NCBI GenBank assembly: GCA_016700375.1
Contig: CP065016.1
Span: forward strand, 840,001 to 872,000
DNA: 32,000 nucleotides
Source of the DNA: Candidatus Saccharimonadota bacterium
Lineage (GTDB): Bacteria > Patescibacteriota > Saccharimonadia > Saccharimonadales > UBA4665
Reading direction: 5' to 3'
The notes under the pieces were generated by a model. That model saw nothing but the letters and a program-made list of their open reading frames with translations, had not been told where the DNA came from and made no database searches. Of the stretch, positions 1-32,000 are shown piece after piece. The position numbers and the translations under genes were made by a program. The first letter of the stretch is position 1, and the number at the start of each line of letters is the position of its first letter.

Positions 1-566
1 GCGGCCGGCGCGGGCGGGATTGGGAGAATGATCATATCATTGCTATATGTCGGGTAATTGTTCCGTAACCGCTCCGCCGTGAAATTCGATATGGTCACGA
101 TATGGCTACATCGCCGCAGAGTATCTGGGACGAAACGTGTAAGGTCCTGCCGGTTCTTTTTCGAGACGAACTCTGGGTGGTCGACAAAACACATGTCATA
201 TATGAAGCCAATCGCAGGAGTCCGAAAGAGTGATGGCACACTGAGGTAGTTCAGGTGTAGTGCCATAGCAGCCCGCCTAAATATCCGTAGCTCCAGCGGT
301 ATTTCGACCCGGAATCGCCGGAGCAGATTCACAAACTGGATGGGTAGGAAAGGGTTACGTACATACGATATGTTTGACGCTTTCGGCAAGTCTGCTTTTG
401 ACCTAAGCATAAAGTCGTACGCATGCCCGACGAATCTAGTCTCTGGCATGACGGCCGCTAGCTGTGCGATCAGTGTATGGCAAAAATACCCTACTCCGGT
501 CTTCTCGCCCAGAAGTACCTGGGCATCGAAATACACGATTGATCTTTTGCTAGGCTTTATTGCCAT
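1..566 (-). CDS. Glycosyltransferase family 1/4 (GT-B), N-terminal part; gene runs off the left edge
   Basis: Own reverse-strand translation from ATG at 564-566: MAIKPSKRSIVYFDAQVLLGEKTGVGYFCHTLIAQLAAV...FIYDMCFVDHPEFVSKKNRQDL...IVTISNFTAERLRNNY, open to position 1. The pattern is typical of a GT4 N-terminal half. The start overlaps the upstream GT stop by 17 nt. It is absent from the ORF track because it is truncated by the window edge. Confidence 0.7.
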   Translation of the reverse strand, partial: MAIKPSKRSIVYFDAQVLLGEKTGVGYFCHTLIAQLAAVMPETRFVGHAYDFMLRSKADLPKASNISYVRNPFLPIQFVNLLRRFRVEIPLELRIFRRAAMALHLNYLSVPSLFRTPAIGFIYDMCFVDHPEFVSKKNRQDLTRFVPDTLRRCSHIVTISNFTAERLRNNYPTYSNDMIILPIPPAPA

Positions 567-1767
567 GCTCGACTACCTTCTCCAGTATCATCTTGGCCGT
601 TTTGTCCCAGGTGAAACGGGCGGCATGTTCCTTGCCCCTCTGAATGAGATCTTGCCGTAAGGTATTATTGTTTAGTACTCTTTCCGCCGCGGCGGACAGG
701 TTGTTATCCTGCTCGACCAAGATACACGCATCTCCTGCTACTTCTGGGATGGACGAGGTGTCGTACGCGACCACTGGACAACCAGCCGCCATCGCCTCCA
801 GTATGGGTAAGCCGAAGCCTTCATAGAGGCTTGGGAAGACGAAGCACTGGGCCCGTCTATATAGATATAGTAAGTCATTGTGTGTCACAAAACCGGTGCT
901 CAGGACGTCTTTAGCATATGCCTCATTGTTGTGTAATTCCGCGTACCAACCTCGATCTGCCAGCTGATCCTCGAGCGAGAATTCCTTGCCGACTACAATA
1001 AGGCGAAGCTCCGGGTGTGCAGGTTTCAATGCGTAAAGTACTTTCACAAGTTCAGCCACATTCTTGCGGGTATCTATGCCCCCTACGTATAAAATGTACG
1101 GTTTTAAAGCTAACTCGCGCACTCTATCTGATGGTTTGCCGCTTGAGACAAAGAAAGAGTGATCAACTCCAAGCGGAACGACCGTAACTCGTGAGGCTGA
1201 GATGGACGGCAAGTAACGCAGCAGGTCCTTTTTTGAACTTTCTGATATAGCAAGTAAGTGGTCAGCTTTTTGGAATGAGTGTATGAATCGGAGATACTTT
1301 TGCCAATACATATGTCGCGCCAAACCATCTTTCAAGCGCCTGAAAGGCCGAATATTTTTCGAGGATTTTTTTTCTATATCGCGGAACAAAAGCGGGATAA
1401 GGTCGTAGAATATGACCACAGTCAACACGCTTCGGGGGACGCCCAGAGCCGCATCGAACTGTAAAAATACATCTATATCATCAGGGCTTGGTTGAGCTAC
1501 GCTGAAGGAGGGCAGAAAAGAACGAAAGTACCGTTTGCGGCCCAGTTTAGGGCTTTTTATGGTCCGTACAATTGAGTCAGGGAATAGGGTGGTGATTTCT
1601 GGCTGAGGTATATCCGCATCCACGTAAAAGGTAAAATGGTGCAATGACCTTTCCGGCAGGCGGCTCAGTGCGCTCATAAAGAACTCCTCAGTTTTGCCTA
1701 TCCCTCGGAAACGGGTCTCACCCTGCATGGGGCGCAGATCAATGCCTATCTTCATATCTGTATCCAT
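550..1767 (-). CDS. Glycosyltransferase family 1/4
   Basis: 405-aa ORF with the C-terminal GT1 signature PSLYEGFGLPILEAMAAGCPVVAYDTSSIPEVAGDA. An alternative start at ATG 1755 gives MKIGIDLR. Confidence 0.8.
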   Translation of the reverse strand: MDTDMKIGIDLRPMQGETRFRGIGKTEEFFMSALSRLPERSLHHFTFYVDADIPQPEITTLFPDSIVRTIKSPKLGRKRYFRSFLPSFSVAQPSPDDIDVFLQFDAALGVPRSVLTVVIFYDLIPLLFRDIEKKSSKNIRPFRRLKDGLARHMYWQKYLRFIHSFQKADHLLAISESSKKDLLRYLPSISASRVTVVPLGVDHSFFVSSGKPSDRVRELALKPYILYVGGIDTRKNVAELVKVLYALKPAHPELRLIVVGKEFSLEDQLADRGWYAELHNNEAYAKDVLSTGFVTHNDLLYLYRRAQCFVFPSLYEGFGLPILEAMAAGCPVVAYDTSSIPEVAGDACILVEQDNNLSAAAERVLNNNTLRQDLIQRGKEHAARFTWDKTAKMILEKVVEHGNKA

Positions 1768-1871
1768 TGATTATGTTGAATATTGATTTAGTATGACATA
1801 TACAATATTTCTAAGAAACACATACAGATCAAAAGATTACAACGCGTTGACATACTTACCGACATCGACAG

Positions 1872-1880
1872 TGCTATAAT
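1872..1880 (+). promoter_or_regulatory. Extended -10 box TGcTATAAT, 8 nt upstream of ATG 1889
   Basis: Exact TGnTATAAT read in the sequence. There is no SD between it and the start codon. It lies in the divergent intergenic region 1768-1888. Confidence 0.5.
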
Positions 1881-1888
1881 AGTGCCTA

Positions 1889-2686
1889 ATGTTGGGTATA
1901 TTTAAGAAACGGTCTAGGGCACTTTTGGGTGCGATGTTAATCACTGACTTCAAGATAAGATATCAGGGGTCTGCACTTGGTTACCTATGGTCGTTGGTAA
2001 GACCTCTTAGTCTTTTCGTAATACTCTACATCGTTTTTGCAAAATTCTTTAAGGTAGGCGACAATATTCCTCACTTTGGCTCGTACTTGCTGCTTGGGGT
2101 TATGTTATGGAACTTTTTTGCCGAGGCAACTGGAAATGCTCTAAGTTCACTCGTGGACAGGGCAGACTTGATCAGGAAAGTTATGGTTCCGCGTTATACC
2201 GTAATACTTGTAGCCGTACTATCATCAGCGATCAACCTCCTCATCAATCTTGTGGTGGTAGGCGTTATTATCTCTTTTGCAGGAATCGACCCGAGCCCTT
2301 GGGCTATTGTGCTGGTGCCGCTTCTGATACTTGAACTTGTCGGTATAAGCCTTGCTTTCGGTTTTATTCTGTCGATACTATATGTCCGATTCAGGGATAT
2401 AAAGTATATATGGGAGCTCCTGCTGCAGGTTGCATTCTATGCTACCCCGATAATTTACCCCATATCGAAGATTCCGCAAAAATATCACGCCCTCATATCG
2501 CTGAACCCTATCGCGCAAATCATCCAGGATATGCGTGATGTTCTCGTGACGAATCATACGCTGACGAGTTGGGAAATACTCGGTAAGGCGAAAGCGTCGC
2601 TATGTATTATTGCGCCCGTTCTGCTGGGGGTATTTGCATACCTGTATTTTAAGAGAAACATCGGAAAGATAGCTGAAGACTTATGA
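1889..2686 (+). CDS. ABC-2 type polysaccharide/teichoic-acid exporter permease (Wzm/TagG-like)
   Basis: 265-aa polytopic membrane protein with an N-terminal DFKIRYQGSALGYLWSLVRPL motif typical of ABC-2 permeases. Its stop overlaps the ATPase start as ATGA (2683-2686). Confidence 0.8.
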   Translation: MLGIFKKRSRALLGAMLITDFKIRYQGSALGYLWSLVRPLSLFVILYIVFAKFFKVGDNIPHFGSYLLLGVMLWNFFAEATGNALSSLVDRADLIRKVMVPRYTVILVAVLSSAINLLINLVVVGVIISFAGIDPSPWAIVLVPLLILELVGISLAFGFILSILYVRFRDIKYIWELLLQVAFYATPIIYPISKIPQKYHALISLNPIAQIIQDMRDVLVTNHTLTSWEILGKAKASLCIIAPVLLGVFAYLYFKRNIGKIAEDL

Positions 2687-3909
2687 CCAAAGATGAACAA
2701 CCTGATGCTATTGAAGTAAAAAAACTAATAAAAATATTCAAACTTCCGCACGACAATAAAAAGTCAATAAAACAGTCTATACTCAGTTTTCGCCGCAGTA
2801 GCTTCGAAAACCAGATCGTATTGGACGGAGTATCTTTCTCAGTTAAGAAGGGTGAATTCTTTGGGATTTTAGGACGCAACGGCAGTGGTAAAAGTACCCT
2901 CTTAAAGCTGCTTGCCGGTATATATGAACCCACCTCCGGGACTGTGAGAGTACATGGTAAGCTCACCCCTTTCATTGAGCTGGGGATCGGGTTCAACCCG
3001 GAGCTCACGGGTCGGGATAATGTATTCTTGAACGCTGCAATCCTTGGACTAAGCAGGAAGGAAATCGAAGCGAAATATGATGAAATCGTACGGTTTGCGG
3101 AGCTGGAAAGGTACATGGATCAGAAGCTTCGCAATTATTCATCAGGCATGCTGGTCCGACTCGCGTTCTCAATATCGATCCAAGCTCACAATAACGTACT
3201 GCTCATTGATGAGGTGCTGGCTGTTGGTGACGTTAATTTTCAGCAAAAATGTCTGAATATCTTTCGTGATATGAAGAAAACTGGTAAGACCGTGGTGCTG
3301 GTAACTCATGACATGTCTGCTGTCGAGGAGTTTTGCGACAGGGCTATCCTCATAGATAAGGGAAAAGTCTTGTCTCTAGGTAATAGCAAAGCAATCGCGA
3401 ATCTTTATAGAAGGTTAAATTTCGAAGAGCTGGGCAGTAATACGCAAACGAAAAAAGATAAGCGATGGGGGAATAAAGCGGTTACTATAGAAGCGGTGGA
3501 ACTATTTGAAGCGGATGGAAAAAAAGCGAAGGTCTATACGGGCGAGCAGCTTTTAGTTCACGCTAAGATCGTAGCCCAAAAGGCTGTCGAGAATCCGATA
3601 CTTGGAATTCAGATACGAAATGCTACCGGACAGATACTCATGGGAACCAACTCAAAACTTGATGGACAAGACATCACTGAACTTTCGGTCGGGGATACGG
3701 TGACCTTCGACTGGCGGTTACCGAATATTTTTAAATCGGGTATGTATACCCTTACTATAGCTGCGCACGACTTAGCCGGAGAAGCCTATGATTGGATTGA
3801 TGAAGCGGTCACTTTCACAGTTCAAAGAGGGGTAGATACATCCGCGCTTGTTGATCCGTCGCGTAATTTGCAAGCCAAGATATCTAGAAAGGACGTGAAT
3901 GAGTCATAA
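2683..3909 (+). CDS. Polysaccharide ABC exporter ATP-binding protein (Wzt/TagH-like) with a ~160-aa C-terminal extension
   Basis: Walker A GRNGSGKST, signature YSSGM and Walker B LLIDEVLAVGD are present. Residues ~250-408 extend beyond the ATPase core and look like a Wzt C-terminal beta-sandwich. Confidence 0.8.
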   Translation: MTKDEQPDAIEVKKLIKIFKLPHDNKKSIKQSILSFRRSSFENQIVLDGVSFSVKKGEFFGILGRNGSGKSTLLKLLAGIYEPTSGTVRVHGKLTPFIELGIGFNPELTGRDNVFLNAAILGLSRKEIEAKYDEIVRFAELERYMDQKLRNYSSGMLVRLAFSISIQAHNNVLLIDEVLAVGDVNFQQKCLNIFRDMKKTGKTVVLVTHDMSAVEEFCDRAILIDKGKVLSLGNSKAIANLYRRLNFEELGSNTQTKKDKRWGNKAVTIEAVELFEADGKKAKVYTGEQLLVHAKIVAQKAVENPILGIQIRNATGQILMGTNSKLDGQDITELSVGDTVTFDWRLPNIFKSGMYTLTIAAHDLAGEAYDWIDEAVTFTVQRGVDTSALVDPSRNLQAKISRKDVNES

Positions 3910-4879
3910 GCTGGAAAAAACGGAAATTGAAAGTATGATGAATAAAGCGATACACAGCCTTGAACCTCGAGAAGCAGTGCATCGTTCCGATAAGGTCAAG
4001 CCATATGGTGAACTTGTCGGCACATTTTATATTGCGTCCCGAAATCCTCTCGTGCGACTGGCTAAAAAGCCATTTAGCACCGGAGTAAAATTATACCGGA
4101 AGATATTTCAGGGCTATTTAGAACAAAAAACACAGGTAGACAGCTATGTCGTATATGAACTGACGGATATCGCTGAAAAGCTAAACAAGCTTAGCGTAGA
4201 GGAGCTTGAGGCCAGTATAAATAACGCGATCAATATCAAGCTTGACGAAAAAATACAAGAGACCCATATACTCATTGACAGGTTCAAGAAAGAAATAAAC
4301 TATGAGCTGGTAGAACTCCGTAAAGGTGGCTCCGCTGCAGCGGCAGAAGACAAGAAACCCTTTAAGGCGGAGATAATCAACCAAAAACGTGTCAAAGAAC
4401 TCAAGAAAGTCAATGTCGGAGCAGGCATGGACATAAGGCAGGATTACATTAATCTTGATCATCGCGCCCTCGACGGCATAGACGTAGTCGCGGATGTCTT
4501 GGATATGCCTTTTGAGGAGGAATCTTTAGATGAAATCTTTTCTTCTCATGTCGTCGAACACTTTGTTCAAAATGATTTGAAGAAAATCCTGGTGTACTGG
4601 TTCGGTCTACTGAGGAAAGGCGGAAGACTGCGGATAATAACGCCCAACATAGAAGACATGGCGAAACGTTATGCCATCGGTGAAGTAGCCTGGCAGGAAT
4701 TTCGTTCGGTCGCGCTTGGTGGCCAAGATTATGCGAGTGATTATCATTTCAACCACTTCTCTATCAAGTCCATGGAAGAACTTATACATACCGTTCTTCC
4801 GGAGGCGGAATTCAAGATTGTTGCTGACTCGCGCCGTAATGGCGAATGTTTTGAAATGGAAGTCCTAGTCGTTAAATGA
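3899..4879 (+). CDS. Class I SAM-dependent methyltransferase with a long N-terminal helical (coiled-coil-like) region
   Basis: The C-terminal half carries VNVGAG...DVVADVLDMPFEEESLDEIFSSHVVEHF...LLRKGGRLRIITPN (Methyltransf_11-like motifs). The N-terminal ~170 aa are K/E-rich and helical. It overlaps both neighbouring genes. Confidence 0.7.
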   Translation: MSHKLEKTEIESMMNKAIHSLEPREAVHRSDKVKPYGELVGTFYIASRNPLVRLAKKPFSTGVKLYRKIFQGYLEQKTQVDSYVVYELTDIAEKLNKLSVEELEASINNAINIKLDEKIQETHILIDRFKKEINYELVELRKGGSAAAAEDKKPFKAEIINQKRVKELKKVNVGAGMDIRQDYINLDHRALDGIDVVADVLDMPFEEESLDEIFSSHVVEHFVQNDLKKILVYWFGLLRKGGRLRIITPNIEDMAKRYAIGEVAWQEFRSVALGGQDYASDYHFNHFSIKSMEELIHTVLPEAEFKIVADSRRNGECFEMEVLVVK

Positions 4880-7119
4880 AAAATTCCCAGCAGAAAGATT
4901 CGCCCCGAATTTCGGTTGTTCTCAATACGTGCAATAGGGGAGCTTACATTGGTGATACACTACGAGGCTTGCAGCGGCAGTCATACGACAACTTTGAAGT
5001 AATAGTAGTAAATGGCCCTTCCATAGACAATACCGAAGATGTAGTAAAAGATTTCGAGGTAAAATACTATACTGCCCCATTCAATCTTTCAATCTCACGC
5101 AATATAGGCATCAAACACGCATCGGGCGATATCATCGCATTCATAGATGATGATGCAGTTCCTGAGGCGAACTGGCTTGCAGATTTAGTGAAAGCGTATG
5201 AAGATCCGAAAGTCGCGGCTGCAGGTGGCCGCGTGTTCAATGCGGATGGCTCCGGTTTCCAGTTCAGCTATGGGGCGATCGATGTCTGGGGGTACCCGGT
5301 TACTCGTGATGACAAGCCATATGAATACAACGATCCTGCTGGAGACTGGTTTAATGTAAATATCGGTACCAATGCATCATATAGACGAGAGCCGTTGATT
5401 GAGGTGGGCGGTTTTGACGAAGAAATAGAATATTATCACGATGAAAGCGACGTCTGCGTTAGGTTGATACAAGCAGGATATAAGGTGGCACAGCTTGAGA
5501 ACGCATACGTCCACCATAAGATGGCGCCAAGTTTTCGGCGAAAGAATAGCAAGAAGACGGTAGTCTGGGATGCTATAGTGAAGAACACAATATACTTCGG
5601 CCTGCTGAATACAGCGGGCAAGAGGCCTTTGCATCAGAGGCTCAGCAAGCCTTTCCTGGCAGAGCGTCAGAAGCTATCGTTCCCATACAAACTTTTTCGT
5701 AGCGGTGACTTTACTTTCGGTGAGGGGGTCTCGCGCTATTTCGCATTGTGTCGGGCTTTTATGCGTGGGTATCGACGTGGTTTTTCGGGTAAACGAAAGC
5801 TCATGCAGGGCTATATGTATGAGCCGGATACTTTCTTGCGCTATAAGAAGATACAAAAACCCGCAACGGTGAGACATATTGTGTTGGTCAGCCAAGGTTT
5901 CCCGCCTCACCAAACAGACGGCATAGCAAGGTATACTGGAGTTCTTGCCAAAGAGTTAAGCAGGCTTGGGCATACCGTATCTGTAGTATCACGAGCACTG
6001 AATGAGAATAAGAAAGGAACGATTCAGTTCATAGATGGGGCATGGTTGTATAGGCACCAACCCAATAAGTATCTGACCAGAACAACTGGTTATCCAAGAG
6101 TAGACCATCAGCTCGCTCATGCTAGGAGCGTGCTTGCCACTGTTCGAAAAATCCATGACCGAGAAAAAGTGGACGTCGTACTAGCACCCTTATGGGATGC
6201 CGAGGGTTTGGGCCTGATGGTGCATAAAGTTGCGCCGACTATACTGACGCTTATGTCTCCTCTGAAAAAGGTGGTCGAAACGCAGTGGTTCAATGTGGAC
6301 GAACCTAGTTACGATATAACGTATGAGCTTGAGCGTGAATGCGTCGTCCGGGCAGACGGCATCATGGCCATATCTGATAATATTAAGCATACAATTGGCG
6401 AGCTTTATAACGTTGACTGGAGGACACTTGCGGCTCGCGGTGCCCCTACCGTAACATTGCCGCTAGGTGTCGGGCCCGAGTTCATCACGGCTAGAAAAGG
6501 TTGGGAGGTATGGGCAGCGCGCCAGAGGTATGACGCACCGGTGGAAATCCTGTACGTAGGCAGGGCGGAAAGGCGGAAAGGAACGGATGTTTTACTGGCT
6601 GCGCTGCCGAAAATGCTGAGTGAAATACCTAACGCACGCATCAAGTTCGTAGGAGATGAAGACGGAAAAGACGAGAAGGGTAAGTCATATTTCGCCGAAT
6701 TCAGGAAAAAATACTCTAATCAATCGTGGTTCAAACGCGTCGCCTTCGTAGGTAGAGTAAGCGATGAGGATCTGGCTGATGCCTATAAAGCTTGTGATAT
6801 ATTTGTTGCGCCCTCGCGTTATGAATCTTTCGGGCAGATATACATAGAAGCCATGGCAGCAGGGAAGCCTGTCGTCGGTACGCGCGCGGGCGGTATACCA
6901 GAAGTTGTACAGCATGAGATGAATGGATTCCTCATAGAGAATGAAAACAGTGAGCAGCTAGCAGACTACCTTATAAAGCTAGCCTCCGATAGCAAACTAC
7001 GTGTAAAGATGGGCGAAGCATCTTTACGCATTGCCCGCGAAAAATTCGCCGGCGATGTGCTCGCCAAAGATTTCCTAAAACTTGTCGACCAAGTAATTGA
7101 CGTGAAAGAGTCATCCTAA
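4876..7119 (+). CDS. Bifunctional glycosyltransferase: N-terminal GT2 fused to C-terminal GT1/GT4
   Basis: The N-terminus has ISVVLNTCNR...FEVIVVNGPSIDNT...IAFIDDDAVPEANWL (GT2 with DxD). The C-terminus has PSRYESFGQIYIEAMAAGKPVVGTRAGGIPEVV (GT1 signature). Confidence 0.8.
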   Translation: MKNSQQKDSPRISVVLNTCNRGAYIGDTLRGLQRQSYDNFEVIVVNGPSIDNTEDVVKDFEVKYYTAPFNLSISRNIGIKHASGDIIAFIDDDAVPEANWLADLVKAYEDPKVAAAGGRVFNADGSGFQFSYGAIDVWGYPVTRDDKPYEYNDPAGDWFNVNIGTNASYRREPLIEVGGFDEEIEYYHDESDVCVRLIQAGYKVAQLENAYVHHKMAPSFRRKNSKKTVVWDAIVKNTIYFGLLNTAGKRPLHQRLSKPFLAERQKLSFPYKLFRSGDFTFGEGVSRYFALCRAFMRGYRRGFSGKRKLMQGYMYEPDTFLRYKKIQKPATVRHIVLVSQGFPPHQTDGIARYTGVLAKELSRLGHTVSVVSRALNENKKGTIQFIDGAWLYRHQPNKYLTRTTGYPRVDHQLAHARSVLATVRKIHDREKVDVVLAPLWDAEGLGLMVHKVAPTILTLMSPLKKVVETQWFNVDEPSYDITYELERECVVRADGIMAISDNIKHTIGELYNVDWRTLAARGAPTVTLPLGVGPEFITARKGWEVWAARQRYDAPVEILYVGRAERRKGTDVLLAALPKMLSEIPNARIKFVGDEDGKDEKGKSYFAEFRKKYSNQSWFKRVAFVGRVSDEDLADAYKACDIFVAPSRYESFGQIYIEAMAAGKPVVGTRAGGIPEVVQHEMNGFLIENENSEQLADYLIKLASDSKLRVKMGEASLRIAREKFAGDVLAKDFLKLVDQVIDVKESS

Positions 7120-7173
7120 AGGCCACAGGCTCCGTAACCGCGGGTTGAGTATTGCGGTCAGCCAGGTTGGACG

Positions 7174-7833
7174 GTGTATACGGTGCTGCCATCAAGTATG
7201 GGTTTTACTGGTGGCGTGCACAATGCTACAACGGGTAGTACTGTAGAACTTTTCGTAACCGACAGCAACAACAAACTGATTCAGGTTGAGAAAACGCCAT
7301 CGGGCAGCTGGACATATACAGACATAAGCACAGGCTACCAACTGAAAGGCAAACCTGCAGTGCTGTGGGGGACCACGGGTGTAGACGTGTTTACCATAGC
7401 GAAAGACGGTGCGCTTGTGCAGCACCATACAAACTTCGGCCAGGGTACATGGGATGTATACACCGTTCTACCTGCCAGTAAGAATTTCGATGGTGGGGTC
7501 GATGCAGTACTAAGCGGCTCCACCGTAGAACTCTTTCTGGCAAACACCGCACACCATTTGGTGCAAGCAGAAAAGACACCAACCAGCCCATGGGTTACGT
7601 ACGATATCCGGACAGACTACGAAGTAGACTATGCGCCTACTATCATCTGGGGTACGTCAGGAGTAGATGTGTATGCTAACGGTAAAGACGGTGCGCTTAA
7701 GTAGTTCCATACGGCGTTCGGTCAAGGCAGTTGGGACGCCTACACCGTACAAGACGCATCACAAAAGTTAGCGGGCGGAGTTGACGCACTGCAGTACGGC
7801 ACATCGGTAGAGGTTTTTACCGAGAAAGAATAG
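7174..7833 (+). pseudogene. Beta-propeller-type tandem-repeat protein (possible lectin-like), interrupted by an in-frame TAG at 7702-7704
   Basis: The ~94-aa unit YTVLP..GGV....GSTVELF....L.Q.EKTP...W.....I......G.P...WGT.GVDV....KDGAL...HT.FGQG.WD occurs 2.3 times. The repeat continues in frame after the TAG (FHTAFGQGSWDAYTVQDASQKLAGGVDALQYGTSVEVFTEKE, stop at 7831-7833). The only start candidate is GTG 7174, which lies mid-repeat. Confidence 0.55.
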
Positions 7834-7844
7834 CGAATAGCGCG

Positions 7845-10079
7845 CTAGGGGATCGTCACCCCCAACCAAGTTCCCGGTCCATTCATAGGACCTCGTCCTT
7901 CTACTATGGGCCGAAACGCCTCGGGGTAAAAACCAGGAGCTTTTGTACTTGGTGCTCGTAAGTTGAAGCTGAACTTTGCAATCTGCCCAGGCTGCACAAT
8001 ATGCTGATTCGTCGCAAGGGTTGTTCCATCAGATTCATACACGGCCGCAAATGTATCTGCAGGGCGGGTAGCACCAAGCCGCCAGGCATCATTAAATGTG
8101 CTTATTCGGTTAATCGGTCCATCAGTACCAAGTCGTACTGGTTGTCTCCCGGCATTCCAAGCAGAAATCTCATCGTACCAGGCGACGTTACCAGTGTTTT
8201 GGTACTGCAACCAGGCGCCACTGTATCCCCCCTGCGGAATCGTTGGATAGCTAGACTGCCCTTTATGTTCATACGAGTAGTTTGCTGGCATGATCGTCAC
8301 CCCCAACCAAGTTCCCGGTCCATTCATAGGACCTCGTCCTTCTACTATGGGCCGAAACGCCTCGGGGTAAAAACCAGGAGCTTTTGTACTTGGTGCTCGT
8401 AAGTTGAAGCTGAACTTTGCAATCTGCCCAGGCTGCACAATATGCTGATTCGTCGCAAGGGTTGTTCCATCAGATTCATACACGGCCGCAAATGTATCTG
8501 CAGGGCGGGTAGCACCAAGCCGCCAGGCATCATTAAATGTGCTTATTCGGTTAATCGGTCCATCAGTACCAAGTCGTACTGGTTGTCTCCCGGCATTCCA
8601 AGCAGAAATCTCATCGTACCAGGCGACGTTACCAGTGTTTTGGTACTGCAACCAGGCAGGTGAACTATTGGACTGTATTATCGACGGATAAGGACTTTGC
8701 CCCTTGAATCCGTATGAATAATCCGACTGTATAACATGTATGACCGAATAATAATTACCACTGCTCCACATTGGCCCCCAGCCTTCAACGATTGGCCGAA
8801 AGCCCTCGTAGCGCTGGCCAGAGCCGATCCAAGTTTTTGCTTTTAAGGAAAATTCGAAGCGTGCAATCTGCCCAGGCTGCACAATATGCTGATTCGTCGC
8901 AAGGGTTGTTCCATCAGATTCATACACGGCCGCAAATGTATCTGCAGGGCGGGTAGCACCAAAACGCCAGTCGTCTTCAAACCCACTTGAACGATTCAAG
9001 GGCAAATCCGTAGCAAGTCTAACGGGTGGTTGGCCGGCATTCCATGCAGAAACTTCATCATACCAGGCCCTTATGCCAATATTCTTAAATGTATATTGCA
9101 TGCGACTGCTTTCGCCATCATTTTTCAGCCAGGGGGATGCTCCTTGAGAGACGCTAGCTGCAGCGTAACTGGGTGTTATGGTGGAACCAAACCAGTCACT
9201 GTACATACGCCAGAAATTGCGGTTGCCATACGCGCTACAGCCGTCGCCAGTTCCATACATATTTGCAAGGGCTGCCGCGTTGGGCTGGTAGGGAGTGTAT
9301 GTGTAGAGCGCTGCCGTTGCTTTATTCTCGATATATACATTGGCTGCGCCGCAACCAGTTGGGGCAACATTCCAAAGAGTACTGTTTACTTGGTATGGCT
9401 TTTTGTATTGCCACCAGGACTGGGTCATGCTATCGAGATACCAGCGCATTAAGGCAGCTGATTGGGCAATTTGAATGGAGAATCCCGCATAATTTTGGTC
9501 ACAGTTTGCACTACCGCCTGGGCCGCTGTCAGGGCAGTACGCACCCATTGCATACGTGTACTGTCGCTCCAATGGCCATGTATCGGTCGTTAATGGCCCA
9601 ATAGATTCCTTCTGAATAGTAACGAGAAGTACCTTCGGATTTATTTGATATTGCTGTGAGGCATTGTAAATCATTTGTGCGGCGCTAATCGCGCCAGAGG
9701 GAATGGAACCTCTAAAATTGTTGGCAGGAACCCCTGGTCCGGGGGATGTCTTAGGCACTTCGTAGTAGTCCTTAAGACATATGTATGGCGGCGCAGGCCA
9801 ACCGCGCGAAGCCGCATATTGCGCGTGTGTCAAGTCTGGCCGTCCATACTCACTAGCCGGTAATGTTCCATTCGTATCGCAAACCGGAACTCTACTGTTC
9901 AAAAACGCCTGAATGTCTGCTACGGACATATCATTTGCATTGGTAAAGATGCCGTCGTCTATAATGCGTCCCGCTCTCCAGTCCGCTGCCGTCACTGCTT
10001 GAGCCCGCTGCATAGGAACTACTTGCAAGGTGATTGTGCACATGACCAGGGCAGAGACTAATATGCGGACATATTTCAT
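7845..10079 (-). CDS. Secreted protein: unknown N-terminal domain (possible cell-wall-active) plus three ~147-aa Ig-like (NBR1-Ig-like?) repeats
   Basis: ATG 10077-10079 is preceded by GGAGG. Signal peptide MKYVRILVSALVMCTITLQVVPMQRAQA|VTAAD. Three repeats carry W.QY.N.G..AWYDE.SAWNAG..PVRL.TD.P.NR.S.F.D.WR.GATRPADTFAAVYESDGTTLATNQHIVQPGQIA.F.F. The track start 10082 is a TTG one codon upstream. Confidence 0.75.
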   Translation of the reverse strand: MKYVRILVSALVMCTITLQVVPMQRAQAVTAADWRAGRIIDDGIFTNANDMSVADIQAFLNSRVPVCDTNGTLPASEYGRPDLTHAQYAASRGWPAPPYICLKDYYEVPKTSPGPGVPANNFRGSIPSGAISAAQMIYNASQQYQINPKVLLVTIQKESIGPLTTDTWPLERQYTYAMGAYCPDSGPGGSANCDQNYAGFSIQIAQSAALMRWYLDSMTQSWWQYKKPYQVNSTLWNVAPTGCGAANVYIENKATAALYTYTPYQPNAAALANMYGTGDGCSAYGNRNFWRMYSDWFGSTITPSYAAASVSQGASPWLKNDGESSRMQYTFKNIGIRAWYDEVSAWNAGQPPVRLATDLPLNRSSGFEDDWRFGATRPADTFAAVYESDGTTLATNQHIVQPGQIARFEFSLKAKTWIGSGQRYEGFRPIVEGWGPMWSSGNYYSVIHVIQSDYSYGFKGQSPYPSIIQSNSSPAWLQYQNTGNVAWYDEISAWNAGRQPVRLGTDGPINRISTFNDAWRLGATRPADTFAAVYESDGTTLATNQHIVQPGQIAKFSFNLRAPSTKAPGFYPEAFRPIVEGRGPMNGPGTWLGVTIMPANYSYEHKGQSSYPTIPQGGYSGAWLQYQNTGNVAWYDEISAWNAGRQPVRLGTDGPINRISTFNDAWRLGATRPADTFAAVYESDGTTLATNQHIVQPGQIAKFSFNLRAPSTKAPGFYPEAFRPIVEGRGPMNGPGTWLGVTIP
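7851..8732. repeat. Tandem 441-bp intragenic repeat (2 units) with a 366-bp core identical between units
   Basis: 7851-8216 and 8292-8657 compared base by base are identical. The identical shadow ORFs 7904..8092 and 8345..8533 in the track confirm the 441-bp offset. The 75-bp linkers 8217-8291 and 8658-8732 differ. Confidence 0.9.
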
Positions 10080-10657
10080 CAACGTACCTCCAGCGATGTG
10101 CTTTGCTCCACAACTTCACCTGTACCAGGCGTGACTTTCACAGCGATATTCCACGTTCCAGCCCCCAGAGAACCCACCGGCACGCTGAACCCGGCGCACG
10201 AGGAGAATTCCGGTTGGTATATGATTTGGGCGGTTTGCTCGGTACTCTTGCTGTCGTTCGTGATGGTGAGTGTACAGCTTCCGCTTGAGACGCCCTGTAT
10301 CTTGGTGAGAATGGTGACGGTAGTTCCTGACTGAGATGGGGTGAGATTAAGGCTTGTGCTGGTTGCGGCTGGCGGGGGCGGCTGGGTCTGACTTTGAGAG
10401 TTGGCCTTATCTAGATATTGCTGCTTGCTCTCGGCATCAACCTTTGCTTGAGCCGCTTTTTCTTTTTGGCTTGGTCCGCTCAAGACTGGCTTGGTCTGAC
10501 GGCCAGGCATATGAATGAGGTCGGTTCTATTAGTTAATTCAGAAATAATAAGAGCTATTCCGGCTACAAATAACAATAAGAACGCTGTAAAGACGGCTTC
10601 CTTGGTGCGAGACATATGCGAGAGACTATTCATACCATGTATATTTGAAATAACCAT
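10079..10657 (-). CDS. Small membrane-anchored surface protein: N-terminal TM helix, Q/P/S-rich linker, C-terminal beta-rich (Ig-like) domain
   Basis: The TM segment is AVFTAFLLLFVAGIALIISEL. The low-complexity stretch is QTQPPPPAATSTS. Its stop TGA overlaps the downstream ATG as TGATG. I preferred an internal ATG (10657, 10633 or 10615) because the track start 10789 would overlap galE by 65 nt. Confidence 0.55.
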   Translation of the reverse strand: MVISNIHGMNSLSHMSRTKEAVFTAFLLLFVAGIALIISELTNRTDLIHMPGRQTKPVLSGPSQKEKAAQAKVDAESKQQYLDKANSQSQTQPPPPAATSTSLNLTPSQSGTTVTILTKIQGVSSGSCTLTITNDSKSTEQTAQIIYQPEFSSCAGFSVPVGSLGAGTWNIAVKVTPGTGEVVEQSTSLEVR

Positions 10658-10724
10658 ATTATTATAACCATATGCACGATTATTTGCAATATACCCCCTA
10701 TTGAGCCTAGAGGTGACTAACGCA

Positions 10725-11738
10725 TCAAGTGGCGTAGCCGGCAGGATTTTGTGATTGCCAGCGCCAACTATCAGCGCAGGCTTGCTCAAGGGTCTTTTCT
10801 GCTCGCCAGTTCAGGTCTCGCGCGGCTTTGGCGGCACTCGCGAAGCAGGTGGCTACGTCACCTGGTCGCCGAGCGATTATTTCGTAAGGTATATCCTTGC
10901 CAACTGCGTTAGAGAACGCACGCAGCAGCTCCAATACCGAGACGCCGGTGCCTGTTCCAAGATTGTAGACGTTTGTTCCGGGCTTACTCTTTGCAAGCGC
11001 CGCCAAGTGGCCTTTTGCCAAATCAACGACATGAATATAATCACGGACTCCCGTACCGTCAGGTGTATCGTAGTCATTGCCAAAGATGCGCACCCTGTCG
11101 AGATTGCCAACCGCTACTTGTGAAATATATGGCATGAGGTTATTTGGGATTTCTTTGGGGTCTTCGCCTATTCGCCCGCTAGAGTGTGCTCCGATGGGGT
11201 TGAAGTAGCGTAGCAAGGTGAGCTCGAGCTCAGGTGCGGCGGTAGCAATATCACGCAAGATTTGCTCTATCATGTATTTCGTCTGGCCGTAAGGATTTGT
11301 TATACCCTGCCCGGTCGGGCTAGTTTCGGTAAGCGGTAGTTCGCTAGGATTGCCGTATACTGTTGCAGAGGAGCTAAAGATCAGTTTGCGCACGTCATTT
11401 TTTCGCATCACTTCCATAAGTGTTAATGTTGAGTCGATATTGTTTCGGTAATATGCCAACGGTTTCTCAACAGACTCCCCGACGGCTTTTAGCCCAGCAA
11501 AATGCATAACCGCATCGAATTCGAATTCATCGAAGACCGCCGTAAGCTCGGTAGCATACCTAACATCCAGCTCACGAAATATGACATTTCTGCCAGTAAT
11601 TTCTTCAACTCGTCGCAAAGACTCTTCAGAACTGTTTGATAGGTTGTCTACAACTACAACCTCGTTGTCTGCCTCCAGCAGCTCAACGACAGTGTGTGAA
11701 CCAATATATCCGGCGCCGCCAGTGACTAGTATCCGCAT
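10725..11738 (-). CDS. galE: UDP-glucose 4-epimerase
   Basis: MRILVTGGAGYIGSHTVVELL..., YGQTKYMIEQIL (YxxxK) and a length of 337 aa form the classical GalE pattern. Confidence 0.9.
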   Translation of the reverse strand: MRILVTGGAGYIGSHTVVELLEADNEVVVVDNLSNSSEESLRRVEEITGRNVIFRELDVRYATELTAVFDEFEFDAVMHFAGLKAVGESVEKPLAYYRNNIDSTLTLMEVMRKNDVRKLIFSSSATVYGNPSELPLTETSPTGQGITNPYGQTKYMIEQILRDIATAAPELELTLLRYFNPIGAHSSGRIGEDPKEIPNNLMPYISQVAVGNLDRVRIFGNDYDTPDGTGVRDYIHVVDLAKGHLAALAKSKPGTNVYNLGTGTGVSVLELLRAFSNAVGKDIPYEIIARRPGDVATCFASAAKAARDLNWRAEKTLEQACADSWRWQSQNPAGYAT

Positions 11739-11744
11739 TGCCTG

Positions 11745-11753
11745 ATTATAGCA
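11745..11753 (-). promoter_or_regulatory. Extended -10 box TGcTATAAT, 6 nt upstream of the galE ATG (11738)
   Basis: The reverse complement of 11745-11753 (attatagca) is TGCTATAAT. No SD is present. Confidence 0.5.
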
Positions 11754-11831
11754 CGGTGTTGTAGCTTACACAGTCGTCATCCACAGCAAGTCGCGCTATA
11801 CTTACATTGCAGAATCAAGCGAGGAGGGTAC

Positions 11832-12875
11832 ATGATAACAGTTATTATTGCTGGAGGGTCGGGGACACGCCTGTGGCCGCTGAGTACGCCAGATTTTCCG
11901 AAGCAGCTTCTAAAGCTTACAAACGACAAGTCTATGGTGAAAAACACCTATGATCGTGCATCGCAAATAAGCACAGAGATTTATGTAGTGCCAGATATCA
12001 GTCACGCGCATCATATCAAAGCGCAGATGCCACAGGTAGATGAGGAGCATTTTATCACCGAGCCAGGCCGTCGAGGCACGGCCAACTGCATCGTAGCTGC
12101 TCTGGCGTATATATCGAAGCGTCATGATAATGACGAGCCTATCGCGTTTCTTCATGCCGACCACCACATCAGAGATGTTGAAGGTTTCGTTGCGTCATTC
12201 AATCTGGCTCAACAAGTCACGAATGCCCAAAAACGCATTACGCTTATTGGGATTGAGCCGACATTTCCTGCGACCGGTTTTGGCTATATTGAACGGGACG
12301 GCAAACTTGCCGGGACCACTCAAGCGTATCGTGTTGAGTCTTTTAAAGAAAAGCCAGATTTTAAAACAGCGAAAAAGTACGTCGCAAGCGGCAGGTACTA
12401 CTGGAATTGTGGCTATTTTGTGGGCTCAGTCAACACATTTGTATCCGAGATGAAAGCACATGCACCGTCACTCTACCAGAACTATCAAAAACTCATTACT
12501 GCAGGAGATGACGACAGCAAGAACTACGCCGATACATACCTGAGCTTTGAGAACGAAGTAATCGATATCGCACTTATAGAAAAGCTGGAAGAGCTATATG
12601 TTGTACCGGCCGGGTTCGACTGGATGGACCTGGGCTCATTTAAGGATTTGCATGAAGCAAACGAGTCTGATGAGCATGGCAATCATTGCCGAGGCGGGAA
12701 CATCTATGAAGACGAGGTGGAAAACACATATATACGTAACGAAGAGGATAAGCCAGTTGTGGTGATAGGTCTCGACAATATTGTGGTAGTCAATACGCCA
12801 AACGGTATCTTGGTCGCGCGTAAAGACCTGAGTCAAAAAGTGAAAGACGCCGTAGAGCGTATGAAGGAGCAATAA
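11832..12875 (+). CDS. Mannose-1-phosphate guanylyltransferase-like sugar-phosphate nucleotidyltransferase
   Basis: VIIAGGSGTRLWPLS N-terminal nucleotidyltransferase motif, 347 aa, ManC-type without the isomerase domain. GAGGAGG SD upstream. Confidence 0.8.
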   Translation: MITVIIAGGSGTRLWPLSTPDFPKQLLKLTNDKSMVKNTYDRASQISTEIYVVPDISHAHHIKAQMPQVDEEHFITEPGRRGTANCIVAALAYISKRHDNDEPIAFLHADHHIRDVEGFVASFNLAQQVTNAQKRITLIGIEPTFPATGFGYIERDGKLAGTTQAYRVESFKEKPDFKTAKKYVASGRYYWNCGYFVGSVNTFVSEMKAHAPSLYQNYQKLITAGDDDSKNYADTYLSFENEVIDIALIEKLEELYVVPAGFDWMDLGSFKDLHEANESDEHGNHCRGGNIYEDEVENTYIRNEEDKPVVVIGLDNIVVVNTPNGILVARKDLSQKVKDAVERMKEQ

Positions 12876-12876
12876 A

Positions 12877-13656
12877 ATGGCAAAAAAAGTTATCGCATTT
12901 GACCTTGACGGAACACTCGCACCAAGCAAATCCACATTGCCAGATAGAATGGCGGAAGCACTCGGCGGACTACTTGAATATTTTCATATTTGCGTAATTT
13001 CTGGTGGAAAATTTGATCAATTCAAACTGCAACTTATCGACAACCTCCATGTCAGTCCGGACAAACTCGAAAAACTTCATATTATGCCGACGTGCGGTAC
13101 CAGGTATTATACATATAGCATCGCCAACAGCGATTGGCAGCTCGTGTACGCGGAGGATTTCAGCTCGGCAGAAAAGAAACACATAGTGGCCGCAATGAAC
13201 GCGGCCGTTGATGCGCTGGGCTACCGGCCACAAAAACTATATGGCGAAATGATTGAAGACCGGGGTAGCCAGGTGACGTATTCCGCACTCGGGCAAGATG
13301 TTGTTGCAGAATTAGGAGAAAAGGGCGTAGACCTGAAAGAGGCGTGGGATCCAGATTCTGTGAAAAAGCTAAAACTGCAGAAGTATTTAGCTGAGAAATT
13401 GCCCGATTTTGAAGTCAGAGCCGGTGGAGCAACTTCTATCGACGTTACCAAACCTGGTATAGATAAAGCCTATGGCATGGAAAAACTCATGGGCATGCTT
13501 AAGGTTGGTAAAGACGATATTTTGTTTCTTGGCGATAAGCTGCAAGAAGGCGGCAATGACTATCCCGTAAAGGCTATGGGCATCGATAGTCTCGAAGTAT
13601 CACGTTGGGAGGACACTGCCCTTGTCCTCGAAGGCATATTACATATAACGAAATAA
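12877..13656 (+). CDS. HAD-IIB family phosphatase/phosphomannomutase-like protein
   Basis: IAFDLDGTLAPSKS (HAD motif I DxDGT) and a C-terminal FLGDKLQEGGNDYP (motif IV). AAGGAG SD. Adjacent to the guanylyltransferase. Confidence 0.65.
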   Translation: MAKKVIAFDLDGTLAPSKSTLPDRMAEALGGLLEYFHICVISGGKFDQFKLQLIDNLHVSPDKLEKLHIMPTCGTRYYTYSIANSDWQLVYAEDFSSAEKKHIVAAMNAAVDALGYRPQKLYGEMIEDRGSQVTYSALGQDVVAELGEKGVDLKEAWDPDSVKKLKLQKYLAEKLPDFEVRAGGATSIDVTKPGIDKAYGMEKLMGMLKVGKDDILFLGDKLQEGGNDYPVKAMGIDSLEVSRWEDTALVLEGILHITK

Positions 13657-13658
13657 AT

Positions 13659-14744
13659 ATGAAAATACTGTATGTCACGCGTAAATTTCCCCCAACTGTG
13701 GGCGGCATGGAAAACGTGGCAGCGTGGCTCTACGACGCGCTCAAAGACCGCGCCGAAATCAAACTAATTAAATTTGGCGGCGCAAACAAGTGGCTACCGG
13801 TTGTGTTCCCGTGGCTGATGCTCCGGGCAGTCGTGACCGGCTGGGTATTCCGGCCAGATGTTATTTACGTACAAGATGGTCTTATGGGGGCGGCGACGCC
13901 TATTTTCCGAGCGCTTCTCAGGCGTCCAGTTGTGGCAACCATACACGGTACGGAAATGGTTTACAAAAATCCGCTGTACCTGAGAACAGTCATACCTGCG
14001 CTGAAACACCTCAGTGCTGCGGCCGCCATTAGTCGTGCCACAGAAGAAAAGGTACACCAAAAGCTTCCTGCGGTACCGACCCAGCTCATTCACTGGGGCG
14101 TACACGACGATTGGTATCTTGAGGACCGCGGTACCGCGCGAAAAAAACTTGCCGAAAAGCTTGGCGTCGACCTAAAAAACCGCCCGCTCATTATTCTTGT
14201 CGGTCGTCTTACTGAGCGCAAAGGTGCGCTCTGGTTTATAGAAAATGTGATGCCAGGTTTACGCGCCGAGCTACCCAGTGTGGCCTGTGTTATAGCGGGC
14301 AAGGGCAAAGACTACGAAGCAATCACGGCTGCCATAGAGCGGTTGGGCTTGCAGGACACAGTTTACCTGCCGGGCTATGTACTGGGTGACGACCTAAAGA
14401 ACCTCTATAACGCTGCCGACCTATTTGTTATGCCCAACCGTGAGGGCTTCGGGTTTGAGGGATTTGGTATGGTTGTTACGGAAGCTAGCAGCTGCGGTAC
14501 GCCCGCCGTCATAGGCAAATATTCTGGCGTGACCGATGCAGTCATAGATGGCAAAACTGGCTGGCTTGTCCCGGTCGATGAAGTGAAGGCGTATCTGGAG
14601 AAAATAGTGAATGAAGTGAAAAACCCATCGCTAAACCGCGCAGAAGTTCGCACCGCCACGCTCAAGACTTACGACTGGGACAAGACCGCCGAAGCCTACC
14701 TAGGGCTCTTCGCTGAAACCATTGAGTCGAGTCGGAAAAGGTAG
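13659..14744 (+). CDS. Glycosyltransferase family 1/4
   Basis: MKILYVTRKFPPTVGGMENV start and EGFGMVVTEASSCGTPAVIGKYSGVTDAV signature. I chose ATG 13659 because the track start 13605 would overlap the previous gene. Confidence 0.8.
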   Translation: MKILYVTRKFPPTVGGMENVAAWLYDALKDRAEIKLIKFGGANKWLPVVFPWLMLRAVVTGWVFRPDVIYVQDGLMGAATPIFRALLRRPVVATIHGTEMVYKNPLYLRTVIPALKHLSAAAAISRATEEKVHQKLPAVPTQLIHWGVHDDWYLEDRGTARKKLAEKLGVDLKNRPLIILVGRLTERKGALWFIENVMPGLRAELPSVACVIAGKGKDYEAITAAIERLGLQDTVYLPGYVLGDDLKNLYNAADLFVMPNREGFGFEGFGMVVTEASSCGTPAVIGKYSGVTDAVIDGKTGWLVPVDEVKAYLEKIVNEVKNPSLNRAEVRTATLKTYDWDKTAEAYLGLFAETIESSRKR

Positions 14745-16580
14745 CTACTCAACCGTTACAGATTTGGCGAGGTTGCGTGGTTTATCGACATCAAGACCCT
14801 TTTCGACCGCTATGTAGTATGAGAAGAGCTGCATGACTATGGCAACCAGGAGCGGCGATGTTTGTTCCATAGTATCTGGCACGGTCATAACATCTGTTGC
14901 AAGTTCTCGAATTTGGCTATTATCATCAGTGGCTATTGCTACAATAGGGCCTTTTCGAGCGCGGATCTCCTCTATATTGCTGTAGATTTTTTCTAGCAGA
15001 GGGCTGTTCGGTGCAATGGCGAAGCTCGGGAAGTTTTCGTCAATCATGGCGAGCGGCCCATGCTTCATTTCTCCGGCGGCGTAGCCTTCAGCGTGTATAT
15101 AACTAATCTCTTTGAGCTTCAGTGCACCTTCGAGCGCGCAGGGGAACCCATATTTGCGGCCAATAAACAGAAAATCTCGGGCATCTTTATACCGCAGAGC
15201 CACTTGTTTGAAATCTTCGGCATGCTTCAGAACAGCCTCTGCCTTTTGTGGTAACGCATCGAGTTCGGCCAAAAGTGGTTTGTAGAGGGGACTGTTTCCC
15301 TCACTGAGATACAGTGCAAGGAGCGTGAGCACGGTTACCTGCGCAACAAAGGCTTTCGTACTTGCCACTGCCTGTTCGGGCCCTGCATGACAGTACACGC
15401 CCGCGTCGGTTATACGGGCAATGGTGCTACCCACTGCATTGACAACCCCAAGCCGCAACACGCCGTAATTTTCTACCTTTTGGAGCGCGGCAATAGTATC
15501 GGCTGTTTCGCCGGATTGGGAAATAGCGAGTAGGGCAGTGCTACGCGAAAACGGTTCGTCACGGTATTTGAATTCGCTGGCGAGCTGCACTTCAACCGGA
15601 ATGCCAGCAATTTCTTCTATAAGATACTCGCCGACGAGTCCGGCATAGTACGACGTGCCGCAGGCTACTATGACAATGCGGTCAATGTACTTTAGCTGGT
15701 CGGCAACACTTTCGAGCCCGCCCAGTTTCACGATGCCGCTTTCTGGCTTTATGCGCCCGAGTGTGGCCGAACGAATTGTCTGCGGTGCCTCAAAAATTTC
15801 CTTAAGCATGAAGTGCGGATAGTCTCCTAGCAGTGCCTGGTCGGCGTCGTAATCAAGCGTTTCGGCAGAGCGCTCCACTGTCATATCAAGCTTTAGGTCG
15901 TGGAGCGTGTATTCGCCTCCCCGGTGAGCCACAATGTACTCTTGGTCATTTAGGTAGACAACTTGTTTCGTATGCGCCATGAGTGCAGCTGGGTCAGAGG
16001 CAAGTATAAGCGAGCTATCATCGGTAATGCCAAGCACAAGCGGACTGCCAAGTCGTGCCGCATACAACACATCTGGTTCTCGTGACGTCATGACGACGAG
16101 GCCATAAGCACCCCGGAGCTGGCCGAGCGTGCGACGGAAAGCTTCCTCAAATGTGTCGGCCTCTTTTGTGTAATAGTCAAGCAGGTGGGGGATTACCTCG
16201 GTGTCTGTTTCTGTTTGGAATTCATAGCCCTGTTTTTTCAGGCTTTCCCGAAGCTCTGCGTAGTTTTCGATAATGCCGTTGTGTACGACCATAATGCTTT
16301 TATCTGCATTAAAGTGCGGATGCGCGTTTGCTGTTGTTGGGGTGCCGTGTGTGGCCCAGCGTGTGTGGCCGATAGCAGTTGCGCTTTCTGGTGTGGGCTG
16401 ACCAAGTGAATCAACGAGCGCCTGAACGCGTCCGGTTTGCTTTGTAACCATAATCTCGCCGTCACTCAGGTAAGCCACGCCGGCAGAGTCATAGCCACGG
16501 TACTCCAGCGCTTGCAAGCCACCCAGTACGACCGAAACACCTTTTTTATCAGTACCAATATAGCCAACTATGCCGCACAT
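14745..16580 (-). CDS. glmS: Glutamine--fructose-6-phosphate aminotransferase (isomerizing)
   Basis: MCGIVGYIG N-terminal nucleophile, two SIS domains, C-terminal KSVTVE, 611 aa. Confidence 0.95.
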   Translation of the reverse strand: MCGIVGYIGTDKKGVSVVLGGLQALEYRGYDSAGVAYLSDGEIMVTKQTGRVQALVDSLGQPTPESATAIGHTRWATHGTPTTANAHPHFNADKSIMVVHNGIIENYAELRESLKKQGYEFQTETDTEVIPHLLDYYTKEADTFEEAFRRTLGQLRGAYGLVVMTSREPDVLYAARLGSPLVLGITDDSSLILASDPAALMAHTKQVVYLNDQEYIVAHRGGEYTLHDLKLDMTVERSAETLDYDADQALLGDYPHFMLKEIFEAPQTIRSATLGRIKPESGIVKLGGLESVADQLKYIDRIVIVACGTSYYAGLVGEYLIEEIAGIPVEVQLASEFKYRDEPFSRSTALLAISQSGETADTIAALQKVENYGVLRLGVVNAVGSTIARITDAGVYCHAGPEQAVASTKAFVAQVTVLTLLALYLSEGNSPLYKPLLAELDALPQKAEAVLKHAEDFKQVALRYKDARDFLFIGRKYGFPCALEGALKLKEISYIHAEGYAAGEMKHGPLAMIDENFPSFAIAPNSPLLEKIYSNIEEIRARKGPIVAIATDDNSQIRELATDVMTVPDTMEQTSPLLVAIVMQLFSYYIAVEKGLDVDKPRNLAKSVTVE

Positions 16581-16664
16581 GTATGTATCCTTTCGTTATA
16601 GTCTGAAGGCAATCTAGCAAGTATCTACTTCTATCATACGCGCAGCAAGTGACCCTGGCAGCAT

Positions 16665-17795
16665 TTATTTGACGTTTTTTATGCGCGAATGACGGCTGCG
16701 AAGACACTCCACCAGAAATGACTTTACGTTTGCGGCAAATTTTTCCTTCGAGAATTTTGTTGCATAGGCTTTTATGGCGGCGCTACTGTAGCTGCCGCCG
16801 TTAAATTCTTGCAGTGCTTTTGCAAGCGACGCGGCGGTATGTTTTTCAAAAAACTCTCCCGTTACGCCTGGCTTTACATAGTCCAACGCCCCGCCCGCTC
16901 GGTAGGCAATAACGGGCATGCCGGCTGCCATCGCTTCAACAGGGGTAATGCCAAAATCTTCGAGACCGGGGAAGATAAGTCCTTCTGCTCGACTAAACTC
17001 TTCTTCAAGCACAGTATCGCTAACCTTCCCAAGAAATGTCACACTTTTTCCTGCCAGGCGGCGCAGTCGTGCGTGGTCGGGTCCCGCACCAATAACCGTT
17101 AGCGGTATGCCAAGTTTTGTGCAGGCAACAACAGCCAAATCAAAGCGTTTGTAGGGCGTTTGCCGACCTGATATGATAAGCCCTTTCCGTTTGATGCGTG
17201 CCCGGTGTTTTTGAAAACGTTCATAGTAGACAGGGGGAAATATGACCGTACTCTCGCGGCCGTAGTACTTCAAAACCTCGCGTTGTATGTGCGTGGAGTT
17301 TGCAACTATATAATCCGGTCGTTGGGCTGCTTTGTAGTCCCAGCGCCGAAGCGGCTTCACAAACAGCCACAACCCGAAGCGCGCAATGGGGTCAAGCACA
17401 CCAAACCCCGGGCGCTTCATATACTCTTCGTAGCGACTCCAGTAGTAGTGAGTCGGTGCATGGCAGTAATTTACGTGCAGGGTTCCGGGAGGTACTTTTA
17501 TGCCTTTTGCTTCTGCGCCCGAGCTGCTAATAACAAGGTCGTAGCCGCTCAGCTTCAAACGACTAAAGTACACAATCCGAAGCATTGGCAAAAATTTCCG
17601 TAGCTTCCCGAACGGTTGCAGCCACCCCGTGATGACTTTGTTGTCTAGCCGCTTGCGCCACTGCGCAGTCGCGTAAGACGTATAAATGGGTGCCTCGGGA
17701 AAGAGTTTGTGCAGCTGCTCGACGACTAACTCGGCGCCCCCCCCTACCAGCCAGTCGTGCACAATAGCCACTCGCAGCTTTGGGCTACGCGTCAT
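16665..17795 (-). CDS. Glycosyltransferase family 1/4
   Basis: LRVAIVHDWLVGGGAE N-terminus and LEDFGITPVEAMAAGMPVIAYRAGGALDYV signature. ATG 17795 is preferred over GTG 17807. It overlaps the upstream gene stop. Confidence 0.8.
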   Translation of the reverse strand: MTRSPKLRVAIVHDWLVGGGAELVVEQLHKLFPEAPIYTSYATAQWRKRLDNKVITGWLQPFGKLRKFLPMLRIVYFSRLKLSGYDLVISSSGAEAKGIKVPPGTLHVNYCHAPTHYYWSRYEEYMKRPGFGVLDPIARFGLWLFVKPLRRWDYKAAQRPDYIVANSTHIQREVLKYYGRESTVIFPPVYYERFQKHRARIKRKGLIISGRQTPYKRFDLAVVACTKLGIPLTVIGAGPDHARLRRLAGKSVTFLGKVSDTVLEEEFSRAEGLIFPGLEDFGITPVEAMAAGMPVIAYRAGGALDYVKPGVTGEFFEKHTAASLAKALQEFNGGSYSSAAIKAYATKFSKEKFAANVKSFLVECLRSRHSRIKNVK

Positions 17796-19233
17796 AGCGC
17801 GCTCCACGCCTGAACAAACGCTCTATGACAACACGGATTGTCTTGGTGATGATGACTATATCGAGCCAGAAGCTCCAGTTCTGTACATAGTAAAGGTCAA
17901 GCTTTCTTCGCTCATCAAAGCTCATGGCGTGTCGTCCCGATACGAGCGCGAGGCTGGTTAAGCCGGATTTTACGCTGAGAATGAGGTTCTTTTTGTCATA
18001 CTGTTCCAGTTCGTAGATGTCGAGTGCACGTGGGCCAACCAGGCTAATTTCTCCGTGTACAACATTCCATAGCTGTGGCAGTTCGTCGAGGCTAGCGGTG
18101 CGAAGCAGCCTGCCAATGGTGGTGACGCGCGGGTCATTTGTGAGCTGGTCACCATTTTCACGGTACTGCTGGGCAAGTTCTGGCCTGCCCAACTTTGCAA
18201 AACCTGCCTCCGGAGACATATTGTTGTACGCCTGCTTCATGGTGCGAAATTTGTAGACGTAAATGGGCGTCCCAAAGCGGCTCATGCGTTTTGCTTTATA
18301 AAACACAGGTCCAGACGGGTCGGTGAGTTTTATGAGCAGGCCAGCTACAACCCATAGTGGCAGACTCAGTATAAAAAGGAGTCCACCAATCACAATGTCA
18401 GTCAGGCGTTTCAGTATGCGCCCCCAACCAAACAGCGCAGTGTGGTGTACGTGAATGACCGGTATGCTATTACGAAAGAGGTCCACGTCTATGTTGCCCA
18501 CAAAAAGTTCACTATTTCCTGGCACAAACCGATAACTAATGTGATGTTGCTGGGCGTAGTCAAATATAGCCGCATTCCTCTCCTCATCTGCATACAGCTC
18601 AGTCTGGATGATATTGTGAATGTCTTTGGGCTTGCTACGAAGAAACGCCTCAAATGTATCAAAAGCCGGAACTGTTTCTGGTGATCGTTTGCCGTAGCCA
18701 ACTACAGCAGCGATTTCGTAGCCAGATTGTTTTGTATTTGCGAGCGAAGTCAGGAGCTCGCGTGTCACCGGAGTTTTGCCAACTATGACTATGCGGTTCA
18801 GGCCAATACCAAAAGAGAACAGGGAAGTACGGATGATGCGGGCAATGTTGCGCAGAGAAAGCAGCACCACAAACGCGAGCCCGAATCCATAAATCGGCAC
18901 GAGCTTGGCTGGGAAGATTGTTTGGAGACTCATGTAGTCCCAAAACACCATAAAGAGCAAGCCCACAAACGAACCAACGAACAGTCGACCTGCCTCAACA
19001 AACCGGCGTTCGTATATATTTGCGTTGTAGAGACCAAGCAGGGCAAATATGAGGATCCAAAAGGGAAGCAGGCTCGCAAAAATGAGCACATAGGTGCTGC
19101 CGTCCATGGGGTTTGCCACGGCGACATCACTTGCGCCGCGTATAACAAAGGCCGCAATGAAGCTCGCCAGCAAGGCCACGGCGTCGCCCACCACCAAAAA
19201 GAAGTTATACACCAGCGACGCATTGTTTTTCAT
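17785..19233 (-). CDS. Polyprenyl-phosphate glycosyl-1-phosphate transferase (WbaP/CpsE-type bacterial sugar transferase), initiating enzyme
   Basis: Five N-terminal TM segments plus the C-terminal Bac_transf motifs KRLTDI...[24 protein letters not shown]...[21 protein letters not shown]. Confidence 0.85.
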
Positions 19234-19238
19234 CTATC

Positions 19239-19456
19239 AGTGATTTTACCACTGGTAACCCGAATCCCGCTAGGAAAAACAGAGGAGGCTACTAGCATGC
19301 TTGCAGTTCGTGCGCTTATTCTGAAGCACGTAAGGTAGTGGTAATAGACTTACCGCTACCGCGTACTGGAAGAAGAATGTGCGAAATGTGAGGGTGATAG
19401 TGGTTCTTTATCTGATTTTCCTAGCGGGATTCGGGTTAATGGTGAAACGGTACTGA
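19239..19456. repeat. Inverted-repeat element filling the metK / sugar-transferase spacer (23-bp perfect arms, 137-bp centre)
   Basis: TAACCCGAATCCCGCTAGGAAAA at 19256-19278 has its exact reverse complement at 19416-19438. The arms continue imperfectly outward to ~19239 and ~19456. Confidence 0.7.
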
Positions 19457-19457
19457 C

Positions 19458-20588
19458 CTAGGCGATTTTCTCCCAGGGCAAGTCGGCTTTGCCAAAATGG
19501 CCGTATGCGCTAGTTGCGCTGTAAATGGGACGGCGAAGGTCGAGCCGCTCGATGATTCCGCGTACACTGGTGTCAATGAGCTTGTCTTTGAACGCGTACA
19601 GTTCAGCCTCACTCACCGTGGCGGTACCAAATGTATCGATAGTTTGCATGAGTGGTTTTGGTTGGCCAATGACGTAGGCTAGGCCGACCTCGCACTTGGC
19701 AGCAAGCCCTTTGGCTACGATATTCTTTGCGATGTAGCGTGCCGCGTATGCACCGCTGCGGTCAACCTTGCTTGGGTCTTTGCCGCTAAACGCGCCGCCG
19801 CCGACCCGAGCGTATCCGCCGTACGTGTCGACAACAATCTTGCGCCCCGTAAGGCCGGCATCACTTTCCGGACCAGGTATGTGCCACAGTCCCGTGCCAT
19901 TTACGACAATATTGTGCTCGGCCGGCAACGTAAATCCGTAGTGACGCAAAATGGGGTGAAAAACATGCTCAATTACATCTGCTCGTACTTGATCCGCGGT
20001 GAAATCCTCGTGGTGCGCAACCGCTGCAACCAACTTTTCGACTGCCACTGGCTTGCCATCTTCGTCATAGCGAATGGTCACCTGTGCCTTGCCGTCTGGG
20101 CGTAGCCACTTGAGTACCCCAGTTTCGCGGCACTCGTCAATCCGGCGAGTAAGTGCATGTGCCATGGCAATCGGCAGTGGCATAAGCTCAGGCGTTTCGT
20201 TGCAGGCAAAGCCAAACATCATGCCCTGGTCGCCTGCGCCGTCCACATCGACGCCCATGGCAATCTCGGGCGATTGTTGGTGCAGGAAGTTCGTAAAATG
20301 CGACTCGGTTGCAGAAAACCCCCACTTGGGATTAGTGTAGCCAAGCTCTTTAATTTTACTGCGGACGATCTTCTCGAAGTCTACTTTGGCGCTCGTTTTG
20401 ATTTCGCCAAACAGGCTAATTTGGTTGGCGCCCACAACGGTTTCTATACCAGTACGCGCCTGCCGGTCAAGCCTCAATATGGCGTCCACCAGCGCATCAC
20501 TCACGGCATCAGCCATTTTGTCTGGGTGCCCGGCACACACCGACTCACTGGTGAATAGCGTGGCGTCCCCTATGGTATTGCTTGTCAT
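19458..20588 (-). CDS. metK: S-adenosylmethionine synthetase
   Basis: GHPDKMADAVSDALVDA, GAGDQGMMFGFA and GGGAFSGKDPSKVDRSGAY are canonical MetK motifs. Confidence 0.95.
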   Translation of the reverse strand: MTSNTIGDATLFTSESVCAGHPDKMADAVSDALVDAILRLDRQARTGIETVVGANQISLFGEIKTSAKVDFEKIVRSKIKELGYTNPKWGFSATESHFTNFLHQQSPEIAMGVDVDGAGDQGMMFGFACNETPELMPLPIAMAHALTRRIDECRETGVLKWLRPDGKAQVTIRYDEDGKPVAVEKLVAAVAHHEDFTADQVRADVIEHVFHPILRHYGFTLPAEHNIVVNGTGLWHIPGPESDAGLTGRKIVVDTYGGYARVGGGAFSGKDPSKVDRSGAYAARYIAKNIVAKGLAAKCEVGLAYVIGQPKPLMQTIDTFGTATVSEAELYAFKDKLIDTSVRGIIERLDLRRPIYSATSAYGHFGKADLPWEKIA

Positions 20589-20615
20589 AAAAAATCCTTT
20601 CCGCGCAGGAAAGGA
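20589..20615 (-). terminator. Riboswitch expression platform: intrinsic terminator that also sequesters the SD, abutting the metK ATG
   Basis: The minus strand reads UCCUUUCC-UGCGC-GGAAAGGA-UUUUUU-AUG. The 3' arm contains AAGGA. An upstream GGGAAAG can pair alternatively with CUUUCC as an antiterminator. Confidence 0.65.
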
Positions 20616-20745
20616 GTGGTCATGACCATATCTTTCCCACCATTACGTTAGTAACAGAGGCTAGATGAAGCACCGTTCTACTGAAAATAGATGGTTGCCG
20701 ACGGGTCACCGCGCTAGAACGCTCGCCGTACTCTCGATATCTCAC
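20589..20745 (-). promoter_or_regulatory. SAM-I (S-box) riboswitch in the metK leader
   Basis: The minus strand reads GAGAUAUCGAGAGUACGGCGAGCGUUCUAGCGCGGUGACCCGUCGGCAACC...ACGGUGCUUCAUCUAGC...AAAGAUAU. This matches the S-box core (UAUCnAGAG, GG.GAG, GGCAACC, GGUGCU.A.UC.AGC, and a P1 3' strand complementary to AUAUC). A terminator follows. Confidence 0.8.
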
Positions 20746-20760
20746 TTGTTAAGTACACCT

Positions 20761-20788
20761 AGTATAGCATTTAGCAGAGTTCAGACAA
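20761..20788 (-). promoter_or_regulatory. Candidate sigma-70 type promoter for the riboswitch-metK transcript
   Basis: The minus strand reads TTGTCT (20783-20788), a 16-nt spacer, then TATACT (20761-20766), about 15 nt upstream of the riboswitch P1. Confidence 0.45.
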
Positions 20789-20794
20789 ACAGGT

Positions 20795-20872
20795 AGCAGA
20801 AATGTAGCAAGGAACATTTTACAGACATGCGGGTGCGGACATCTGTGAGCTGACATCTGCTACATTTCTGCT
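20795..20872. repeat. 15-bp inverted repeat just downstream of the ahcY stop (possible terminator/insulator)
   Basis: AGCAGAAATGTAGCA at 20795-20809 has its exact complement TGCTACATTTCTGCT at 20858-20872. The 48-nt centre contains GACATCTG twice. Confidence 0.6.
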
Positions 20873-20875
20873 CAA

Positions 20876-22165
20876 TTAATATCGGTAGTGTTCGGGTTTG
20901 AATGGGCCGTTTTTGGAGATGCCGATGTATTTGCTTTGGTCGTCGCTGAGTTCTGTCAGCTTGCCGCCGAGCGCCTCGACATGCAGGCGCGCGACTTTTT
21001 CGTCCAACTCTTTCGGTAGCATGTATACGCCCACCTCATACGTTTTCGTCCACAGCTCAATCTGTGCAAGTACCTGGTTGCAAAAACTGTTGCTCATAAC
21101 AAAACTCGGGTGCCCTGTGGCGCAACCGAGGTTTACCAGGCGGCCTTCCGCGAGCAGTATTATGCGGTGGCCGTCGGGGAAGGTAAACTGGTCGACCTGT
21201 GGTTTAATCTCGTCCCGCGTAACGCCGGCAGTGTTGATGAGCTGGTCAACCTGTATCTCTACATCAAAATGCCCAATGTTGCAGACAATGGCAGCGTCTT
21301 TCATAGCCGCCATATGCTCGACGGTAATAATATCTTTGCAGCCAGTGGTGGTAACAAAAATATCACCCTCCTTCACGGCATCTTCCATGAGCACAACTTC
21401 GTACCCTTCCATCTGTGCCTGCAGGGCGCAAATGGGGTCAATTTCGGTAACGAGCACGCGGCAGCCGTAGCTGGCGAGCGACTGCGCGCTGCCTTTGCCG
21501 ACATCACCATAGCCAGCCACTACGGCGACTTTGCCGGCCAGCATAACATCGGTCGCGCGCTTTATGCCGTCTACCAGTGACTCTCGGCAGCCGTATTTGT
21601 TATCGAACTTGCTTTTGGTTACCGAGTCATTCACGTTTATTGCGGGTAGTTTTAACTCGCCTTTCTCAAGCATTTGGTACAGGTGGTGCACACCAGTGGT
21701 GGTTTCCTCGGAAACTCCCTTGATATCCGCAAGCAACTCAGGGTGTTTGCTATGGATAAGTCCGGTTAGATCGCCGCCGTCGTCGAGTAGCATGTTTGGC
21801 CCCTTACCATCTGTAAACGTCAGGGTTTGCTCGGCGCACCACCAGTATTCTTCCTCGGTTTCACCCTTCCAGGCAAAAACAGGAATGTTTGAGGCTGCTA
21901 TTGCTGCCGCCGCCTGATCTTGGGTGCTAAAAATATTGCAGGACGACCAGCGGACTTCCGCCCCTAGCTCGACCAGTGTCTCAATAAGCACAGCCGTCTG
22001 GATAGTCATGTGGAGTGACCCAGCAATCCGCGCACCCTTGAGCGGTTGGGCTGCCTTGTATTCAGCTCGCAGGCTCATGAGGCCCGGCATTTCTTTCTCT
22101 GCAAGAAGAATTTCTTTGCGCCCCCACTCGGCGAGCTTTATATCTGCTACCTTATAATCGTTCAT
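20876..22165 (-). CDS. ahcY: Adenosylhomocysteinase
   Basis: [19 protein letters not shown]..., NAD site [16 protein letters not shown]-terminal [10 protein letters not shown], 429 aa. Confidence 0.95.
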
Positions 22166-23136
22166 ACACTCTCCTTTACGGGGTTAAATGGTGGCGGTGC
22201 GCCAAAAGTTTTTTCATATCGTTCTGCAAGTGATTCGAGGTCAAATGTATGCGTCTGCGTGCCCAGTGTTTCTATAGCAAAGCTTGCGCAGGTTGCCCCA
22301 AGCTGTGTCGCTTCGCGTAACGACCAGCCGTGGGCGTAGCCGTAACATAGCCCAGCTCGGTACGCGTCACCCGCACCGGTCGGGTCTACAACTTCACTGG
22401 CGCTGACGACTCCAATCTCAATAGGTTTTTCAACATCCCTGCCTTCAATTCGAGACCCGTCCGGTCCGTGCGTCGTAATGACCACTGGCACTTGCGCAGT
22501 GATTTCATGTGCCTCGAGCCCAGTTCGCTTGCAGAGCACAGCGAATTCGTAATCGTTTAGAACAAGCATCTCCGCTGCCTCTACGCCTGCCCGAATATCT
22601 TCGGCTGGCGCATTGCTAACCTGCTGGCCAATATCGTAGCACACTGACAGATTCATTTCGCGGGCTTCCTCTATTTGCTTACGCATGGCTTTGGGGTCGT
22701 GCGGCGAAATGACGACCAATGCGTTTTGCCCGCGCCAAGGTTCTAAACTGAGGCTGTCACTGTCGAACATTGCGCCCGGATAAAACCCACCAACCTGGTT
22801 TTGGTCGCGGTCGGTAATAACATTGAAACTCGCTGTCGGCAGTGTACTTTCGTGAATGTGGGCTATGTTTACCCCATGCCGCGCAAGCTTTTCCATGTAC
22901 TCTACCGCATCTGGCCCGACCGAACCAAGTAGGTACGGTTCGTTGCCTAGTAAAGACAACGTGTACGCTATATTTGCCGCCACGCCACCGTACGTGTCAC
23001 GCAAACTATCGAGAAAGATTGAAACGGACACGCTATCAAGTTTTTCGGCATGGAGATAATCCTCATACGAGCCAGAGAAACTCATAATCCGGTCTATGGC
23101 TATTGAGCCGGTCAAGACAATTGGTCGCACATTCAT
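22162..23136 (-). CDS. PfkB-family kinase, adenosine-kinase-like (actinobacterial AdoK type)
   Basis: [16 protein letters not shown]...[11 protein letters not shown]... and [12 protein letters not shown] (PfkB signature). It shares an ATGA-type 4-nt overlap with ahcY. ATG 23136 is preferred over the TTG at 23142. Confidence 0.7.
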
Positions 23137-23179
23137 TGACAATAAGTATATCGGTCATCACGGAAACACCCAAACCCGC

Positions 23180-23188
23180 TGGTATACT
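23180..23188 (+). promoter_or_regulatory. Extended -10 box TGgTATACT, 8 nt upstream of ATG 23197
   Basis: Read directly in the sequence. The divergent partner TATACT (reverse complement of 23145-23150) lies 8 nt upstream of ATG 23136. Confidence 0.45.
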
Positions 23189-23196
23189 AGGGGAAT

Positions 23197-24543
23197 ATGG
23201 ATAGGGCAAAGGGCAAAGGGCAAAGGGCAAAGGGCGCTACCAGGCACCAGTCTGTCAAGCGCCACCTCGGCACCAGACTACCTGATTATGTTGTCGCTTT
23301 TGTGCTGGCGGTTGTCCCTGTGCACGCCTTGTTGACGGTATGGGCCTCTACGCTAGTTGGCCACTATACATTGCTGAGGCTTTGGCCGGAAGTGGCCGTC
23401 TTTGGTCTCAGTTTGTGGTTCTTGGCAAGCGGGCGCATTCACCGGATGTGGCGTGGGCTATCCAAATTTCACCTGGGATGGCCAATTCTTCTCTATATAC
23501 TTATCTCCATTTTATATTTTGCCGTTGCGACCCTGCGCGGAAATGTCGGTCTGCGTCCAGCAAGCTATGGTCTGCTGCTCAGTCTTCGCCCCATGGTTTG
23601 GTTCGTGCTGGTCTACGCGGTCGCCCTTGAACGTACGTGGCTGGTAAGGCACTGGCAAAAACTGGTATTTGTTCCCCTTGCTATCGTCTCCACTTTTGCC
23701 GTGTTGCAATTTTTTGTTTTGCCACCGGATTTTCTGAAGCATGTGGGCTATGAAAAGGGCGTCACCATTGTGCCAATACAAACAATTAACCAGGACACCG
23801 CAACCATCCGAGCTCAGTCGACGCTGCGCGGCCCAAACCCCCTCGGCGCCTATGTGCTTTTTGGCATATTCCTCGTGTGGGTTTTCATGCGACGGAGGGC
23901 TCGTAAATATTTGCTGCTCGCGGTAGCCGGAGCGGCACTGTACCTTAGTTTTTCGCGCAGTGCGTGGGTGGGGCTGGTGGTGGCTGGATTGGTGTGGTTT
24001 GCGGTAAGTAAGCGGTTGGCGTTGAACACTCGGCCTGTGTTTGTATCCTCGGCAGTGGCATTGTTTGTGTTGTTCGCCGGTATTTTGCTCACCCAAAACA
24101 ATCAGGGTTTTAAGAATGTCATTCTGCACATGAACGACAACTCTACAGCCTCACAGACATCAAATGAGAATAGGCTTTTTGCCCTTCGAGAAGGTGTCGA
24201 AGATGTTGTAACCGAACCGTTTGGCAGGGGACCTGGGACGGCAGGACCAGCATCGATGCTTGAAGACACAACACCTGCCCGCAACAGCGAAAACTATTTT
24301 CTTTCCGTTGGGCAAGAAACAGGGTGGCTTGGCCTCGGCATTTTCATCATACTTTGCTACTGGCTCGCTCGGGCCCTTTACGAACGGCGTAATACTTTTT
24401 CTCGGGCTTTGCTGGCAACCTTCGCCGGATTATCCGCGGTAAACATGCTCTCCTACGCGTGGGCTGACGTGACGTTGGCGTATATGTGGTGGGGTTTGGC
24501 GGGCATAGCGCTGGCGGGGGCTCCGCAGAAAGAACGTGCCTAG
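23197..24543 (+). CDS. O-antigen ligase / polymerase family (Wzy_C-like) polytopic membrane protein
   Basis: About 11 TM segments. There is a large loop with a SRSAW motif (LSFSRSAWVGLVVAG) and a periplasmic-type loop HMNDNSTASQTSNENRLFALREG, typical of Wzy_C/O-antigen ligase proteins. Confidence 0.7.
   Translation: MDRAKGKGQRAKGATRHQSVKRHLGTRLPDYVVAFVLAVVPVHALLTVWASTLVGHYTLLRLWPEVAVFGLSLWFLASGRIHRMWRGLSKFHLGWPILLYILISILYFAVATLRGNVGLRPASYGLLLSLRPMVWFVLVYAVALERTWLVRHWQKLVFVPLAIVSTFAVLQFFVLPPDFLKHVGYEKGVTIVPIQTINQDTATIRAQSTLRGPNPLGAYVLFGIFLVWVFMRRRARKYLLLAVAGAALYLSFSRSAWVGLVVAGLVWFAVSKRLALNTRPVFVSSAVALFVLFAGILLTQNNQGFKNVILHMNDNSTASQTSNENRLFALREGVEDVVTEPFGRGPGTAGPASMLEDTTPARNSENYFLSVGQETGWLGLGIFIILCYWLARALYERRNTFSRALLATFAGLSAVNMLSYAWADVTLAYMWWGLAGIALAGAPQKERA
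23204..23235 (+). repeat. Heptanucleotide microsatellite (GGGCAAA)4GGGC inside codons 3-13
   Basis: Counted directly: GGGCAAA at 23204, 23211, 23218 and 23225, then GGGC. Confidence 0.9.
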
Positions 24544-24975
24544 ATGTTCGAATATCATGCGCGTAGTCTTGCGTCTCATATACCAAACCGAAGAGGCCTA
24601 TTACAATTTATCTATTTCAACCTCGGGGGTGCTGCATTCTTCGTAAGTGGCTACCTAGTATTTTCTCTTCTCTATGGTCTATTGCACTGGCATTGGCTTG
24701 TAGCGAAGGGGATTGCCGACCTTATAGGCTGGTCGCTGAATTATCTTATCCAGCACTATCTGGCGTTTAGCGATGTGGCGCGTCAGCAGGGGCACAAAAA
24801 AGTGCTGAAAAAGTTTGTGCCGTTCAGTCTCTTCAATATCCCTATAGACTACGCCATTGTTGGCGGCCTGAAGTGGCTTGGTGTTACCCCGTTCCTTGGC
24901 CTCTGGATTTCCAGCGTTTTCTTCACCATCTGGAAATGGCTCTGGTACAAACACTGGGTGTTTAAAGTGAGGTAG
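24544..24975 (+). CDS. GtrA-family membrane protein
   Basis: 143 aa with 4 TM segments, and motifs FIYFNLGGAAFFVSGY...LNYLIQHYLAFS...WKWLWYKHWVF. The ATG directly follows the upstream TAG. Confidence 0.75.
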   Translation: MFEYHARSLASHIPNRRGLLQFIYFNLGGAAFFVSGYLVFSLLYGLLHWHWLVAKGIADLIGWSLNYLIQHYLAFSDVARQQGHKKVLKKFVPFSLFNIPIDYAIVGGLKWLGVTPFLGLWISSVFFTIWKWLWYKHWVFKVR

Positions 24976-26323
24976 CCGGAGCATTCTTTTTACGAGAGCG
25001 CCATGTCTGGATGGCTACAGCAATGGCAAGGGAAATGGTGAGCAGGTAGAAGGCGATAGCTATAGTGGTTTGTGGTTCTGGGGTTGCTACTTTTCCCGAG
25101 GTGTCCGTCAGACTATTCGCTATGAATAACCCAACTATACTTATGCATCCTAGGACGGCACTCGAGAATCGTGCAAGCCAATGCTTTTGCAGAGCAAGTG
25201 CAAACGCACCAACCAAGAGGAAAAAGACACTCGAAACCCATGGTGTTGTTACGTCTGCGAGCTCATAGAGCTGTACGAGCTTACCTGAATCTTTCAGGAT
25301 GTATATAGGGAAACTCGTCGATACAACCACTCCAAACAATGTAAATGCGTATACATACTCGAGACGGAGGAGTTTTCCTAGGAAATCAGAGGTATATGTC
25401 AGCCATGTTTTTCGGTCTGTCAACCGTAGCTCCTCTTTGTAGAACATCACCTTTGCGGTGAAATAACCGCTGCCAATAAATCCAAGCAAACCTGCCAGAT
25501 AAACCGGCGCATTGAATTGCCGCAAAACCAAGAAGTAGACAGCGACACCGAGAAATGCACCAATAATCCAATATTCGGGCATACGAAAGAGTGTTTGTTC
25601 GAGCTCTTTATCGTCCTTCACGCCGATTAAATCGTTGCCCGCAACGCTCATAAGGTCGGTGTAGGACTGTTTTGTTAGCGGTGTTAATGCGTTTTTTGCA
25701 TAAACTCTAGGGAGTTCAAGCGCTGAGCCATCTGCTTTTTCTGCTCGGAGCAGCGTGGCATCTTTCAGTAAATAGAGAGGTGTATGGTATGCGTTCTTAA
25801 GGATGTGTACCTCATAATCCTCCTCGCTTCCGCTCTTAAGAAATTTCGGATAGTTTCCCTGAATAGAGAGCAGAGTAGGCTGATTCGCCGCTTTTTCGCG
25901 GAAAACTAACTCAGCTGCACATAAGCGTTCACCACGCACGGTGTGGAGCACAAACACTTGCCCATTCGCGAGGCACGACAGTGTTGCAAAAATTGCTCTT
26001 GCAGCCGAATTATTTGTTTTACCAATAGTACTATACGAAAACTGCATCTGGCCCCAGCCCTCAATATCAAGTAAAAATCCCAGGTCCGCAAGCGTAAGCG
26101 CGTATCGTAGCGCCTTATCGCTTTCTTTTTTTCCGAGTTCTAGGGTAGCAAACGGCTCCCCGCTACCAGTTTCGTTATCAACGCTCCCCAATCTCGCAAA
26201 CGCATCTTGCTGGATAATTAAGTTGTCTTTTTCTAGAGGGTAGATATCTGTTTTTGTTATAAGCCGCTCTAGTTCCTTAAAAATATGTATAGGCGAAAGA
26301 GTATCTGTTTCCTTCACGTGCAT
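24962..26323 (-). CDS. Hypothetical membrane protein: ~245-aa cytoplasmic N-terminal domain plus ~6 C-terminal TM helices
   Basis: 453-aa ORF with no motif I recognise. The hydrophobic segments start at WIIGAFLGVAVYFLVL. An alternative start is GTG 26317, 6 nt after AGGAG. Confidence 0.6.
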   Translation of the reverse strand: MHVKETDTLSPIHIFKELERLITKTDIYPLEKDNLIIQQDAFARLGSVDNETGSGEPFATLELGKKESDKALRYALTLADLGFLLDIEGWGQMQFSYSTIGKTNNSAARAIFATLSCLANGQVFVLHTVRGERLCAAELVFREKAANQPTLLSIQGNYPKFLKSGSEEDYEVHILKNAYHTPLYLLKDATLLRAEKADGSALELPRVYAKNALTPLTKQSYTDLMSVAGNDLIGVKDDKELEQTLFRMPEYWIIGAFLGVAVYFLVLRQFNAPVYLAGLLGFIGSGYFTAKVMFYKEELRLTDRKTWLTYTSDFLGKLLRLEYVYAFTLFGVVVSTSFPIYILKDSGKLVQLYELADVTTPWVSSVFFLLVGAFALALQKHWLARFSSAVLGCISIVGLFIANSLTDTSGKVATPEPQTTIAIAFYLLTISLAIAVAIQTWRSRKKNAPATSL

Positions 26324-26383
26324 CTCCTCTGGCGTAGTGTCTCACACCATAGTCTTATCGTAAAGTGTGACATAATAGTATAC

Positions 26384-26899
26384 ATGAACGAAAAGCAAAC
26401 AAATGAGGTGAAGAACATATCTGATGCAAGTCAATCCCAGGTGAAACCAATGCGGCCGACCAAAAAACAAAAGGAACTACTTGCGTTCATAGAGCAGTTT
26501 ATTGTCGAGCATGGCTATAGCCCCAGCTACCGCGAAATCATGAGTGGACTGAACTATACATCTGTTGCGACAGTAGCGCTCCATGTTGGAAACCTCATCA
26601 AGCGCGGTCATCTTATAAAGCGCGACCATAGCGCTCGCTCACTCGAAGTCGTTAACCCCAGCGGGCAAGCCCCAGCGCCATTGTTAACCAACGAAATCAA
26701 AGAGGCAGAGGAAAAGTGGCTCGTTAGTAAGGTTGAAAAACTGTTCGTCGATGCCGAGTCTCAGGCCGTACCAACACCCCAGCAGGTCGAAGACATTGCC
26801 GTCGTTCTCGTGTCGCTCAAAGTGCTCGGGCTTGAGGGCGTTGCCCAGAGCTTTGCCGCTCGCCTGACGACCCTGCGCACCAGCCTCCCGAAACTGTAG
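26384..26899 (+). CDS. LexA-type winged-helix DNA-binding protein lacking the S24 peptidase domain
   Basis: PTKKQKELLAFIEQFIVEHGYSPSYREIMSGLNYTSVATVALHVGNLIKRGHLIKR matches the LexA N-terminal domain. The C-terminal ~75 aa are helical and have no Ala-Gly/Ser/Lys autocleavage motifs. ATG 26384 is preferred; the track start 26285 overlaps the divergent gene. Confidence 0.7.
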   Translation: MNEKQTNEVKNISDASQSQVKPMRPTKKQKELLAFIEQFIVEHGYSPSYREIMSGLNYTSVATVALHVGNLIKRGHLIKRDHSARSLEVVNPSGQAPAPLLTNEIKEAEEKWLVSKVEKLFVDAESQAVPTPQQVEDIAVVLVSLKVLGLEGVAQSFAARLTTLRTSLPKL

Positions 26900-26966
26900 C
26901 ATCACGTAAAAATTACTATATCTAGTGCCTGGGCTTGCGTGCTAGACTCTAGATAGTTTCTCAAAA

Positions 26967-27215
26967 TTTACAAAATAAAATCGGAATGAGGTGAAAATCC
27001 TCAGCTGTGCCGCAACTGTAATCCATGTGCTCTCTTTGTTGAAAAGGAAAAAGAGCAGCCCGAGCAAAAATCACATTTTTTGCCCGGCGCGTCGAGAAAA
27101 AACGTAGTTTTGTCTCGAAACTGGTAAGCCAGACACGATTGTAAAGTCTTCCGAGCAGAAGCGTACACGCGTATTCGCGTATAGCTGCTTACTCTCGGAA
27201 ACGAGGGTATTTTTT
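26967..27215 (+). promoter_or_regulatory. Cobalamin riboswitch-like leader with a terminator/SD-sequestering platform
   Basis: GGAAUGAGGUGAAAAUCCUCAGCUGUGCCGCAACUGUAA (26983-27021) matches the conserved cobalamin core (GGGAA, GGUGnnAAUCC hairpin, CCGCnACUGU). A B12-box-like AGCCAGACAC sits at 27127-27136. TTTACAA (26967-73) is complementary to TTGTAAA (27139-45). A hairpin TACTCTCG-GAAA-CGAGGGTA (27190-27209) plus T6 abuts ATG 27216. Confidence 0.65.
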
Positions 27216-28763
27216 ATGCACGAGCATGCACCGACATTAGACCGTGAAGCACCTGAGGAGGTGCTCTCTGCGGTGGAGGCAGAGTTACTAGGGGACTTGT
27301 CTCTCAGGCTCGCCCTATTAGAGCACGAAGCTGCGGCAAAAGCTGATGAGCTTGCACGGCGTGTTGGAAATGTTGCGATTAATTGCGAGCGAGAAGCCAA
27401 AGAGTCGACGCTGCATGAAGCAATACAGGAGCGAAATACTGAATTGATAGCTGCAAATGCACGTAGCGACGTCATTGAACGCACGTTTAAGGCTGGTCAT
27501 GTCATGGAAGTGCGGCAAACCATAAACGAACGTGGCGATATTGAGCAGCACGGTCAGAGCAGCGAACAGACACAGGCAAACACATTGAAGTACGCAAACG
27601 CCAACCCCATTCTGAAACCGCGCACTCAAGCCGAAACGCGCAACGCATACTATATAGATGCGCTTCGGAGAGAGGGTTTGCTAGAGGAGAATTATGCTGT
27701 AGTCGTTTCGCTTTGCCCAAACGCTGACGACAGTACGCTGGACGAACTTGGCTTCTTTGCGTTCTCCAAATCACTGGTAATACAGGCTACAACAACCAAA
27801 GAGGGTGGCGTTACGACCGAATCTGCTTTTGTTGCGGGAGTGAAACAGGACGGGGAATCGCGCTATGACCATGAGGTAGCCGTTGCCTTCGGGAAAGAGT
27901 TTGGCGAAGATTGGCGTGGGCTCGATGATGCCGGTATCATCAGCCGCGTATTGCTTGTACCAAAAGAGTACATGCCAGATGGCGTCATCGACCTCGTAAA
28001 ACTGTGGGATGACCTTGCTGGCGGCACATTTTTTGGCATGGAAAGGCCACGGCAAGATTATGTACAGTACCTCGAGCAGTGCAAAGAGCGTGAACGGCAG
28101 TTTGAGCCGACGGTACAGAAAATAGTTAATGAACTACTATTGCTCGCACCTGTCATTCGCAGTCCGCTTGAGGCAGTGAAACGTTTGCATGAAGTGTCCG
28201 AACGACACACGCTCGAGAGGGCGCTTGTGGACTACACTATAGATAGCAGAGTTTTTGGCACCAAAGCGGCCCTCGACCTCGAGGAGGCTCGATTCCACTA
28301 TGCAAGAGGCAACATGCATCAGGTCCAGATGGCAATGACCAAGGCCCGCACCAATGCAGCTTCAGGCTCATGTCCGAGCGGTGTGTCTGGCTTGAGGGGG
28401 AAGGGTTCTTTGTATAATGAAGACGGTAGCTTGAAGACCCCTGAACAGATTGCCAAAGAAGAAGCCGAAAGTATCAAAGATGAAGATGAGTATGGCTCTT
28501 TGAACTTTGTCTGCAAGCACGGGCACCCCAATACCCGTCCACGCCACAAGCTTATACCGACCTGTAAGCATTGTGGCGTCAGTGTTGGTTGCGGTCCGAA
28601 GGTGGACGCGAAAAAGAAGCCGAACAAACATATTCCGAAAAGCACCGGTTCCTTGATTGCGCCCGTGTTCTGGGAAGTATCGAGTCTTGTTAACAAGGTT
28701 TCAAATAAATCCCCAAATACGTCTCAGCCGAAAAAACGCCAAGATTACGTTCTTGCGAGCTAA
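27216..28763 (+). CDS. Hypothetical cytoplasmic protein with acidic helical N-terminus and C-terminal zinc-ribbon-like CxH...CxxC
   Basis: 515-aa ORF with no TM segment or signal peptide. The C-terminus reads FVCKHGHPNTRPRHKLIPTCKHCGVSVGCG followed by a basic tail. I could not assign a family by eye. Confidence 0.65.
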   Translation: MHEHAPTLDREAPEEVLSAVEAELLGDLSLRLALLEHEAAAKADELARRVGNVAINCEREAKESTLHEAIQERNTELIAANARSDVIERTFKAGHVMEVRQTINERGDIEQHGQSSEQTQANTLKYANANPILKPRTQAETRNAYYIDALRREGLLEENYAVVVSLCPNADDSTLDELGFFAFSKSLVIQATTTKEGGVTTESAFVAGVKQDGESRYDHEVAVAFGKEFGEDWRGLDDAGIISRVLLVPKEYMPDGVIDLVKLWDDLAGGTFFGMERPRQDYVQYLEQCKERERQFEPTVQKIVNELLLLAPVIRSPLEAVKRLHEVSERHTLERALVDYTIDSRVFGTKAALDLEEARFHYARGNMHQVQMAMTKARTNAASGSCPSGVSGLRGKGSLYNEDGSLKTPEQIAKEEAESIKDEDEYGSLNFVCKHGHPNTRPRHKLIPTCKHCGVSVGCGPKVDAKKKPNKHIPKSTGSLIAPVFWEVSSLVNKVSNKSPNTSQPKKRQDYVLAS

Positions 28764-28791
28764 CGCCAAACTATCGCTATAATGAATGTGT

Positions 28792-28956
28792 ATGAATGAC
28801 ATTGACCCATACGCAGAAATGGTGAAGGAACGAGCTCCGGAGCTGTTTTGCGAAGTCTGCGGGCACTATCCGCTCGAGCCAGTACACGGTCACTTTGCCT
28901 GCCCAGCGTGCAAGAGCATTACCAAATGCTGTGAAGGGATGCCCCTTGATGCGTGA
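28792..28956 (+). CDS. Small (54-aa) zinc-ribbon protein, not in the ORF track
   Basis: Own translation: MNDIDPYAEMVKERAPELFCEVCGHYPLEPVHGHFACPACKSITKCCEGMPLDA. It has CxxC...CxxC spacing. TATAAT at 28778-28783 lies 8 nt upstream. Its stop overlaps the ATG 28949 of the nadD frame by 8 nt. Confidence 0.45.
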   Translation: MNDIDPYAEMVKERAPELFCEVCGHYPLEPVHGHFACPACKSITKCCEGMPLDA

Positions 28957-29611
28957 AAGCTCCGACCTTTCACGGTTACAGCAGGGAGATGAGGTGAAAC
29001 CAACCTCTGTAAAACTGCAATCCCAGGTGAAACGACGTATCGGCATATACTCTGGCACCTTTGACCCAGTGCACGCGGGGCATATTGCCTTTGCGCTGCA
29101 AGCGGCACAGAAGGCGCAGCTTGACACTGTTATTTTTGCGCCGGAACGGAACCCGCACCGCAAACAGCACACCACCCATTTTGCACACCGGGTAGCGATG
29201 ATTCGGAGGGCTATTCGTCCGTACCGTCAATTGGGCATCATAGAGCTTGAAGACAAGACATTTTCTGTGCTTCGCACGCTTCCGCGCCTGAAGCAGGCGT
29301 ACCCGGGCGCCAAACTGGTTTTTTTGTGCGGTTCTGACGTACTGGGTCATATGGTAGATTGGCCACACATAGAGAGTTTATTGTTTGACGTAGATTTGTG
29401 TGTTGGGAGGCGACACAACGAGACCGAACAACAAGTTACTCACGCGGTTGAAGGGCTTCCCGTTATGCCGTCGGCCGTGACTATTTTTGAAAGCCATGCC
29501 GCCAGCGTCAGTTCGAGCCAGGTACGAGCTGCCATTCGTGAAAGGCGCGGCGTACGAGGGCTTCTGTTGAGCGTGAAGGTGTATGCGCAGCGCGAATGGC
29601 TGTATATATAG
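28949..29611 (+). CDS. nadD: Nicotinate-nucleotide adenylyltransferase
   Basis: IGIYSGTFDPVHAGHIAFA ((H/T)xGH motif) and a C-terminal SVSSSQVRAAI (ISSTxxR-like). The start is uncertain: ATG 28949, or GTG 28994 preceded by GGGAG. Confidence 0.8.
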   Translation: MRESSDLSRLQQGDEVKPTSVKLQSQVKRRIGIYSGTFDPVHAGHIAFALQAAQKAQLDTVIFAPERNPHRKQHTTHFAHRVAMIRRAIRPYRQLGIIELEDKTFSVLRTLPRLKQAYPGAKLVFLCGSDVLGHMVDWPHIESLLFDVDLCVGRRHNETEQQVTHAVEGLPVMPSAVTIFESHAASVSSSQVRAAIRERRGVRGLLLSVKVYAQREWLYI

Positions 29612-29656
29612 GCTCAACAGATGTAATACGCTGACAAAATCACCACGTGGCAGCTA

Positions 29657-29686
29657 TTGACCGCACCATAAGTGGGTTGGTATAGT
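29657..29686 (+). promoter_or_regulatory. Candidate promoter TTGACC-18-TGgTATAGT of an orphan short transcript
   Basis: TTGACC at 29657-29662 and TATAGT at 29681-29686, preceded by TGg. Confidence 0.4.
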
Positions 29687-29900
29687 TGTGGTATCTTCTT
29701 TTGCACGGCGAGGTGCAAACAGAGACAAAAATGTTTACAAATTCTACAAAAACAGACAGTGTAGTTTGCTGTGAGTGCGAGGCACGTCGAGCTACGAGGA
29801 GGTTTCATGTCTATACCAGTTAAGCTAGCCTACGACACGCCGTCGTTGGTCCGGGTTCGAGTCAAACGACCCGGCTGGCAGCAGTACATACATTACTAAC

Positions 29901-29927
29901 AAAAAAGGGCTGTTTTGCCCCTTTTTT
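29901..29927. terminator. Bidirectional intrinsic terminator between convergent units
   Basis: AAAAAAGGGC-TGTTTT-GCCCCTTTTTT: a GC stem flanked by an A-tract and a T-tract, lying between the + strand unit and the minus-strand DsbA-like gene. Confidence 0.6.
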
Positions 29928-29944
29928 GTTATGTCACCGCAATA

Positions 29945-30625
29945 CTACTTGAAGTCTGTAAGTGCTTCGTCTAAAACCTTGCTAAACGCATCAAGATTAG
30001 GCTGCTGGCCGCTTAGGAGGCGGCTGCTGTCAATTTTTTTGCCATTCAGGAAGAAGGTCGGGGTCGACAGTTGCTCCTTGGTAGCCTTGAATTCATCAAG
30101 GTCAGCGTTTATTCGTGTATTTACAGCTGTACTCGCAAAGTCCTTTTTAAATGTGGTCGTGTTTAGACCAAGCTGTTCTGCATATTTTACAAAATAGTCC
30201 GAGAGCGGGTCTTTGCTGGCAACCCACCCGCTTTGACCGTATGGGTCTTGGTTTTCGTAAAGCAGGTCATGCATTTCCCAGAACTTCCCTTGCATATCGG
30301 CCGCTTCGGCCGCACGAGCACCGGCAAATGCATTTGGGTGTAGGGAAGTGAGGGGAAGGTTACGGAATTGGAACCGGACACGGTCCGCGTATTTTTCTTT
30401 AACCTGTTTTGTTACGGGGTAAAAGCTTTTGCAGGCGGGGCATTGGTAGTCGCCGTATTCGGTAAGGGTAACTTTGCTGTCGAGTTTACCAGCGAAATGA
30501 CTTGTTGTTTTTGACTCGTTTCCCGTCTTGCCTCCTGGGCTATCCTGACTTTTGTTGTTCATGGCAATAATGCCGCCAAAAGCCACAATAATTATCCCGA
30601 CAATAGCCCAAAATCGTTTATCCAT
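29945..30625 (-). CDS. DsbA-family thiol:disulfide oxidoreductase, membrane-anchored
   Basis: MDKRFWAIVGIIIVAFGGIIA anchor and YGDYQCPACKSFYP (CxxC) thioredoxin-fold motif. ATG 30625 lies 7 nt after AGGAGG. The track start 30715 runs into the IS. Confidence 0.8.
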   Translation of the reverse strand: MDKRFWAIVGIIIVAFGGIIAMNNKSQDSPGGKTGNESKTTSHFAGKLDSKVTLTEYGDYQCPACKSFYPVTKQVKEKYADRVRFQFRNLPLTSLHPNAFAGARAAEAADMQGKFWEMHDLLYENQDPYGQSGWVASKDPLSDYFVKYAEQLGLNTTTFKKDFASTAVNTRINADLDEFKATKEQLSTPTFFLNGKKIDSSRLLSGQQPNLDAFSKVLDEALTDFK

Positions 30626-30688
30626 ACGTAATCCTCCTGTTGTCTTAGCTATGGTACCACATCTTGGTAACCGCCGAGCAAAGTCAGG

Positions 30689-31578
30689 CTCTGTCAACGA
30701 ACATGGAACAAGCAAACCTGTAGGTAGGTGAATGGTGAGTCAAAAAGATGCGGCTGGTTATGCCGAGCCATCCATTCATTAAGAACCGTTTGAAGATTCT
30801 TGGTAGGTACGCAGCCATAGAGTTTTCGTAAGTACCGCTTTATCTCGCTCCAGATGCGTTCAATCTGGTTTGTTCCAGCAAACTGTCCAGTGCTATGGTT
30901 CCAGCTCTCGTGGGTATAGCCAAGCAGCGGCAAATCCTGGTAGGCATACCACTTGTCAGTGGCGACATTTGTTCCTGACTTTACGGTATCCAGTACGAAT
31001 TGTTCTAGGACATCCTGTCCTCTGGAATTCGTTATCCTGAGTGCAATACGGTCAGTATCCGGTTCAATTGCTCCAGTCACAATTGTCTGCGGCTGTGTGC
31101 TCTTCAGCTTCCCGAAGTAGCTCTCGTCTATCTGCACGAGGCCGCATAGAATAGTGTCTGATTCATCCGGCAGATGACACCTGAACCGTCCGTACCACCG
31201 CTCAACTGTTGGGTAGCTGACATGCGCTACCAAACATGCGGTGTCGGGGCTCTTTTGTACTGCCAGCACCAGAGCAGGACGAAGAGCTGTCTGGGGCTCA
31301 GCTTCATGCCGTACAACCAAGAACCTTGATGAGCTGTTGGCCGATACTTCCGACGGCACTGCGAGCATCATGCATAGCGACGCACATACTGAAGCTTTAG
31401 TGTTTGTGTGCATCGTGAACAACGGAGTGTGTCACCAAATGCTAGTTTGTTAAGGAACACCCAGCACTTCTTATTACTAGGAATGTCTGTTAATTTAGTC
31501 ATGGAACAACCTTTCTATTCTTGTTAGCTTTGACACTACAAGTTTAGCGGTTGTTCCGTTTTAGTTTAATGAGCCCAA
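30689..31578 (-). mobile_element. IS1595-family insertion sequence (~890 bp), decayed
   Basis: It is flanked by an 8-bp direct repeat AAGTCAGG (30681-30688 and 31579-31586). Imperfect terminal inverted repeats are present: CTCTGTCAACGAACATGGAAC at 30689-30709 versus 31553-31573, 15/21 identical. It contains an IS1595-type transposase. The exact right tip is uncertain by ~5 nt. Confidence 0.6.
30694..31502 (-). pseudogene. IS1595-family (ISXO2-like) DDE transposase, disrupted by an in-frame TGA and a frameshift
   Basis: Frame A from ATG 31502 reads MTKLTDIPSNKKCWVFLNKLAFGDTLRCSRCTQTLKLQYVRRYA*CSQCRRKYRPT...LFVLLWCWQYK (Zn-ribbon, TGA at 31368-31370). The homology then continues in the -1 frame from ~31255: SPDTACLVAHVSYPTVERWY...VQIDESYFGK...TDKWYAYQDL...TNQIERIWSEIKRYL. 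Confidence 0.7.
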
Positions 31579-31613
31579 AAGTCAGGAGGACTTGAGGTAT
31601 AATAGACGGGTAT

Positions 31614-32000
31614 ATGACGCCATTTATTTTCGGACTAGTTTGCGCATTGCTTGCAATTGTACTTGCTTCTTTGTACCGCGTATTTAGTCATGTGAGTCAA
31701 AAGGAGCTAAAGCGCAGGGCGCGTGGCGGTGATGAAGTTGCCGCCGTACTATACCGTTCTTCTTCCTATGGCTTGAGTGCGAAACTCGTGCTGGGGGGTT
31801 TGTTCACGCTGTTTGCCTACGGAGCATTTGTGTTCATGGTGCAGGCGCTCGATGCATGGTTGGCGCTACCTATGCTTGTAATTATTGCCATGCTTGGGCT
31901 AATTTTTGTCGAAACGAAGGGTGGAGCCAATCGAGTTTCCATTTGGTTAGCGCGCAGTGTCTCGCCTGCTTTGTCTTGGGTGCTTGAGCGCCTTCACCCT
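31614..32000 (+). CDS. Membrane protein, DUF21/CNNM (hemolysin/CorC-like) N-terminal domain; runs off the right edge
   Basis: Own translation: MTPFIFGLVCALLAIVLASLYRVFSHVSQKELKRRARGGDEVAAVLYRSSSYGLSAKLVLGGLFTLFAYGAF..., open to the window end. TATAAT at 31598-31603. Confidence 0.5.
   Translation, partial: MTPFIFGLVCALLAIVLASLYRVFSHVSQKELKRRARGGDEVAAVLYRSSSYGLSAKLVLGGLFTLFAYGAFVFMVQALDAWLALPMLVIIAMLGLIFVETKGGANRVSIWLARSVSPALSWVLERLHP

Follow-up and report, generated by a model that had tools for sequence, protein, structure and literature searches.

What does a protein of no known family do when its gene stands behind a leader that resembles a cobalamin riboswitch? Few pointers to the function of an unknown gene are as reliable as a riboswitch, because a gene behind a cobalamin switch almost certainly belongs to the B12 economy. 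Saccharibacteria are ultra-small epibionts that are unable to make cofactors and depend on hosts or neighbours. In the Saccharibacteria DNA analysed here (the window, a stretch of 32 kb), the pointer falls on a superfamily with hundreds of 50%-identity clusters, no annotation and no known fold. Knowing the function of the protein would show how Saccharibacteria acquire, or do without, B12; the possible gain is a corrinoid-handling protein of a new type, or a B12-independent enzyme that is likewise new, and a role for DUF6580 and for the DUF4430 genes that share the same genomic slot.

The aptamer of the leader comprises the following elements.

26937-27155, forward strand: cobalamin riboswitch aptamer in its Rfam limits (RF00174, Cobalamin; whole model, 1-189)
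26980-26983 with 27136-27139, forward strand: P3, AUCG pairing with CGAU (4 pairs, 100% paired, n = 19 leaders)
26987-27003, forward strand: P4 hairpin UGAGG-UGAAAAU-CCUCA, the GGUGnnAAUCC element (5 pairs, 4 compensatory, 98.9% paired)
27004-27021, forward strand: GCUGUGCCGCAACUGUAA, that is, P5/L5 and the P6 5' strand (CUG, 27016-27018)
27022-27124, forward strand: P6 extension, a three-hairpin peripheral domain present in a subset of leaders only
27127-27136, forward strand: B12 box AGCCAGACAC, aligned to the Rfam consensus AGCCAGGAGAC

Rfam has only two matches in the whole 32 kb, RF00162 and RF00174. The latter scores 35.6 bits (E = 1.1e-5), only 4 bits higher than its gathering score of 31.5 bits, and the leader that a preliminary description had recognised by eye therefore passes the covariance-model check. 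In the Rfam alignment of this leader, several pairs of the outer P1/P2 region are flagged as non-canonical. The core match GGAATGAGGTGAAAATCCTCAGCTGTGCCGCAACTGTAA (26983-27021) and the B12-box-like sequence were found where that description had placed them. The conserved core (GGAA, the GGUGnnAAUCC hairpin, GCCGCAACUGU) and the B12 box are complete in the window and in 19/19 leaders; UGUGCCGCAAC is invariant in all 19, and the box retains the form AG(C/U)C(A/C)GA(C/U)AC in each. Within the box, CAG (27130-27132) forms the P6 3' strand, and the middle pair of P6 covaries between U-A and G-C (8 versus 11 sequences). The conserved closing helix is P3, where three of the four pairs show compensatory changes (AUCG/CGAU versus GCUG/CAGC and ACCG/CGGU in the 19 leaders). 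The complementary TTTACAA (26967-26973) and TTGTAAA (27139-27145), described earlier as bracketing the B12 box, lie at the coordinates given for them, but they were rejected as a conserved pairing, being limited to the close relatives L001 and L017 and not retained elsewhere. The P6 extension is a homologous insertion in L003, L114 and L136, with compensatory changes in 9 of its 31 predicted pairs; other orthologous leaders carry inserts of 0-173 nt at this site.

The association between leader and gene holds in loci found by the protein alone: the aptamer core lies 5' of the homologue gene in 18/18 genome loci and in 9/9 contigs of a sister family, so that orthologues also stand behind cobalamin leaders. 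Matches to the cobalamin clan, the only ones above threshold that Rfam gives in homologous loci, were obtained in 8 of the 18 loci and in a further 10 of 16; they always lie on the coding strand, just 5' of the gene. Over P3, P4, P6 and P13, 98.5% of cells are paired, versus 25-47% in a control with partners slid, and 10 of 18 pairs are compensatory; the covariation score of 0.506 compares with 0.174 for shuffles and is reached by none of 500. The above-threshold match, the covarying helices and the aptamers at independently found loci confirm, at the level of sequence, that the window leader is a genuine cobalamin riboswitch; the identity of the ligand is inferred, without binding or expression data.

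Upstream of the aptamer core lie two putative promoter elements.

26908-26927, forward strand: upstream box AAAAATTACTATATCTAGTG, an imperfect palindrome (CTAYATRTAG)
26940-26948, forward strand: extended -10-like element TGCTAGACT (TGnTAnnnT)

The upstream box occurs once in the window and recurs with unchanged spacing in 17/19 family leaders, as well as in L107 and L136; it is possibly an operator or the -35 region of the leader promoter, a function that is inferred. Orthologous leaders carry the -10-like variants TGCTACACT, TGCTATACT and TGGTAGACT at the same position as TGCTAGACT, which is probably the leader promoter, an inference made without transcription start data. The -10-like hexamer was also considered as a pairing partner of the downstream AAGUCU and rejected, because it varies without a compensating change.

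How the leader might control the gene is suggested by its expression platform, predicted as follows.

27148-27161, forward strand: P13 regulatory hairpin CUUC-CGAGCA-GAAG, with a nearly invariant loop
27146-27202, forward strand: alternative anti-terminator/anti-sequestor helix, 27146-27164 pairing with 27184-27202 (platform minimum free energy structure)
27167-27180, forward strand: variable middle hairpin ACGCG-UAUU-CGCGU; most leaders have a hairpin of differing sequence at the same place
27190-27215, forward strand: terminator/SD-sequestering hairpin UACUCUCG-GAAA-CGAGGGUA and U6, terminator-like in a pattern scan

The preliminary description had equated the platform with its last hairpin. 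That hairpin is present as described (TACTCTCG-GAAA-CGAGGGTA at 27190-27209, then T6 and the ATG at 27216), with the SD GAGGG (27203-27207) in its 3' arm, but the platform also includes P13 and the variable hairpin. The CCCUC...GAGGG, U5-7, AUG design is kept in 17/19 leaders. Its proposed likeness to the SAM riboswitch of metK is borne out, in that RF00162 matches 20625-20743 on the reverse strand and this leader ends in UCCUUUCC-UGCG-CGGAAAGGA, U6 and AUG. Two of the four P13 pairs show compensatory changes (CUUC/GAAG, CUCC/GGAG, CUCU/AGAG), and in L010 the P13 3' arm, AGGAG, itself serves as SD 7 nt before the AUG. The alternative helix (-23.7 kcal/mol) engages the loop of the terminal hairpin and the greater part of its 5' arm; when P13 is enforced, the energy becomes -20.2 kcal/mol and the terminal hairpin forms. 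Complementarity between P13 and the terminal-hairpin 5' arm exceeds that of shuffled P13 across 18 leaders (mean z = -2.5; p < 0.05 in 13/18). In the absence of expression data, the leader, spanning 26937-27215 with its platform, reads as an OFF switch in which P13 competes with the terminal hairpin for its 5' arm. Without corrinoid, the P13 strand would pair with the loop and 5' arm of that hairpin, leaving the SD and U-tract free, and the 515-aa gene would be transcribed and translated. With corrinoid bound, P13 would be kept in its hairpin form and presumably dock on the aptamer via L5, after the manner of known class-II switches, and the last hairpin would form, acting as a terminator-like element that also buries the SD. 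The docking is inferred; about three Watson-Crick pairs can be drawn between L5 (UGCCG) and L13 (CGAGCA), and a kissing loop cannot be tested by covariation because both loops are invariant.

The gene under this control encodes a protein with two conspicuous cysteine-containing elements.

27216-28763, forward strand: coding sequence of the 515-aa protein (open reading frame)
28371-28373, forward strand: codon of Cys386 in a Gly/Ser-rich loop (SGSCPSG), invariant in 65 sequences
28512-28583, forward strand: C-terminal zinc ribbon, C433-x2-H436 ... C453-x2-C456, with C433 and C453 invariant

An identical protein is on record as a hypothetical protein of Candidatus Saccharibacteria bacterium, in keeping with the lineage expected from the preliminary description. 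Its family was said there to be unrecognisable, and this stands: no significant match was found in Pfam, NCBIfam (in neither of these two at E <= 1), PHROGs, PADLOC or a PDB sequence profile, and Foldseek of the AlphaFold model against the PDB gave no significant fold match. Among Pfam and NCBIfam profiles, those of BtuB/BtuF/BtuCD, ECF-CbrT, DUF4430, Cob/Cbi, MetE, Nrd and PF02310 were not matched. None of 66 homologues has a Pfam domain, 65 family members scanned for known families gave weak zinc-ribbon matches only (ribosomal L37Ae/eL43 and zinc-ribbon Pfam models), and the family profile matches 447 clusters at 50% identity. In the AlphaFold model (pLDDT 84.8, pTM 0.77), a helical N-terminus is followed by an alpha/beta core and then by a helical region; the C-terminal part consists of a small beta ribbon and a disordered tail (461-515). 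This agrees with the domain layout described before. Fold matches to ligand-binding PAS/GAF-like domains are weak and not significant. The protein has no detected signal peptide, membrane segment, similarity to a known binder or transporter component, or corrinoid-binding motif or fold; on prediction and modelling it is cytoplasmic, with an alpha/beta-plus-helical core that matches no known fold. About 20 polar or Cys residues are invariant, C289 and C386 among them, a set as compatible with an enzyme as with a binder.

Profile-profile comparison with hhalign extends the family well beyond its close relatives (95.8%, E = 7.7e-9, 330 columns; 97.0%, E = 1.2e-10, 247 columns). This homology reaches past the zinc ribbon, and members have the riboswitch-controlled slot in common. 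By these sequence comparisons the 515-aa family is shown to be one branch of a large, fast-diverging Saccharibacteria superfamily, which we propose here, with a predicted soluble core, an invariant Cys in a Gly/Ser loop (GCGG, ACGS, GCPP and others in sister families) and a C-terminal zinc ribbon. The ribbon is common to at least 27 first open reading frames behind the same aptamer, and cargo at the one syntenic slot ranges from 60% identity down to profile-only similarity. An N-terminal MAVAAE motif, of unknown meaning, is conserved across subfamilies.

The slot itself is marked by two conserved neighbours.

26285-26899, forward strand: LexA-type winged-helix protein, upstream neighbour (PF01726)
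28895-29611, forward strand: NadD-like nucleotidyltransferase, downstream neighbour (PF01467)

PF01726 is the sole domain of the LexA-type neighbour, which has no peptidase S24 match; a LexA-like gene lies upstream of the riboswitch in most loci. The NadD-like gene scores 110.6 bits against TIGR00482 (cut-off 112.45). A pattern scan placed no terminator-like site between it and the 515-aa gene, and the two may be co-transcribed; in L139 and L140 the NadD gene overlaps the sister gene. The conserved order is LexA-like, riboswitch, X and NadD, where X is the 515-aa family, the sister family, DUF4430 with DUF6580, or all three together. L136, L145 and L147 have a DUF4430-DUF6580-sister operon, with sister proteins 50-58% identical, and in L136 overlapping stop and start codons (TAATG) ahead of the superfamily member couple it translationally. 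Transcobalamins carry DUF4430 as their C-terminal domain (PMC4350170). For DUF6580, no function has been demonstrated. Elsewhere, the same aptamer core precedes transcobalamin-like and BtuF-type uptake genes. In most loci, including the window, the gene stands alone directly behind the riboswitch; no uptake genes were found in the 32 kb window, nor in the 6 kb on either side of L001-L018, and the operon evidence therefore comes from the sister subclade only.

At this locus, the cobalamin riboswitch of Saccharibacteria seems to have the superfamily as its main cargo, and the slot pattern points to an undescribed step in B12 handling by these host-dependent bacteria. The slot alternatively holds DUF4430 and DUF6580, and in one subclade a superfamily member is coupled to them; we therefore infer that the 515-aa protein is a cytoplasmic partner of corrinoid acquisition or handling, induced by B12 starvation, and give this reading a probability of about 0.5 in the absence of ligand-binding or expression data. 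Under B12 scarcity the task of the protein would be to capture scavenged corrinoid, to hold it or to process it chemically, possibly via the invariant Cys. A more tentative extension, which we would not yet back over its negation, is that the protein founds a new corrinoid-binding or -processing class of unseen fold, using the loop Cys and the zinc ribbon. It would complete a minimal B12-scavenging route of DUF4430 binder, DUF6580 permease and cytoplasmic trap in Saccharibacteria and possibly in other CPR bacteria. The slot and the subclade operon shared with DUF4430-DUF6580 strengthen the earlier proposal of a new B12-linked function. The accompanying claim that the gene fits none of the three classical riboswitch-controlled classes is only partly right, because its genomic context now suggests the class of uptake and handling.

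The main rival, which we consider unlikely but not negligible, is that the protein replaces a B12-dependent enzyme, after the logic of metE and nrd: produced only under B12 scarcity, it would catalyse the same reaction independently of the cofactor, with the invariant cysteines and zinc site being catalytic. The OFF-switch architecture, the place of the gene in most loci as a monocistronic unit immediately after the riboswitch and the invariant polar and Cys residues would all suit such an enzyme. A methyl cycle is also present, since the window contains metK, AdoHcy hydrolase and a PfkB-family kinase, but no methionine synthase lies within the 32 kb. Against this, the extreme divergence of the cargo at one slot is unusual for a core metabolic enzyme, the subclade member is translationally coupled to putative import genes, and the protein resembles no enzyme fold in the PDB; as a provisional negative only, these genomes yielded no B12-dependent counterpart.

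Less probable again is a protein that never touches corrinoids, for example a zinc-ribbon nucleic-acid-binding or regulatory factor, or a fast-evolving host-interaction protein, that responds to B12 starvation, with B12 serving the riboswitch as no more than a proxy for the state of the host or of nutrients. The weak resemblance of the ribbon to ribosomal and transcription-factor ribbons, the rapid sequence evolution, the MAVAAE motif shared by subfamilies and the second conserved upstream box, which adjoins the LexA-type gene, are compatible with such a factor. Function-assignable cargos of the same aptamer type are, however, mostly B12-uptake genes, the operon with DUF4430-DUF6580 speaks for acquisition, and no DNA- or RNA-binding domain was detected besides the ribbon. 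A constitutive gene behind a leader that matches only by chance, or is decayed, retains almost no weight as a reading and is already refuted at the sequence level: the narrow score margin and the non-canonical outer pairs are outweighed by a core kept in 28/28 independently found loci, compensatory covariation, 18 further above-threshold Rfam matches and a conserved switching helix.

Among known RNAs, the leader is closest to class-II cobalamin riboswitches (AdoCbl-variant/env8-type, RF01689, clan CL00101), with which it shares a compact core of P3-P4-P5-P6 and B12 box, the inferred OFF logic, and a regulatory hairpin (P13) that follows the aptamer and either contains the ribosome binding site or governs it; in L010 the SD is part of the P13 3' arm. 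Orthologous leaders match RF01689 at 36.7-51.1 bits, those with inserts of 0-2 nt among them, whereas the window copy, with its 103-nt three-hairpin P6 extension, falls to RF00174. Most leaders here differ from class II in adding a separate terminator-like hairpin that holds the SD, so that P13 acts by anti-terminator pairing and not by hiding the SD itself, and their L5-L13 complementarity is minimal. B12-independent isozymes under cobalamin riboswitches include metE and nrdAB/nrdDG. Like these, the 515-aa protein is soluble, is encoded first behind an OFF riboswitch and has conserved cysteines and a zinc site, but neither its sequence nor its fold resembles MetE, core-MetE or ribonucleotide reductases, and it is far more divergent between related genomes than those enzymes. 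Intracellular handlers that use Cys include BtuM, which ligates cobalamin by Cys and decyanates it, and the trafficking chaperones MMACHC and MMADHC. The invariant loop Cys and the link of expression to B12 acquisition make these functional analogues only: none has detected homology to the 515-aa protein, whose corrinoid binding is hypothetical, BtuM is a membrane protein, and CblC/CblD folds are absent from the Foldseek matches, if they are represented in the PDB copy searched. A further comparison is with uptake operons under B12 riboswitches, in which transcobalamin-like or DUF4430 surface binders occur with ECF-type or BtuFCD importers. The 515-aa protein differs from their products in lacking a signal peptide and membrane segment and in being encoded by the only gene directly behind the window riboswitch. 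The same aptamer variant nevertheless precedes alpha/alpha-toroid and DUF4430 proteins, DUF6580 membrane proteins and Peripla_BP_2/ABC genes, and in Saccharibacteria DUF4430/DUF6580 genes occupy the very slot of the 515-aa gene.

The leader of the 515-aa gene is matched in Rfam by the cobalamin model RF00174, which is covered whole (window 26937-27155, + strand; E = 1.1e-5) and scores 35.6 bits against a gathering score of 31.5, so that the covariance-model check proposed in the preliminary description is passed. The only other Rfam match in the 32-kb window is the SAM riboswitch 5' of metK. The elements first read by eye were confirmed, namely the core GGAATGAGGTGAAAATCCTCAGCTGTGCCGCAACTGTAA at 26983-27021, the B12-box-like AGCCAGACAC at 27127-27136 with its flanking TTTACAA and TTGTAAA, and an 8-bp hairpin with a GAAA loop (27190-27209), after which come T6 and the ATG at 27216. 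This terminal hairpin was scored terminator-like by a pattern scan, and the metK SAM leader indeed shows the stem-U6-AUG ending for which the two leaders had been likened. The features surrounding the gene are as follows.

26285-26899, LexA-type winged-helix gene, the upstream neighbour
26937-27215, + strand, cobalamin riboswitch leader
27148-27161, hairpin CUUC-CGAGCA-GAAG, after the aptamer; the stem covaries and the loop is nearly invariant
27216-28763, 515-aa ORF
28895-29611, + strand (the same strand), NadD-like nucleotidyltransferase gene, the downstream neighbour
Beyond the NadD-like gene, DsbA and then an IS1595 transposase

The metK SAM riboswitch itself (RF00162, window 20589-20743, - strand; 45.2 bits vs 44.4) ends in UCCUUUCC-UGCG-CGGAAAGGA plus U6 and AUG, and has in common with the B12 leader a terminator with the SD in its 3' arm. 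Both aptamers are preceded by a TTAACAA motif, which may mark where the transcripts start.

Conservation of the leader was examined in 18 genome loci encoding homologues of the 515-aa protein, collected by a peptide pattern without use of the RNA in selection; all are Saccharibacteria or Saccharimonadales MAGs. Rfam matches above threshold were obtained in eight of the 18, solely to the cobalamin clan, on the coding strand and just 5' of the gene. By inspection, a common architecture was read in every one of the 18 upstream regions: P3, GGAA, the P4 hairpin, the invariant UGUGCCGCAAC, an insert of 0-173 nt, the B12 box AG(C/U)C(A/C)GA(C/U)AC, the 3' strand of P3 and the hairpin AAAGUCUYY-CGAGCA-RRAGC. 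When the structure derived from 19 leader cores was tested on their alignment, 98.5% of cells were paired, compensatory changes were present in 10 of 18 pairs, and the covariation score was 0.506 versus 0.174 in shuffles, a value attained by none of 500; sliding the partners dropped pairing to 25-47%. P3 alternates between AUCG/CGAU and GCUG/CAGC, and the middle pair of P6 between U-A and G-C in step with the B12-box variant. The aptamer core also stands 5' of the unit in nine further contigs, chosen by exact identity to proteins of sister families, the divergent relatives of the window's family. A P6 extension of 103 nt and three hairpins, supported by nine compensatory pairs, is common to the window aptamer and three other loci (L003, L114 and L136); other orthologous leaders are without it and match the AdoCbl-II model RF01689.

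Upstream of the aptamer, a box AAAAAT(T/A)ACTATAT(C/G)TAG(C/T)G (window 26908-26927), containing the imperfect palindrome CTAYATRTAG, is strongly conserved, with an extended -10-like TGnTAnnnT (26940-26948) 13 nt downstream. The pair occurs in 17 of 19 leaders regardless of the upstream gene, at the same positions in L001-L018, L107 and L136. The gene adjoining the box in the window (26285-26899) encodes the LexA-type winged-helix protein, in which no S24 peptidase domain was detected. The box may represent a second, protein-based control layer on the riboswitch-controlled unit.

The preliminary description had called the 515-aa protein unrecognisable, and family-library, PDB-profile and Foldseek searches uphold this. 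An identical protein, annotated as a 'hypothetical protein', is recorded for a Candidatus Saccharibacteria bacterium on a 1.26-Mb contig. Pfam and NCBIfam gave no match even at E = 1, PHROGs and PADLOC nothing, a Pfam scan of all 65 family members only weak zinc-ribbon matches, and a PDB sequence profile only ribosomal zinc ribbons (E about 1). AlphaFold gave a confident model (mean pLDDT 84.8, pTM 0.77), in which a helical hairpin at the N-terminus is followed by an alpha/beta core, then by a helical region and a small ribbon, and the tail is disordered; Foldseek against the PDB returned no match below E = 0.07, with TM <= 0.17. The protein lies outside every described family or solved fold testable here. 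The family is large, its profile matching 447 clusters (50% identity), of which 328 fall below 1e-30; invariant positions include E88, R89, K92, Q111, N122, R136, N143, Q190, C289, R292, C386 (in the loop SSSCPS), C433 and C453. In the window subfamily and close homologues the C-terminal tail (28596-28760, residues 461-515) is basic and disordered, and subfamily tails end in ...LALAA, ...VALAT or ...VLAS, which recall the degradation tags of the ssrA type. An N-terminal MA(V/A)AAE, possibly acting as a signal or degron or kept by some constraint on the RNA, is conserved across subfamilies otherwise alike only at profile level (for example L001 2555, L021, L057, L114, L128); the window protein starts MHEHAP and is without it.

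Scanning metagenome contigs with an aptamer-core pattern yielded 120 loci. Their cargos comprise the window's own family and many divergent Pfam-less families of soluble proteins of 350-600 aa and similar build, with a Gly/Ser loop bearing one cysteine (ACGS, GCGG, GCPP and others) and then a C-terminal zinc ribbon, the ribbon being found in at least 27 complete first ORFs behind the aptamer. Another group consists of recognisable B12-uptake genes, which encode proteins combining an alpha/alpha-toroid with DUF4430, membrane proteins of DUF6580, or BtuF-type binding proteins accompanied by ABC genes; a few other cargos occur. Profile-profile comparison of the window's family with a divergent family (95.8% probability, E = 7.7e-9, 330 columns) and with a 59-sequence sister alignment (97.0%, E = 1.2e-10, 247 columns) shows homology well beyond the ribbon, so that the window's family is one branch of a superfamily. 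A sister-protein model was confident (pLDDT 85.4), yet had no PDB match; its weak, non-significant matches were to PAS/LOV, IclR/LuxR ligand-binding and Bet v 1 folds. In two metagenome contigs of other lineages (L058, L093), the core lies 5' of a TAT-signal protein with two 4Fe-4S motifs, and a small membrane protein is encoded next, a layout resembling a reductive dehalogenase without specific Pfam confirmation.

The remainder of the window holds genes for envelope polysaccharides and, for the methyl cycle, a cluster in which metK is joined by AdoHcy hydrolase and a PfkB-family kinase. The order conserved in Saccharibacteria is Wzy, GtrA, LexA-like, riboswitch, a variable slot, NadD, DsbA, CNNM and Asp/Asn-tRNA synthetase, the slot being filled by the window's family or by one of at least four sister families. 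It holds DUF4430 and DUF6580 alone in L036 and probably L107, and these two with a sister protein as one operon in L136, L145 and L147, where intergenic gaps are 10-19 nt, L136 has a TAATG stop/start overlap, and the sister proteins are 50-58% identical to one another. The riboswitch-controlled DUF4430 and DUF6580 pair lies at L036 583-2400, L136 1880-4400, L145 2941-5308 and L147 2857-5341. NadD may be partly co-transcribed with the riboswitch-controlled gene, since the NadD-like gene overlaps the sister gene 3' end by 14-17 nt in two loci (L139 5310-5323, L140 5313-5329) and no terminator-like site was found between the 515-aa gene and NadD (window 28763-28895). The IS1595-family transposase (30694-31422, - strand) lies between DsbA and the usual next genes, a local break in synteny, CNNM/CBS and Asp/Asn-tRNA synthetase normally coming after DsbA. 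Found in the window only is a Pfam-less 453-aa ORF between GtrA and the LexA-like gene (24962-26323, - strand); absent from it is a secreted-looking protein of ~230 aa, 5' of the riboswitch in 13 of the 18 related loci (L005-L018).

Because the C-terminal domain of transcobalamins is DUF4430 (PMC4350170), the shared slot and operon link the zinc-ribbon protein to putative corrinoid-import genes; DUF6580, of no known function, is from its genomic context a candidate corrinoid permease. The cytoplasmic zinc-ribbon protein and these genes have a common regulator and a common place in the chromosome, and one subclade joins them in an operon with translational coupling; with fast divergence added, the reading that has most support is that the 515-aa protein acts inside the cell as a partner of corrinoid uptake, at a probability of about 0.45. 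Such a partner could serve in corrinoid capture, retention or chemical processing, perhaps via the invariant cysteine. A serious rival, if a less probable one, is a B12-independent replacement enzyme: the gene of the window's own family is by itself behind the riboswitch with no uptake gene near it, and invariant polar residues are numerous, as would befit a catalyst. The B12-dependent enzymes of these genomes were not determined. The whole is a B12 regulon whose cargo superfamily is undescribed; full-text literature searches returned no account of the protein family, nor any of cobalamin riboswitches from Saccharibacteria or CPR, and one of them yielded only the DUF4430 paper. That the 515-aa protein represents a truly new class of corrinoid-handling protein is a tentative proposal, which we hold somewhat short of even.

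The hairpin at 27148-27161 is taken to be P13, by which compact cobalamin riboswitches exert regulation. Most leaders, that of the window among them, have an additional variable hairpin after it and then a CCCUC...GAGGG hairpin, whose 3' arm is the SD, with U5-7 and AUG. Both the 5' arm and the loop of this last hairpin are complementary to the P13 segment; the energy of the duplex, taken over 18 leaders, averages 2.5 SD better than that of shuffled P13 segments, with p < 0.05 individually in 13, and the alternative pairing is the minimum-free-energy platform fold in 11. In the window the alternative fold (-23.7 kcal/mol) leaves GAGGG-U6-AUG single-stranded, and with P13 enforced (-20.2 kcal/mol) the terminal hairpin forms. 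We infer a standard OFF switch, in which ligand-dependent docking of P13 would cover the energy gap between the two folds, whereupon the terminal hairpin, which also resembles an intrinsic terminator, would form and hide the SD. Both loops, L5 and L13, are invariant, with only some three pairs possible between them; neither the docking partner nor the ligand form is shown.

In L010 the AUG lies 7 nt after the P13 3' arm AGGAG, the classical arrangement with the ribosome-binding site on P13. The RNA is a cobalamin riboswitch of a known type, with a compact core and a P13-based platform, whose variations are the use of P13 as an anti-terminator and the lineage-specific P6 extension.
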